Program-made: the position numbers and the translations under genes
Shown here: piece by piece, positions 1-40,000 of the stretch
How positions within the stretch are numbered: position 1 is the first letter of the stretch
How the letters are laid out: every line of letters starts with the position of its first letter
The notes under the pieces: generated by a model
What the model saw: only the letters and a program-made list of their open reading frames with translations
Databases searched by the model: none
Told to the model about the DNA's origin: nothing
NCBI GenBank assembly: GCA_045602925.1
Contig: JAZSCN010000041.1
Span: 144,290 to 184,289, forward strand
Length of the DNA stretch: 40,000 bases
From: Oscillospiraceae bacterium
GTDB lineage: Bacteria; Bacillota; Clostridia; Oscillospirales; Ruminococcaceae
Reading direction: 5' to 3'

Positions 1-72
1 CAAGCAGTTTCGCTGTTTTGACAGCATTACCATTTTTATAATGCGTTATATTATGCGTATTTCATAAAAGAA

Positions 73-109
73 ACGGCTTGCAGACTTTATATCTACAAGC
101 CGTATTTTT
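73..109. terminator. Hairpin terminator downstream of the kinase-like gene
   Basis: ACGGCTTG (73-80) pairs with CAAGCCGT (96-103). T-runs follow on both strands. Confidence 0.6.
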
Positions 110-124
110 CATTTTTCTGAGCGT

Positions 125-1957
125 TTATTCTGCAGGCTGTTCGCTTTGTGGCTGAGTAGCTTCAGGCTCTGATGATGTATCGCCTTGCGGCTGGTCATCA
201 GTTACTGCTTCTGTAGTGGTTGCTGTTGTAGTAGTTGTTGTTGCAGGGTCAACGCCGTTTGAAACGTACACTATGAGTATTTCGTTCTTTGTTATATCGA
301 CTGATTTTCCTGGGGCAACGCTTGTCTTACAGATATAGCCCTTTTCGACTACAGAAGAATACATTAGCTTTGTTTCGCAAGTAATTCCCTCATCCTTCAG
401 AATTTCAAGGTATATATCCTGCTTTAATGAATTATATGAAGGGACAACGAGCTTAGATGGACCGGCTGAAACCACGAGCTTAAGCTCAGGTCTGTTATCC
501 GGGTCATACTCGATTCCTGGGTCTATGCTCTGGCTGATGATAAAGCCCTTAGCAAATTCAGGATTATCGTACTGTTCTGTTACCACGATAGTAAATGAAG
601 ATGAGATAGAATCCTTAACTGCGTTATAGTACTGACCTACGAGCTTAGGGACTATTGAGCCTTCACCCAGACCACTTGTTGTAACAGAGGTTGTAGTGGA
701 TTCATCAGGGTCGACCGACTGTGCAGGTGTTGTAGTTGTAGTCGTTGTTGTATGAGAATAGGTTCTTGAAGGGGTGCCTGAAGAACTTTGTCCACCGTCT
801 CCGCCGCTGAACACGACAATAATCAGGATAATTGCCAAAAGCACAAAGCAGACAGCCAATGCTACAATAACGATTGACTTGACTTTTTCTTCCTTATCCT
901 CTTCTTCGGTTGACCTAGACTTAGCCATTGGTGCAGTATCCGGCTTCTGGACAGGAATAGTTTGTGTAGCGCCTTTTTCGTGCTCGACGTAGGCAGTTTG
1001 CTGTTCGAAGAGTCTAGTAACGAGCTCTGTGATAGTTTGGATTCTATCTTCGCTCTTTACTGACATACCCTTCATAATAATTCTTGAGATGCTAGCTGGT
1101 ATATCCGGGTTAACCTTGATAGGCTCGATAAGGTCGTCGTTGCCTATTCTTCTATAGGCCTCGGTTGGAACACAGCCTGTGAGCATACGATACAGTATTG
1201 CTGATATTGCATATACGTCTGTCCAGCTACCCTGCCACTCGAGAGAGCTATACTGCTCGGGAGCTGCATAGCCTGAATAGAGCTCGGGGGTAAGTTCAGA
1301 GGTAGAGGTTCTTATTGCACTTATACAAAAGCCGATTACTTTAAGCTCGCCTTTTGTAGTAACGATAATATTCTCAGGTGAGAGACCTCTATGTATTATA
1401 CCTGCGTTATGTGCTAGGCTCAAAGTTGTGAATATAGGCGGAAACAGTTTCTTTACCTGTTCCCAAGTAAGTCTACCTGAATTTGACTGGAGGAACTTCT
1501 TTAGTGAAACACCTTCGACATATGGGTAGATTGTATAAGTTGTATTATTCTGCGAAAAAAGGTCCACAGCGGGAACTATATTCGGCAATGTTCTAAGTCT
1601 TGAGAGTGTTTTATTGACCTCAGCAAACTCAGACATATAGGTCTTATACTTAGCCAGGCAATCCGGGTTAACCTGCACACTGTCGTTACCTCTGCTTCTT
1701 GTAGAGAAGGTATCGGGCAGGTATTCTCTTACTACGACCTTTTCGTGTGCTATCTTATCGTAGCCGATATAGGATGCACCTTCGCCGTTATAGGAAAGGA
1801 CTCTTCCGACCAGATATCTGTCATCAAGGACCGTACCTGCTTCTAGGTAGGGCTGTATTCTTGGTATGTTACCGTTATGGCTACAATTAAGACAGCTTCC
1901 GTCAGGCTCGAGCTCGTTCATACAGCCAAGACACAGATTAAGTTCATTAACGTCCAA
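125..1957 (-). CDS. Membrane-anchored Ser/Thr kinase-like receptor (Zn-ribbon, degenerate Hanks kinase domain, TM, two PASTA-like repeats); predicted pseudokinase
   Basis: 610-aa ORF with a TTG start 6 nt after AGGAGGA. N-terminal CxxC...CxxC, kinase-fold motifs (APE retained), a TM segment (IVIVALAVCFVLLAIILIIVVF), PASTA-like repeats and Thr-rich linkers. Confidence 0.85.
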   Translation of the reverse strand: MDVNELNLCLGCMNELEPDGSCLNCSHNGNIPRIQPYLEAGTVLDDRYLVGRVLSYNGEGASYIGYDKIAHEKVVVREYLPDTFSTRSRGNDSVQVNPDCLAKYKTYMSEFAEVNKTLSRLRTLPNIVPAVDLFSQNNTTYTIYPYVEGVSLKKFLQSNSGRLTWEQVKKLFPPIFTTLSLAHNAGIIHRGLSPENIIVTTKGELKVIGFCISAIRTSTSELTPELYSGYAAPEQYSSLEWQGSWTDVYAISAILYRMLTGCVPTEAYRRIGNDDLIEPIKVNPDIPASISRIIMKGMSVKSEDRIQTITELVTRLFEQQTAYVEHEKGATQTIPVQKPDTAPMAKSRSTEEEDKEEKVKSIVIVALAVCFVLLAIILIIVVFSGGDGGQSSSGTPSRTYSHTTTTTTTTPAQSVDPDESTTTSVTTSGLGEGSIVPKLVGQYYNAVKDSISSSFTIVVTEQYDNPEFAKGFIISQSIDPGIEYDPDNRPELKLVVSAGPSKLVVPSYNSLKQDIYLEILKDEGITCETKLMYSSVVEKGYICKTSVAPGKSVDITKNEILIVYVSNGVDPATTTTTTATTTEAVTDDQPQGDTSSEPEATQPQSEQPAE

Positions 1958-2120
1958 AGCTTTTCCTCCTTATAAAATGGGGCACGCATGACAAAACTAG
2001 CATGCACGCATACTTTACCTTATGATAACAGCTTGTGTAAGGCATGTCAACTAAAATCGATGTTTTGTGAACTTTCCGCAACAATTTGTAGCCCTTTTGT
2101 AACTGTTACATTACACAAAT

Positions 2121-2147
2121 AAGGCGATTTGTATAACAAATCGCCTT
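2121..2147 (-). terminator. Hairpin terminator after the zinc-ribbon membrane protein gene
   Basis: AAGGCGATTTGT / ACAAATCGCCTT is a 12-bp perfect stem with a 3-nt loop. On the minus strand it is followed by ATTTGTGT. Confidence 0.6.
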
Positions 2148-2153
2148 AAAAAT

Positions 2154-2906
2154 TTAGATATCTGTTGGATATGTCGGTGTGGAGTTATAGTACTGATACT
2201 CCATATTTTTATTAAATGTAACTGTAAGTCTTACTGCCTGCTCATTTTCGGCTTCGTCTTCGTAGTAGTACTTATATGTATATGTAACGAAGGCGTTTTC
2301 ATAGGTTATGCTATAAGGGTCGAGGTCGATTTCATCGAGAACCTTCTTATACTTCTGGTTAGTCTTTACGTTATCTAAGTTAATTTCGCTATCGGCTTCT
2401 TCGCCCTTATGATTCTTTTTGCACACGGTAAAATCGGTATGAGTAACTGTAACAATCTCGTTCTCCTCATTAAGGCAGATTGTAACAGCCCATTCGGGAA
2501 AGTTTATTCCGTCAACCTTGACAGAATCCTCAGATTCGACAATATAGTCAAACTTCATAGCGTTATTGACGGCAGTAAACCTAGACTCGTTAGCGACTTT
2601 AATATCTGTATCATTAACTGCTTCGAGGATATTCTCACCAATATACTCTGAGAGCACCTCGGCGGTATCGGTTCCGTCATCGACAATGAGCTTAACAACG
2701 AGGAATATAATAAACACGAGCACAACGACAAGTGCTGCTATTACTGCAAAAAACTTAATTCTCGAGATAATACCCGCCTTATCCATAGGAGTTTTTTCAG
2801 CCTTCTCCTTTGGCAGTTTTTCCTTCTTCTGTTTTATAGCTGTTCCGCAACAGGTACACACCTTTGCGTCATCAGGCAATACTTCTTTACACTTCTTACA
2901 GACCAT
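2154..2906 (-). CDS. Zinc-ribbon membrane protein, unknown function
   Basis: I place the start at MVCKKCKEV (ATG 2906) because AGGAGG lies 6 nt upstream. It has a CxxC...CxxC N-terminus, one TM helix and an extracytoplasmic domain. Confidence 0.75.
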   Translation of the reverse strand: MVCKKCKEVLPDDAKVCTCCGTAIKQKKEKLPKEKAEKTPMDKAGIISRIKFFAVIAALVVVLVFIIFLVVKLIVDDGTDTAEVLSEYIGENILEAVNDTDIKVANESRFTAVNNAMKFDYIVESEDSVKVDGINFPEWAVTICLNEENEIVTVTHTDFTVCKKNHKGEEADSEINLDNVKTNQKYKKVLDEIDLDPYSITYENAFVTYTYKYYYEDEAENEQAVRLTVTFNKNMEYQYYNSTPTYPTDI

Positions 2907-3042
2907 AAAATACCTCCTGTCAAGCATACAAATTTATTTTATCACACATAGCTTACATTGTCAAATAAGCGCACAGAATTTTGTTGAAAAAGCTCTAATA
3001 ATGTAGCTCTTTTACAGCAAATTATACAAACCTCGAGCTGTT

Positions 3043-3072
3043 TTGACGCTACACAAAAGCTACGCATAATAT
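3043..3072 (+). promoter_or_regulatory. Candidate sigma-A promoter for mazF
   Basis: TTGACG (3043-3048), a 17-18 nt spacer, then ATAATAT. Confidence 0.5.
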
Positions 3073-3170
3073 ATATCGGGTTATCAAACTATTAAAGACA
3101 CCTACATGATTAACCATAAAAAATATGGCAATAATAAGCTCAAGGCAACTAAGTTTTAGGAGGAAACGAG

Positions 3171-3524
3171 ATGTCCATACACAGAGGAGAGATATACTAC
3201 GCAGATTTAAGTCCTGTTGTTGGCTCTGAGCAGGGTGGCATTAGGCCTGTACTTATTGTTCAAAATGATGTTGGAAACAGGCATAGTCCGACTGTCATTG
3301 CGGCGGCTATTACCAGTCAGCGTGACAAGTCGAGGTTACCGACTCACATTGAGGTTAACTCCGGTAGCTGTGGCTTACAGAAGGATTCGGTAGTACTATT
3401 AGAACAGATTCGCACGATTGACAAGCGTCGTTTAAAGGAGAGGATGGGGGCACTGGATTCTGCTTCGATGACGAAAATAGATAATGCTTTAGAGATTAGC
3501 TTCGGACTTCACGGTGACAGATAG
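3171..3524 (+). CDS. mazF: MazF/EndoA-type mRNA interferase toxin (PemK family)
   Basis: 117 aa. RGEIYYADLSPVVGSEQGGIRPVLIVQNDVGNRHSPTVIAAAITSQ...LPTHIEV...DSVVLLEQIRTIDKRRL is close to B. subtilis EndoA as I recall it. AGGAGG SD is present. Confidence 0.92.
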   Translation: MSIHRGEIYYADLSPVVGSEQGGIRPVLIVQNDVGNRHSPTVIAAAITSQRDKSRLPTHIEVNSGSCGLQKDSVVLLEQIRTIDKRRLKERMGALDSASMTKIDNALEISFGLHGDR

Positions 3525-3525
3525 A

Positions 3526-3573
3526 GGGGGCGTCTTCCACGCGGTATAGTGTGGGAGGTGCCCCCGATTTTTT
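3526..3573 (+). terminator. Intrinsic terminator after mazF
   Basis: GGGGGC...GCCCCC outer stem with an inner CTTCCAC/GTGGGAG pairing, followed by TTTTTT. Confidence 0.75.
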
Positions 3574-3629
3574 CATTGACTTATTGTGCTGAATGTGATA
3601 TTATAAGGATATTATCAGGAACATCAGAA

Positions 3630-4601
3630 ATGGAAAGGATGTGTAATGACTTGACAAAGCTTTATCTTGCTATTCCCTGCTACAATGAGGAGGAGGTTCT
3701 TCCTGACTCGGCGCAAAAGCTTTTAAAGAAGTATGATGAGCTCGCTTTGGCAGGCAAAATCACCCCTGACAGCAGAATTATTTTTATAGATGACGGCTCT
3801 AAGGACAAGACCTGGGAGCTTATAGAAAAGCTTCACGAGAGTGACAATCGCTTTGGTGGAATTAAGATGAGCAGAAACCGTGGCCATCAGAACGCACTAC
3901 TCGGTGGGCTTATGACTTTAAGGGACAAGGCTGATGCTGTTATATCCCTTGATGCTGACCTACAAGACGACATTGACGCTATTGATGGAATGCTCGAAAA
4001 GTACGAAGAGGGCTACGACGTTGTATACGGTGTTCGTTCCTCGAGAGAAAAGGACAGCTTCTTCAAGCGCTTTACTGCAGAGGGCTACTACAAGGTGCTT
4101 AACAAGATGGGTGCAAAAATCGTATTCAATCATGCTGACTTCAGACTTATGAGCAAGAGGGCGCTTGAGTCATTCTCAGAATTCCACGAGGTAAACATAT
4201 TCCTGCGTGGACTTGTTCCTATGGTTGGCTACAAGAGCACTATTGTTGAATACGAACGCAAGGAAAGACTTGCTGGAGAATCTAAGTATCCTCTCAAAAA
4301 GATGCTTGCGCTGGCACTTGAGGGTATCACCTCGCTATCGGTTAAGCCTCTTAGATTCATAACCGGCTTAGGCGTTATGGCGTTTATGGTGAGTGTTATT
4401 ATGCTCATTTACTTCCTTGTAAGATACTTTACCGGTCACACTATTGTTGGCTGGGCCAGTCTGGCTGTTTCCATCTGGGCACTCGGTGGTCTTCAGCTTT
4501 TATCTATGGGTATTCTCGGCGAATATCTTGGAAAGATTTATCTTGAGACTAAGGGACGTCCACGATTTATTGTTGAGACTTACCTTAATGATGAAGAATA
4601 G
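3630..4601 (+). CDS. GT2 family glycosyltransferase, GtrB-like polyprenol-phosphate glycosyltransferase with C-terminal TM helices
   Basis: YLAIPCYNEEE, IFIDDGSKD, SLDADLQD and two C-terminal TM segments. I prefer ATG 3630 over the GTG at 3549 because 3526-3573 is a terminator. Confidence 0.8.
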   Translation: MERMCNDLTKLYLAIPCYNEEEVLPDSAQKLLKKYDELALAGKITPDSRIIFIDDGSKDKTWELIEKLHESDNRFGGIKMSRNRGHQNALLGGLMTLRDKADAVISLDADLQDDIDAIDGMLEKYEEGYDVVYGVRSSREKDSFFKRFTAEGYYKVLNKMGAKIVFNHADFRLMSKRALESFSEFHEVNIFLRGLVPMVGYKSTIVEYERKERLAGESKYPLKKMLALALEGITSLSVKPLRFITGLGVMAFMVSVIMLIYFLVRYFTGHTIVGWASLAVSIWALGGLQLLSMGILGEYLGKIYLETKGRPRFIVETYLNDEE

Positions 4602-4609
4602 ACACTCTT

Positions 4610-4638
4610 ACGCTACTCCAAATGGGGTAGCGTTTTTG
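4610..4638 (+). terminator. Intrinsic terminator
   Basis: ACGCTAC / GTAGCGT stem followed by TTTTT. Confidence 0.65.
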
Positions 4639-4703
4639 GTACTTGAAAGAAAACAAAAAATGATATATAATAGATATGTATTTTATTATCTGGAGAAATT
4701 ATA

Positions 4704-5453
4704 ATGCAAAAGACACTTGGATATATGAGAAAGGCTATAACCGAATTCGACCTTATACAAGATGGCGACAGAATTGCTGTTGGTGTTTCGGGTGGAAAGG
4801 ACAGTCTTGTTCTGCTCAAGGGGTTATGCCTTCTAAGGAGATTTATCGGGATAGATTATGAGCTTGTTGCAGTAACGCTCGACCCTTGCTTTGGTGGAAT
4901 TGAGGGCGATTATTCTGCGGTTTCTGAGCTTTGTGAAGAAATGTGTATTCCTTATGTTTTAAAAAGGACTCAGATAGGACAGATTGTTTTTGATGTACGC
5001 AAGGAGGAACACCCTTGCTCGCTATGTGCGAGGATGCGTCGAGGCGCACTTCACGATGCTGCAAAGGAACTGGGCTGCAACAAGGTTGCACTTGGACATC
5101 ATTACAATGATGCTGTTGAGACCTTTATGATGAACCTATTTATTGAGGGCAGGATTGGTTGCTTTGCGCCAAAGAGCTATCTTTCAAGAAAAGACCTTAC
5201 GCTCATAAGGCCTATGGTGCTCGCACCTGAAAATGAAATTCGCAAGGCTTCAAACAGAAATGGACTTTGTATTGTAAAATCAAAATGCCCTGTTGACGGT
5301 CACACAAAGCGTGAGGATATGAAGGATTACCTAGCTTCTATGGAGAAAAACGATAAGGGCTTCACAGACAGAATTTTCGGCGCACTGAGGCGAAGCGGAA
5401 TTGACGGCTGGGGTTACAAGGATTCTAAGATGGGAGAAATGACTGATGAGTGA
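4704..5453 (+). CDS. PP-loop ATPase, TtcA-like tRNA thiolation enzyme family
   Basis: SGGKDS PP-loop and a CSLCARMRRG CxxC motif. GGAGA SD is present. Confidence 0.75.
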   Translation: MQKTLGYMRKAITEFDLIQDGDRIAVGVSGGKDSLVLLKGLCLLRRFIGIDYELVAVTLDPCFGGIEGDYSAVSELCEEMCIPYVLKRTQIGQIVFDVRKEEHPCSLCARMRRGALHDAAKELGCNKVALGHHYNDAVETFMMNLFIEGRIGCFAPKSYLSRKDLTLIRPMVLAPENEIRKASNRNGLCIVKSKCPVDGHTKREDMKDYLASMEKNDKGFTDRIFGALRRSGIDGWGYKDSKMGEMTDE

Positions 5454-6213
5454 ACTTAAAGAAGCTCAAGAAGGCTACATTGACTTAAAAAAGCTACCGA
5501 CTGCTGACAATGCACTTATATGGTATGCTGCAGTTCTCCCCTTTTTATCGCTGTTCTTTCACTACTACTGCACTAACAAGTATCACGGGATGCTTCTTTG
5601 GGGGCTAACGATACTACTCAGAATATTCGCATGCTACTGGGATAACAGGAGGCTTATAAAGCTTGGCATGTGGAAGGATGAAAAGGTCGCTGTTGAGGTA
5701 TTCTTCCCTATTATGTATATGGTCAAGCGCAACACATGGCTCAAGCGTTCTGCGACGGTTGTAGTTGTTGCGGCGGCTTGCTTTGTGTATGCATTTATTT
5801 CAAACGGATTTGTTCAAAATCTTATTGCGACAGACGAAAAATACTGCTCATACGTTAGTCAATACTATTCGAGCTATATAACAAATCTGCCTGCTGACGA
5901 CAATCTTATATACAATGATGATGAAACGCTTGACACACTTATAAAAAAGCATTGCTACGGAAAGAGCTACACCGGTACAATTGACAAGGAAGTCAACTAC
6001 ACTCACGCAAAGCAGGATAAAGTACATTATGTTATTGCTACTGCGAAGCTTGCCGGTGAGGAATTAAAGCTCACCTTTAAGCTGGACTATGACGGATACG
6101 TTTTTCTCGGCATGGAGATAGAATCGGTAGAGCTTGGTGGCAAGACTCTTGAGGGCGAAGAAAGAGATACACTTTTAAAAGAAATGTTCATGTATGAAAC
6201 AAGTGAGGAGTAG
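5446..6213 (+). CDS. Hypothetical membrane protein
   Basis: 255-aa ORF that overlaps the upstream stop by 8 nt (operon-like). Several hydrophobic helices, then a soluble C-terminal domain. Confidence 0.6.
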   Translation: MSELKEAQEGYIDLKKLPTADNALIWYAAVLPFLSLFFHYYCTNKYHGMLLWGLTILLRIFACYWDNRRLIKLGMWKDEKVAVEVFFPIMYMVKRNTWLKRSATVVVVAAACFVYAFISNGFVQNLIATDEKYCSYVSQYYSSYITNLPADDNLIYNDDETLDTLIKKHCYGKSYTGTIDKEVNYTHAKQDKVHYVIATAKLAGEELKLTFKLDYDGYVFLGMEIESVELGGKTLEGEERDTLLKEMFMYETSEE

Positions 6214-6214
6214 T

Positions 6215-6691
6215 ATGGCAAGGGTTATAATGATATGCGGAAGGCTATGCAGTGGCAAGTCAACGCTTGCTAAAAAGCTTTCGCAGGAAAGAAGAGCTAT
6301 TATACTATCCTGCGATGAAATTTCGCTAATGCTTTTCCCTGAAGGATTAGGTTGTGACCACGATGCTATGACTGAAAAAATAAAGCGTTATCTTCTCTCG
6401 AAGGCAACAGAAATCCTCTCGACCGGTACTGACGTAATTCTGGAATGGGGATTTTGGACTTACGCTTCGCGAAAAGAAACGAGGGCTTATTTTGAAGCTT
6501 TGGGGTATGAATGTGAGCTTTACTATCTTTGTGTAGATGAAGCTGAATGGGCAAGACGCATTGAGGCTAGAAACAAGGATATCAAGAGTGGTCAATTAAA
6601 CGAATACTACGTTGATGCGGGGCTACTTAGCAAGGCTAACTCGCTTTTTGAGGAGCCGACAGCCGACGAGGGCTACACTATTATAGAATAA
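6215..6691 (+). CDS. P-loop NTPase/kinase-like protein (AAA_33-like)
   Basis: Walker A GRLCSGKST. ATG 6215 follows GAGGAG and the upstream TAG stop. Confidence 0.7.
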   Translation: MARVIMICGRLCSGKSTLAKKLSQERRAIILSCDEISLMLFPEGLGCDHDAMTEKIKRYLLSKATEILSTGTDVILEWGFWTYASRKETRAYFEALGYECELYYLCVDEAEWARRIEARNKDIKSGQLNEYYVDAGLLSKANSLFEEPTADEGYTIIE

Positions 6692-6696
6692 AACAA

Positions 6697-6737
6697 GCTG
6701 TCAAGAGAGCATTTCACTCTTTTGACAGCCTTTTTTT
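6697..6737. terminator. Bidirectional terminator between convergent genes
   Basis: GCTGTCAA / TTGACAGC stem with T-runs on both strands. It abuts the ldhA stop codon. Confidence 0.7.
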
Positions 6738-7767
6738 AAAAGCATTTGCAGGCTCTGTTCTTTCTGCACTCCTCTATTCTTCCGCAATGGTAGCACAGCT
6801 CGTTTGTGCAGGCACCCTTATCAAAAAACTCGATAATGTTATCTACTGTTGTTTCTGCGATATTCATAAGAGCTTCTTCTGTCAAGAACGCTTGGTGAGA
6901 GGTTACGATAACATTCGGCATAGATATGAGTCTTGCTAATGTATCGTCCTCTACAATATGGCCTGAGAAGTCTTCAAAGAAGAGGTCGGCTTCTTCCTCA
7001 TAAACGTCGAGGCAGGCACCTCCGATTTTTCTCGCTTTGATTCCTTCGAGGAGGGCTTCGGCGTCGATGAGCGCACCTCGTGATGTATTGATAATGATGA
7101 CGCCCTTCTTAAGCTTACTTATTGAATTTTCGTCTATAAGGTGATGTGTTTCTTCGGTAAGTGGGCAATGGAACGAGATAACGTCGCTTTTTTCATAGAG
7201 TGTATCGAGTGTTACATACTCAATATCGCTATCCTTTGCAGGAAACTTATCATACGCGATTACCTTCATACCAAAGCCTTTACAGATATCTATAAAGATT
7301 CTGCCAATCTTACCGGTACCGACCACTCCGACAGTTTTACCAAAGAGGTCAAAGCCTGTAAGTCCGTTCAGACTGAAGTTGAAGTCCTTTGTTCTTATAT
7401 ACGCTTTATGGATTCGTCTTACTGATGTTAAAAGCATTGCCATAGCATGCTCTGCTACTGCATATGGAGAATACGCAGGCACTCTTACTATATGGATTTT
7501 ACCAAAGGCGTGGGCTACATCGACGTTATTATAGCCGGCACATCTGAGGGCTATAAGCTTTACGCCCATTTCATAAAGCTTATCTATTACTGTAGCATTT
7601 ACGTCGTCGTTTACAAAGACGCACACGCCCTCACAGCCCTTTGCGAGTGCTACGGTATCTTCGTTAAGCTTGGTTTCGTAAAACTTAAATTTAATCCCCT
7701 TCTGCTCGCTATATTGTTCAAACGAAGCTTTGTCATAAGGCTTGGTATCAAAAAATGCAAATTTCAT
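6736..7767 (-). CDS. ldhA: D-lactate dehydrogenase / D-isomer-specific 2-hydroxyacid dehydrogenase with a Cys-rich C-terminal tail
   Basis: MKFAFFDTKPYDK..., NAD-binding motif GVVGTGKIGR, and catalytic-region motifs (INTSRG, TSHQAF). Confidence 0.88.
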   Translation of the reverse strand: MKFAFFDTKPYDKASFEQYSEQKGIKFKFYETKLNEDTVALAKGCEGVCVFVNDDVNATVIDKLYEMGVKLIALRCAGYNNVDVAHAFGKIHIVRVPAYSPYAVAEHAMAMLLTSVRRIHKAYIRTKDFNFSLNGLTGFDLFGKTVGVVGTGKIGRIFIDICKGFGMKVIAYDKFPAKDSDIEYVTLDTLYEKSDVISFHCPLTEETHHLIDENSISKLKKGVIIINTSRGALIDAEALLEGIKARKIGGACLDVYEEEADLFFEDFSGHIVEDDTLARLISMPNVIVTSHQAFLTEEALMNIAETTVDNIIEFFDKGACTNELCYHCGRIEECRKNRACKCF

Positions 7768-7893
7768 TTATAACGCTCCCATTCATTTTTTATAGTAGTA
7801 TGGTCACTACTTACTGTTTTTATTATAACATATTTCCGTTATTTTGTATACTGTTTTAGTGTACAATTATTATATTTTCTTAGCATAAAAAAG

Positions 7894-7922
7894 TTGCAAT
7901 ATGATAAAAAATGTGGTACAAT
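7894..7922 (+). promoter_or_regulatory. Candidate promoter for the malic enzyme gene
   Basis: TTGCAA, a 17-nt spacer, then TGgTACAAT (extended -10). Confidence 0.55.
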
Positions 7923-7960
7923 TCATACTGTACGAACTATACCCGAAAGGAAAATGATGT

Positions 7961-9133
7961 ATGAATTACGCTGAAGAATCACTGAAGAAGCATTACGAAT
8001 GGGGTGGAAAGATTGAAGTAATCTGCCGCGCTCCGCTTGAGACAAAGGATGATTTATCGCTTGCATACACGCCCGGTGTTGCACAGCCTTGTTTAGAGGT
8101 TCAAAAGGACATAAACAAGAGCTACGAGTTGACGAGGCGTTCAAATCTTGTTGCTGTAGTGACAGATGGTACGGCTGTGCTCGGACTTGGTGACATTGGC
8201 CCTGAGGCCGGCATGCCTGTTATGGAGGGAAAATGTGCACTCTTCAAGGCATTCGGTGATGTTGATGCTATACCACTTTGTGTACGTTCAAAAGAGGTTG
8301 ACGACATTGTTAATACTGTAAGACTTCTCGCCGGCTCATTCGGTGGAGTAAACTTAGAGGATATTTCTGCGCCACGTTGCTTTGAGATTGAAAGGAAGCT
8401 AAAGGAATGCTGTGATATTCCTATATTCCACGATGACCAGCACGGCACGGCTGTTGTTTGTCTTGCTGCTATGCTCAACGCACTAAAGGTAACCGGCAAG
8501 AAGCTTGAGGACATCAGAGTTGTAACAAGCGGTGCTGGTGCGGCAGGAATTGCAATAATAAGACTTCTCATAGCTATGGGACTTCGTGATGTTGTTCTTT
8601 GTGACACTAAGGGCGCAATCTATGAAGGAAGAGAGGGTCTCAACGCTGAAAAGGCTGAGATGGCAAAGATTACAAACCGTCAGTTAAGAAAGGGCTCACT
8701 CGCAGAGATGCTTGTTGGTGCTGATGTGTTTATAGGTGTATCTGCTCCGAACTGTGTAACGCAGGACATGGTACGCTCTATGGCTGAAAATCCGATACTC
8801 TTCCCTATGGCTAATCCTACACCTGAGATTATGCCTGAGCTAGCAAAAGAGGCAGGTGCGGCTGTTGTTGGAACAGGAAGAAGCGACTTCCCTAATCAGA
8901 TTAATAACGTACTCGCCTTCCCCGGAATTTTCAGGGGTGCACTTGATGTTAGGGCTTCAGACATCAATGATGAGATGAAGGTTGCGGCTGCGAGGGCTAT
9001 TGCGGACTTTGTAACAGATGACAAGCTTTGTGCTGACTACATTATTCCGTCGGCACTTGACAGAAACGTAGCGAAGGCTGTGGCTTCGGCTGTTGCACAG
9101 GCAGCGAGAGACACCGGCGTTGCGAGAATATAG
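7961..9133 (+). CDS. NAD(P)-dependent malic enzyme (short form)
   Basis: 390 aa. LSLAYTPGVA, GTAVLGLGDIGP and FHDDQHGTA are typical malic enzyme motifs. Confidence 0.9.
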   Translation: MNYAEESLKKHYEWGGKIEVICRAPLETKDDLSLAYTPGVAQPCLEVQKDINKSYELTRRSNLVAVVTDGTAVLGLGDIGPEAGMPVMEGKCALFKAFGDVDAIPLCVRSKEVDDIVNTVRLLAGSFGGVNLEDISAPRCFEIERKLKECCDIPIFHDDQHGTAVVCLAAMLNALKVTGKKLEDIRVVTSGAGAAGIAIIRLLIAMGLRDVVLCDTKGAIYEGREGLNAEKAEMAKITNRQLRKGSLAEMLVGADVFIGVSAPNCVTQDMVRSMAENPILFPMANPTPEIMPELAKEAGAAVVGTGRSDFPNQINNVLAFPGIFRGALDVRASDINDEMKVAAARAIADFVTDDKLCADYIIPSALDRNVAKAVASAVAQAARDTGVARI

Positions 9134-9339
9134 GTACAACACGGGCAGGCTTATACAGTCTGCTCGTTATTGTTTTTGTGAGTTTTCCGTCATTTTAACC
9201 CAAAGAAGTGTGGTTTCACGGCTTTATGAGGTCATTTTGCAAAAATGAAATGGCGAACGAGAAATGGAGAGAAATCGAGAAAAACAGAGAGAATTTAAGC
9301 GTTTGAGGGATATAAATTGAAAATTCGGCAAAATACCTA

Positions 9340-9367
9340 TTGACAAGTTTAAAAAAGATGGTATAAT
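9340..9367 (+). promoter_or_regulatory. Candidate promoter for rplM-rpsI
   Basis: TTGACA, a 16-nt spacer, then TGgTATAAT. Confidence 0.65.
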
Positions 9368-9427
9368 AAGTAATGTTGTTTTAAGTCAAGAAGACTAAAA
9401 GAAATAAATTTTATGGAGGAAACTAAT

Positions 9428-9856
9428 ATGTCAACTTACATGCCAAAGGCAAACGACATTAACCGCACATGGTACATCCTTGATGCAGAGGGCGTTTCTC
9501 TCGGTAGAGTTGCAGCAAAGGCTGCTACAATTCTCAGAGGCAAGCACAAGCCAACATTCGCTCCTCACGCTGATTGTGGTGACTATGTAATCATCATCAA
9601 CACAGACAAGGCTGTTCTCACAGGCAAGAAGCTTGATCAGAAGTACTACAGATGGCACACAGGCTGGATTGGCGGCCTTAAGGAAATCAAGTACGACAAG
9701 CTTATGGCTGAGCAGTCAGACAGAGCTATGACTATCGCTGTTACAGGCATGCTCCCAAACAACACACTCGGCCGCAAGGCTGCTACACGTCTCAGAGTTT
9801 TCAAGGGTGCTGAACACAATCAGGCATCAAGAAACCCTGTAAAGTGCGATTTCTAA
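9428..9856 (+). CDS. rplM: 50S ribosomal protein L13
   Basis: [20 protein letters not shown]...; GGAGGA SD precedes ATG 9428. Confidence 0.93.
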
Positions 9857-9872
9857 GAAAGGAGCTATGAAT

Positions 9873-10274
9873 ATGTACGAATCAAAGACAGCATACTACT
9901 ACGGAACAGGCAGAAGAAAGCACTCCGTTGCAAGAGTTAGAGTTTATCCAGGCTCCGGTAACATCACAATCAACGGCAGAGCAATCGACGATTACTTTGG
10001 TCTTGAAACACTCAAGCTTATCGTTCGTCAGCCACTCGCTCTCACAAACAACACAGAAAACTTCGACGTTGTTTGCACAGTAGCAGGCGGCGGCGTTACA
10101 GGTCAGGCTGGTGCTATCAGACACGGTATCTCAAGAGCTCTCCTTCAGTTCAACGGCGAGCTCCGTCCAGAACTCAAGAAGGCTGGCTTCCTCACTCGTG
10201 ACCCAAGAATGAAGGAAAGAAAGAAGTACGGTCTCAAGGCTGCACGTCGTGCTCCACAGTTCTCAAAGAGATAA
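9873..10274 (+). CDS. rpsI: 30S ribosomal protein S9
   Basis: ...[19 protein letters not shown]...[10 protein letters not shown] prefer ATG 9873, which lies 8 nt after AAAGGAG. Confidence 0.93.
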
Positions 10275-10277
10275 TTA
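10260..10277 (+). repeat. attL core (TTCTCAAAGAGATAATTA)
   Basis: Identical to 17173-17190. It contains the last rpsI codons and the TAA stop. Confidence 0.8.
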
Positions 10278-10332
10278 TTTTATCAAGAAAATGGCTTGTT
10301 TACAGGGTTTTCGCCTTGTTGCAAGCCTTTTT

Positions 10333-10351
10333 TGATGTCCGTTTGATGTCC
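10333..10351 (+). repeat. Two direct TGATGTCC copies (candidate integrase arm-type sites, attL side)
   Basis: TGATGTCC at 10333-10340 and 10344-10351, about 55 bp inside attL. Confidence 0.55.
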
Positions 10352-10370
10352 GAACGGTCAAAAAACATAA

Positions 10371-10411
10371 AAAATCAGCGGTTAAGGTGTAAATCCTCAA
10401 CCGCTTTTTTT
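10371..10411. terminator. Bidirectional terminator at the distal end of the island operon
   Basis: AGCGGTT / AACCGCT stem flanked by an A-run and a T-run. Confidence 0.65.
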
Positions 10412-10416
10412 GTTGC

Positions 10417-10656
10417 TTATCGGTTAGTTTCGATAAAGTATTTTACAAGGTCAGGCAAAATGCCCTGCCGTGATACATCACCGATAAATGATACATCGGT
10501 TATCTTTGGCGGTGTCTTACCGTTGGTGTAAAAGTTCAAAACATCAATAATCTTTAACCGCTCTTTTCTTCCGTCATTGTATGTAATATCAGCCCACACA
10601 TCACGGAAAAATTCTTTTTCAAGCTCTGTAAGTCTTTTAATTATTGGCTTGTTCAT
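10417..10656 (-). CDS. Island small protein D (79 aa), member of the MxKxI[IL]x[KR]LxxLE family
   Basis: GAGAGGA SD 7 nt upstream. N-terminus is MNKPIIKRLTELEKE. Resembles protein C along its length. Confidence 0.65.
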   Translation of the reverse strand: MNKPIIKRLTELEKEFFRDVWADITYNDGRKERLKIIDVLNFYTNGKTPPKITDVSFIGDVSRQGILPDLVKYFIETNR

Positions 10657-10861
10657 AAGCTATCCTCTCAATTCTGTTCAATATCCTTTGCACATCGTCA
10701 AGGCTGTTCCCACTTATTACACGGATAAAGCTTGCATTTGGGCTTGCCTCAAGCTCGTCAACGGTGCATTGCTTTTCCACTCCGTCAAAGTCTGCAAGGA
10801 TAACAAGCTTATCAGGTGCTATCTGTTCAAGCTTTCTCAATCTCTCGATTATGCTTTTCAT
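10637..10861 (-). CDS. Island small protein C (74 aa), same family
   Basis: I place the start at MKSIIERLRKLEQ (ATG 10861) after a GAGGGGG SD. It overlaps the start of D by 20 nt. Confidence 0.6.
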   Translation of the reverse strand: MKSIIERLRKLEQIAPDKLVILADFDGVEKQCTVDELEASPNASFIRVISGNSLDDVQRILNRIERIAYEQANN

Positions 10862-10976
10862 CGTCTGCCCCCTCATCATCTCCGAAAATTTCTCTTTCAT
10901 ACATTGAAATATCTTCGATTTCGATTATCTCGTCATTTTCCAACATTTCAAGGCGTTTCAAAATATCCTTTGCCAT
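10827..10976 (-). CDS. Island small protein B (49 aa, acidic), same N-terminal motif
   Basis: Not in the supplied track (<60 aa). ATG 10976 follows a GCGAGGA SD. Translation is MAKDILKRLEMLENDEIIEIED.... It overlaps C by 35 nt. Confidence 0.4.
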   Translation of the reverse strand: MAKDILKRLEMLENDEIIEIEDISMYEREIFGDDEGADDEKHNREIEKA

Positions 10977-11138
10977 TTAGTCCTCGCTTTCAAAATCGTG
11001 TATATTTCTGTTTGGCTGTGGGTTTTCTATCAAGTATTGAATATAGTTCAAAAACTCTTGATGTCTTTTTTCCGTTTCCTCGTCAATGAGCTTTTGTTCT
11101 TTCATTTCCTTGAGCTTTTTCAATATGGCTTTATTCAT
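10977..11138 (-). CDS. Island small protein A (53 aa), same N-terminal motif
   Basis: Not in the track. ATG 11138 overlaps the upstream TAA (TAATG) and follows an AAGGTGAG SD. Translation is MNKAILKKLKEMKEQKLIDEE.... Its stop abuts the ATG of B. Confidence 0.55.
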   Translation of the reverse strand: MNKAILKKLKEMKEQKLIDEETEKRHQEFLNYIQYLIENPQPNRNIHDFESED

Positions 11139-11827
11139 TAGTCGCTCACCTTGATATAAAACTTTTCCGCTTCAGATGTGATTTTATCTGCCGTTTCTTC
11201 ATAAAGTCTTGCAATACCTGTTGCACCTGCGAAAACCTGTTCTTTGTCCCTGCGGTCTTTGTCTGCTCTGACGGCTCTTGTACTCCACAAAATAAGGTCG
11301 TTTATCGGTCTTATATAAGGGAATGAGGCTTCTTTACATTTGATAGCAAAACTTCCCATTTTTCTATCTATTGTGTCGCTGATATTTGCTCTTTCTTCCG
11401 CATATTTGCCGATAATTCTTAACATAGTGATATTATCAGCAAAACCATCTGCAAGGTCTATCAATTCATTATCTTTGAGAACACCGCTTTTGAGTAGTTC
11501 AAGTGTAGGCATATCAATCATTGAGGCTGTCGCTCTGTTGTACGGCTCAAAGATTTCAACACATTCTTGCTTGATTGCTTCAAATTCTGCTCTTGCTCTG
11601 TCCTCAACGCTTTCAAAAGCAATACGGAGCTGTTTCATTTCCTCATCGTGCTTGATTGAGGCTTCCTGTTTCTCTCTTGCATTACTCCAACCTCTGCGGA
11701 GTTCTTCGTTCCATTTCTTTTTACCCTCAATAAGAGCATTACCAAGTGTTACATATTCCTCTCTATATTTCGGATATGCGTTTCTTATTCTGTCTGTAAA
11801 TTCCTTAACATTTCTATACTGTGCCAT
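11138..11827 (-). CDS. Island 229-aa helical protein, unknown function
   Basis: AGGAG SD. Charged, helix-rich composition with no motif I recognise. Confidence 0.7.
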   Translation of the reverse strand: MAQYRNVKEFTDRIRNAYPKYREEYVTLGNALIEGKKKWNEELRRGWSNAREKQEASIKHDEEMKQLRIAFESVEDRARAEFEAIKQECVEIFEPYNRATASMIDMPTLELLKSGVLKDNELIDLADGFADNITMLRIIGKYAEERANISDTIDRKMGSFAIKCKEASFPYIRPINDLILWSTRAVRADKDRRDKEQVFAGATGIARLYEETADKITSEAEKFYIKVSD

Positions 11828-11848
11828 AGTTCAAAATCTCCTTATAAT

Positions 11849-12211
11849 TTAATTATTCATACTTTTTTCAAGTTCTTCAATTCTTGAAATTATGTCTGCC
11901 TGTTCGGTGTATTTCAGGCAATTTTGCAATATCAGAGCAGAGGCATTTAATCGCACCTGTGGAGCGGTGTCCGTATCTTCCATAATGCCCCTGATTGTGT
12001 CAACCGCCTTTGTCAATGTTGCTTGTAATGTATTGCAAGCCTCATTCAATACAAGAGAACGCCTGCGGTCATATTCTGCCTTGAATGTTTCGTCAGCAAG
12101 CCTATTGTAAATCGTGGTACGGCTTACGCATGAAATTTTCTCGGCTTCCGCTATGCTTCCACACGATAACAGAGCGGTCAAGATGTGTTCGTCTTTTGGT
12201 TTCAATTCCAT
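11849..12211 (-). CDS. HTH protein resembling the N-terminal DNA-binding module of small terminase subunits
   Basis: LKPKDEHILTALLSCGSIAEAEKISCVSRTTIYNRLADETFKAEYDRRR follows the pattern of TerS N-termini (LTxKQxxF...G..t.Aa..aG.S..TaY..l..p.v...i), followed by a helical oligomerisation-like tail. Confidence 0.65.
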   Translation of the reverse strand: MELKPKDEHILTALLSCGSIAEAEKISCVSRTTIYNRLADETFKAEYDRRRSLVLNEACNTLQATLTKAVDTIRGIMEDTDTAPQVRLNASALILQNCLKYTEQADIISRIEELEKSMNN

Positions 12212-12215
12212 TCAA

Positions 12216-12548
12216 TCACCCCTTATTTTGTGCGATTTTTCGCTGATATGTAAAGATTTTACCTGCTGTTTTGTCATACACTCGCAAGCCTGACGGAATA
12301 ATCTCGATTTTTATTGTATCGGTGTCAACTGATGTATAAGGCTCGGAAACGCTTTCAGAACGCTTTACACGGACGGAGCGGAAAGAGTATTCCTTATCTG
12401 CTACAAGGTCAGAAACAAGCGTTATATTGCCCTCTCGTGTGATTGTAACGCTATCACTCTGATATAGTGTTTTCGGCTCATTGTTGCACCCTGCAAACAA
12501 CATCAAACACACACATACAAGCAACGCAAAAGCAATTTTACTTTTCAT
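12216..12548 (-). CDS. Island lipoprotein (110 aa)
   Basis: Signal peptide with lipobox: MKSKIAFALLVCVCLMLFAG-C. Confidence 0.75.
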   Translation of the reverse strand: MKSKIAFALLVCVCLMLFAGCNNEPKTLYQSDSVTITREGNITLVSDLVADKEYSFRSVRVKRSESVSEPYTSVDTDTIKIEIIPSGLRVYDKTAGKIFTYQRKIAQNKG

Positions 12549-12687
12549 CTGTATTCACTCCCTTTTTGAGTTCTCGTATTTCGGCTTTTAGTCGATTGAT
12601 TTCTTTTCTTTGCTCATTCCATTTATGCTCCCATTGTTTGATTTTATCATTCAAAAGGTCTATGAGCATTTTGTCATAGTCTGTCAT
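12538..12687 (-). CDS. Island 49-aa coiled-coil-like protein
   Basis: Not in the track. A GAGGTGA SD precedes ATG 12687. Translation is MTDYDKMLIDLLNDKIKQWEHKWNEQRKEINRLKAEIRELKKGVNTDEK. Its stop overlaps the lipoprotein start. Confidence 0.45.
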   Translation of the reverse strand: MTDYDKMLIDLLNDKIKQWEHKWNEQRKEINRLKAEIRELKKGVNTDEK

Positions 12688-12692
12688 CTATT

Positions 12693-12905
12693 TCACCTCG
12701 CTAACATTTGGATTTGTTTATTATTCAAAAATTTTCGTTTGCGTATATAGTCAACGGCTTCATCATATTCAGGAAAATAATGTCCGTTTCCTGCAAACTG
12801 TACGCACCATTCAGCATAATCAGGCGGTGAATAGTCTTGTATTCTTTGCAACCACACTATACAGCCCTTATGCGTGCATATTTTCTCTTGTGATAGAATA
12901 ACCAT
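12693..12905 (-). CDS. Island 70-aa protein, unknown function
   Basis: I place the start at MVILSQEK (ATG 12905) after a GAGAGGTG SD. The longer track ORF would begin inside the iterons and has no SD. Confidence 0.55.
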   Translation of the reverse strand: MVILSQEKICTHKGCIVWLQRIQDYSPPDYAEWCVQFAGNGHYFPEYDEAVDYIRKRKFLNNKQIQMLAR

Positions 12906-12922
12906 TGTTTCACCTCTCTGTC

Positions 12923-13039
12923 GGTTACAGAGGTTACAAGAGTTACGCATTTTTCCATAGAGTATATAATCATAAATATATTATTTTATTTTTTATAGAT
13001 ACTCCATAGGATTTTACTGTAACGCCTGTAACCTGTAAC
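12923..13039. repeat. Candidate replication origin: inverted sets of GTTAC iterons flanking an AT-rich core
   Basis: GGTTACAG, GGTTACAA and AGTTACG at 12923-12947. Opposite them, CTGTAAC x3 at 13017-13039. A ~65-bp AT-rich stretch lies between, directly downstream of the replicase gene. Confidence 0.5.
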
Positions 13040-13045
13040 CGTATA

Positions 13046-15112
13046 TTAAATATGATGGACAAAATTATAATTGCGTTTCGGTAACACTCTCAATCTTTGA
13101 GTTTTGCCGTCAATCTTTCGGATTTCCGCGTTATATCCCATTTTATCAAGCACTTTTCCGATTTGAGCAGAGGAATAGGCTCGGAGTTCATCGGAGTATA
13201 ACTGCTTAAAATCTGTAACGGTCATATATAACCACTCGATTTTATACCTTGCATTATCGGATTGATTGAGAATGTCCTCAATTTCGTTTTCGCCTTTGAG
13301 TTTCTTTTCGTGATTGGCGTTTCTCTCTGCAAGTTGCTTTTGTTCAGCCTGTGTCAATCTAAATCCCTGAATATCATTCAACGCCATTTGCTCGATTTGT
13401 TTCCACAACTGCACAGCATTAAAATCACGCAAGCGGTCAAGGTCGATTTTATCAATTCTAACCGTGAGAAAACGCCTATTTCCCGTGTTATCTATAAGAA
13501 ATTCATCACTATTACAAGTACCGCAAAGGCTTGTCCGTCTTAAAGCTCGAATGTTATCTCTGGCGTACGGTCTTCTGTACTCATCAACCGAATTTGTGAT
13601 AAATGCTTTCAGGCGTTCAATATCGCTTCTGAATGTGCTTTCGATTTCGCCCATTTCAGCTATCCAACAGGACAGAGCTTTTATATAACTGTCCTTATCT
13701 CTAAAATCAATGCAAACACCCTCTTTGAAAAATTGCGGTTTTAGTGCTAACTTTCGGAAAAGAGAGGTTTTGCCAATTCCTTGTTTACCTGTGATTACAA
13801 GAACGCCGTCCGCTCCGAATGGCTCTGTTTCATCATTATGTAACAGAGATATGCTTTGCCATAACCATTTTTTAATAAGTGTACGGCTCAATTCGTCATC
13901 ATCGGCAATATGTAGAATAGAATACAATTCCGAAAGATAGTCCCTGCCGTCATATTCGCAAGAGTTCAGCAATTCAATCACAGGATTGTATCTGTTGCGG
14001 CTTGCCACTATGTCAAGGTATGCGGATATAATTTGCATATTGCACCGCTTGTAATTGTCCTGTAACTCACTATACAGAATTGCTGATATATTGGAATGCA
14101 AACGCTCTTGACTTTCGCCCTGCATACCCTCAATGTCAATAAGCTGTGTAACATCGTTTAACCGTACTGTAACACCGTTTTCGGTCAGGTAGTCAGATAA
14201 TACTTCAGGTGTAAATAAATCGCTTGTATCGTCTTTTTGAGGCTCTTTTCTTGGTCTGCCTCTGCCTTTGTAATACTCGCCCCCACACAGAGCAACAGCC
14301 TTTGATATTGTTGCTTCTCGATAGTCTGCACGCTCCCATTTTTGACGGTATAAAGCACTACCTCGAAAAGCTGTGTCAATGGCGTTTGTATCGCCTTGTA
14401 GGTAGAATGCAAGTATATTACAAAGGGCTATGTCTGCGGAGCTTTCATCGTTGTTATACGCCGATATATCGCCCCTGTCATATAAAGCAATAAACTTTGC
14501 ACCATTCTTTGATTTCCTTGCTATATCAAGTATATTTTTACTCAATCGTTCACCGCCTTTATACATATACTTTTCTATGAAATATAGGATTTCTTCGGTC
14601 TTGTCCGTTATTGTTTCGGTGTCGGATACTCTATCACCTGTAAATGTAAAATATCTGTTTGTTAATCCGCTGAAATAACATTCAAGCCCATTTTTCGGAT
14701 TTTTTTGATAATACTTTGTATCAAGCTTTTCCGCTCCGCTCTTGTTTGTGGTCTTGGGTATTCTTGACATATCGCACCTGAACAGGATATGAAAACCGCT
14801 TCCGCTCGGAGATCTTTCGATATATGTCCCCTCAAAGAGTTGCAGTATCTCATTTTGGAAAGGGTTTGACTTTGTGTGTCCGTCTGTTCCGTCAATATCA
14901 ATTCCGCAAATACCATTTGCAAACACAAAACCAATACCGCTATACTTGGGCTTTGCTTTTTCTGATACAGAATAATCATTCCAAGTTGACGGTAAATCAG
15001 TCTTTGCTTTACCGCCTGTTTTTGCGTTATATGGTATCTTTGTCGGTCTGCCGTCTTTGTCGGTTTCATAACGCCAACATAACCACACACTTTGAGTTTT
15101 CAAGTCATTCAA
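13046..15112 (-). CDS. Bifunctional primase-polymerase (PrimPol) N-domain fused to a VirE/D5-like P-loop NTPase (island replicase)
   Basis: 688 aa with a TTG start after GGCGGTG. Motifs: GIDIDG, SPSGSGFHILF and Walker A GKQGIGKTS. Confidence 0.85.
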   Translation of the reverse strand: MNDLKTQSVWLCWRYETDKDGRPTKIPYNAKTGGKAKTDLPSTWNDYSVSEKAKPKYSGIGFVFANGICGIDIDGTDGHTKSNPFQNEILQLFEGTYIERSPSGSGFHILFRCDMSRIPKTTNKSGAEKLDTKYYQKNPKNGLECYFSGLTNRYFTFTGDRVSDTETITDKTEEILYFIEKYMYKGGERLSKNILDIARKSKNGAKFIALYDRGDISAYNNDESSADIALCNILAFYLQGDTNAIDTAFRGSALYRQKWERADYREATISKAVALCGGEYYKGRGRPRKEPQKDDTSDLFTPEVLSDYLTENGVTVRLNDVTQLIDIEGMQGESQERLHSNISAILYSELQDNYKRCNMQIISAYLDIVASRNRYNPVIELLNSCEYDGRDYLSELYSILHIADDDELSRTLIKKWLWQSISLLHNDETEPFGADGVLVITGKQGIGKTSLFRKLALKPQFFKEGVCIDFRDKDSYIKALSCWIAEMGEIESTFRSDIERLKAFITNSVDEYRRPYARDNIRALRRTSLCGTCNSDEFLIDNTGNRRFLTVRIDKIDLDRLRDFNAVQLWKQIEQMALNDIQGFRLTQAEQKQLAERNANHEKKLKGENEIEDILNQSDNARYKIEWLYMTVTDFKQLYSDELRAYSSAQIGKVLDKMGYNAEIRKIDGKTQRLRVLPKRNYNFVHHI

Positions 15113-15127
15113 TAACTGTTCACCGCC

Positions 15128-15316
15128 TTACTGCTTAACTGTTAAGCTCTGCAACATTTCAACGGTCTTTTCATAATTGATTAGTGCCTTTTTTCCGATA
15201 TAGAGAACAGGCAACTTGTTTTGTTTTACCATCAATCTGATTGCGTGTTCTGTGAGTATTCCTGTTTTCGCAAGCTCTCTCACCGTCATCATTGTTACTT
15301 TGTTTTCCTGCGTCAT
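15128..15316 (-). CDS. Small HTH DNA-binding protein (excisionase/MerR-like HTH_17 type)
   Basis: I place the start at MTQENKVTMMTVRELAKTGILTEHAIRLMVKQNKLPVLYIGKK after an AAAGGAG SD. 62 aa. Confidence 0.75.
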   Translation of the reverse strand: MTQENKVTMMTVRELAKTGILTEHAIRLMVKQNKLPVLYIGKKALINYEKTVEMLQSLTVKQ

Positions 15317-15345
15317 TGTTTTTACTCCTTTACAAATATTTTTTT

Positions 15346-15383
15346 GCAAAAGAAAAGAGAACAACGTTTTTTGCGTTGCTCTC
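15346..15383 (-). terminator. Intrinsic terminator inside the island operon leader, just upstream of the HTH gene SD
   Basis: Minus-strand RNA: GAGAGCAACG-caaaaaa-CGTTGTTCTC, 10 bp with one G-U pair, followed by TTTTCTTTT. The same position would be an A-C mismatch in the plus sense. Confidence 0.7.
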
Positions 15384-15483
15384 TAAAAACAAAGAGGACA
15401 ACACAAAATAGAATACACCAAAAAGGTGTCGACAAGCTCGTGAGTATTACGCTCGTTGGCTCGTTCTATTCTGTGTTCCCCTC
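15384..15483 (-). promoter_or_regulatory. Long leader hairpin with a U-tract (second terminator-like structure)
   Basis: 20-nt arms at 15394-15413 and 15464-15483. They pair 19/20 including 2 G-U in the minus sense, but only 17/20 in the plus sense. On the minus strand TTTGTTTTT follows. Confidence 0.55.
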
Positions 15484-15686
15484 ATACATTTTACGTTTTA
15501 TTTAATGTGGTTTAACTATCCACTATGTAGCCCATCTATTTTTTGTCGGAAAGGAAGCGACAATTTTTCGGTAAAACACTCGTAATAGCAATGATACTTG
15601 ATTGTATCAATATTTACCGCCTAATTTTACGACATTGGGGTTGTCGTTTGGGAACGAAAACTGTTCAATATTCTTTTGTTATTTGT

Positions 15687-15715
15687 ATTATATCACAATA
15701 TTTTTTATTTGTCAA
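15687..15715 (-). promoter_or_regulatory. Consensus sigma-A promoter driving the island minus-strand operon
   Basis: On the minus strand: TTGACA, a 17-nt spacer, then TATAAT. Confidence 0.7.
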
Positions 15716-15822
15716 GCGTTTTGTCTTAAAAAATACAATATATTGTGTTTTTGTTGGTTTGGTTGAAAAATGTATATACAATATATACGATTTTGTTGCA
15801 TTATATATAGCATATTATCTTA

Positions 15823-15851
15823 TTGACAAATTATAAGAGATAATATATAAT
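15823..15851 (+). promoter_or_regulatory. Consensus sigma-A promoter for int
   Basis: TTGACA (15823-15828), a 17-nt spacer, then TATAAT (15846-15851), 40 nt before the int ATG. Confidence 0.7.
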
Positions 15852-15891
15852 AATATAAAACGATATTAAAAGATATTAGAGAGGTGAAAAA

Positions 15892-17031
15892 ATGGCAACA
15901 ATAAATAAGCGTGGCAACACATTTCAAATTGTGGTTTCTCTCGGTCTTGATGTGAACGGAAAGAAAATCAGAAAAACAACTACATATAAACCGCCTGAAA
16001 ATACTACACCGAAAAAGGCTGAAAAACTCGCACAAGAGTTTGCAGTTGAATTTGAGCGTAAATGTAGAGGTCTTTCCTCATTGAATGAAAATATGCGGTT
16101 TTCTGAAATGGCTGAATGGTTTATTGATAACTACGCAAAAAACAAGTTAAAGCCGATAACCGCCTACAACTACGAAAAGCAAATAAAAAACAATTTGCTC
16201 CCTGAATTAGGAAACATCAAACTCAAAGATTTTACCCCTGCAAAGATTACAGCGTTTTTCAAGACTCGTACTTATCAGCCTGCGACTTGTCGCAAAGTAT
16301 ATGTTATTTTGCAAAGTGTTTTTGCTCGTGCTGTGGAGCAAGGTTTCATCAAAGAAACGCCCTGCACAAAGGCGGTTATATTGCCAAAAGCGGAAACAGC
16401 AAAAGAAAAAAAGCCTTTTCTTGACGAAAATCAAGCAAAAGACTTGTTAAAAATGGTTGAGGATAACACACAATTCAACCGCATTATAAAAGTATTGTTA
16501 TTTACAGGTATGCGTTCGGGTGAGTGCTTGGCTCTCCGTTGGCAAGATATAGACTTTGAAAATAAAACAATACACATTGAAAACACTTTAACAGATGTGG
16601 GCGGTAAACATTGGCTTCAACCGCCTAAAACAGCAACAAGTAACAGATATATTGCTTTATCTGATATTTTGGCTGATATATTCAGAGAACAGAAAAAGTA
16701 TAATGATGAAAAGTTGAGCAAACTCGGAAAATTATATACTTATCCTGAAATGGTATTTACAACAGAGAGCGGAAATTTTGTTGATAGGTCAGGACTCAAC
16801 ACACAATTCAGACGATTTGTAAAAGGTACAGACTTTGACTTTATCACTTTGCATAGTTTACGCCATTGCAACGCAACACTTTTGATAAACAGCGGTATTG
16901 ACTTAAAAATTGTAAGTGAGTTGCTCGGTCATTCAGATGTATCAACCACAGCGAATGTATATGCAGATGTTTTGAAAAGCTCAAAGGCAAAAGTTGCTGA
17001 TTTGATTTCCTTAAAACTGAATGGAAATTGA
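15892..17031 (+). CDS. int: Tyrosine recombinase / phage-type integrase with N-terminal arm-binding domain
   Basis: 379 aa. Motifs: R in LLFTGMRSGE, HSLRHCNATLL, LGHSDVSTTANVYADV. N-terminus MATINKRGNTFQIVVSLG is arm-type. GAGAGGTG SD. Confidence 0.92.
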   Translation: MATINKRGNTFQIVVSLGLDVNGKKIRKTTTYKPPENTTPKKAEKLAQEFAVEFERKCRGLSSLNENMRFSEMAEWFIDNYAKNKLKPITAYNYEKQIKNNLLPELGNIKLKDFTPAKITAFFKTRTYQPATCRKVYVILQSVFARAVEQGFIKETPCTKAVILPKAETAKEKKPFLDENQAKDLLKMVEDNTQFNRIIKVLLFTGMRSGECLALRWQDIDFENKTIHIENTLTDVGGKHWLQPPKTATSNRYIALSDILADIFREQKKYNDEKLSKLGKLYTYPEMVFTTESGNFVDRSGLNTQFRRFVKGTDFDFITLHSLRHCNATLLINSGIDLKIVSELLGHSDVSTTANVYADVLKSSKAKVADLISLKLNGN

Positions 17032-17056
17032 TGTCCGTGATGTCCTTTTGATGTCC
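17029..17056 (+). repeat. Three direct TGATGTCC copies (candidate integrase arm-type sites, attR side)
   Basis: TGATGTCC at 17029-17036, 17038-17045 and 17049-17056. The run starts in the int stop codon and has the same orientation as the left copies. Confidence 0.55.
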
Positions 17057-17172
17057 GAAAATACAAGAGGCTATTGCAATTTACAAAAAGTTATGATACA
17101 ATAATCAAGGAAAAGCCTTATAATATCGGACTTTTCAAAACGATACAAAACACTATAAAACAGCGTTCTTAT

Positions 17173-17190
17173 TTCTCAAAGAGATAATTA
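17173..17190 (+). repeat. attR core (TTCTCAAAGAGATAATTA)
   Basis: Identical to 10260-10277. It is a duplicated rpsI 3' end with no rpsI body upstream. Confidence 0.8.
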
Positions 17191-17210
17191 CATTTTATTG
17201 TGTTATCAAA

Positions 17211-17240
17211 GACATCCATCTTTTCGATGGATGTCTTTTT
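17211..17240 (+). terminator. Strong hairpin terminator, probably the displaced native rpsI terminator
   Basis: GACATCCATC-ttttc-GATGGATGTC followed by TTTTT, 21 nt after attR. Confidence 0.8.
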
Positions 17241-17243
17241 CTA

Positions 17244-17272
17244 TTGATTTTCTATCCTGATTATGATATAAT
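17244..17272 (+). promoter_or_regulatory. Candidate promoter for the structured RNA/leader
   Basis: TTGATT, a 17-nt spacer, then TGaTATAAT (extended -10). Confidence 0.6.
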
Positions 17273-17279
17273 GATAATT

Positions 17280-17444
17280 GCCAAACTAACTTAATATTTG
17301 TGAATTGTGAGTGCATTATCTTTTTATGGGATAACTATGCTCTTTTTTAGCATACTATTTTCATCTTTGAATTTGACAAAATGCAAATTCCATTTATGAT
17401 GATATAGTGTGCTTGCACTCGATTTCACATAAAGTTAGTTTGGC
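17280..17444 (+). ncRNA. Candidate structured RNA (unclassified leader, riboswitch-like element or sRNA)
   Basis: 13-bp perfect closing helix: GCCAAACTAACTT (17280-17292) with AAGTTAGTTTGGC (17432-17444). A nested helix: GTGAA..GAGTGCA with TGCACTC..TTCAC. Internal hairpins at 17337-17353 and 17369-17390. Confidence 0.45.
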
Positions 17445-17466
17445 GACTATCGGAGTTTGCGTTTTT

Positions 17467-17500
17467 GTGCGGTTACTTCGGTAGCCGCACTTTTTATTTT
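17467..17500 (+). terminator. Intrinsic terminator with a UUCG tetraloop
   Basis: GTGCGGTTAC-TTCG-GTAGCCGCAC, 10 bp with one G-U pair, followed by TTTTTATTTT. It lies ~10 nt before the AGGAGG of the next gene. Confidence 0.8.
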
Positions 17501-17522
17501 GTACAATTTAGGAGGAAGAAAA

Positions 17523-18062
17523 ATGGGAGAAAAGAAAAAGAACAAGAAAAAAGGCTGTTTAGCATCTTTCTGTGTGATTGTAGTCTTATTTATTGTATTA
17601 ATTGCTGTGGCATCACAATCTGATAACAATGATACAAGTAGTGAAAGTTCGTCAGAAGACAAATCTTCTACAGTAAATTCTGAGGAATCAAAAGATGATG
17701 AAAGAGTTCTTTATGAAGACGATAATTTTAAGATTTCATATATAGACATAACAGACCCACAAGCTGGAGTTACAATGTATATAATGAATCTAAAGCTCGA
17801 AAACAAATCAGAAAATAGCGTTTTAATATCTTTAGAAGAAACATACATAAACGATACGCAAGTACAATTCATTGGCGGTAATCTGAGTTTTGACGGAACA
17901 TTACCTGGCAAAAAATCTATCTGTTCCTTTTCTTTTGGTTACGACAAATTAGGAATCAAAAGCATAGAAGATATAAAAAACATTGAATTCAAAATTGAAC
18001 TGACAGACACTGATTTTTCTGAAGTATATTTAGAAACAGATACTATAAAGATAGCTTTATAG
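17523..18062 (+). CDS. Membrane-anchored extracytoplasmic protein, unknown function
   Basis: I place the start at MGEKKKNKKKGCLASF after AGGAGG. One TM helix, a Ser/Asp-rich linker and a beta-rich domain. Confidence 0.7.
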   Translation: MGEKKKNKKKGCLASFCVIVVLFIVLIAVASQSDNNDTSSESSSEDKSSTVNSEESKDDERVLYEDDNFKISYIDITDPQAGVTMYIMNLKLENKSENSVLISLEETYINDTQVQFIGGNLSFDGTLPGKKSICSFSFGYDKLGIKSIEDIKNIEFKIELTDTDFSEVYLETDTIKIAL

Positions 18063-18073
18063 TTACGAAAATT

Positions 18074-18104
18074 ATCCTCCTCGGTTTTCGGGGAGGATTT
18101 TTTA
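18074..18104 (+). terminator. Intrinsic terminator
   Basis: ATCCTCC...GGAGGAT stem followed by TTTTTT. Confidence 0.7.
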
Positions 18105-18323
18105 TTGCTCCTAAAACGCACTTGCTATGGGATTTGGTGAGCCTTGTACAAAAAACTTTGTTACGAAAAGCTTTTCGTAATAATACGCAGCACAGATTTG
18201 ATATACAAGTAAAATCTTAGATATATCTTGTTAATTTATCGTGATAAAATCATTGTCAAGGAGGGGCGGTGGAGCATTACTGCTCGTGCAGGCTTGCAAT
18301 AGAACACACCGTCTTATAATATT

Positions 18324-19433
18324 ATGAACAAGAAGGTAATTATTGCGATTACAACTGCGGTAGTTGTACTTGCGGCGGCTATTTCACTTATCGTTATCAA
18401 ACCATGGGCAGATGACAATGCTGACAGCTCTTCTGCTGTTGATTCTTCATCAGTTGCAGATTCCGTTGCTGATGAGAGCGAAGCCGACAGCTCCTCAGAG
18501 CCTGAAGCTTCAAGCTCCGAGCCTGAAGCTCCTGCAAAGGAAGCTACTCCGGTTGATTACTACGGCGAGATGAAGGTTGTTGACGGAAAGATAACAGGCA
18601 GCAAGACCGGTGAGCCTATGAGAGTAACAGGCATGAGCTTCTTCTGGAGCAACTGGTCACAGAAGTACTACACTGCTGACTACGTTGACTATCTGGTTGA
18701 TGATTTCAACTGTGAGATTGTAAGATGCTCATACGGAATCAATGACGAGGGTGTTCCTCACGACACAAGCTGCGAGGCTCTTATTGAGGATGTTATTGTA
18801 AGAGCCATTGAGAGAGGCGTTTATGTTATCATTGACTGGCACTCACATGGTGCTCACAAGAATCCTGACGAGGCTATAAGATACTTCGGCGAGCTTGCTA
18901 AGAAGTACGGCGAATATGACAACGTTATTTTTGAAGTTTACAACGAGCCTACAAACTACACCTGGAAAGCTGTAAAGGACTACTCTGAGCTGGTTATTGC
19001 TGAGATTAGAAAGTACTCTGACAATCTTGTTATTGTTGGTTCTCCGCAGTGGTCACAGAAGGTTGAGAGTGCTGCAAACAATCCTATCAATGATGAAAAC
19101 GTAGCTTACACACTACACTTCTACGCAGGAACTCATCAGCAGTGGCTCCGTGACAGTGCTGACAGAGCTATGGCGGCAGGAATTGCACTCTTTATCACCG
19201 AATGGGGCAGCGTTAACGCTGACGGAAACGGTGCAATTGCAAAGGAATCCACTGAAGAATGGTTCAAGTGGATTGACGAAAACGGTCTTTCAAGCTGCAA
19301 CTGGGCAGTAAATGACAAGGCTGAGGGCTCTAGCATTTTCGTTGAAAAGAGTGATGATGTTCTTACTGAAACAGGAATATACATTAAGGAGCTTATTTCA
19401 GAAAGAACTACTGACGCACCTTGGAGAAAGTAG
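18324..19433 (+). CDS. Glycoside hydrolase family 5 endoglucanase (cellulase) with N-terminal signal anchor
   Basis: Motifs: VIIDWHSH, FEVYNEP (acid/base Glu), HFYAG, FITEWGS (nucleophile Glu). Confidence 0.88.
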   Translation: MNKKVIIAITTAVVVLAAAISLIVIKPWADDNADSSSAVDSSSVADSVADESEADSSSEPEASSSEPEAPAKEATPVDYYGEMKVVDGKITGSKTGEPMRVTGMSFFWSNWSQKYYTADYVDYLVDDFNCEIVRCSYGINDEGVPHDTSCEALIEDVIVRAIERGVYVIIDWHSHGAHKNPDEAIRYFGELAKKYGEYDNVIFEVYNEPTNYTWKAVKDYSELVIAEIRKYSDNLVIVGSPQWSQKVESAANNPINDENVAYTLHFYAGTHQQWLRDSADRAMAAGIALFITEWGSVNADGNGAIAKESTEEWFKWIDENGLSSCNWAVNDKAEGSSIFVEKSDDVLTETGIYIKELISERTTDAPWRK

Positions 19434-19445
19434 TATAATAAATTT

Positions 19446-19472
19446 CAGCCGACCTATATGGTCGGCTGTTTT
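19446..19472 (+). terminator. Intrinsic terminator
   Basis: CAGCCGACC-tatat-GGTCGGCTG followed by TTTT. Confidence 0.75.
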
Positions 19473-19550
19473 AATTTTAATCTGTTGTTTTAATTTAGGC
19501 AAAACTGCACACATTATATATAATGATTATTTTACGGGGAGATAGTTAAG

Positions 19551-20009
19551 ATGGGGGTATACATTAAAAACAGCTGGGTGCGTTCGATATTAGAAGGGAT
19601 ATGCGTATTCTTTATAGGAGCTCTCTCCTACGGCTTACTTGAGGTCATAACGAGAGGCTTTACGCATATTTCTATGGGGCTACTGGGTGGGCTTTGCTTT
19701 ATGTTTATGAGTTACACAAGTGGGCTTCGTGAGCAGGGTGACCTTACGCTTTTGCAGCAATTAATTTGCGTAACGCTTTTTATAACTGTATCGGAGCTTT
19801 TATGCGGACTTATCATAAATCTCAGCTTAGGTTTAGCGGTATGGGATTACTCGGATATGCCACTTAATTTATACGGGCAGATATGCTTACCTTTTTCACT
19901 TTTATGGCTCTTGATAACCTTTATAGGAATCATTGTGGATGATGTTACAAAGAGGCATTTATTTGCAAGAAAAAAGGACTCATTCATAATATTGCTAAGG
20001 AGAAGGTAG
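19551..20009 (+). CDS. Small polytopic membrane protein (resembles the family annotated 'putative ABC-transporter type IV')
   Basis: 152 aa with 4-5 TM helices. The family call is from memory only. Confidence 0.6.
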   Translation: MGVYIKNSWVRSILEGICVFFIGALSYGLLEVITRGFTHISMGLLGGLCFMFMSYTSGLREQGDLTLLQQLICVTLFITVSELLCGLIINLSLGLAVWDYSDMPLNLYGQICLPFSLLWLLITFIGIIVDDVTKRHLFARKKDSFIILLRRR

Positions 20010-20020
20010 GCGATTTTTAC

Positions 20021-20052
20021 AAAAAAAGTGCACCACTTAAAACAAGTGGTGC
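20021..20052 (-). terminator. Terminator of the cheY-like/cheX-like operon
   Basis: GCACCACTT / AAGTGGTGC stem with TTTTTTT on the minus strand. Confidence 0.7.
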
Positions 20053-20072
20053 GCCTAAAACAACATATATTA

Positions 20073-20960
20073 TTAGAGGTTTGATATGATGAAGTGCACT
20101 GTTCCGAATGAGAACGCAACCGGCACATCAATAGCAACATCGCTAAATGAAACAGCTGTTTTATAAACAAATTCCTGTGGTTCGAGAGTCATCTCGTCGC
20201 CGAGCTCGTTAGACTGGTTAACGATAAACAGACCGTTATGCTGGTTAAGGAACTCGCCTACTGTAGCATCGACAAATTCATCGGCTGTTACGAGCTTTTG
20301 CTCAGAAAATCTTTCAGCAAACTTAATATAGACATCTGTATCACAGCAGATAGCTGTAAAGGCGTTAATATCCTCGCTCTTGATATACTGGCTGACTGTA
20401 TTCTCATACTCTGCGCTTGTTACAACAGAGGCAGTAAGCGGTGTGAAGTCATCGCCTATAAATCTGATAAGATTCTTGAAAAGCAAGGTAAGGTATGAGG
20501 TATACTTGTTAGGGTCCTTAACGCCGTCTACCTTATAGAAATCAGCGATAATCTTATCGAGCTTATCGGTCTTATCGCCGTTTAAATCGTCTTCTGAAAG
20601 AGCGTTGCAGTTCTTATAGTCATTGATAGCCTGCTCAAACTGAGCGTTTGTAAGCACGCCGTTATTAACGAGAGTCTGGCCTAAAACGAGGTAATCCTGA
20701 GGCTGCTTTGAGAGAAGCTCCTCGACCTGTTCCTTAGTCATAAAGCCCATTTCTGTAGCGATATCACCGATTCTCTTATCGACTGTTGCCTGAACCTGGT
20801 GGATAAATTCGACCTGTCCTGCATTAAGATAGCCTGCATTGATAGCGAGCACGCCAAGTCTTGTCTTGGTATTCTTCTTATCGTCGAGTGCCTTAGCGAG
20901 CTGCTGGGCAGTAACGATACCCTGATTTAAAAGATAGCTACCGAAAAATTGTGCAAACAT
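20073..20960 (-). CDS. Four tandem MshEN/T2SSE_N-like 24-residue motifs fused to a CheX/CheC-like C-terminal domain
   Basis: The N-terminal ~115 aa carry four repeats of the pattern xxGxxhhxxGhhxxxxhxxxhxxx, two of them R[LI]G...Q. The C-terminus (DEFVDATVGEFLNQHNG...LEPQEFV) looks CheX-like. Confidence 0.7.
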   Translation of the reverse strand: MFAQFFGSYLLNQGIVTAQQLAKALDDKKNTKTRLGVLAINAGYLNAGQVEFIHQVQATVDKRIGDIATEMGFMTKEQVEELLSKQPQDYLVLGQTLVNNGVLTNAQFEQAINDYKNCNALSEDDLNGDKTDKLDKIIADFYKVDGVKDPNKYTSYLTLLFKNLIRFIGDDFTPLTASVVTSAEYENTVSQYIKSEDINAFTAICCDTDVYIKFAERFSEQKLVTADEFVDATVGEFLNQHNGLFIVNQSNELGDEMTLEPQEFVYKTAVSFSDVAIDVPVAFSFGTVHFIISNL

Positions 20961-20966
20961 TACGCC

Positions 20967-21344
20967 TTACACTCCCTTCGCAACGATTTCTATAAGCTTT
21001 AATACCTGGTCATTAGCGATTGGCTTCTGGAGAAACTCAAACGCACCGGCATTGATAGCATCTTTAAGGTGATTCTGAGTACCAACAGAAGAAGCCATTA
21101 CGATTTTAGCGTTAGCATCAAACTCGATAATCTCTTTAACCGCGTCGATACCTGTCTTCTTAGGCATTACGATATCCATAAAAACAATATCCGGCTTATA
21201 TTCCTTATAATTATCTACTGCCTGCTCGCCGTCGGCTGCTTCATAGCAAGCCTTTACGCCAAGTGAGAGTATATAATCCTTAAGCTTTTTTCTTGCAAAC
21301 ATAGAATCGTCGCAAATCATAACGGACATTTCATTTATTGTCAT
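20967..21344 (-). CDS. Single-domain CheY-like response regulator receiver
   Basis: I place the start at MTINEMSVMICDD after AGGAGGA. Motifs: DD, FMDIVMP, SSVG, LQKP. Confidence 0.85.
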   Translation of the reverse strand: MTINEMSVMICDDSMFARKKLKDYILSLGVKACYEAADGEQAVDNYKEYKPDIVFMDIVMPKKTGIDAVKEIIEFDANAKIVMASSVGTQNHLKDAINAGAFEFLQKPIANDQVLKLIEIVAKGV

Positions 21345-21487
21345 AATAATTCCTCCTGAAATTATATTTTTCATATAATTATAATACCATAAAAATTCAC
21401 AAATTGCAAGAGCATTTTACATATATTTTTGTTGTAATTATCCACAAAGTTATTGCTCATTTTTTATGGAGATTTTTTAGACGGATG

Positions 21488-21516
21488 TTGACAAAATTAT
21501 CCCATTATGATATAAT
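21488..21516 (+). promoter_or_regulatory. Consensus promoter for tRNA-Leu
   Basis: TTGACA, a 17-nt spacer, then TATAAT. Confidence 0.7.
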
Positions 21517-21543
21517 TATCAAGATAAATTTCGAATACGCCAT

Positions 21544-21630
21544 GCCGGCGTGGTGGAATTGGCAGACGCGCCGGACTCAAAATCCGGTGGTAGTGATACC
21601 GTGCGGGTTCGACCCCCGCCGCCGGCACCA
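21544..21630 (+). tRNA. tRNA-Leu (anticodon CAA), type II with long variable arm, encoded CCA
   Basis: Acceptor stem GCCGGCG/CGCCGGC, anticodon stem CCGGA/TCCGG with loop CTCAAAA, T-arm GCGGGTTCGACCCCCGC, 3' ACCA. Confidence 0.93.
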
Positions 21631-21631
21631 G

Positions 21632-21663
21632 AAAAAAGCAGTTCCAAAGAACTGTCTTTTTTT
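21632..21663 (+). terminator. Intrinsic terminator after the tRNA
   Basis: CAGTTC-caaa-GAACTG followed by TCTTTTTTT. Confidence 0.7.
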
Positions 21664-21723
21664 CAATGATATCTACATTCCTCACTAAACGAGAGATTAT
21701 TATGACATATTATGGAGGTTATT

Positions 21724-22281
21724 ATGGCAAGCGATATCAAAGTTAAGATTTGTGAAAAATGCGGTGTTTTAAACTCCGATGATGACACTGTATGCGAGGC
21801 TTGCGACACAAAGCTCGGCGAGGCTGTTTCTAACGATGCCGCTGACAAGATCATTGCCGATATTGCCAAGAAAAAGGAAGCTATTGAAAGGGCAAAGCGT
21901 GCCAGCATTGTAGAAGATTATGAAGCTGACAATATTGAAGAAATCCCTACCACTCCATTTGGAAAGGTTATCGGTGTACTCTCCTATGCTCTCATTGCAG
22001 CATATATTGTACTTTTTATAGTAGGTTTAATTAAAGGTGTTGGAGCTGCCGGTGCATTTTTTATGTGGGATCTTTTAATGTGTCTATTTTTAGTGTTTAA
22101 TGCAGTCTCATGCTTTAATCCTACACTTGGATGGAGAATCACTCATTTCGGCTACATAATGCACTACAAAAAGCTTCCGGAACCGTCGGACATAGGCTTT
22201 GTGATGATACAGATAAGCTACATACTCTTCCTTATTGTTGGTATAGCGGGCTTTGGTTTCCAACTTTATTTTGCTTTTTAG
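21724..22281 (+). CDS. Zinc-ribbon membrane protein, unknown function
   Basis: I place the start at MASDIKVKICEKCG after GGAGG. CxxC...CxxC N-terminus and C-terminal TM helices. Confidence 0.7.
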   Translation: MASDIKVKICEKCGVLNSDDDTVCEACDTKLGEAVSNDAADKIIADIAKKKEAIERAKRASIVEDYEADNIEEIPTTPFGKVIGVLSYALIAAYIVLFIVGLIKGVGAAGAFFMWDLLMCLFLVFNAVSCFNPTLGWRITHFGYIMHYKKLPEPSDIGFVMIQISYILFLIVGIAGFGFQLYFAF

Positions 22282-22356
22282 CTAGGCAGATACTTTATGC
22301 AAATCGCTCTCTTTCGGTATTCCGGAAGAGAGTTTTTACGTAAAAATATTTAGGAG

Positions 22357-24048
22357 ATGAATTTTTTGAAGAAAAGTTATCTGAAGCCTAAGCTATTCAC
22401 GGTTATGAGTAGCTACTCGAGGCAACAGCTTATCAAGGATATTGTTGCCGGAATTATTGTAGCGATAATTGCTCTGCCGTTATCTATAGCTTTGGCACTT
22501 GCGTCGGGGGTTGAGCCGGCTTGTGGTGTTTACACGGCGATTGCGGCGGGATTTGTTGTTTCATTCCTTGGAGGAAGCAGGATACAGATTGCCGGCCCTA
22601 CGGCTGCTTTTGCGACCATTGTAGCGGGAATTGTTGCAACTCAGGGAATGAGCGGGCTATTCTTAGCTACTATAATTGCGGGTATTATACTTATACTTAT
22701 GGGCATATTCAAATTTGGCTCGCTTATCAAGTTTATTCCTTACACCATCACGACAGGCTTTACGGCAGGTATTGCTGTGACTATTCTTGTGGGACAAATC
22801 AAGGACTTCCTTGGTCTACAATATGCCGAAGGAGTAAAGCCGATTGAGACAATCGAAAAGCTTGAAGCCAACGTTGATGCTATGGGCACATTTTCCTGGC
22901 AGGCGTTACTTATTGGTGGGATATGCTTACTAATACTTATTATTTATCCAAGGTTTGAAAAGAGGGTTCCACCTTCACTTATTGCAGTAATTGTCAGTGC
23001 GCTACTTGTAGAGCTTATACCGACGCTCCAAGAGGGCGTATTCACGATTGGTGAGCTTTACACTATTCCTTCGGGATTACCTAAGGTTGACTTTGGAAGC
23101 ATTGACATTAGTATTTCAAGCATTTCGAAGGTGCTGCCTGACGCATTCACAATCGCAATTCTTGCGGCTATTGAGTCGCTTTTATCCTGCGTAGTAGCTG
23201 ACAGCATGGTTAACTCAAAGCACAACTCGAACATGGAGCTTGTTGCGCAGGGCTGTGGAAACATAGCGTCGGTACTGTTTGGTGGTATACCTGCTACGGG
23301 TGCTATTGCGAGAACGGCTGCTAATGCAAAGAATGGTGGTAGGACACCTATTGCCGGCATGGTACATGCTATTGTGTTGCTTCTTGTACTTCTTTTCCTT
23401 ATGCCTTATGCAGGGCTTATTCCTATGCCTGCTATAGCGGCGATACTATTTGTTGTAGCTTACAATATGAGTGAGTGGAGAAAGTTCGTTCACACTATAA
23501 AGTCTGCACCAAGAAGCGACATAGCAGTAATGGTTATCACATTTGTTCTGACGGTAGTATTTGACCTTGTTGTAGCTATTGAGGTTGGAATGGTGCTTGC
23601 TGCTATGCTCTTTATGAAACGTATGAGCGACGAGGCATCTGTTACTGCGTGGAAAAACATTGACAGTGAAAACGACAGCGAGAGCATTGACCAGAAGGTT
23701 GTACCAAATGGTGTCAGGGTATACGAGATTAGTGGACCTATGTTCTTTGGTGCGGCTGATAAAATTCTCAGCATATCCTTTGATGATGATACGCGCTGCT
23801 TGATACTCAGAATGAGGGCTGTTCCGGCGATTGACTCTACTGCGATGAACTCGCTTGAGTCCATTCACAAACAATGCGCTGAGAGAAACATAGCTCTTAT
23901 ACTTTCGCACGTTAATTCTCAGCCACTTACGGCGATGAAGAAATCCGGCTTCTACAAGACTATTGGAGAAGAAAACTTCTGCAGTCACATTGACATTGCA
24001 ATTTCCAGGGCAAAGCAATTATGCAATAATACGGTTGACGTTAATTAA
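22357..24048 (+). CDS. SulP family anion transporter with C-terminal STAS domain
   Basis: Polytopic Sulfate_transp-like core followed by a STAS-like tail (VYEISGPMFFGAADK). The start may instead be TTG 22366, since the SD abuts ATG 22357. Confidence 0.85.
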   Translation: MNFLKKSYLKPKLFTVMSSYSRQQLIKDIVAGIIVAIIALPLSIALALASGVEPACGVYTAIAAGFVVSFLGGSRIQIAGPTAAFATIVAGIVATQGMSGLFLATIIAGIILILMGIFKFGSLIKFIPYTITTGFTAGIAVTILVGQIKDFLGLQYAEGVKPIETIEKLEANVDAMGTFSWQALLIGGICLLILIIYPRFEKRVPPSLIAVIVSALLVELIPTLQEGVFTIGELYTIPSGLPKVDFGSIDISISSISKVLPDAFTIAILAAIESLLSCVVADSMVNSKHNSNMELVAQGCGNIASVLFGGIPATGAIARTAANAKNGGRTPIAGMVHAIVLLLVLLFLMPYAGLIPMPAIAAILFVVAYNMSEWRKFVHTIKSAPRSDIAVMVITFVLTVVFDLVVAIEVGMVLAAMLFMKRMSDEASVTAWKNIDSENDSESIDQKVVPNGVRVYEISGPMFFGAADKILSISFDDDTRCLILRMRAVPAIDSTAMNSLESIHKQCAERNIALILSHVNSQPLTAMKKSGFYKTIGEENFCSHIDIAISRAKQLCNNTVDVN

Positions 24049-24053
24049 GGGCG

Positions 24054-24088
24054 CAAAAAGGCTCGGTAGGTATCCCCTATCGAGCCTT
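24054..24088 (-). terminator. Terminator after the YesL-family gene
   Basis: AAGGCTCG / CGAGCCTT stem with TTTTT on the minus strand. Confidence 0.65.
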
Positions 24089-24104
24089 AAATTATGCTAT
24101 GAGC

Positions 24105-24992
24105 TTATGAAATTCTCTTTCCGCCACCCTTGGATTTTGGTGCTGAATGCTTTTTCTTTTGTTTTGAAGTACCCTTAGGGACCTTCACCGGAGCTTCGGA
24201 GCCGCCCTTATCCTCGAAGATTGCGTCTTCCTTATCCATAGGACGCAGGTAATCAAACTCAGGATTCTTCTCGCCTCGCTTATCGTAGTAAGGCTGGATA
24301 ACATACTTTCTGATAACAGGATAGCAGTTATAGCATATAACGAATGCAAGGAATGAAAACAGCAGGGCTGCGATTATTACAAGGTCAATAATGATTGCTG
24401 CGTTGGAAGCTGTTCCGACGATAAGCAGTACCATAAATGCGAGAATTCCTATAAGTGTAAAGAATGAGATGAGAGTTGCTTTAAGACCAACACTCGTAAG
24501 CAAAAATGCGTTCTTTAAAATCTGCTTCATTTTAAGGTTAGTTGAAACTATAAGCAGGTAGATATAGAAATGCATCAGGAAGATAATAAGCATAAGGCTT
24601 ATTGCTACGACAAGAAAGACTTTTCCTATATCGTATTCGAGCGAGAAGTTATAATAGAAGTACACCATAACATACGCCCAATAAATCAGTAACATATCGA
24701 CGATTCCGACTACAAACGACTGCTTGAAATTGCTCTTAAACGCCTTCCAGAAGTCGTGGAACATAAAGCAACTACGCTCCTGAGAATAGTTTCTCGCAAC
24801 CTTTATAAGTCCTGCTGTTGCCGGACCGATTGTTACGATAGGGATACAGAACACTATGTAGAGAAGGTTAAGAAACACAAGGTCCCAGAAGTGTCTGCCG
24901 AAAACCTCCAAAAACTTAAAGAAGCCCTTTTTTTCCTGTGGCATTTTAGGTATGCCAGGCCCTGCATTATCATAATTAGAAAACAAGCCCAT
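24105..24992 (-). CDS. YesL-family (DUF624) membrane protein with Lys-rich C-terminal tail
   Basis: N-terminal FFKFLEVFGRHFWDLVFLNLLYIVFCIPIVTIGPATAGL matches the DUF624 pattern as I recall it. Confidence 0.7.
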   Translation of the reverse strand: MGLFSNYDNAGPGIPKMPQEKKGFFKFLEVFGRHFWDLVFLNLLYIVFCIPIVTIGPATAGLIKVARNYSQERSCFMFHDFWKAFKSNFKQSFVVGIVDMLLIYWAYVMVYFYYNFSLEYDIGKVFLVVAISLMLIIFLMHFYIYLLIVSTNLKMKQILKNAFLLTSVGLKATLISFFTLIGILAFMVLLIVGTASNAAIIIDLVIIAALLFSFLAFVICYNCYPVIRKYVIQPYYDKRGEKNPEFDYLRPMDKEDAIFEDKGGSEAPVKVPKGTSKQKKKHSAPKSKGGGKRIS

Positions 24993-25025
24993 TTTTAATA
25001 TCCTTTCAATATTTCTACGATTATA

Positions 25026-25844
25026 TTACTTTGACAGCTCGTAGGCTCTCTTAGTACACGCCTTACAGCAGTCCTCTATACTTTTCTCAAAGCCACCGTT
25101 ATAAAGCTCGGTAAGACCGGCGATAGTAGTGCCACCCTTTGACGAAACCATTGTGATAAGCTCGTCGATAGAATATCCACTATCGGTAATCATTTTTGCT
25201 GAACCGATAAGTGTTTTTGCAAAAAGCTCTTTTGCTGTAGCTTCGTCGATTCCGACTGAGGCAGCATATTCCATAAAGCACTTTGCAAAGAGATATGTAA
25301 AGGCCGGTGATGAGCCATTTACAGCGATAATCTCTTTCATCTTGTCTTTAGAGATAACCTTTGCAGTTCCGCAAGCAGAGAAGATACTGCACACTACATC
25401 AAACTCCTCGTCTGTAACAGCGTCGTTTCTTGAAAGTGCTGATGCACCTTCACCGAGAAGCAGTGGTGTATTAGGCATAACGAGTACAACCTTAGCGTTT
25501 TCTATAGTCATATCTGCGATATACTTATCCGTGATACCTGCTGCTATTGAAACAAACACTGTATTCTCTGTAGTATACGGTGAAAGTTCTTTTAATACTT
25601 CCTCAAACATTTGAGGCTTAACTGCTAAAAAGACATACTTACACTCTTGCATAACATCCTTAATGCTTTTAAGGGCTGTTACGCCATAATCCTTAAGTCT
25701 TTCAACCTGCTGTGCATTTACGTCAAAGGCTGAGAGCTTAATAGCCTTATTGCCGTTAGAGCTATCGCACAGGCCGTTTGCTGACACGCCACGCATAATT
25801 GCATAGCCCATATTTCCGGCGCCGATAAATCCGACTGTTATCAT
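25026..25844 (-). CDS. proC: Pyrroline-5-carboxylate reductase
   Basis: FIGAGNMG Rossmann motif and C-terminal SKGGTTIAGL. Confidence 0.9.
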   Translation of the reverse strand: MITVGFIGAGNMGYAIMRGVSANGLCDSSNGNKAIKLSAFDVNAQQVERLKDYGVTALKSIKDVMQECKYVFLAVKPQMFEEVLKELSPYTTENTVFVSIAAGITDKYIADMTIENAKVVLVMPNTPLLLGEGASALSRNDAVTDEEFDVVCSIFSACGTAKVISKDKMKEIIAVNGSSPAFTYLFAKCFMEYAASVGIDEATAKELFAKTLIGSAKMITDSGYSIDELITMVSSKGGTTIAGLTELYNGGFEKSIEDCCKACTKRAYELSK

Positions 25845-26020
25845 AACAATAACCTCTTAATCATAAATAATATTAAAGAATATTATACTACATTTAGCAC
25901 AAAAAATCAAGAGCGATTTTATACATAAGGCTCATTTGACACACACGATATCTTTACTTTATGAAAGATAAATGATATAATTACTTCATACTATATTTTT
26001 ACAAGCTGAGGTGAAACATC

Positions 26021-26560
26021 TTGGAACTTTCAATTATAAAAGTTGAAAAGGACACTCCCTGCTACAAAGCTGTAAACAGACTCAACATAGAGGCTTTTCC
26101 AAAATGCGAGAGGGTACCGACGGGCAAGCTTTTATCATTCACAAAATCTGGTGGCGAGTTTATTGCCTTTTATGACAAAAACGAGTTTATTGGGTTCTCA
26201 TACTTCAGGTCGGCAATGGGGCTGACGTATATTTGCTTTCTGGCTATTCAAAAGGAAAAGCGTTCGATGGGTTACGGCAGGGCTATACTTGAAAAAATGG
26301 CTATGCTCTACCCTAACAATCAGCTTGTACTTGAGATTGAGCCACTTGACAAGTCGGCAGAAAACTACGAGCAGAGGCTAAGGCGTGCGTCATTTTACTT
26401 AAGCTGTGGATTTAAGGATTCCGGCTATACTTCGGCGTATATGGGGAATGTTTTTGATATCTATTACAAGGGTACGGGCTTTGAGATAAAGCGTTTTTAT
26501 GACCTTTTAGATTCAATGAGGGGTGGAAAATTCCAGCCTGTTGTCACAAAAAAAGAATGA
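26021..26560 (+). CDS. GNAT family N-acetyltransferase
   Basis: TTG start after GAGGTGA. Acetyl-CoA motif region: LAIQKEKRSMGYGRAILEKM. Confidence 0.75.
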   Translation: MELSIIKVEKDTPCYKAVNRLNIEAFPKCERVPTGKLLSFTKSGGEFIAFYDKNEFIGFSYFRSAMGLTYICFLAIQKEKRSMGYGRAILEKMAMLYPNNQLVLEIEPLDKSAENYEQRLRRASFYLSCGFKDSGYTSAYMGNVFDIYYKGTGFEIKRFYDLLDSMRGGKFQPVVTKKE

Positions 26561-26570
26561 TTTTTTACAA

Positions 26571-26604
26571 GACAGAGTCATAACAAAAATGGCTCTGTTT
26601 TTTT
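26571..26604 (+). terminator. Intrinsic terminator
   Basis: ACAGAG...CTCTGT stem followed by TTTTTTT. Confidence 0.7.
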
Positions 26605-26650
26605 GTCTTATTTTAAACTCCACCACGCAAACGCCCTAAAATCAGCTATC

Positions 26651-26728
26651 TCTACCAGTGGTAGACGGACTCTCTACCCTGTAATAGAGTCCTATTCCCT
26701 CTCTTTCTACCACAAAATCGCATGGTAG
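26651..26728. promoter_or_regulatory. Three palindromes sharing a CTACC half-site (candidate operators) upstream of degV
   Basis: TCTACCAgTGGTAGA (26651-26665, perfect), CTCTA-N8-TAGAG (26672-26689), CTACCA-N10-TGGTAG (26707-26728). Confidence 0.45.
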
Positions 26729-26729
26729 G

Positions 26730-26759
26730 TTGATAAGGTGCTAAGATTATGCCTATAAT
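26730..26759 (+). promoter_or_regulatory. Candidate promoter for degV
   Basis: TTGATA, an 18-nt spacer, then TATAAT. Confidence 0.55.
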
Positions 26760-26795
26760 ATAGACAGAGAAGAAACCGCACAAGGAGACTATTCT

Positions 26796-27674
26796 ATGAA
26801 CTACACAATTGTTACAGATTCCGCATCGAACATTCCTACAGAGCTTGCGGCAAAATACGATATCAGAGTTATCACGATGTCGTACTTTCGTGATGGAAAA
26901 GAGTACGCTTGCAAGGACACGTCGAAGTGGAACTGTCACGCTTACTATCAGCGAATTCGCGATGGTGCAAAAATCACGACTTCGCAGATAAACCCTCAAA
27001 GATACTTTGACATATTTTCTGAGATATGCGAGAGTGGCAACAACGTTTTATTCGTTGGATTATCATCCGGGGTAAGTGGTTCCTTTAACTCGGCTAAGAT
27101 TGCAAGGAGTCAGGTTTTAGAAAGATTCCCTGAGAGAAAAATAGTTCTTATAGATTCTCTTGGTGCTTCAATGGGCGAGGGACTGCTTGCACTGAGGGCT
27201 GGTATTCTAAAAAAAGAGGGCTTCAGCTTAAGGGTAGTCAGAGATGAGCTACTACGGATGGTAGACAAGATGTTCCAGATATTCACTGTAGACGACCTTA
27301 TGCACTTAAAGAGGGGTGGCAGGCTTTCGGGAATATCTGCAGGCATTGGAACTGTACTAGGAATAAAGCCACTTCTCACCGGCAACGTTGAGGGCAAGAT
27401 AATCGCCTTCAGCAAGGTAAGAGGAAGAGCTAAGTCAATTGAGGCTCTTGCGCAAAAATACGAAGAGCTTGTGGAAAATCAGGCTATACAGACTGTTGCT
27501 ATTTCTCAGGCTGACTGTCCTGAGGATGCACAGCTTCTAAAAAAGCTTATTATGAAAAACAAGCCACCAAGGGAAGTTATGATTGTAGATTTTGAGCCTG
27601 TGACCGGCTCTTATGTAGGTCCTGGGGCACTTGCACTATTCTTTTTATCACACGAGGGTGCAAGACTTAAGTAA
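26796..27674 (+). CDS. DegV family fatty-acid-binding protein
   Basis: MNYTIVTDSASNIP..., ...IDSLGASMGEG.... AAGGAG SD. Confidence 0.88.
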   Translation: MNYTIVTDSASNIPTELAAKYDIRVITMSYFRDGKEYACKDTSKWNCHAYYQRIRDGAKITTSQINPQRYFDIFSEICESGNNVLFVGLSSGVSGSFNSAKIARSQVLERFPERKIVLIDSLGASMGEGLLALRAGILKKEGFSLRVVRDELLRMVDKMFQIFTVDDLMHLKRGGRLSGISAGIGTVLGIKPLLTGNVEGKIIAFSKVRGRAKSIEALAQKYEELVENQAIQTVAISQADCPEDAQLLKKLIMKNKPPREVMIVDFEPVTGSYVGPGALALFFLSHEGARLK

Positions 27675-27694
27675 TACTCAAGGAGGTTATTTTT

Positions 27695-28366
27695 ATGACT
27701 AGAACAAAGCTTTGCGACAGAAAGCTTCCGAGCTATACTAAGGGCGAAGAAATTTTCAATATGTCCTCACACATTATCGGTGCAGGACTTGGTATTACAG
27801 CTATTGTACTTTGCATTATCAAGTCTGTTATAGCTACTGATGCTTGGGCTGTAGTAAGCTCGGCGATTTACGGAAGCTCGCTGATTCTTCTTTACACGGC
27901 GTCAAGTGTTTATCACGGATTAAGGCCGGGAATGGCAAAGAAGGTTATGCAGGTTGTTGACCATTGCACGATTTATTTCCTAATTGCAGGAACATACACA
28001 CCGATTCTACTCACCTCGATAAGAAAAGTGAACCCGACGGTTGCGTGGGTGCTATTTGGAATAGTATGGGGAGTATCTTCGATAGCTACAGTGTTTACGG
28101 CTATTGACCTGAAAAAATACTCAAAGTTCTCGATGATATGCTATATCGGGCTGGGCTGGTGCATTGTAATAGCATCCAAGATTGCGCTTGAAGCTATTAC
28201 GACAAACGGACTTGTACTTTTACTGCTGGGTGGAGTGGCATACACTGTTGGCGCTGTAATATACGGACTTGGCAAGAAGCACAGATACATGCACTCGGTA
28301 TTTCACATCTTTGTTGTTCTGGGAAGCTTATTACACTTCTTCTGCGTACTATTTTATGTAATTTAA
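27695..28366 (+). CDS. Hemolysin III / PAQR family membrane protein
   Basis: Seven TM helices with conserved SSxYH and HxxxH-type motifs (SSVYHG, HIFVVLG). Confidence 0.85.
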   Translation: MTRTKLCDRKLPSYTKGEEIFNMSSHIIGAGLGITAIVLCIIKSVIATDAWAVVSSAIYGSSLILLYTASSVYHGLRPGMAKKVMQVVDHCTIYFLIAGTYTPILLTSIRKVNPTVAWVLFGIVWGVSSIATVFTAIDLKKYSKFSMICYIGLGWCIVIASKIALEAITTNGLVLLLLGGVAYTVGAVIYGLGKKHRYMHSVFHIFVVLGSLLHFFCVLFYVI

Positions 28367-28376
28367 GACATTAGAA

Positions 28377-28414
28377 ACATCCCCTTGAAGAATAATCTTC
28401 GAGGGGATGTCTTT
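28377..28414. terminator. Hairpin between convergent genes
   Basis: ACATCCCCTTGAAG / CTTCGAGGGGATGT long stem. The U-tracts are weak. Confidence 0.5.
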
Positions 28415-28431
28415 ATACGATGATATTTACC

Positions 28432-29169
28432 TTACCACATAAAGTCGGTGGTTGGGGCTTTTGGCATTTCGGGGACGGGAGGCTGAGAGGCTTCGGCAAT
28501 TCTTATTGCCTTTTCTATTTCATACTCCCCTACTAAGTCGTTAAACATCTCATTCAGTGGGAAAAGTGCGTCGAAAACCTCTGCGACACGCTTTGCAAGC
28601 TTAGGGCTATATAAAGTCTTTTTATTTGTGACCTTGACGAAGGCTGTGAGCCCTTTTTTGCTGAAAAATCTTTCTGCATCCTTTATCCTACAAGGCTTAG
28701 GGCGCTTATACTCTTCACCTTCAAAAATCACGCCAAAGTCCTCTTCGAGAATTTTTACAAGGCCTAAAAAATACTCGGGGGCTTGCTCTAGGCGACTTCT
28801 GAAAAGCTCCATAACGCCGGCTTCCGGCTTTGAAATTCTAAAGCCAAAGACTGCACCGTCGGCAGAGAGCTCAAAAAACAGGCTTGGCGTTCTGCTCCAA
28901 TAATATGCTTCTCGCCTTATGACGAGCCACATATCCTCTCTATATTTCTTAAAGGGTGGGTACATTTCGTCTCTATATATTCTGCCTGCTTTTGACATCA
29001 TCCCGGGGATATTTGAAAAAGGTTTATAGAGTTCCTCACACAGTTCCTTCATTGGATGATAGACGCAATCAAGGTAGGTTTTTTTATTATCCTCAAACCA
29101 CTGCTTATTGTTATTTTCTCTTATGCCACGAAGAAACTCGAGCGATTCTTTTGAAAAGCCTTCAAACAT
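28432..29169 (-). CDS. DUF2461 (TIGR02453) family protein
   Basis: MFEGFSKESLEFLRGIRENNNKQWFEDNKKTY is the typical N-terminus of this family as I recall it. The start choice is uncertain. Confidence 0.7.
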   Translation of the reverse strand: MFEGFSKESLEFLRGIRENNNKQWFEDNKKTYLDCVYHPMKELCEELYKPFSNIPGMMSKAGRIYRDEMYPPFKKYREDMWLVIRREAYYWSRTPSLFFELSADGAVFGFRISKPEAGVMELFRSRLEQAPEYFLGLVKILEEDFGVIFEGEEYKRPKPCRIKDAERFFSKKGLTAFVKVTNKKTLYSPKLAKRVAEVFDALFPLNEMFNDLVGEYEIEKAIRIAEASQPPVPEMPKAPTTDFMW

Positions 29170-29330
29170 AAGTCTATCGGTACTCCTTACACATCGTTTT
29201 TTCACTCTTATTTTAACATCAAATATTAAAAAAATAAAGCGTTTTTTCTAATCTTTTTTTCTTTGTGCAAAATGTATTGTACGCACCAAAATATATTATA
29301 AATTTTGGTCAATTATTTTCGTTAAAGAAC

Positions 29331-29359
29331 TTGACATTTTTAAAAGCTCGTTATATAAT
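29331..29359 (+). promoter_or_regulatory. Consensus promoter for the surface protein gene
   Basis: TTGACA, a 17-nt spacer, then TATAAT. Confidence 0.65.
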
Positions 29360-29426
29360 GTTATTACACTAGCAATTATTATCAAATTGTATATTTGCAA
29401 AAATATTTATGGAGGTTTTGGAAACT

Positions 29427-31358
29427 ATGAAAAAGAGATTTCTAGCTACTCTTACAGCATTTGTTTTTGGCGTTACTACGCTCGGTGCTGTTGCTTCTGC
29501 AGGTTCTGCTGCTAAAGACGGTGTTGAAGTTCTCACCGGAACTTATGAAGGCAGCGAATACTACATTGAAGACATGCCTTTAGGTGTTGCAAACTCATTC
29601 CACCTTTTCGCATTCGATTCTATCGTACTTAAGGCTCACTGTAATGGTAACTTTGCTGCACCTAGTGTTGACGCTTCTCAGGCAAGCGGTACTAATCAGA
29701 ACAATCGTCCGGACACAGGTACATTCCCTGGTATGGAAATCGAAGTCAGCATCGCTACAGAAAACATTAATATCAATGGTTCTACTTGTATGACCGACCT
29801 TCTTGTTCCAATGGATGTCGAGATTACTAATGCTAACGGCGAATACGGAATTACTAACCCTGTAAACAATCAGGTTAGAATCGACGGCAATCTCGTTGAT
29901 ATGAACCACTCAACCAGAAGATACCTTTACCATGTTGAAAAAGATTACATTGATTTTGAAGCTTATCAGCAAGAATATGCTCAGCTCTCAAAGAATCTTT
30001 CAAAGCTTAGTGAAAATGTTATGACCGAATTTAGAGATAACAGATTGTCTATCGTTCTTAATGACGAGGGCATGAACGTTGTTAACATCACAGGTCAGGA
30101 ATTCTATGATGCACAGAACGGCTTTGACATCTACAATGCACAGTACGAAAACGGCAAGTATTCCGGTAAACAGAGCTGTATCATCAATGTTGACCTTGCT
30201 GGTTACCAGCTTTACGAAACAAATTCTCAGGTTACAATCTACCGCTCTGATAAATCAACTGTTCACAACAAGGAAGAAAACGTAAACGACGGCACAATCG
30301 TTCTTTGGAACTTCTATGATAGCTCTGCTGCAGACGGAATTTATCGTGGAACTGTTAGATACGGAAAGACTTCACTCGGTAGCGTTCTCGCTCCTTACGC
30401 ACACGTTGCTGCTGACCAGAACGTTGACGGTAACATTATAGCAAACACAATCAGCACAGGTGCTCAGTCACACAGATGCGACTTTATGGGTCCACTCGAA
30501 CTTAACGGTTCTTCAACAACTACTACACCTCCAGAGGAGACAACAACTACTACAACAACAACTACTACAACAGAACCTACCACTACAACCACAACAACAG
30601 AACCTACCACTACAACAACTACAACAGAACCTACTACTACAACCACTACAACAGAACCTACAACAACAACTACTACAACTACAACAACAACTACTACAAC
30701 TACAACAACTACTACAACAACTACTACAACAACTACTACAACAACTACTACAACAACAACTACTACAACAGAACCTACCACTACAACCACAACAACAGAA
30801 CCTACTACTACAACTACTACAACAGAACCTACCACTACAACCACTACAACAGAACCTACTACTACAACTACTACAACAGAACCTACCACTACAACCACTA
30901 CAACAGAACCTACCACTACAACCACTACAACAGAACCTACTACTACAACTACAACAACCACAACTCCTGAGGAGACCACAACAACTACTACAACAACTCC
31001 AGAGGAGACAACTACTACAACAGGTTCACTTATCGGTGGCAGTGGTGATGAATCAACAACAACCACAACAACTACAGAAGAAACAACTACTACAACAACC
31101 ACTCCGGAAGAGACTACAACTACAACAACCACAACTCCGGAAGAGACAACGACTACTACAACAGGTGGCAATCTCACAGGTGGTTCTAATGACGACGGAA
31201 CAACAACCACTACAACAGGTGGAAATCTCACAGGTGGTTCCGGTGATGACAACCCACAGACCGGTGATACTGTTCCAGCTCTTATGACAGTTGCAATTTC
31301 TGCAGTAGCAGTAATAGCTTCCCTCAAGAAGTCAAAGAAGGAACGCTACTATCACTAA
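29427..31358 (+). CDS. Cell-wall-anchored surface protein: signal peptide, choice-of-anchor-A-like domain, long poly-Thr/TEP stalk, NPQTG sorting signal
   Basis: I place the start at MKKRFLATLTAFVFG after GGAGG. The C-terminus has NPQTG, a hydrophobic segment and KKSKKERYYH. Confidence 0.85.
   Translation: MKKRFLATLTAFVFGVTTLGAVASAGSAAKDGVEVLTGTYEGSEYYIEDMPLGVANSFHLFAFDSIVLKAHCNGNFAAPSVDASQASGTNQNNRPDTGTFPGMEIEVSIATENININGSTCMTDLLVPMDVEITNANGEYGITNPVNNQVRIDGNLVDMNHSTRRYLYHVEKDYIDFEAYQQEYAQLSKNLSKLSENVMTEFRDNRLSIVLNDEGMNVVNITGQEFYDAQNGFDIYNAQYENGKYSGKQSCIINVDLAGYQLYETNSQVTIYRSDKSTVHNKEENVNDGTIVLWNFYDSSAADGIYRGTVRYGKTSLGSVLAPYAHVAADQNVDGNIIANTISTGAQSHRCDFMGPLELNGSSTTTTPPEETTTTTTTTTTTEPTTTTTTTEPTTTTTTTEPTTTTTTTEPTTTTTTTTTTTTTTTTTTTTTTTTTTTTTTTTTTTTTEPTTTTTTTEPTTTTTTTEPTTTTTTTEPTTTTTTTEPTTTTTTTEPTTTTTTTEPTTTTTTTTTPEETTTTTTTTPEETTTTTGSLIGGSGDESTTTTTTTEETTTTTTTPEETTTTTTTTPEETTTTTTGGNLTGGSNDDGTTTTTTGGNLTGGSGDDNPQTGDTVPALMTVAISAVAVIASLKKSKKERYYH
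30514..31220 (+). repeat. In-frame Thr-rich low-complexity region with 27-nt tandem repeats (EPTTTTTTT)
   Basis: GAACCT recurs every 27 nt at 30573-30654 (4 copies) and 30771-30933 (7 copies). These blocks flank a long uninterrupted ACN run. Confidence 0.9.
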
Positions 31359-31390
31359 ACTGTAGTCACAAAGTTTAGCACTAACAAAGC

Positions 31391-31425
31391 AAGGGTATCG
31401 AGCTACTAAGCTCGGTACCCTTTTT
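31391..31425 (+). terminator. Intrinsic terminator
   Basis: AAGGGTAtCGAGC / GCTCGgTACCCTT stem followed by TTTTT. Confidence 0.75.
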
Positions 31426-31508
31426 ATGTAGTATTCTTCTTTATGGCAATGACGCTGACATTAAATTTTTGCTGTTTTTAATATATTCTTAAACGCTAAT
31501 ACTGGCAA

Positions 31509-31543
31509 CAAAAAGCACTGCGACATTTCTCTGTCACAGTGCT
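31509..31543 (-). terminator. Terminator after putP
   Basis: AGCACTGcGACA / TGTCaCAGTGCT stem with TTTTT on the minus strand. Confidence 0.7.
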
Positions 31544-31568
31544 TTATTAGCATTGATATCATTTGAAG

Positions 31569-33110
31569 CTAGTTTTTCATTTCAACCTTTACTGCGTCAA
31601 ACTCGTCTATAATCTCCTGCTCAGGCTTAGCTGTGAGGAGTGAAACTACTATGATTGTAATAAGTGCGCAGACAAATGCAGGGAGAAGCTCGTAGATTGC
31701 GAACACGCCACCGAGCTTAGAGATAAAGAACTTCCAAACGAAGACCATAACTCCACCTACCACGAGGCCTGACATTGCGCCCCACTTATTTGTTCTCTTC
31801 CAAAAGAGAGCTGTAAGCATAAGTGGTCCGAAGGTTGCGCCGAAGCCTGCCCAAGCAAATGACACGATTCTGAATACTGAGCTATCCTCATTCCAAGCGA
31901 TTACCACGCCTAAAACTGCAATTACTACGAGTGCGAGTCTTGCAACGAGCATTGAAGCCTTCTGGGAAAGGTTAACCTTGAACACGCCCTTGATGATGTT
32001 TTCTGACATACTGGAGGATGCTGCAAGGAGCTGTGAGTCGGAGGTTGACATTGTACAAGCGAGGATACCTGCAAAGATAAGGCCTGCTATACAAGCTGCG
32101 AGGATGCCGTTTTCGCTAAGGAGAGTAGCTATCTTCATAACTACACTTTCGGAAGCGGCACCATCGAGTTTTACAATTTTACCGCTGGCTGAAAGAGCAT
32201 TGCCGATAAAGCCGACGAAGATTGCGATTGCCATTGAAATTACAACCCATACTGAAGCGATTCTTCTTGAAGTCTTAATCTGCTCCTTATTCTTTGTTCC
32301 CATAAATCTAAGGAGGATATGAGGCATACCAAAGTAGCCAAGTCCCCAAGCGAGAAGTGAAGCGATAGTAAGAATAGAATACTTATCTGCACCACCGGTT
32401 ACTACATTATGGATATTGCTTAGTGAGAAGTAGCCTGCGATACCCTTTGCGTTTTCAACAACCTCATTAAAGCCACCTGCTGTATGTACGCCGAAAATTA
32501 CGAGGATAACAAGTGCGAGAGTCATTACGATACTCTGTATAAGGTCAGTTGTACTAGCTGCTAGGAAGCCACCTGTACTTGTGTAGAGGATGATAACGAT
32601 TGCACTGATTATCATTGCAATATGATAATCCCAACCAAAGAGTGTGTTAAACAATCTTCCGCAAGCGGCAAAGCCTGAAGCTGTATACGGAACAAAGAAC
32701 ACAAGAATAATAAGTGCTGATACGCCGAGGATTATTCTTGACTTATCTCTAAAGCGGTTTGAGAAAAAGTCCGGAATAGTGATAGAGTTATTACACTTTT
32801 CAGAATAGATTCTCAGTCTTTTTGCGACTATAAGCCAGTTTAGATATGTACCGATTGCAAGACCGATAGCAGTCCAACCTGCCTCTGCACCTCCTGTAAG
32901 ATAAGCAACTCCAGGAAGTCCCATAAGAAGCCAGCTACTCATATCTGATGCTTCTGCACTCATTGCAGAAACAAATGGGCCGAGCTTTCTACCACCTAGA
33001 TAGAAGTCGCTTACGTCTTTATTCTTTCTTGAATAATAGACGCCTATCATAACCATTGCCGCGAGGTACACGAGAATGGTTACGAGCATACAAATTTCAT
33101 TTGAAGACAT
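31569..33110 (-). CDS. putP: Sodium:proline symporter (SSS family)
   Basis: DFYLGGRKLGP..., with 12-13 TM helices typical of PutP. The start is uncertain (ATG 33110 or GTG 33149). Confidence 0.85.
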   Translation of the reverse strand: MSSNEICMLVTILVYLAAMVMIGVYYSRKNKDVSDFYLGGRKLGPFVSAMSAEASDMSSWLLMGLPGVAYLTGGAEAGWTAIGLAIGTYLNWLIVAKRLRIYSEKCNNSITIPDFFSNRFRDKSRIILGVSALIILVFFVPYTASGFAACGRLFNTLFGWDYHIAMIISAIVIILYTSTGGFLAASTTDLIQSIVMTLALVILVIFGVHTAGGFNEVVENAKGIAGYFSLSNIHNVVTGGADKYSILTIASLLAWGLGYFGMPHILLRFMGTKNKEQIKTSRRIASVWVVISMAIAIFVGFIGNALSASGKIVKLDGAASESVVMKIATLLSENGILAACIAGLIFAGILACTMSTSDSQLLAASSSMSENIIKGVFKVNLSQKASMLVARLALVVIAVLGVVIAWNEDSSVFRIVSFAWAGFGATFGPLMLTALFWKRTNKWGAMSGLVVGGVMVFVWKFFISKLGGVFAIYELLPAFVCALITIIVVSLLTAKPEQEIIDEFDAVKVEMKN

Positions 33111-33239
33111 TTGATTTATCACAGCCGAAATTTCTCGACTATGACGCACTCCCCCTTTTCTTAATAATACTTATCTTGTATTATACCACAAAATCTTTAC
33201 GATTACAAGCAAAAGTTTTGCGTAATATCACTTTACAGC

Positions 33240-33265
33240 AAAAAAGCCGACCAGCAGTCGGCTTT
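33240..33265 (-). terminator. Terminator after the 144-aa gene
   Basis: AAGCCGAC / GTCGGCTT stem with TTTTTT on the minus strand. Confidence 0.7.
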
Positions 33266-33270
33266 ACGCT

Positions 33271-33705
33271 TTAAAGATAATTTTTAACCTTGACTCTAAG
33301 GCTTTCTTCCTCCTCTATAAGCTCCTTTGAGATATTCTTAGAGCTTTCGTCTGCTGCTTTATACTGATTAAGATACTTAGTAAGCGACTTTATACCCATA
33401 TTACAGCCATCGGTAATAAAATCTGCTATAGCTGTATCGGTGGCGTTAAGGGCAAGTGTTATATTCGTTTTGACCCACTCCATGCCCTTTGCCATTACGG
33501 CGGGTTCTTTTCCGATATCGTTATACTTTAGAAGGAGCGACTGCATTTTTTCTTCTATTCGTTTATGTGCACTGAGGCTATCCGTCATTGCTTTTTTGAG
33601 CTCCTCGTTCTTGACATAGCCAACAGAATCCTCGATTGAAGAGATGCCCATCTTCACGCCTGCGTCGCATTCTCTCAAGAGTCTGATTGTATCCTTTTCT
33701 ACCAT
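33271..33705 (-). CDS. Hypothetical helical cytoplasmic protein (144 aa)
   Basis: Clean ORF bounded by terminators. No motif I recognise. Confidence 0.6.
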   Translation of the reverse strand: MVEKDTIRLLRECDAGVKMGISSIEDSVGYVKNEELKKAMTDSLSAHKRIEEKMQSLLLKYNDIGKEPAVMAKGMEWVKTNITLALNATDTAIADFITDGCNMGIKSLTKYLNQYKAADESSKNISKELIEEEESLRVKVKNYL

Positions 33706-33803
33706 TTAATTCACTCCAATAAATCAATTTATGGAGATAGTATTGGCAACATTTCTAATAATATACAAATTCGGCAGGAACACTAATGCTCCTGCCGATA
33801 GGC

Positions 33804-34676
33804 TTAGTCATTACACTTAAAGACGTCGGCTACCTCGCTGATAGTCACGAACGCTTTAGGGTCGATTGTATGTATTATTGTACGCATTTTTGAAATCTGA
33901 AATCTATTTACGACAAAATAGATTATAGTTTTTTCGTCATTTGAATAGCCACCCAAGGCAGCGATTTTAGTAGTTCCACACTCGAACTCCTCGATAAGTG
34001 CGGAGCTTATTTCTTCCGGCTTACCTGTAATTATCATAACCTCTTTTGAACGGTCGAAGCCTTCGACGATAAAGTCAACGGTTTTAAGGCCTGCGGCATA
34101 GGTTACTATTGAATAGAGTGGCAAAATCCAGCTTTCGATTACAAAGCCACAGATGATATAAAGACCGACATTGAATATCATAACAAAGGTACCGACGGTT
34201 ATATTAAGCTTCTTTGCAAATATTACTGCGAGTACATCCACGCCGTCGATTGCGCCACCATATCGTATTGTAAGGCCGCTACCGACTCCAGAAATAATGC
34301 CTCCGAAGAGTGCACACAGCAATAAATCCTCGCCTGCAAGTGGTGAGGCGATACTGACATCTATAGGCAGTACGTCGGTTATAAGGAACGAGCCGACAGA
34401 ATACACCACCACTGCAAAGAGCGAATATATGGTAAAGGCTACTCCCTGCTTTTTAAGTCCGAACAAAAATATTGGGACATTCAGCAATATGAGAAAAAGT
34501 GGCAAGGTGAACTTCTCGGGGGTTATTTGTGACAAGAGAATAGAGGTTCCTGAAATTCCACTGTCATACAATCTGACGGGAGCTAAAAAGATATTTACGC
34601 CAAAGGCATTTATGCAGCCTGCCAAGAGCAGAAAAATAAAGTTCTGCCAGCGCAGTTTATTGAGGATGTTCTTCAA
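33804..34676 (-). CDS. YitT family membrane protein (DUF161 repeats + DUF2179 C-terminal domain)
   Basis: GxNxFLxP-type TM repeats and a C-terminal soluble domain (MIITGKPEEISSALIEEF...TISEV). Confidence 0.8.
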   Translation of the reverse strand: MKNILNKLRWQNFIFLLLAGCINAFGVNIFLAPVRLYDSGISGTSILLSQITPEKFTLPLFLILLNVPIFLFGLKKQGVAFTIYSLFAVVVYSVGSFLITDVLPIDVSIASPLAGEDLLLCALFGGIISGVGSGLTIRYGGAIDGVDVLAVIFAKKLNITVGTFVMIFNVGLYIICGFVIESWILPLYSIVTYAAGLKTVDFIVEGFDRSKEVMIITGKPEEISSALIEEFECGTTKIAALGGYSNDEKTIIYFVVNRFQISKMRTIIHTIDPKAFVTISEVADVFKCND

Positions 34677-34980
34677 GGTATATACTCCTTTCGGTATAAT
34701 TCATTTCATCATATATATTGTAACACACATAACGTTTTTCTTCAAGCTCTAAAGTGTAGTAATTTAAGCTTTTTAGGGGTATAAATACTGACAACCCGGC
34801 TTATTGCAACAATGATTTTAGCATAGCGAGAAATGCCACTTTTAAAGGGCGAAATTTTGTGAAATTTACCGATAAAAAAATTGCGAAAAACCCTTGACAA
34901 TACGGCAAAAATGTATTAAATTTTAATAGTGGTGTTATTTTTAAGCCCGCTTATTTTAGCAACGAAAGGACAGTATAGCT

Positions 34981-35664
34981 ATGGAAAAGATTTATACAGG
35001 CAAGACAAAGGACGTTTACAAGCTTGACAATGGCAACGTTATGCTCAAGTTTAAGGATGATTGCACAGGTAAGGACGGAGTTTTTGACCCAGGCGAGAAC
35101 ACAGTTGGTCTTACTATTGATGGTATCGGCAAGGCTAACCTTGAGACTTCTATTCACTACTTCGAACTTCTTAAGGATGCAGGCATCAAGACTCACTATG
35201 TAGGTGCTGATGTTGAAAACGCTACTATGGAGGTACTTCCTGCTACAGTATTCGGTCATGGTCTTGAAGTTATCTGCCGTCTTGTTGCTACAGGTAGCTT
35301 TATCAGAAGATACGGCGAATACATTGAAGATGGCACAGTTCTTGAGGGTGGATATGTTGAATGCACATTCAAGAATGACGCTAAGGGCGACCCACTTGTT
35401 ACAGGTGAAGGTCTTGCTGCACTTGGTGTTATGACTCCTGCAATGTTCGAGAGCATGAAGGAACAGACACTCAAGATTACAAAGATTGTTGCTGATGACT
35501 TAAAGTCTATCGGTCTTGACCTTTGGGATATCAAGTTTGAGTTCGGTTACAACAATGACGAAGTTATCCTCATTGACGAAATTGCTTCCGGCAATATGCG
35601 TGTATACAAGGATGGCACAATCGTTGACCCTGTTGAGCTCACAAAGCTTATTCTTAACAGATAA
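34981..35664 (+). CDS. purC: Phosphoribosylaminoimidazole-succinocarboxamide (SAICAR) synthase
   Basis: [15 protein letters not shown]...LKFKDD...; DIKFEFG motif. Confidence 0.9.
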
Positions 35665-35679
35665 TTGATTGCATAACTT

Positions 35680-35719
35680 AAGGCACTTCTGAGAAATCAG
35701 GAGTGCCTTGTTTGTTTTA
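35680..35719. terminator. Bidirectional terminator between purC and the MATE gene
   Basis: AAGGCACT / AGTGCCTT stem followed by GTTTGTTTT. Confidence 0.65.
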
Positions 35720-37129
35720 TTCTGTAATATTTTTCTTTGTTTCGACAAGATTTTGGAGCCACACGTTACTTTTAACCATAAAGAAGCCGATTATAACCTT
35801 GACAAGCTCTGTAAACTGGACTATAAAGAACACGGTTACTATGCCGAGGGTTGTATGCTTTGAGAGAATATATGCGAGTGGTATGAGCAAGCACCATGAA
35901 TAGACGCTATCGAAGACAAAGGTTATTGCAGTTTTTCCACCTGAGCGAAGTGTGAAGTATGTACTATGCGAGAACGCGCACAGTGGCATTGCGAGGGCTG
36001 AGATAAGGATAAAGTCGGTTGCTAAATCCTTAACCACCTGCTCGGTTTTATAGATATCAGGAAAGAATCCACCGACGAGCGTCATAATTACAGATACGCC
36101 TGTACAGGCTACGACGCTAAAGAAAATCATTTTATTATCGGCGTCCTTAGCTTCCTTGAGTCTACCTGCTCCGAGATACTGACCGACGATTACTGATATA
36201 CAGCAGCCGAGCTGGACATATACGACATTAAATAGGTTTGTGATTGTAGAAGATATATTCTGTGCGGCTACTACCTCGAGGCCTCTATACGAATAGCACT
36301 TTGCGATAGCTGCCATACCCATTGCCCACAAAAGCTCATTACAAAGAAGTGGTACGCCTTTTTGCAAAATCTTATAGAACACAGCTTTTGGAATTTTCAG
36401 GCTATCGTAGGCGCCTATGATAAACTCGTTCTTATGCTTATTCCAATGAGTCCAGACAATGACTATTACACACTCTAAGACTCTGGCTATAACTGTAGCT
36501 ATGGCTGCTCCCTTGACGCCGAGCTTTGGCATACCAAGCTTTCCGAAAATGAGGATATAGTCGAGGAACAGGTTCGCTACAACTGCTATCACAGATGCGA
36601 GCATTGGGACAAAGGTTTTGCCGGTTTCTCTTATTGTGCTCACATACACCTGGCAAATACCAAACGGCAACAGTGACAAAAGCATAATTCTGAGATACTG
36701 CTCGCCGAACTTTAAGGCAAGCTCGATATCACCGACCTCTGATGAGTCGTTAAGATATAGTGAGATAAGCCAATCGCCATTAAACAAAAACAGCAAGAAG
36801 GCAAGCACGACGACAAAGAGCCCGGCATAAATTTTAAATCTAAAGGCATATGTTTGGCCTTCCTTATCGCCCTTACCAAAATACTGGGCAAAGAAAATTC
36901 CTGCACCTGCGACGCTACCGAATATGCCGATATTGAAAACAAACATGAGCTGGTTAACGATTGCAACGCCGGACATTTGCTCTGTGCCGATTTGTCCGAC
37001 CATTATATTATCAAGAAAGCTAACGAAGCTTGTTATTGCGTTCTGGACTATCATAGGTATGGCGATAGTCAGCACCTTACGATAGAAATTTCTATCACCT
37101 ATGAATTTCTCTTTAAACCTAGAAAACAT
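35717..37129 (-). CDS. MATE family efflux transporter
   Basis: 470 aa with 12 TM helices. N-terminal FYRKVLTIAIPMIVQNAITSFVSFLDNIMVGQIG is typical of MATE. Confidence 0.88.
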   Translation of the reverse strand: MFSRFKEKFIGDRNFYRKVLTIAIPMIVQNAITSFVSFLDNIMVGQIGTEQMSGVAIVNQLMFVFNIGIFGSVAGAGIFFAQYFGKGDKEGQTYAFRFKIYAGLFVVVLAFLLFLFNGDWLISLYLNDSSEVGDIELALKFGEQYLRIMLLSLLPFGICQVYVSTIRETGKTFVPMLASVIAVVANLFLDYILIFGKLGMPKLGVKGAAIATVIARVLECVIVIVWTHWNKHKNEFIIGAYDSLKIPKAVFYKILQKGVPLLCNELLWAMGMAAIAKCYSYRGLEVVAAQNISSTITNLFNVVYVQLGCCISVIVGQYLGAGRLKEAKDADNKMIFFSVVACTGVSVIMTLVGGFFPDIYKTEQVVKDLATDFILISALAMPLCAFSHSTYFTLRSGGKTAITFVFDSVYSWCLLIPLAYILSKHTTLGIVTVFFIVQFTELVKVIIGFFMVKSNVWLQNLVETKKNITE

Positions 37130-37248
37130 AAATACCCCTCTTAGTTGTATTATCTCAAAAAATTATACAACAAAGAGAGGTTATTGTCAATTAGCAAGTT
37201 TACTTGATTTAGCACAAATTTACATCGAATAATCGACAGTTTTGCTAC

Positions 37249-37818
37249 TTAATCGTCATTTTTCTTATAGAGCACCTTTTGGGCTACGTCGATTCTCTCA
37301 TAGCTGACCTTATAACAGAAATGGCAGGTTGCGACAAGCAAAAGTGGGAGCAGTCCTATAAAAATCATTCTTGTCATCGGGATATCGGAAGCGGTAGTTT
37401 TTGTGCTTGCGAAAAGCTCTAAAATTGGGAAGTACGGCGAGTTAATAAGCTTAAACCAGCCAAGGAAGTTCCCGACGACACCGAGCTTTGAGCACCAGAG
37501 CACGACATATGTAATATAGTACGGGATTGCAGTCAGCGTGCCGAGTGTCAAGCCGAGCTTGGGGCGTTCTTTTTCGTTATGGAGTCTGACGTTTCCGCCT
37601 ATTTTTCCACCTAGCTTTAGGAAATAGTCGGCAAATATACAAAGCATACAACCGAGTGAAGAAACTCCGAATATTATGCTGGCAAACGCTCCGAGTGCTT
37701 TATACATAAAGACAAAGAAAAGAGCGAAGCTAAAGCCGATAAACCACGAGCCTACAAATCTTCCTAAGACCTGGAGGTACGAACGTTTCACGAGCTGTGA
37801 ATTGTTTAAAAGTGCCAT
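37249..37818 (-). CDS. Hypothetical polytopic membrane protein
   Basis: 189 aa with ~5 TM helices. Confidence 0.6.
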   Translation of the reverse strand: MALLNNSQLVKRSYLQVLGRFVGSWFIGFSFALFFVFMYKALGAFASIIFGVSSLGCMLCIFADYFLKLGGKIGGNVRLHNEKERPKLGLTLGTLTAIPYYITYVVLWCSKLGVVGNFLGWFKLINSPYFPILELFASTKTTASDIPMTRMIFIGLLPLLLVATCHFCYKVSYERIDVAQKVLYKKNDD

Positions 37819-37923
37819 AATTTAATCCTTTCAAAAGGCAACATGGCATTGCCTTATGGTATAATTTATTTTGGATATATGCTTTCATTCGACAAATAAT
37901 ATTAAAAAGAAAGGAATGATAGC

Positions 37924-38112
37924 ATGAAAACAAAGCACACTCAGTCTGCCTTTGACGGAACAAAGATATACTGTCCTAGACGCAGTGTTCATCCTGAGGG
38001 CATTACAAACATTATCACAGACAACTACACTGCACAAAACGGCAGGGTTTACAACGTCAGTGAAGAAAATGTCATTTGTGCCAAGCACAGAGTTGACGAA
38101 AACAAAAAGTAG
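37924..38112 (+). CDS. Hypothetical small protein (62 aa)
   Basis: AAAGGAA SD-like sequence upstream. No recognisable motif. Confidence 0.35.
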   Translation: MKTKHTQSAFDGTKIYCPRRSVHPEGITNIITDNYTAQNGRVYNVSEENVICAKHRVDENKK

Positions 38113-38153
38113 CTTATTATAGGTCGGTAAAGTTGCGTTGTCTTCTTGCCGAC

Positions 38154-39332
38154 TTATTTTTTAAGCGGGCTGACTGTTCTTTCTAAGATGCCATTCATAT
38201 ATGCAATAAGTGTACCATAGTTAGTTATTGGGACATTCTGTGCTTTTGCTGATTTATAGCGATATGCGACTTCTCTTTCTGAGAGCATACAGCCTCCACA
38301 ATGCACTATAAGCTTATACCTAGAGAGGTCTGTAGGAAAGTCATTTCCACTTGAAAACTCGAAGGAAAGCTCCTTGCCCGTATGCTTTTTAATCCAATTA
38401 GGAAGCTTTACAGAGCCTATATCCTTACACTGTCTATGGTGGGTACAGCCTTCTGCCATAAGCACCACGTCGCCATCCTCAAGCTTTTCTATTGACATAA
38501 CTGCGTCATATGCAAGACTTAGTATGCCCTTAAATCTAGCCATCAAGATAGAAAATGATGTCAGTGAGATATCCTCGGGGAGCATATTAGATACCTCGGC
38601 AAACGCTTGGGAATCGGTAATGACGAGTTTTGGTTTTACTGCAAGCTTGGAAATTGTTTCGGTCAAGGTTTCTGGCTTTGTACAGATAGGGACTGCACCA
38701 CAATCTAGGGCATCTCTTATAACCTGCTGTTGAGGAAGGATAAGTCTACCTTTTGGGGCTGACTCATCTATTGGGATAACAAGGACTATTACATCGCCTT
38801 TTTCCAAGAGGTCGCTAACAAGATAGCTTTGGTTCTCTTCCGGCATGGCGAGTGTAAGGGCTTTTTTAAGCTCGTCTATCCCCTTACCTGTGAGTGAGCT
38901 TACAGATATATAGCCATCCTTTGATTCAAAGCAATTATTAACGTCACATTTTGTTCTGACCTTAACGAGTGGTATATTCATTTGTGCGATACGAAAAAGC
39001 AGTTTAGCATCCTCGTCGGTAATGTCTTCTCCATCTGGAATAACAAAAACTGCGATATCGGTTTTTGTGAGCGTTGAGAGAGATTTTTCGACTCTCATTT
39101 TGCCAAGCTCGCCGACATCATCGATACCGGCTGTATCGGTAATAACAACGGGGCCGAGCGGCAAAAGCTCCATAGCCTTAGACACGGGGTCTGTAGTTGT
39201 TCCTGCTACATCAGACACAATAGCGAGGCTTTGACCTGTGAGTGCATTGATGAGGCTGGACTTACCTGCATTTCTTCTGCCAAAGATACCTATATGGATT
39301 CTATTGGCAAGTGGGGTTGAGTTAAGGCTCAT
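38154..39332 (-). CDS. hydF: [FeFe]-hydrogenase maturation GTPase HydF
   Basis: G1 motif GRRNAGKSS, DTAG, TKCD, and C-terminal CTHHRQC...HCGGC FeS ligands. Confidence 0.9.
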   Translation of the reverse strand: MSLNSTPLANRIHIGIFGRRNAGKSSLINALTGQSLAIVSDVAGTTTDPVSKAMELLPLGPVVITDTAGIDDVGELGKMRVEKSLSTLTKTDIAVFVIPDGEDITDEDAKLLFRIAQMNIPLVKVRTKCDVNNCFESKDGYISVSSLTGKGIDELKKALTLAMPEENQSYLVSDLLEKGDVIVLVIPIDESAPKGRLILPQQQVIRDALDCGAVPICTKPETLTETISKLAVKPKLVITDSQAFAEVSNMLPEDISLTSFSILMARFKGILSLAYDAVMSIEKLEDGDVVLMAEGCTHHRQCKDIGSVKLPNWIKKHTGKELSFEFSSGNDFPTDLSRYKLIVHCGGCMLSEREVAYRYKSAKAQNVPITNYGTLIAYMNGILERTVSPLKK

Positions 39333-39347
39333 TTATTGCACCTCTTT

Positions 39348-40000
39348 TTATACGGCAGTAAAGCCGAGCTTTACTATTTTATTTCTTATAGAAGCTATCG
39401 TTTTTTCTGGTTCCTCGAACTCTAGCTCCTTATTATAGAGGCACTTAGGCTCGAAGGCAGCCTCACTATCGAGTGACACGGTCACGACATTTGCGCCGTA
39501 TGTAATAGCTTTCTTTCTGCCCTTTTCGAGAAGAATATCGAGAGCTTCGTTTGCCACGATATCTGCATCAGGGCATATAAGTCTTAGCATTGCAATCATA
39601 AACAAGGTCTTATCAGCTTTTCCCGGTTTAAACTTTGCAAGCGGTGTATCGGGGTGTGGGATAAATGGTGAGATATCGATACATTTTGCACCTATTTCCT
39701 TGATATATTTAAGGTTAGCTGCGTTTAAATCGTTACTACCGAATGGTGCGCCCACTAAGAAGCCTGTTCCCATATTGAAGCCGACCTGCTTTAGATAAGC
39801 GATACAGATTTGTCTATTATCGATAGAGCCTGTTGGACAGAGTCTTGAATAGCCTTCAGAATCTGAGGATTCAAATCTAAGGTTATATCCCTGTGCGCCT
39901 GCTCTGAAATACGAGAGATAGCTGGAATACTTCTTCTCGCCGAGTGAAAGCTCTAAGGTTGCGTCGGGATAGCTTTCTTTGATAGCAGTAATAATGCTAC
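39348..40000 (-). CDS. hydE: [FeFe]-hydrogenase maturase HydE (radical SAM), C-terminal part; gene continues past the window end
   Basis: ISPFIPHPDTPL and ...GANVVTVSL... motifs. The frame stays open upstream of the internal Met to position 40000. Confidence 0.75.
   Translation of the reverse strand, partial: SIITAIKESYPDATLELSLGEKKYSSYLSYFRAGAQGYNLRFESSDSEGYSRLCPTGSIDNRQICIAYLKQVGFNMGTGFLVGAPFGSNDLNAANLKYIKEIGAKCIDISPFIPHPDTPLAKFKPGKADKTLFMIAMLRLICPDADIVANEALDILLEKGRKKAITYGANVVTVSLDSEAAFEPKCLYNKELEFEEPEKTIASIRNKIVKLGFTAV

Follow-up and report, generated by a model that had tools for sequence, protein, structure and literature searches.

The core components described for PICIs are an integrase, a regulation module (alpA/merR/stl), a primase-replicase, a small terminase, and a capsid-morphogenesis or packaging-interference component (PMC10085698), the last of which is often missing in Firmicutes PICIs (de Sousa et al. 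2023, PMC10085698). PICMIs are described as Vibrionaceae satellites of ∼5–6 kb that carry int, alpA, fis, and a primase, are induced by virulent phages, are packaged as multimers, and lack capsid-remodelling genes (PMC10803314). The rpsI gene is a well-described target of streptococcal ICEs and IMEs (PMC5090054), among them IMESag-rpsI, a 9.5-kb element with Cro/CI, RepA_N, Rep_trans, a MOBV relaxase, and an oriT, for which excision to circles has been shown (rpsI elements: PMC5090054, PMC4701971, PMC5357655).

Positions 10260–17190 of the window (the whole 40-kb stretch of DNA analyzed) hold a 6.9-kb site-specific integrative element that we read, with a probability of roughly 0.55, as a minimal PICI-like phage satellite. 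The original prediction had offered a PICI-like satellite or a mobilizable island, and these were the right alternatives to weigh; of the two, the data presented here favor the satellite on account of the TerS-like fold of one protein, a homologue of that protein ahead of TerL in a circular virome element, homologues in streptococcal satellites, and a SaPI-like origin layout.

The boundaries of the island are set by TTCTCAAAGAGATAATTA, which occurs in exactly two copies in the window, at 10260–10277 and 17173–17190 (expected by chance, 0 in 100 shuffles, even with two mismatches permitted), and encloses an insert of 6,913 bp. The features at the two ends are as follows.

9873–10274, plus strand: rpsI, ribosomal protein S9, the integration target (ORF; PF00380 on identical and related proteins)
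10260–10277, plus strand: attL core, 18-bp direct repeat (repeat search; attL and attR compared in at least 10 hosts)
10283–10335, plus strand: island-borne hairpin and U-run right behind the rebuilt rpsI stop (ΔG = −24.2 kcal/mol, z = −5.3)
10334–10351, plus strand: two tandem GATGTCC repeats, candidate integrase arm-type sites of the left arm (in every family member)
17030–17056, plus strand: three GATGTCC repeats, candidate arm-type sites of the right arm (repeat search, family comparison)
17173–17190, plus strand: attR core (repeat search; distance to int constant in all relatives)
17208–17238, plus strand: displaced native rpsI terminator (13-bp-stem hairpin and T-run; ΔG = −20 kcal/mol, z = −6.0)

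As had been predicted, the first copy spans the final rpsI codons F-S-K-R and the TAA stop, with the rpsI ORF ending at 10274, and no rpsI body precedes the second copy. The insertion falls in the last 15–18 bp of rpsI, and the island core rebuilds the RpsI C terminus over about its last five codons plus the stop; a segment close to CTCAAAGAGATAATT is the likely site of strand exchange. Site-specific insertion at this position is backed by at least 60 related insertions, by profile searches, and by empty sites, the comparison that the original prediction had set as its own test. At locus L013 (and 20 similar places) and at locus L014, RpsI is identical to that of the window, the flanks are syntenic, and the island is absent. 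The rpsI stop there runs directly into the sequence of window 17188 onward, and window 17173–17375 matches L013 10388–10592 at 96%. In both of these unoccupied sites the hairpin found behind the second copy lies directly after the rpsI stop, in agreement with its earlier interpretation as the native rpsI terminator. The island has displaced this terminator 6.9 kb downstream and placed a hairpin of its own behind rpsI, which is kept in all cargo types with stem substitutions that preserve pairing and probably serves as the replacement terminator. The suggestion in the original prediction that rpsI had not been described as an integration target was wrong, as streptococcal ICEs and IMEs use it (PMC5090054), and a claim of novelty for the site therefore fails.

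Elements of this kind, 5.5–7.5 kb in size, form a large mosaic family, to which the island belongs, in the uncultured Oscillospirales-type Clostridia that inhabit the human and ruminant gut. A 379-aa integrase identical to that of the island is found in 232 indexed blocks of the assembly collection and lies downstream of rpsI in every examined locus that reaches the left junction; among the ten loci shown, it follows rplM-rpsI in nine (the tenth, L010, ends before the left junction) and is paired with at least three cargo types. Integrases at least 84% identical occur in ∼35 species-representative MAGs, and across the family the integrase is combined with four or more replication modules and with several different regulator cassettes. 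Where host rpsI genes are only 72–92% identical, int and attR are 95–100% identical at the nucleotide level, which implies, as far as sequence comparison can indicate, a host range wider than that typical of transfer by phages. One integrase, with its att ends, recurs in many divergent hosts, with cargo modules exchanged between them. The only match in IMG/VR, L015, is integrated, in the neighborhood of a prophage-like region, and to its left lies a further element, carrying GmrSD_N, that forms a tandem array with this copy.

Junction forms were found in host-free contigs. The 11-kb contig L148, from a relative with 95–96% nucleotide identity, carries two attP-type junctions 7,161 nt apart and is thus circular or tandem; it could be a chromosomal tandem array instead of a circle. 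A second host-free junction contig, L107, is circularly permuted. An attP-type junction, as sought by the original prediction, is seen in the 95–96% identical relative. Strict attP patterns had no match in viral contigs or JGI metagenome contigs. Likewise, no rpsI-targeting family member was found in virion-derived data; the records MT836267 and MT837364 appear, from their text and PMC8361208, to be of VLP origin. These observations bear on whether the island might be what is left of a decayed prophage, or a genomic islet unable to move, as its small size and the two thirds of its genes without an assigned function might suggest. The precise att ends, the empty sites in close relatives, the junction contigs, a compact gene order kept in dozens of species, and an intact integrase that differs across hosts by synonymous change only (100% amino acid versus 95–98% nucleotide identity) all argue against such a remnant, which is already largely refuted and very improbable.

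As originally described, the integrase occupies the right end of the island and is divergent from the minus-strand operon for replication and accessory functions. The control region between them comprises the following.

15128–15316, minus strand: 62-aa HTH protein, excisionase/AlpA-like, the first gene of the operon (TIGR01764 excisionase, E = 0.003, below cut-off)
15320–15682, minus strand: structured ORF-less leader (fold z = −6.3; intrinsic terminator at its end)
15687–15851, both strands: divergent sigma-70-type promoters, minus 15715–15687 and plus 15823–15851 (both 12/12 matches)
15892–17031, plus strand: 379-aa tyrosine integrase (PF00589, 1e-29; PF14659)

No phage or satellite record in INPHARED exceeds 32% identity to the integrase. 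The HTH gene, with its boundary corrected to 62 aa, is common to cargo types A–D (56–97% by blastp; ∼59% by tblastn in type B). The divergent promoters are kept in six variants, with ACAATATATTGT-type palindromes between them. The leader ends in an intrinsic terminator (15356–15384) 37 nt ahead of the HTH start and fills a slot that, by comparison, holds XRE or DUF6076 genes in relatives. No repressor gene was found in this slot in the window's subtype, and a Stl-like gene is absent; on the sequence comparison, the subtype is unusual in having a terminator-ended structured leader instead of a regulator gene. Since this leader replaces the usual regulator upstream of int, the operon is perhaps gated by read-through. 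In satellite P4, the early operon is preceded by a constitutive promoter and by a leader in which transcription terminates, no protein repressor is known, and immunity is RNA-based. P4 serves as a working analogy for the window's subtype only, through the leader and terminator layout; its sequence and gene content are unlike those of the island, in which psu, delta, and sid are absent. By this analogy, we hypothesize that the leader may exert RNA-based control, its fold showing no compensatory changes among six variants.

The replication module lies next in the operon.

13046–15112, minus strand: 688-aa replicase with a PrimPol-type N terminus, an NrS-1 polymerase helix-bundle domain, and a VapE/D5-type helicase (PF22763, 5e-18; PF05272, 6.5e-51)
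12916–13040, no strand: candidate replication origin (3 × GTTACAG, ∼75 nt AT-rich, 3 × inverted GTAAC)
12693–12905, minus strand: 70-aa protein (L006 gene call; RBS)

The replicase also matches phrog_1829 and phrog_1313, and the candidate origin begins right after its stop, so that a primase-replicase module with an adjacent origin is present. The ORF inventory agrees with the one first drawn up apart from small corrections, one of which concerns the 5′ member of the three small genes; it is 70 aa long and not 85 aa, so that the iterons are intergenic. SaPIs reportedly have a pri-rep-ori arrangement, and the iterons flanking an AT-rich stretch after the replicase gene are reminiscent of that layout.

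Downstream of the origin, the minus-strand operon continues with small accessory genes and ends at a predicted terminator.

12538–12687, minus strand: 49-aa coiled-coil protein (ORF, comparison)
12216–12548, minus strand: 110-aa lipoprotein with signal peptide and lipobox LFAGC (sequence)
11849–12211, minus strand: 120-aa TerS-like protein, HTH and long helical hairpin (phrog_2538 TerS, E = 5e-7)
11138–11827, minus strand: 229-aa all-helical protein p229, hypervariable cassette (AF2 pLDDT 88)
10977–11138, minus strand: 53-aa small protein, paralogue 4 (ORF, comparison)
10827–10976, minus strand: 49-aa small acidic protein, paralogue 3 (ORF, comparison)
10637–10861, minus strand: 74-aa small protein, paralogue 2 (L006 gene call; the ORF reaches 10900, and 74 aa is probably the correct length)
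10417–10656, minus strand: 79-aa small protein, paralogue 1 (N-terminal motif MxKxII[KE]RL..LE)
10377–10405, minus strand: operon terminator (terminator prediction)

The AF2 model of the 120-aa protein (pLDDT 92) consists of an HTH followed by a helical hairpin, and its top PDB folds are 2ao9, PaP3 TerS, and NV1 TerS, with probabilities of 0.87–0.99 and weak E-values (0.06–0.1) and TM scores (0.3–0.5); a fold of this kind could also be that of a plain regulator. ORFs in 30 “Streptococcus satellite phage Javan” records share ∼35% identity with the protein across 96% of its length, and in Javan343, the sole record examined, the TerS-like ORF lies downstream of the primase. Homologues are found directly upstream of TerL in L121 and L123. 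L121 is a circular 11.3-kb fecal-virome scaffold with a 124-nt terminal overlap that encodes an integrase, an XRE repressor, a primase-helicase, TerS, TerL, and a p229-like protein; none of its 10 scanned ORFs matches capsid, portal, or tail families. The TerS-like gene is absent from type-B and some other relatives. Among 29 aligned homologues identity is 59–96%, a pattern indicating that the gene is kept under purifying selection.

The p229 protein has no match in PDB or Pfam and is only 36–41% identical to its copies in L006 and L033, though these islands are otherwise 95–98% identical. In L126 a member of its family separates TerL from portal, and in the viral contigs L105, L121, and L123–L125 the family has TerS/TerL or tape-measure genes nearby; we propose that p229 is a helper-specificity or packaging factor. 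The four small paralogues share the N-terminal motif. Paralogue 1 has no family match in searches that included Pfam, PHROGs, NCBIfam, and PADLOC, and a homologue of paralogue 2 lies between TerS-like and p229-like genes in the IMG/VR contig L124. The lipoprotein is present in cargo types A, B, and D; a match to an Rz-like spanin (E = 0.007) was rejected, as it spans the signal peptide only.

The hypervariable p229 cassette resembles an arms-race gene, and the integration and replication kit is complete, both of which would suit an integrative plasmid-like replicon or particle-free satellite that spreads passively, by natural transformation or vesicles, and whose phage-like genes interfere with phages on behalf of the host. 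A precedent exists in the PICI-type satellites of S. thermophilus, which reportedly are mobilized via natural competence and confer phage resistance (PMC13376191). We consider passive spread of this kind unlikely, as PADLOC returned no defence-family match and the TerS-like gene is under purifying selection.

The absence of capsid, tail, lysis, relaxase, and coupling genes noted in the original prediction was upheld by profile searches: Pfam, PHROGs, NCBIfam, and PADLOC gave no match for relaxase, coupling-protein, capsid, portal, tail, or lysis functions, and the gene calls of relatives were likewise free of them. This result also bears on the main rival reading, a relaxase-less integrative mobilizable element, in which the integrase and HTH protein would excise the island, the PrimPol-VapE replicase would replicate it, and the relaxase of a co-resident conjugative element would act on an oriT-like site. 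Such an element would fit rpsI as the classical streptococcal ICE/IME target (PMC5090054, PMC4701971, PMC5357655), and the island does share with IMESag-rpsI and the rpsI-targeting ICEs a tyrosine-recombinase integration at the rpsI 3′ end with flanking att repeats, as well as a module for site-specific integration and excision. Near-identical int and att modules across genera suit conjugation better than a typical phage host range, the tandem array of L015, and possibly L148, is like the ICE/IME accretion known in streptococci, and the lipoprotein could, speculatively, serve as an entry-exclusion factor. However, no Cro/CI, RepA_N, Rep_trans, or MOBV relaxase like those of IMESag-rpsI was found here, nor its oriT. 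Relaxase, Rep_trans, MOB, and coupling-protein functions are absent from several dozen inspected family members, and no relaxase, Rep_trans, or coupling-protein domain was found in the island or its relatives by profile search, to which a bare oriT is invisible. The conserved accessory genes, moreover, relate to phage packaging modules (the TerS-like gene with TerL; p229 with TerL and portal) and not to conjugation, and mobilization by a conjugative element is rather unlikely.

The phage satellite remains the preferred reading, and the PICIs of Gram-positive cocci (SaPIs, streptococcal/enterococcal, Javan) are alike in having int divergent from an HTH/excisionase-like gene, a primase-replicase with an iteron origin, a TerS-like gene, and small accessory genes, and in lacking structural and lysis genes. 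As in these PICIs, the integrase lies at one end with site-specific att repeats, and tail, holin, and portal genes are absent. The island differs in its hosts, uncultured Oscillospirales-type Clostridia, in the absence of a Stl-like repressor from the window's subtype, and in having no recognizable capsid-morphogenesis/Ppi-type gene; no capsid-morphogenesis or packaging-interference gene was found with Pfam, PHROGs, or NCBIfam, p229 being a positional candidate only. Family elements are also about half the size of the matched Javan records, which are roughly 9–18 kb. The likeness to PICMIs, as far as the cited description goes, is limited to small size and a reduced gene set without capsid-remodelling genes (PMC10803314); they belong to another phylum, and the island also has a TerS-like gene and an accessory module that is conserved, and would share multimer packaging only by inference.

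For a phage satellite, helper dependence would be expected, for which the related circular contigs from viromes and metagenomes give indirect support; no helper phage was found within the 40-kb window. The tyrosine integrase would bind the core and the GATGTCC arms flanking attP and recombine attP with the 3′ end of rpsI, which is highly conserved. A trigger, probably helper phage infection or induction, would lead to expression of the minus-strand operon, upon which the 62-aa excisionase-like HTH protein and the integrase would excise the island and the PrimPol-VapE replicase would fire the iteron/AT-rich origin beside its own gene. The 120-aa TerS-like protein would then bring the large terminase of the helper to island DNA for packaging in helper-made particles, probably as multimers since one unit is only 6.9 kb, and p229 and the four small paralogues may set helper specificity or disturb helper packaging. 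The family to which this island belongs is widespread, undescribed, and mix-and-match in its composition, and it moves between gut species.

The 18-mer TTCTCAAAGAGATAATTA occurs exactly twice in the window, at 10260–10277 and 17173–17190, against a chance expectation of none. The left copy forms the end of rpsI, whose ORF runs to 10274 and closes with the C terminus ...APQFSKR*; the right copy, with no rpsI body ahead of it, is followed by a strong hairpin and T-run at 17208–17238 (ΔG −20 kcal/mol, z −6.0). From about 0.47, the G+C content falls to 0.34–0.40 between the two core copies, where the strand skews are also inverted. A look-up of the 133-aa RpsI led to contigs with an identical protein and syntenic neighbors, with malic enzyme, rplM, and rpsI on one side and a GH5 cellulase on the other. 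In the empty-site contigs L013 (and 20 similar places) and L014, the rpsI stop codon runs directly into the sequence found from window position 17188 onward, and window 17173–17375 is 96% identical to L013 10388–10592. The 6,913 bp between the core copies have therefore been inserted, and the native terminator of rpsI is this hairpin. The original prediction, which had bounded the island by this direct repeat, read the hairpin as a displaced rpsI terminator, and proposed a search for an empty site in relatives, is thus confirmed on these points; its view of rpsI as an undescribed integration target is not, since streptococcal ICEs and IMEs already use this gene.

Directly after the rebuilt rpsI stop codon, the island brings a hairpin and U-run of its own (ΔG −24.2, z −5.3), which probably replaces the displaced terminator. 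Comparison of attL with attR, the left and right core copies of the integrated island, narrows the exchanged segment to about CTCAAAGAGATAATT. Repeats of GATGTCC, present in 8 copies in the window against 2.8 expected, lie inside both island ends (two at 10334–10351 and three at 17030–17056) and are candidate arm-type integrase sites.

Further sequences were observed at this site in other contigs. The sole match to the 135-aa RpsI is the 566-bp contig L001, which differs downstream: at 395–566 an identical 135-aa RpsI is followed, past TTCTCAAAGAGATAAT, by a third, unrelated sequence that may be another element or the flank of another strain. In contig L012 (10403–11783), with the same RpsI as the window, a different insert of ~0.9–1.4 kb stands right after the rpsI stop; it begins with ttattttatcag, resembling the island left end, and its minus-strand ORFs (264 and 59 aa) have no Pfam match. 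Past its GH5 and CmpB genes, the window also lacks ~3.5 kb that is present in L012–L014 (window 19952–20014 versus L012 14040–17551), a stretch with an acetyltransferase, a GH3 β-glucosidase, and a CarD-like gene. In L046 (3949–4122), the host rpsI ends in TTCAGCAAACGTTAA, thus without the core, and the island sits 145 nt further on, in the decoy '...ccacagTTCTCAAAGAGATAAT'. In three other loci (L044 10285–10457, L045 10285–10461, and L035 3222–3454), a second core copy lies 155–215 nt past attR, with a terminator-like hairpin on the piece between the two copies. These extra cores and the decoy may be what earlier elements left behind, or else portable landing pads made of the rpsI end.

Gene content was assigned by profile searches, including NCBIfam and PADLOC, which returned nothing useful:

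15892–17031, plus strand: tyrosine integrase (profile search), divergent from the minus-strand operon
Minus strand, operon gene 1: 62-aa excisionase-like HTH protein (weak profile match)
Minus strand, operon gene 2: 688-aa replicase with a PrimPol-type N terminus, an NrS-1 helix-bundle domain, and a VapE-type helicase
Minus strand, next genes: proteins of 70 aa and 49 aa (coiled coil) and a 110-aa lipoprotein (lipobox LFAGC)
Minus strand, after the lipoprotein gene: 120-aa TerS-like protein, then the 229-aa all-helical protein p229 (11138–11827)
Minus strand, last genes: four small proteins with the common N-terminal motif MxKxII[KE]RL..LE

The set and its divergent arrangement agree with what had been read from the sequence at the outset, as does the finding that profile searches of the island ORFs detect no relaxase, coupling protein, capsid, portal, tail, or lysis gene; known defense families were likewise not found. 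An Rfam scan of window 9000–18500 gave no significant match, and exact-protein look-ups of the window GH5 cellulase and the 688-aa replicase returned no identical record. Directly after the replicase stop codon lie three copies of GTTACAG, ~75 nt of AT-rich DNA, and three inverted copies of GTAAC, which is the known layout of SaPI origins. At its C terminus the TerS-like protein has a segment, IISRIEELEK, that is similar to the N-terminal motif shared by the small paralogues (IIKRLTELEK, IIERLRKLEQ), a likeness also visible as DNA repeat family D1 (window 11849–11893, 10615–10644, and 10823–10852); these segments may form a shared docking helix.

We read the island as a PICI-like phage satellite, with a probability of roughly 55%, and infer its helper dependence, packaging, and trigger. 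A mobilizable island had been offered as the other candidate; the PICI architecture and the TerS-like links favor the satellite, and a relaxase-less mobilizable island, which we judge improbable, is kept as the main rival. IMESag-rpsI, a mobilizable element, has a relaxase and an oriT, neither of which was detected in the island. The island shares the architecture of Gram-positive PICIs but is about half their size, resides in a new host group, lacks a recognizable capsid-morphogenesis gene, and in the window subtype has no repressor gene; its integrase is at most 32% identical to any INPHARED record. Whole-island blastn against INPHARED phages gave no match, and no description of the island family was found in the literature, within the limits of the collection searched.

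The phage connection of the satellite reading runs through two proteins. The model of the 120-aa protein (pLDDT 92) consists of an HTH and a long helical hairpin, and its closest PDB neighbors are 2ao9 and the small terminases of PaP3 and NV1, with high probability and weak E-values. A tblastn search with this protein retrieved, at ~35% identity and across 96% of the query, 30 'Streptococcus satellite phage Javan' records; in the one record examined (Javan343), the match lies downstream of the primase. The search also retrieved a fecal 'Bacteriophage sp.' scaffold. The fecal-virome record MT836267 is a circular 11.3-kb element, as its 124-nt terminal overlap establishes, and encodes an integrase (tRNA-type attP and arm repeats), an XRE repressor, a primase-helicase, and a TerS-like protein whose gene is followed immediately by TerL (phrog_3717, 1e-48) and then by a p229-like gene; none of the 10 ORFs scanned matched capsid, portal, or tail families. 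It is likely of VLP origin, DNase-treated VLPs from Mexican children being the material described in PMC8361208. Other relatives of p229 follow TerS–TerL in one IMG/VR contig (L123), lie between TerL and portal in another (L126), and adjoin tape-measure-like genes in L125 and MT837364. The latter, considered as an encapsidated relative, is more likely a phage fragment, carrying DnaB, a sigma factor, and the tape-measure-like gene. Between islands that are otherwise 95–98% identical (the close relatives L006 and L033), p229 is only 36–41% identical, with sharp breakpoints at 11160 and 11787; it is a swapped cassette, which would fit a role in helper specificity or interference. Several 4–9 kb 'Bacteriophage sp.' scaffolds of the same human-fecal study (MT836674.1, MT839446.1, MT839951.1, MT837456.1, and MT838598.1) have integrases with ~30% identity, or a VapE part with 38% identity, to those of the island, and gut virome data may hold many small int/primase elements.

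The exact 379-aa integrase is found in 232 indexed blocks of the assembly collection. In 9 of the 10 loci shown, of differing host backgrounds, it lies just downstream of rplM–rpsI; the tenth (L010) is cut before its left junction. Family loci carry the same core at rpsI and 142 nt past the int stop, have conserved left and right ends, and span 5,528–7,468 bp; the terminator hairpin after attR is each host's own. Cargo of type A (the window and L006) has PrimPol-VapE, type B a D5_N/DUF5906 primase and a DUF6076 gene, type C HTH_11 and DUF6291 without a primase, and type D (IMG/VR contig L015) a 370-aa helicase-like protein and an XRE repressor. Loci whose rpsI genes share only 72–92% identity have int plus attR that is 95–100% identical at the nucleotide level, which indicates recent transfer across species or genera; L004 and L008, with 100% for int plus attR and 82% for rpsI, are clear evidence of very recent intergenus transfer. 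The integrase protein, 100% identical across hosts, indicates purifying selection on int. When species-representative genomes were scanned, integrases of at least 84% identity turned up in ~35 MAGs, which are labeled Acutalibacteraceae, Oscillospiraceae, Ruminococcus, Eubacteriales, or 'Clostridia' and derive from the guts of humans, deer, sheep, and goats. A clade of integrases 50–62% identical (L063, L064, L066, L067, L068, L074, and L075) also adjoins rpsI, which there is convergent and directly after the int stop, in an att–int orientation opposite to that of the window; the rpsI specificity looks old, with two architectures.

The same cargo modules also travel with other integrases at other sites, for example tRNA 3′ ends. 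Such sister elements (ends of L112–L117; MT836267 5400–5800) target tRNA 3′ ends with the core TCGGGGGTTCGAATCCCTCATAGCGCGCCA, at which many of their contigs end exactly; short tandem arm repeats flank the core, as in the window island, and read AACCCATAC in MT836267 and TCGTACTA in L107. In L015 (1–3608), the left core (TTATCAAAGAGATAAT) is preceded by non-rpsI genes, including one for a GmrSD_N restriction-like protein, which suggests a tandem element; to the right of its island lie, within 10089–16854, upp, an XRE gene, and then, 2.6–7 kb away, prophage-like TerL, portal, and major head genes.

Free or tandem forms were sought as attP, the circle junction. The 11,184-bp contig L148 (sample SAMN08385557) carries no host gene, matches the window island at 95–96% identity, the ORF-less slot between the integrase and HTH genes included, and contains two junctions of right end, TTCTCAAAGAGATAATTA, and left end, 7,161 nt apart, together with a duplicated stretch of 3,466 nt (99.8% identical). 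Given these junctions and the duplication, L148 is a tandem array or else a circle or concatemer whose assembly went through strain bubbles; integrase activity is needed in either case. L107 (sample ERZ27280614), a circularly permuted 7.5-kb contig with overlapping ends, carries type-B cargo (92% nucleotide identity over 4.7 kb) and a different integrase. Patterns for attP anchored on GCGTTMTTAT matched no viral or JGI contig; the real L148 junction reads cagcAttcttat and falls outside them. Loosening the left-end pattern added nine attL sites and no attP.

Among the relatives examined, the 575-nt ORF-less slot is confined to the window subtype (also L006, L137–L140, L142–L145, and L148), and in all others an ORF of 187 aa or longer (DUF6076-like, XRE, or other) lies upstream of int and overlaps it. 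The ORF-less cassette of ~545 bp has breakpoints at 15344 and 15889, and it appears to have replaced the protein regulator cassette that all other relatives examined carry. Decay of an XRE or DUF6076 gene was considered as its origin; tblastn found no trace of either. Two perfect divergent promoters lie in the slot, along with conserved palindromes and a 330-nt leader that is structured (z −6.3 against shuffled sequence) and closes with a terminator at 15356–15384, 37 nt ahead of the HTH start. The promoters, each matching the consensus at 12/12 positions, form a 30-nt inverted repeat (15686–15715 and 15823–15852), and the ACAATATATTGT-type palindromes between them look like operators for a regulator; both are kept in six slot variants. 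Since the six leader variants compared show no compensatory base-pair changes, the structure rests on thermodynamics and on a 47-nt deletion in one variant that leaves the outer stem intact. We hypothesize control by read-through of the leader. That the leader is a switch, placing a PICI-like satellite under RNA- or termination-based control, is a long shot, for which helper-driven antitermination and P4-like RNA immunity are candidate mechanisms; if true, the whole family would be a cross-genus, broad-host-range gut satellite system with the universally conserved end of rpsI as its anchor.

The phage satellites of Proteobacteria and Bacilli are well charted; for the dominant uncultured gut Clostridia, none was found described in the literature searched. 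The family is a compact modular chassis of 5.5–7.5 kb, in which an integrase and a conserved packaging-like module accompany a regulator slot and a replicase that can both be swapped, and it lands in a universally conserved ribosomal gene. It explains the recurrent 'hypothetical' block after rpsI in the annotation of gut MAGs and could double as a site-specific integration tool for hard-to-engineer Oscillospirales. If helper-dependent, the family marks unknown phage–host networks in this order.

Follow-up and report, generated by a model that had tools for sequence, protein, structure and literature searches.

Four microproteins of a satellite-like island share an N-terminal helix whose motif recurs at the C-terminus of a TerS-like protein

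Four consecutive small genes at the end of a satellite-like island were found to encode microproteins that share a short N-terminal helix (the tag), and the same motif was found in the C-terminal helix of a TerS-like protein encoded in the same island. The reading that we tentatively prefer, with a confidence somewhat short of even, is that this two-heptad tag would dock interchangeable heads on an oligomer of the TerS-like protein, steering in this way the packaging of the helper phage. The relevant features of the window (the whole stretch of 40,000 nucleotides that was analysed) are the following:

10260..10277, plus strand: att core copy 1, covering the last codons and the stop of rpsI
10377..10405, minus strand: intrinsic terminator, an 11-bp stem followed by a T-run, directly 3' of D79
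10417..10656, minus strand: D79, alpha/beta protein of 79 aa with tag helix MNKPIIKRLTELEKE; last gene of the operon
10637..10861, minus strand: C74, alpha/beta protein of 74 aa with tag helix MKSIIERLRKLEQ
10827..10976, minus strand: B49, acidic 49-aa microprotein whose tag helix MAKDILKRLEMLEN precedes E-IIEIEDISMYEREIFG
10977..11138, minus strand: A53, 53-aa microprotein carrying tag helix MNKAILKKLKEMKE at the N-terminus and the conserved acidic tail NPxPNRNIHDFESED
11138..11827, minus strand: 229-aa helical protein, encoded between the TerS-like gene and the array, with variable homologues
11849..12211, minus strand: TerS-like HTH protein of 120 aa, matching phrog_2538 ('terminase small subunit', 5e-7)
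15687..15715, minus strand: predicted promoter, TTGACA-17-TATAAT, a 12/12 consensus match from a consensus scan only
17173-17190: att core copy 2, the exact 18-nt repeat

The island spans 6.9 kb, is inserted in rpsI and is delimited by an exact 18-nt direct repeat. It encodes a tyrosine-type integrase on the plus strand (PF00589, 1e-29), and its minus-strand genes comprise an Xis-like HTH gene, a 688-aa replicase of the PrimPol/VirE type (PF05272, 6e-51; phrog_1313/1829), small ORFs, a lipoprotein gene, the TerS-like gene, the gene for the 229-aa protein and the array. Searches with Pfam and PHROGs revealed no structural genes (capsid, portal, tail, lysis) among the island proteins, and no repressor gene was evident in the island. 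The description as satellite-like given in the sequence-only reading is thus borne out by the att repeat, the integrase, the Xis-like HTH, the replicase and the TerS-like gene in an island without structural genes, and by this architecture and a size under ~15 kb the element appears to fit the PICI-type satellites.

The four array genes had been described as coupled minus-strand ORFs, each with its own SD, and the coordinates, junctions and SDs all match that description. The gene of the 229-aa protein joins A53 through TAATG, A53 abuts B49 through TAAATG, and the overlaps between B49 and C74 and between C74 and D79 amount to 35 and 20 nt, respectively, with a GAGG-type SD located 5-7 nt 5' of all four starts. 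The predicted promoter at 15715-15687 and the terminator at 10405-10377 bracket the minus-strand gene set, which places the array as the final cistrons of the island operon; between 15356 and 10405 no other minus-strand terminator was found, and this promoter is the probable source of the transcript that runs through to D79. In related islands, dN/dS values ranged from 0.07 to 0.56 over all informative pairs of the four types (0.11-0.25 for A53, 0.14-0.46 for B49, 0.07-0.46 for C74 and 0.13-0.56 for D79). This signature of purifying selection on all four, including A53 and B49, both shorter than 60 aa, indicates that A53, B49, C74 and D79 are real genes.

The N-termini of the four proteins were compared with those at 60,665 start positions, the full six-frame set of the 2.17-Mb genome for ORFs no shorter than 30 aa. 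When the motif was loosened, it matched A53, B49, C74 and D79 only, so that the common N-terminal motif claimed from the sequence is unique to the array within this set, and ungapped BLOSUM62 scoring of residues 2-14 placed the three siblings of each member within approximately the top 8 of the 60,665. Whole-sequence Smith-Waterman alignments among the array proteins were weak against shuffled sequences (z = 1.3-4.5), and the local-alignment signal over shuffles disappeared once residues 1-16 had been removed. The significance of the likeness therefore derives from the position-locked match in four adjacent genes. The shared N-terminus of the array is beyond chance. On these comparisons, A53 and B49 are related to the other members by the helix alone.

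The consensus of the tag, I-x-x-R-[LI]-x-x-[LI]-E, can be written in the heptad register d-x-x-g-a-x-x-d-e, in which hydrophobic residues occupy d, a, d (and a), g is taken by the conserved Arg and, five positions further on, the next e by the Glu. Conservation in the microproteins was I in 36/48, R in 41/48, L/I in 44/48, L/I/M in 43/48 and E in 38/48 for the five successive columns. In parallel coiled coils, adjacent helices are bridged by g/e' pairs of the i to i'+5 kind, and from the heptad register, the Arg at g and the Glu at e we infer that the tag helix would pair as a two-heptad coiled coil. Two heptads are short for a coiled coil that is stable on its own.

The array motif was also borne by the C-terminal helix of the TerS-like protein, at residues 107-116 (IISRIEELEK, nt 11864-11893), the sequence of this protein ending in DIISRIEELEKSMNN. 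A PSSM built from the microprotein N-termini alone was scanned over the ORFs of the genome (~2,085 ORFs), and the C-terminal 10-mer of the TerS-like protein ranked third of 638,041 windows; the two windows that outranked it belong to unrelated proteins 1,010 and 521 aa long. Strings resembling IxxRLxxLE are also met with in ordinary coiled-coil proteins. Among distinct TerS-like homologues, 19 of 20 carried a PSSM match of at least 11 bits within their last 32 residues, and the columns of these tails (I 13/16, R 13/16, L/I 15/16, L/I 16/16, E 16/16) kept the spacing seen in the microproteins. As to the nature of the protein itself, a profile of its family gave matches to the solved small terminases 7joq/6w7t in the PDB with E values of 0.03-0.08, below curated thresholds, and Pfam Terminase_2 was detected in 1/12 homologues, again below the curated threshold, as is the match to phrog_2538 (5e-7); together these matches weakly suggest the TerS-like identity.

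Related islands were surveyed in species-representative genomes using the 229-aa protein as anchor, which yielded 27 loci in MAGs of gut Oscillospirales (Acutalibacteraceae, Ruminococcus, Flemingiibacterium and others) and one IMG/VR contig; these loci are related to each other, and hence counts across them are not independent. The motif was kept in the homologous islands. Copy number, which the earlier reading had proposed to follow across islands, ranged from 0 to 6 members per island in the related set, with array make-ups of ABCD, BCD, CD, C only, D-type only, or a new type plus D. In every island found to bear the TerS-like gene, 1-6 tagged microprotein genes shared its cluster, usually adjoining it and often overlapping or abutting its start or stop, and this clustering spans islands with unrelated integrases and replicases. 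One such island (L040) carries an integrase, an AAA_25 replicase, a lipoprotein gene, the TerS-like gene, a 229-like gene and then a single member, the 229-like gene lying between the TerS-like gene and the member in the same way as in the window. In other loci a member overlaps the TerS-like start (L041/42), is the final gene of the TerS-like cluster (L043) or lies within that cluster (L045/46), and the TerS-like clusters of L048 and G444 contain four and six members, respectively, those of G444 being of types B, X, X, C, A and D.

The association extends to other elements. A member was found clustered with a TerS-like gene in MT837364 and MT837714, two human-faecal 'Bacteriophage sp.' scaffolds of 6-7 kb. 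When 50,697 phage records were searched with the TerS-like protein, the 32 matches consisted of 30 Streptococcus satellites and these two faecal scaffolds; in the satellite prophages Javan758, Javan479 and Javan138, one or two small tagged genes flank or follow the TerS-like gene, with N-termini such as MKAIKNRLNKL, MNSNLKKRVDKL or MVKKNNILKRLEH. The types themselves persist over long distances: the acidic tail of A53 is kept in the distant L039, L048 and G444, even where the other island genes are ~30% identical, a distant B-type homologue occurs in G444, and a genome from a different family within the order contained A, B, C and D types alike, at 30-40% identity. On the other hand, nine sister islands (L021-27, 29, 31) with the same integrase, the same rpsI att site and a 229-like gene contained neither a TerS-like gene nor a tagged microprotein gene, although their close relationship makes this joint absence count as approximately one event. 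One member, P0121, lies directly 3' of a bona fide PBSX-type TerL gene. Contig C2, with three moderate PSSM matches, proved to be ordinary chromosome (RNase Y and others).

The clustering with the TerS-like gene, the joint absence and the shared C-terminal motif point to a core, packaging-linked partner, and the microproteins probably work with the packaging protein rather than being optional cargo. The same three observations do not support the earlier description of the array as variable distal cargo for anti-phage defence or interference, though interference with helper packaging may be an output of the TerS-like partnership.

The two longer members were compared further. Without residues 1-16, C74 and D79 showed no pairwise signal against shuffles (z = -1.1), and hhalign on the trimmed profiles gave none either (probability 0.1%). 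With full-length profiles, hhalign aligned columns 1-34 (E 1e-4, probability 57%), which comprise the helix and the D-G hairpin; deeper alignments lowered this match to E 0.004 and a probability of 9%. In the AlphaFold2 models, nevertheless, the elements of both proteins follow one order, a1-b1-b2-a2-b3-a3, with matching spacing (C74, pLDDT 83: H2-14, E20-25, E28-33, H34-39, E44-50, H54-73; D79, pLDDT 82: H3-17, E21-26, E31-35, H36-44, E52-58, H67-77). The downstream alignment of these two proteins proposed earlier therefore stands in part: the predicted element order and the match over columns 1-34 agree with it, whereas the aligned sequences show no significant similarity beyond the helix and, in the comparisons made, none past residue ~32. 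Altogether, C74 and D79 are probable paralogues over their full length. The N-helix was the least confident part of both models (pLDDT 60-73, against 84-94 for the alpha/beta core), which in models of this kind is typical of a segment that would fold upon binding.

Searches of 5.8 billion proteins retrieved 36 clusters of homologues for D79 and 59 for C74, none of them named, and a combined C+D+X profile run against 1.84 billion representatives recovered only 41 clusters at E < 1e-3. In all of the 28 clusters inspected, whose proteins were 58-103 aa long (mostly 67-94), the protein begins with the helix, and the tag recurred in family homologues with an overall identity of ~20-25%. The C/D type can be defined by a length of 70-95 aa, by a tag helix and a b-hairpin turning at D/N-G that precede a further helix, a strand and a last helix, and by a TerS-like gene in the cluster, and C74 and D79 belong to it. 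The family is sparse: it was detected in 4 of 400 genomes sampled from the same taxonomic family (as a full-length copy in one, as C-terminal fragments in two and as a marginal match in the fourth) and gave 2-3 good matches among 400 genomes of the same order, and one 99%-identical copy was found in another genus. The family had been noted as unrecognised, and indeed A53, B49, C74 and D79 matched no family of Pfam, PHROGs, NCBIfam or PADLOC at E <= 0.01, their best matches to curated families (E 0.019-0.095) lying far below the curated cut-offs; likewise, no description of the microprotein family was found in the literature. Foldseek comparisons of the C74 and D79 models with the PDB, and of D79 with BFVD, returned no analogue (best E 0.04-0.4, TM mostly <0.4). 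No match was obtained by tblastn of D79 and P0121 against the 50,697 phage records or by a scan of IMG/VR with P0121, and a homologue search with P0121 retrieved only itself.

Specific identities were weighed as well. Residues 30-71 of C74 matched acyl carrier proteins in the PDB (E 0.02), and this identity was rejected since the Ser of the D-S-L phosphopantetheine site is not conserved across homologues (GNCLEDV, GNNISEV, GGGTLEDV, NKNEDV) and the model is alpha/beta, with no four-helix bundle. A resemblance of the D79 tail to I-MsoI (E 0.008, to a tandem fusion construct) was treated as chance, and the searches for a protein of the lambda gpW type gave no Pfam match and no Foldseek match with E <0.04 in the PDB or BFVD.

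According to the docking model, each microprotein would combine the common N-terminal amphipathic helix with a differing C-terminal head, the heads being acidic peptide tails in A53 and B49 (in B49, the acidic segment EIEDxSxYExxIFG) and, in C74 and D79, a small alpha/beta domain that comes in two versions. Through the tag, the microproteins would dock onto one another and onto the helices at the C-termini of the TerS-like oligomer, so that the packaging-initiation complex of the satellite would gain interchangeable heads. These heads could then contact parts of the helper phage (large terminase, portal or helper TerS), and the outcome would be either packaging directed to the island or a block of helper packaging. 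Both the physical binding of the microproteins to the TerS-like protein and any effect on packaging are inferred. An extension of this model, which we regard as unlikely, is that the helper range would be set by how many tagged microproteins an island encodes (0-6) and of which kinds, each head fitting a different helper terminase or portal; if it were true, tag-docked modular heads would also operate in the Streptococcus satellite prophages.

Other explanations can be given for the same observations. The array might encode independent interference or anti-phage cargo, in which the helix would serve for self-oligomerisation only and the resemblance of the TerS-like tail would be a coincidence among coiled coils. 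The distal position in the island, where PICI accessory genes often sit (PMC13376191), the differences in copy number and composition among islands, the acidic tails of A53 and B49 and the recombination of the array as a module all agree with such cargo. However, the position in the TerS-like cluster is kept in islands and host classes that differ widely, the microprotein genes disappear together with the TerS-like gene, PADLOC returned no matches, and the A, B, C and D types are old, as judged by their 30-40% identity in another family, and do not resemble cargo of fast turnover. We consider this explanation rather unlikely. Comparable but slightly lower weight is given to the idea, taken as the main rival of docking, that the tag is a decoy, that is, the copy of a TerS-like surface meant for a third partner, most likely the helper TerL, which the microproteins would occupy or bridge. 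The C-terminus of TerS binds TerL in several studied phages (P22, lambda), and the presence of the motif precisely on the TerS-like C-terminus, together with the location of P0121 right behind a TerL gene, speaks for a mimic of this kind; a precedent for a terminal helix motif common to a satellite protein and a larger protein exists in CpmB and the scaffold (PMC5644958). Against this, the Arg at g and the Glu at e suit mutual pairing at least equally well, and the three TerL regions resident in this genome carry the motif on neither TerS nor a neighbour, an observation that slightly favours self-assembly over mimicry.

Two further readings carry less weight. Among small head-completion proteins is gpW of lambda, and the size and alpha/beta nature of the array proteins recall that class; they could be virion or assembly components (head-completion, adaptor or scaffold-like) acting on helper capsids apart from the terminase, and P0121 does sit between TerL and the following gene. 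This appears improbable, as the proteins matched neither gpW nor any structural family in Pfam or PHROGs, had no Foldseek match, and were absent from the 50,697 phage records and IMG/VR with the queries used. The N-terminal likeness could finally reflect an mRNA signal for coupled translation, or mere chance, in keeping with the location of all four starts in overlaps or abutments. It is nonetheless the amino-acid sequence that is conserved, synonymous changes being numerous (dN/dS ~0.1-0.45), and the motif recurs both at the TerS-like C-terminus and in homologues of ~20-25% identity; the mRNA-signal reading was rejected on the dN/dS values, and we attach almost no probability to it.

The docking of tagged heads on the TerS-like oligomer can be set beside known satellite systems. 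The 72-aa CpmB of SaPI1 shares a C-terminal RIIK helix-and-hook with the scaffolding protein of phage 80alpha, copying the capsid-binding helix of the helper scaffold and binding the capsid protein (PMC5644958). The array resembles CpmB in consisting of small satellite proteins (49-79 vs 72 aa) with a short terminal amphipathic helix common to a larger morphogenesis protein, the helix being the functional contact in CpmB and the proposed one here. It differs in that the helix of CpmB is C-terminal and a copy from the helper, whereas that of the array is N-terminal and common to the satellite's own TerS-like protein, in the presence of 1-6 paralogues per island, and in having no relation to CpmB in sequence or fold. 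Ppi of the SaPIs and Rpp of EcCICFT073 are packaging hijackers of PICIs that bind the helper TerS. They are likewise small proteins of the satellite packaging module, with the task of redirecting or blocking terminase specificity, but they are encoded by single genes and lack a tag in common with TerS, and the array shows no similarity to them (PHROG, Pfam). How capsid-less small Gram-positive satellites choose their helpers and capture the packaging motor is, to our knowledge, understood mainly for the SaPIs. The Gram-positive PICIs (Javan series and the StCIs of S. thermophilus, PMC13376191) share with the island described here the integrase, the Xis-like HTH, the primase/replicase, the TerS-like gene and the lack of structural genes, and PICI accessory genes lie between terS and the island end (PMC13376191). 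The island is distinguished by its gut Oscillospirales host, its rpsI att site and the lack of an evident repressor.

New in this work are the occurrence of the tag at the end of the TerS-like protein, the co-location of the microprotein genes with the TerS-like gene and their joint absence from sister islands, the TerL-adjacent member and the predicted fold order common to C74 and D79. They outline a conserved, unannotated partner of the TerS-like gene that extends from gut Oscillospirales to the satellite prophages of S. pyogenes, S. pneumoniae and S. dysgalactiae, and tag-mediated assembly on TerS offers a concrete hypothesis that can be tested cheaply. The signature, an N-terminal I-x-x-R-L-x-x-L-E in a protein of <100 aa encoded near a TerS-like gene, could aid in annotating microproteins missed by gene callers.

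The gene of the 229-aa protein, which in the window separates the TerS-like gene from the array, had no family match in Pfam, PHROGs, NCBIfam or PADLOC. Its homologues were 37-41% identical in islands where the flanking TerS-like, B, C and D genes were 95-100% identical, and in these comparisons the gene behaves as a variable cassette.

The 229-aa gene that separates the TerS-like gene from the microprotein array (window 11138-11827, minus strand) behaves, in sequence comparisons, as an exchanged cassette. Identity between its homologues is only 37-41% in islands where it reaches 95-100% for the TerS-like gene upstream and for the B, C and D genes of the array downstream; besides the window, the loci behind this observation are L004, L005, L018 and L022. 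At least three allelic types (229, 217 and 220 aa) were found at this position. The encoded protein, which showed no match to any family or structure, may determine specificity.

The C-terminal half of D79, the last and att-proximal gene of the array (ITDVSFIGDVSRQGILPDLVKYFIE), was found joined to unrelated N-termini, one of them an HTH_17 domain, and also alone, as a remnant beside decayed islands. Fused or lone copies were the following:

Proteins P0032, P0033 and P0036
Locus L002, 7372-7647
Locus L037
Genome G273, contig C10, 4222-4326
Genome G259, contig C12, 375-483

Since this half occurs both fused elsewhere and as a lone remnant, recombination break-points are suggested to lie within D79, close to the att-proximal end. 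Near both island ends, direct repeats were located that are compatible with integrase arm-type sites:

Window 10333-10354: TGATGTCC
Window 17038-17059: TGATGTCC

Nine sister islands (L021-L027, L029 and L031) share the integrase and rpsI att site of the window island and lack the TerS-like gene; the place of the array is taken by an acidic repeat protein (DFSFDDFxIDLDIDFSFDDFDFDF...) together with a basic ORF of 42-50 aa (e.g. L022:6654-7100).

A weaker form of the helix motif is present in another small ORF of the window, which has homologues in L018, L022 and L040:

Window 12538-12687, minus strand: 49-aa coiled-coil ORF (MTDY..LIDLLNDKIKQWE...)

Because its homologue in L040, an AAA_25-replicase island, is placed after the tagged microprotein and not before the lipoprotein, this ORF may be part of the same assembly as the tagged microproteins.

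In the faecal 'Bacteriophage sp.' scaffold L060 (MT837364.1, 1921-6736), a TerS-like gene is accompanied by a tagged small ORF and a helical protein of 277 aa. Directly after these come phrog_11299, phrog_706 and the gene for a tape-measure protein; no TerL, portal or capsid gene separates the two blocks. The locus may represent a satellite that carries tail genes, or its gene order may simply be unusual. Three prophage-like regions of the window's own genome, G000, carry large-terminase genes and are candidate helpers:

Contig C3, 114-1907
Contig C13, 15160-16524
Contig C33, 48205-49485

The tag motif was found on genes neighbouring the large terminase in none of these three regions. Sigma-like genes lie immediately upstream of the TerS-like gene in L045/46, L060 and L061. 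In the Streptococcus satellite prophages Javan479 and Javan138 (L063/L064, 3629-4337), the block formed by the TerS-like gene and the tagged microprotein is succeeded by a pair of ArpU/RinA-like regulator genes.

Follow-up and report, generated by a model that had tools for sequence, protein, structure and literature searches.

We propose that a 544-bp cassette in a small island of a gut Clostridia genome is the RNA-built master off-switch of a PICI-like satellite, that is, a cis-acting, default-off attenuator of riboswitch-like design, and we put the probability of this reading, which draws on sequence comparison and modeled folds, at roughly 55%. In this model, a strong host-type sigma-A promoter would fire into a leader of ~335 nt that carries two terminators, T1 and T2, ahead of an operon for an excisionase (xis)-like protein and a primase; most transcripts would stop at T1 or T2 as an RNA of ~300-335 nt, and the island would stay silent. 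Promoter, leader, and the two terminators together probably keep the excision and replication genes off.

A PICI-like island without a repressor gene

The window, that is, the whole 40,000-nt stretch of DNA that was analyzed, holds a 6.9-kb satellite-like island with perfect 18-nt direct repeats (att) at both ends, seated at the 3' end of rpsI. Both rpsI and rplM were identified by Pfam, and homology to sister islands runs out at about 17189-17199. The principal features are as follows.

10260..17190, no strand assigned: whole island, between perfect 18-nt repeats at 10260-10277 and 17173-17190
15892..17031, plus strand: tyrosine integrase (int), 379 aa (Pfam Phage_integrase, E=1e-29; PHROG 1)
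15128..15330, minus strand: SD AAGGAG (15330-15325) and the gene of a 62-aa excisionase/Cox-like winged-helix protein, first in the operon (ATG at 15316)
13046..15112, minus strand: PrimPol-type primase fused to a VapE/D5-like helicase, 688 aa (Pfam VapE-like, E=6e-51, and NrS1-1 HBD; PHROG primase and helicase families)

The 62-aa protein has sub-threshold matches alone (TIGR01764, E=0.003; Phage_Cox, E=0.036). A 120-aa island ORF matches PHROG 2538 (small terminase) at E=5e-7, with no Pfam family above the cut-off, and virion or structural genes were not found in the island.

Gram-positive PICIs and SaPIs are kept under a master repressor, Stl (Rpr), and have been formally defined (PMC6092414). 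The present island resembles them in having int at one end with site-specific att direct repeats and a divergent module of an xis-like gene and a primase/helicase gene transcribed away from int (the excisionase match being sub-threshold) (PMC6092414). The small-terminase-like gene and the apparent lack of virion genes may be further likenesses. It differs from them in that neither it nor any of 13 related loci has a repressor gene, the slot being taken by a noncoding promoter-leader-terminator cassette, whereas sister islands do carry a repressor gene; the island is also only 6.9 kb long, and its dependence on a helper is putative. The preliminary description had seen no repressor gene, and this holds up: Pfam- and PHROG-type profile searches detect no HTH repressor in any part of the 6.9-kb island, and between 15317 and 15891 there is no ORF of at least 30 aa conserved across variants.

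One backbone, three interchangeable control cassettes

The limits of the cassette are set by alignment to a sister island of the XRE type (L030), with which homology stops at 15889 and resumes at 15344.

15345..15888, no strand assigned: protein-free regulatory cassette, 544 bp, with two divergent promoters, the leader, and two terminators (homology break relative to L030)

In other islands this slot holds either an XRE repressor of 217 aa or a DUF6076 protein, and sister islands have the canonical layout of int-repressor and xis-primase. Islands with an identical integrase or an identical 62-aa gene carry the XRE or the DUF6076 cassette there, the identical 62-aa protein being found alongside XRE cassettes as well. 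One island backbone is thus combined with three interchangeable control cassettes, one of them without any protein. The RNA cassette occurs at 14 loci, which represent nine sequence variants on three replicase backbones and have at least five different host genes as neighbors; none of the island genes goes exclusively with this cassette. At all 14 loci, the promoter-terminator unit sits in the same position, abutting the RBS of the operon.

The preliminary description had reasoned that homologous islands with a protein repressor at this position and without the hairpins would speak against its proposal. Such islands do exist (L030, L059, L064, L032, and L033), and 14 other loci retain the leader, which is strongly constrained there. 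Judged from these alignments, the leader occupies the functional slot of the repressor, and the repressors of the sister islands are a cassette swap rather than disproof of a regulatory role.

Leader identity is 98.1-98.4%, against 89-94% at third codon positions of flanking genes and 85-91% in the upstream spacer; relative to the L079 variant it is 90%, against 61-65% at third codon positions. Such high identity could in part stem from a recent move of the cassette from island to island and not from purifying selection. The leader DNA had no real match in 61 relatives or in two sets of 400 genomes each, drawn from the family and from the order. Short matches to the leader among relatives are generic strong promoters of the clade, and we dropped ATATTGTG, a motif in the promoter spacer, as an operator candidate on finding that its short matches elsewhere are of this kind. 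A phage database held no leader match, pattern scans of IMG/VR gave none, and scans of JGI metagenomes gave none except one chance match (L095).

A consensus promoter in front of two tandem terminators

The preliminary description had placed a perfect promoter, two tandem terminator structures, and the start codon of the first gene on the minus strand, and each of these coordinates holds.

15687..15715, minus strand: leader promoter TTGACA-17-TATAAT with an extended -10 (TGTGATATAAT), a 12/12 match with TG before the -10
15823..15851, plus strand: int consensus promoter TTGACA-17-TATAAT, a 12/12 match, kept in variants
15733..15786, minus strand: two conserved ~25-nt boxes sharing ATATATTGTAT (direct repeat D1), conserved blocks in otherwise variable intergenic DNA
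15385..15483, minus strand: T1, a 91-nt hairpin (15483-15393; -39 kcal/mol) and U-tract UUUGUUUU (15392-15385)
15346..15384, minus strand: T2, a hairpin (15384-15355; -14.4 kcal/mol, terminator scan) and U-tract UUUUCUUUU (15354-15346)

The -35, the -10, and the TG of the leader promoter are identical in 9/9 variants. Leader promoter and int promoter are the only two 12/12 promoters in 8.5 kb, and the design of the former also fronts housekeeping leaders in related genomes. The ATATATTGTAT boxes are centered about -60 and -101 from the predicted start, have variable spacers, and are kept only in part in L079; they hint at a DNA-binding regulator and in this respect count against a switch made of RNA only.

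The arms of T1 (15483-15464 and 15413-15394, with tail UUUGUUUUU) form a base in which 17 of 19 positions are invariant in all variants; four variants have a U-G pair in place of the G/G mismatch at 203:282, and three have lost the top pair, 216:269. A deletion in L057 and L071 removes the apex of T1 and spares the basal stem, which leaves a canonical terminator. T2 has a G-U to A-U change in L057, and in this variant with its short T1 loop, the terminator scan flags both T1 and T2 as canonical (3 terminators found against 0.3 expected). T1 and T2 have near-identical 3' arms and tails (15/19 nt) and similar 5' arms. The U-tract of T2 ends only 17 nt from the SD, leaving no room for another promoter downstream of T2, so that expression of the operon must pass T1 and T2 from the consensus promoter, as the preliminary description had argued. 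The transcription start, the 3' ends, and the efficiency of termination are model predictions.

A folded, minus-sense leader

The minus-sense leader is predicted to fold at -98.3 kcal/mol (z = -5.8), against -90.8 kcal/mol (z = -4.4) for the plus sense. Upstream of T1 it forms four predicted hairpins.

15629..15647, minus strand: H1, ACGACA/UGUCGU
15569..15620, minus strand: H2, branched, with closing stem CGGUAAA/UUUUACCG and a variable apex
15543..15563, minus strand: H3, with the CU-rich loop CUUCCUUUC
15507..15523, minus strand: H4, GUGG/CCAC (-2.3 kcal/mol)

The strand specificity claimed earlier is borne out by three G-U pairs (202:283, 210:275, and 302:320) that are present only in the minus-sense RNA. 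Across variants, one-sided changes in that RNA keep or gain a pair via G-U or A-U in seven cases and yield A-C in one. H1 varies by two compensatory pairs, one C-G to U-G change, and one A-C mismatch, and H3 by two U-A to U-G changes; the apex of H2 is swapped for a different hairpin in L057 and L071 with the closing stem retained, and the stem of H4, which sits in the most conserved stretch of the leader, is invariant in 9/9 variants. Over its first 19 nt, the leader is invariant apart from one change in L079. For these comparisons the variants were aligned with MAFFT, and the 5' region of class B was re-registered by one base before pairs were compared. The family of variants is shallow (nine variants in about four classes), and most pairs never vary.

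Several candidate elements were set aside. The long-range helices by which 5' and 3' regions close the MFE fold of the full-length leader are broken in variants; pairing of the T1 U-tract with the AUG region is broken in L057 and was treated as weak; and the T-box likeness of AAUUAGGCGGUA is not conserved in variants and has no Rfam T-box match.

Could these inverted repeats instead act as DNA, in packaging, recombination, or single-strand initiation, or be relics of a repressor module, the RNA folds being incidental? Both arms of the T1 base are invariant rather than covarying, and the plus strand folds well too, as its z score indicates, both of which such an explanation would accommodate. 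A minus-sense RNA is indicated, however, by the direction in which the promoter faces, by the U-tract that follows each hairpin, and by the asymmetry in G-U pairs, and the cassette has no sequence in common with the repressor cassettes and is constrained across three replicase backbones, which makes it unlike a relic. We regard a role as DNA or relic as the least probable of the explanations considered here.

Hairpins H1 (15647-15629) and H3 (15563-15543), both seen in the preliminary description, are real features of the predicted fold; its suggestion that they swap partners fails. Four variants have compensatory changes in H1 (A-U to U-A, C-G to G-C), and since the arms of H1 change together with H3 unchanged, H1 is kept and any cross-pairing of H1 with H3 is broken.

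The same rejection bears on the likeness to satellite phage P4 that had been suggested. In P4 immunity, a processed CI RNA acts in trans (seqA, seqB, and seqC) and termination is Rho dependent; related RNAs make up the C4/IsrK antisense family. A strict mechanism of this type would have a processed piece of the leader pair in trans with nascent leaders, causing premature termination and immunity to incoming copies. What the two systems have in common is premature termination, at the RNA level, in the leader of a replication-gene operon and a satellite without a classical repressor protein, and the repeated complementary boxes of T1 and T2 (15/19 nt) are laid out like seqA, seqB, and seqC. T1 and T2 are, however, self-sufficient intrinsic terminators for which a trans-acting RNA is not needed, and the H1/H3 swap is contradicted by the changes within H1. 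Rfam 15, searched over 15100-16000 at gathering score and at E<=10, gave chance-level matches to the T2 hairpin only, with no C4/IsrK-type, riboswitch, T-box, or other cis-regulatory family on the leader at E<=10. We consider a strict P4-type mechanism very improbable.

A further alternative, which we think doubtful, is that the promoter-terminator unit is an independent gene for an abundant trans-acting sRNA of ~300 nt, that the CU-rich loop of H3 targets the SD regions of helper-phage, host, or island mRNAs, and that the operon is fed by incidental read-through. A consensus promoter with strong terminators is the usual layout of an sRNA gene, and satellites with regulatory sRNAs are known, for example, SviR of PLE (bioRxiv 10.1101/2022.04.08.487710). 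The loops of H3 (CUUCCUUUC) and H4 are conserved in sequence, beyond structure, and the H3 loop is complementary to the SD (AAAGGAG) and to GAGGGGAA of T1, with duplexes of -8.9 and -10.8 kcal/mol. Against this, sequences similar or complementary to the leader occur in the host genome at chance level, with no extended complementary target; a change in the H3 loop of L057 weakens the pairing with the SD; and the unit abuts the RBS of a promoterless operon in 14/14 loci. An sRNA function can coexist with attenuation.

Alternative pairings and how the switch might open

The attenuator that we favor needs a means of opening, and two alternative pairings suggest one.

15650..15655, minus strand: segment 0, GUUCCC (leader nt 26-31), 5' strand of helix P1, pairing with the T1 5' arm (nt 201-206, 15480-15475)
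15369..15408, minus strand: alternative hairpin 2:3 of the T1 3' arm and the T2 5' arm, a putative T2 antiterminator (MFE of segments 2-4)

In every variant, P1 is the best duplex between the 5' region and the T1 arm, and its pair probability in modeled nascent RNA is 0.82-0.99 in four variant classes. It includes a compensatory change, C29A/G203U (column-shuffle p=0.013); support for P1 consists of this one event and the shuffle test, at p of about 0.01-0.03. The 2:3 hairpin, at -15.3 to -17.8 kcal/mol, is more stable than T2, at -12.8 to -14.9 kcal/mol, in 9/9 variants by thermodynamic prediction only. By the same kind of prediction, the leader has the mutually exclusive 2:3 antiterminator and 3:4 terminator of a four-segment attenuator. 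It has no credible translated leader peptide: the only conserved mini-ORF, MYEGNTE (7 codons, over the T1 5' arm), is without an SD.

In the reading that we favor, segment 0 and the T1 5' arm would pair to close a domain of ~180 nt comprising H1-H4, much as P1 closes an "ON" riboswitch. If P1 were held while RNA polymerase passes, T1 could not form; the freed T1 3' arm would then pair with the T2 5' arm, T2 would fail, and transcription would read through into the operon. The holder of P1 could be a protein of the helper phage or the host, an RNA, or a small molecule. Some stabilization would be called for, as T1 at -39 kcal/mol would otherwise easily displace a P1 of 6-7 bp, and the two T1 arms of L057-type leaders lie only about 7 nt apart, so that a kinetic decision would have to be made very quickly. 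The complementarity of the T1 3' arm and the T2 5' arm, moreover, would be automatic if T2 arose as a duplicate of the T1 base (15/19 nt identical) and need not reflect selection.

More tentatively, the leader may be a new riboswitch-like sensor of induction, in which the P1-closed H1-H4 domain binds a signal of helper infection and one binding event defeats both terminators; the signal would be a small molecule, a phage protein, or an RNA. We treat this extension as possible but rather less than an even bet.

An equally simple opener is a processive antiterminator encoded by the helper and acting on the same leader. Taken as an explanation of its own, this would mean a default-off leader opened by Q-, N-, or put-type antitermination by the helper phage, with a factor that loads either at the promoter or on the invariant 20 nt at the leader's 5' end, RNA polymerase ignoring T1 and T2, and the alternative pairings playing no part. 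By analogy with PR', 6S RNA, and tR' of lambda, it would couple induction of the island to the late-gene switch of the helper. Tandem terminators behind a constitutive-looking consensus promoter are a classic substrate for such factors, the leader varies within its first 19 nt by the one L079 change only, and any factor must come from outside, since no island gene is specific to the cassette. Searches of the island found no Q, N, or ConAn-type gene and no known RNA element, however, and antitermination leaves both the compensatory change in P1 and the conserved multi-hairpin domain unexplained; in this exclusive form we judge it unlikely.

Relation to known attenuators

The pairing scheme recalls "ON" riboswitches such as the pbuE adenine riboswitch and classical four-segment attenuators such as the trp leader, with their mutually exclusive 1:2, 2:3, and 3:4 pairings. 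Such pairings are predicted here too, with the 3' strand of P1 doubling as the 5' arm of a terminator. In contrast to those systems, the leader matches none of the known aptamer classes and lacks a credible leader peptide, and the first hairpin of the series is itself a terminator.

In the lambda late leader, the constitutive promoter PR' gives rise to the 6S RNA, which ends at tR', and the late genes come on only after antitermination by Q. A strong unregulated promoter feeding a short terminated RNA would be common to both leaders. The island differs in having no Q-like gene that we could find, two terminators with a large folded domain, and the excision and replication genes of a satellite under control.

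Another system to compare is cATT, a transcription attenuator of the zipper type in the conjugation operon of pLS20 (PMC13401043). There, too, a mobile element of Gram-positive bacteria has a long 5' leader with mutually exclusive terminator and antiterminator folds, and the weak hairpin, long imperfect stem-loop, and intrinsic terminator before the first gene of that operon have counterparts here in H4 (-2.3), T1 (-39), and T2 (-14.4 kcal/mol). In cATT the antiterminator forms by default, as a long stem extending into the terminator (PMC13401043), whereas the long stem here is a terminator with its own U-tract. We considered a zipper extension of T1 into T2 and rejected it: folds of all variants show at most pairing of the A-tract and U-tract at the base of T1, and no predicted extension reaches the T2 5' arm, which pairs with T1's own 3' arm instead. 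The alternative pairings in our leader, unlike those of cATT, are those of segment 0 with the T1 5' arm and of the T1 3' arm with the T2 5' arm; our leader is not followed by ConAn genes, and the two show no similarity in sequence.

Implications for satellite biology

To our knowledge, all described Gram-positive PICI-type satellites are silenced by a repressor protein that a helper-phage protein inactivates, and this interaction between repressor and helper protein determines the phages that are open to exploitation by a satellite. Should the RNA cassette be the off-switch, satellites could sense a helper, or simply gate their replication, by RNA folding and termination, which would be a different control logic with different rules for helper range; if the sensor reading is also true, an RNA does the job of the Stl-type master repressors. 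The natural cassette swap is an experimental handle, as it allows comparison of islands that are isogenic outside the cassette, and the small size of the leader makes it amenable to in vitro transcription and structure probing. An RNA off-switch, if confirmed, would extend attenuator-type control, familiar from conjugative plasmids, ICEs, lambda, and P4, to the satellites of gut Clostridia.

An island with a leader in place of a repressor gene

In the 2.17-Mb Clostridia genome from which the window comes, a 6.9-kb island (10260-17190) carries at both ends a perfect 18-nt direct repeat overlapping the end of rpsI; the nearest island-bearing relatives are ruminant-gut MAGs labeled Acutalibacteraceae, Ruminococcus, or Clostridia. 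The island encodes a plus-strand tyrosine integrase (15892-17031). A single minus-strand operon encodes a 62-aa protein that resembles excisionase/Cox proteins only at sub-threshold scores, together with a 688-aa PrimPol-VapE primase-helicase and a small-terminase-like protein, and also contains several small ORFs. This layout is the same as that of PICI-type phage satellites (PMC6092414), but the window island differs from them in lacking a repressor gene. TGATGTCC repeats near both island ends (10333-10354 and 17038-17059; family D3 of the repeat search) are candidate arm-type sites of the integrase.

The preliminary description had placed a perfect promoter, two tandem terminators, and upstream hairpins in the leader between integrase and operon, and all of these features are real:

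Features of the leader region (leader nt 1 is the predicted start at 15680)
15715-15687, minus strand: leader promoter, 12/12 consensus with extended -10
15823-15851, plus strand: divergent int promoter, the only other 12/12 promoter within 8.5 kb
Leader nt 34-52: hairpin H1
Leader nt 61-112: branched hairpin H2
Leader nt 118-138: hairpin H3, loop CUUCCUUUC
Leader nt 158-174: hairpin H4
Leader nt 198-288: terminator T1, -39 kcal/mol, tail UUUGUUUUU
Leader nt 297-326: terminator T2, -14.4 kcal/mol, tail UUUUCUUUU
Leader nt 351-356: Shine-Dalgarno (SD) sequence, with the AUG at nt 365

The further claims that no repressor is present and that the operon needs terminator read-through also hold: no ORF in the intergenic region is preserved across cassette variants, and the T2 tail ends just 17 nt ahead of the SD, which leaves the operon without its own promoter. 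The hexamers and TG of the leader promoter are identical in all variants, and its short BLAST matches in related genomes turn out to be common strong promoters built in the same way; it therefore looks like a strong, host-type promoter rather than one of the operator-controlled kind. Between the divergent promoters, two conserved boxes of ~25 nt (15733-15746 and 15776-15786), 43 bp apart, share ATATATTGTAT, one of the two being the perfect palindrome ACAATATATTGT. Variable spacers lie on either side of the boxes, which are only partly kept in one cassette locus (L079) and could be binding sites for a further regulator.

A seven-codon ORF (M-Y-E-G-N-T-E-stop; 15490-15467, leader nt 191-214) overlies the T1 5' arm in all variants, with AUG changed to GUG in L057 and L071 and a synonymous GGG-to-GGU change in four variants. 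The ORF lacks a Shine-Dalgarno sequence and is taken as a by-product of the conserved arm. The T2 U-tract can form 12 bp with the SD region, three of them G-U (15354-15325), and the T1 U-tract is complementary at 11/12 positions to the spacer and AUG (15392-15314), a pairing broken in L057; read-through RNA may therefore also be masked from translation.

A cassette swap in the repressor slot

We gathered about 50 related islands through primase relatives, exact copies of the 62-aa protein, its close homologues, and exact integrase copies. Homology between the window and an XRE-type island (L030) ends at 15889 and restarts at 15344, and the slot of this 544-bp cassette is filled in L030, L059, and L064 by a 217-aa XRE/cI-like repressor accompanied by GTTACA-type operators of its own, even as L059 and L064 encode a 62-aa protein identical to that of the window. 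XRE repressors are found in all more distant islands. In L032 and L033, and in most islands that share the exact integrase sequence, the slot holds a ~300-aa DUF6076 protein and a small HTH gene. The noncoding cassette occurs in 14 loci (the window, L029, L055-L058, L060-L063, L065, L071, L079, and L104), which fall into nine different sequences and combine with three types of replicase; the host genes that flank them are of at least five kinds. Across the islands compared, no gene is specific to this noncoding cassette. Neighboring proteins led to every copy, all in ENA, Logan, or NCBI assemblies; a sample of 860 genomes from the family and order, JGI metagenomes, IMG/VR, and phage records yielded none.

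The DUF6076 protein (L032, 1595-2515; L033, 2568-3488; L097-L105, about 630-1517) has a zinc-ribbon-like CxxC...C motif and occupies the master-regulator position; its gene lies directly upstream of int in most islands of the family and is probably coexpressed with it. The window's integrase (15892-17031; also loci L097-L106) recurs with 100% protein identity in 232 blocks of the assembly collection, among them a Hadza human-gut sample, beside a wide range of downstream host genes and in combination with at least three alternative cassettes (DUF6076 protein, XRE repressor, and RNA leader), which suggests that this family of islands is mosaic and very mobile. In L031 (1026-2591), a 521-aa serine recombinase beside a 315-aa protein replaces the tyrosine integrase while the primase operon is the same; thus, the integration module is swappable too.

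Constraint on the leader RNA

In comparisons of the window with L029, L055, or L056, leader identity is 98.1-98.4%, against 89-94% for third codon positions in the genes for the integrase, the 62-aa protein, and the primase and 85-91% for the spacer upstream of the promoter. Against L079, the values are 90% for the leader and 61-65% for third positions, and the upstream spacer is no longer alignable. This pattern implies strong purifying selection on a noncoding leader or, less simply, recent cassette transfer.

Formal covariation is weak because the family is shallow and most pairs are invariant; RNAalifold detected none on a MAFFT alignment that is shifted by one base in the 5' region. On a hand-corrected alignment, H1 has two compensatory pairs (A-U to U-A and C-G to G-C), as well as a single mismatch and a C-G pair changed to U-G. 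These compensatory changes disrupt cross-pairing with H3, so the partner swap once proposed for the two hairpins is not supported. In H2, H3, T1, and T2, seven changes on one side of a stem preserve or create a G-U or A-U pair in the minus-sense RNA, and one gives A-C. L057 and L071 have an unrelated hairpin at the H2 apex and lack a 46-nt T1 apex, leaving a textbook terminator (18-bp stem, 7-nt loop, T-run); in this form, a terminator scan calls both T1 and T2. The minus-sense RNA folds at -98.3 (z = -5.8) versus -90.8 (z = -4.4) for the plus sense. A DNA-level role of the cassette ranks last among our explanations.

How the leader might be opened

Beyond the anatomy, cassette swap, sequence constraint, and strand, which are observed, we propose a model in which a strong and largely unregulated promoter feeds T1 and T2, which would stop most transcripts and thereby keep the excision and replication genes off by default; induction of the island would then require antitermination. 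We rank first a predicted four-segment switch. The 3' arms plus tails of T1 and T2 are near-duplicates (15/19 nt), so the T1 3' arm can pair with the T2 5' arm. This 2:3 hairpin is the minimum-energy fold in 9/9 variants when the T1 5' arm is unavailable (-15.3 to -17.8 versus -12.8 to -14.9 kcal/mol for T2) and, having no U-tract, would serve as an antiterminator. The strongest pairing of the T1 5' arm with the first 60 nt gives the same helix, P1, in every variant: GUU[C/A]CC (nt 26-31) with GG[G/U]AAC (nt 201-206), with a compensatory C29A/G203U change in four variants. Column shuffles of the 5' alignment block reached the observed conserved duplex strength in 13/1000 trials. In nascent transcripts ending just past the T1 5' arm, the six P1 pairs are predicted in four variant classes with probabilities of 0.82-0.99 and vanish once the T1 3' arm is present. 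P1 closes the entire H1-H4 domain, with the T1 5' arm as its 3' strand; this design matches that of "ON" riboswitches, in which one strand of the closing helix doubles as a terminator arm. If P1 were held, T1 would fail, 2:3 would form, and T2 would fail as well. This switch is a thermodynamic prediction plus one covarying pair.

Second, a helper-phage processive antiterminator could act on the same leader, following the lambda PR'/6S/tR'/Q logic. Behind it we place an independent trans-acting sRNA and the P4-type immunity suggested in the preliminary description, against which stand the lack of a C4/IsrK match, the intrinsic nature of T1 and T2, and the absence of a complementary target elsewhere in the genome in a genome-wide search. 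The earlier interpretation was right on read-through and the missing repressor, but its details, a P4-like mechanism and a swap of hairpin partners, are not supported.

The closest described anatomy is the zipper-type attenuator of pLS20, in which the antiterminator, not the terminator, forms by default (PMC13401043); its defining stem extension is not predicted for the leader. In total, the leader is probably a new form of leader-attenuator control, located where PICI-type satellites usually have their master repressor.
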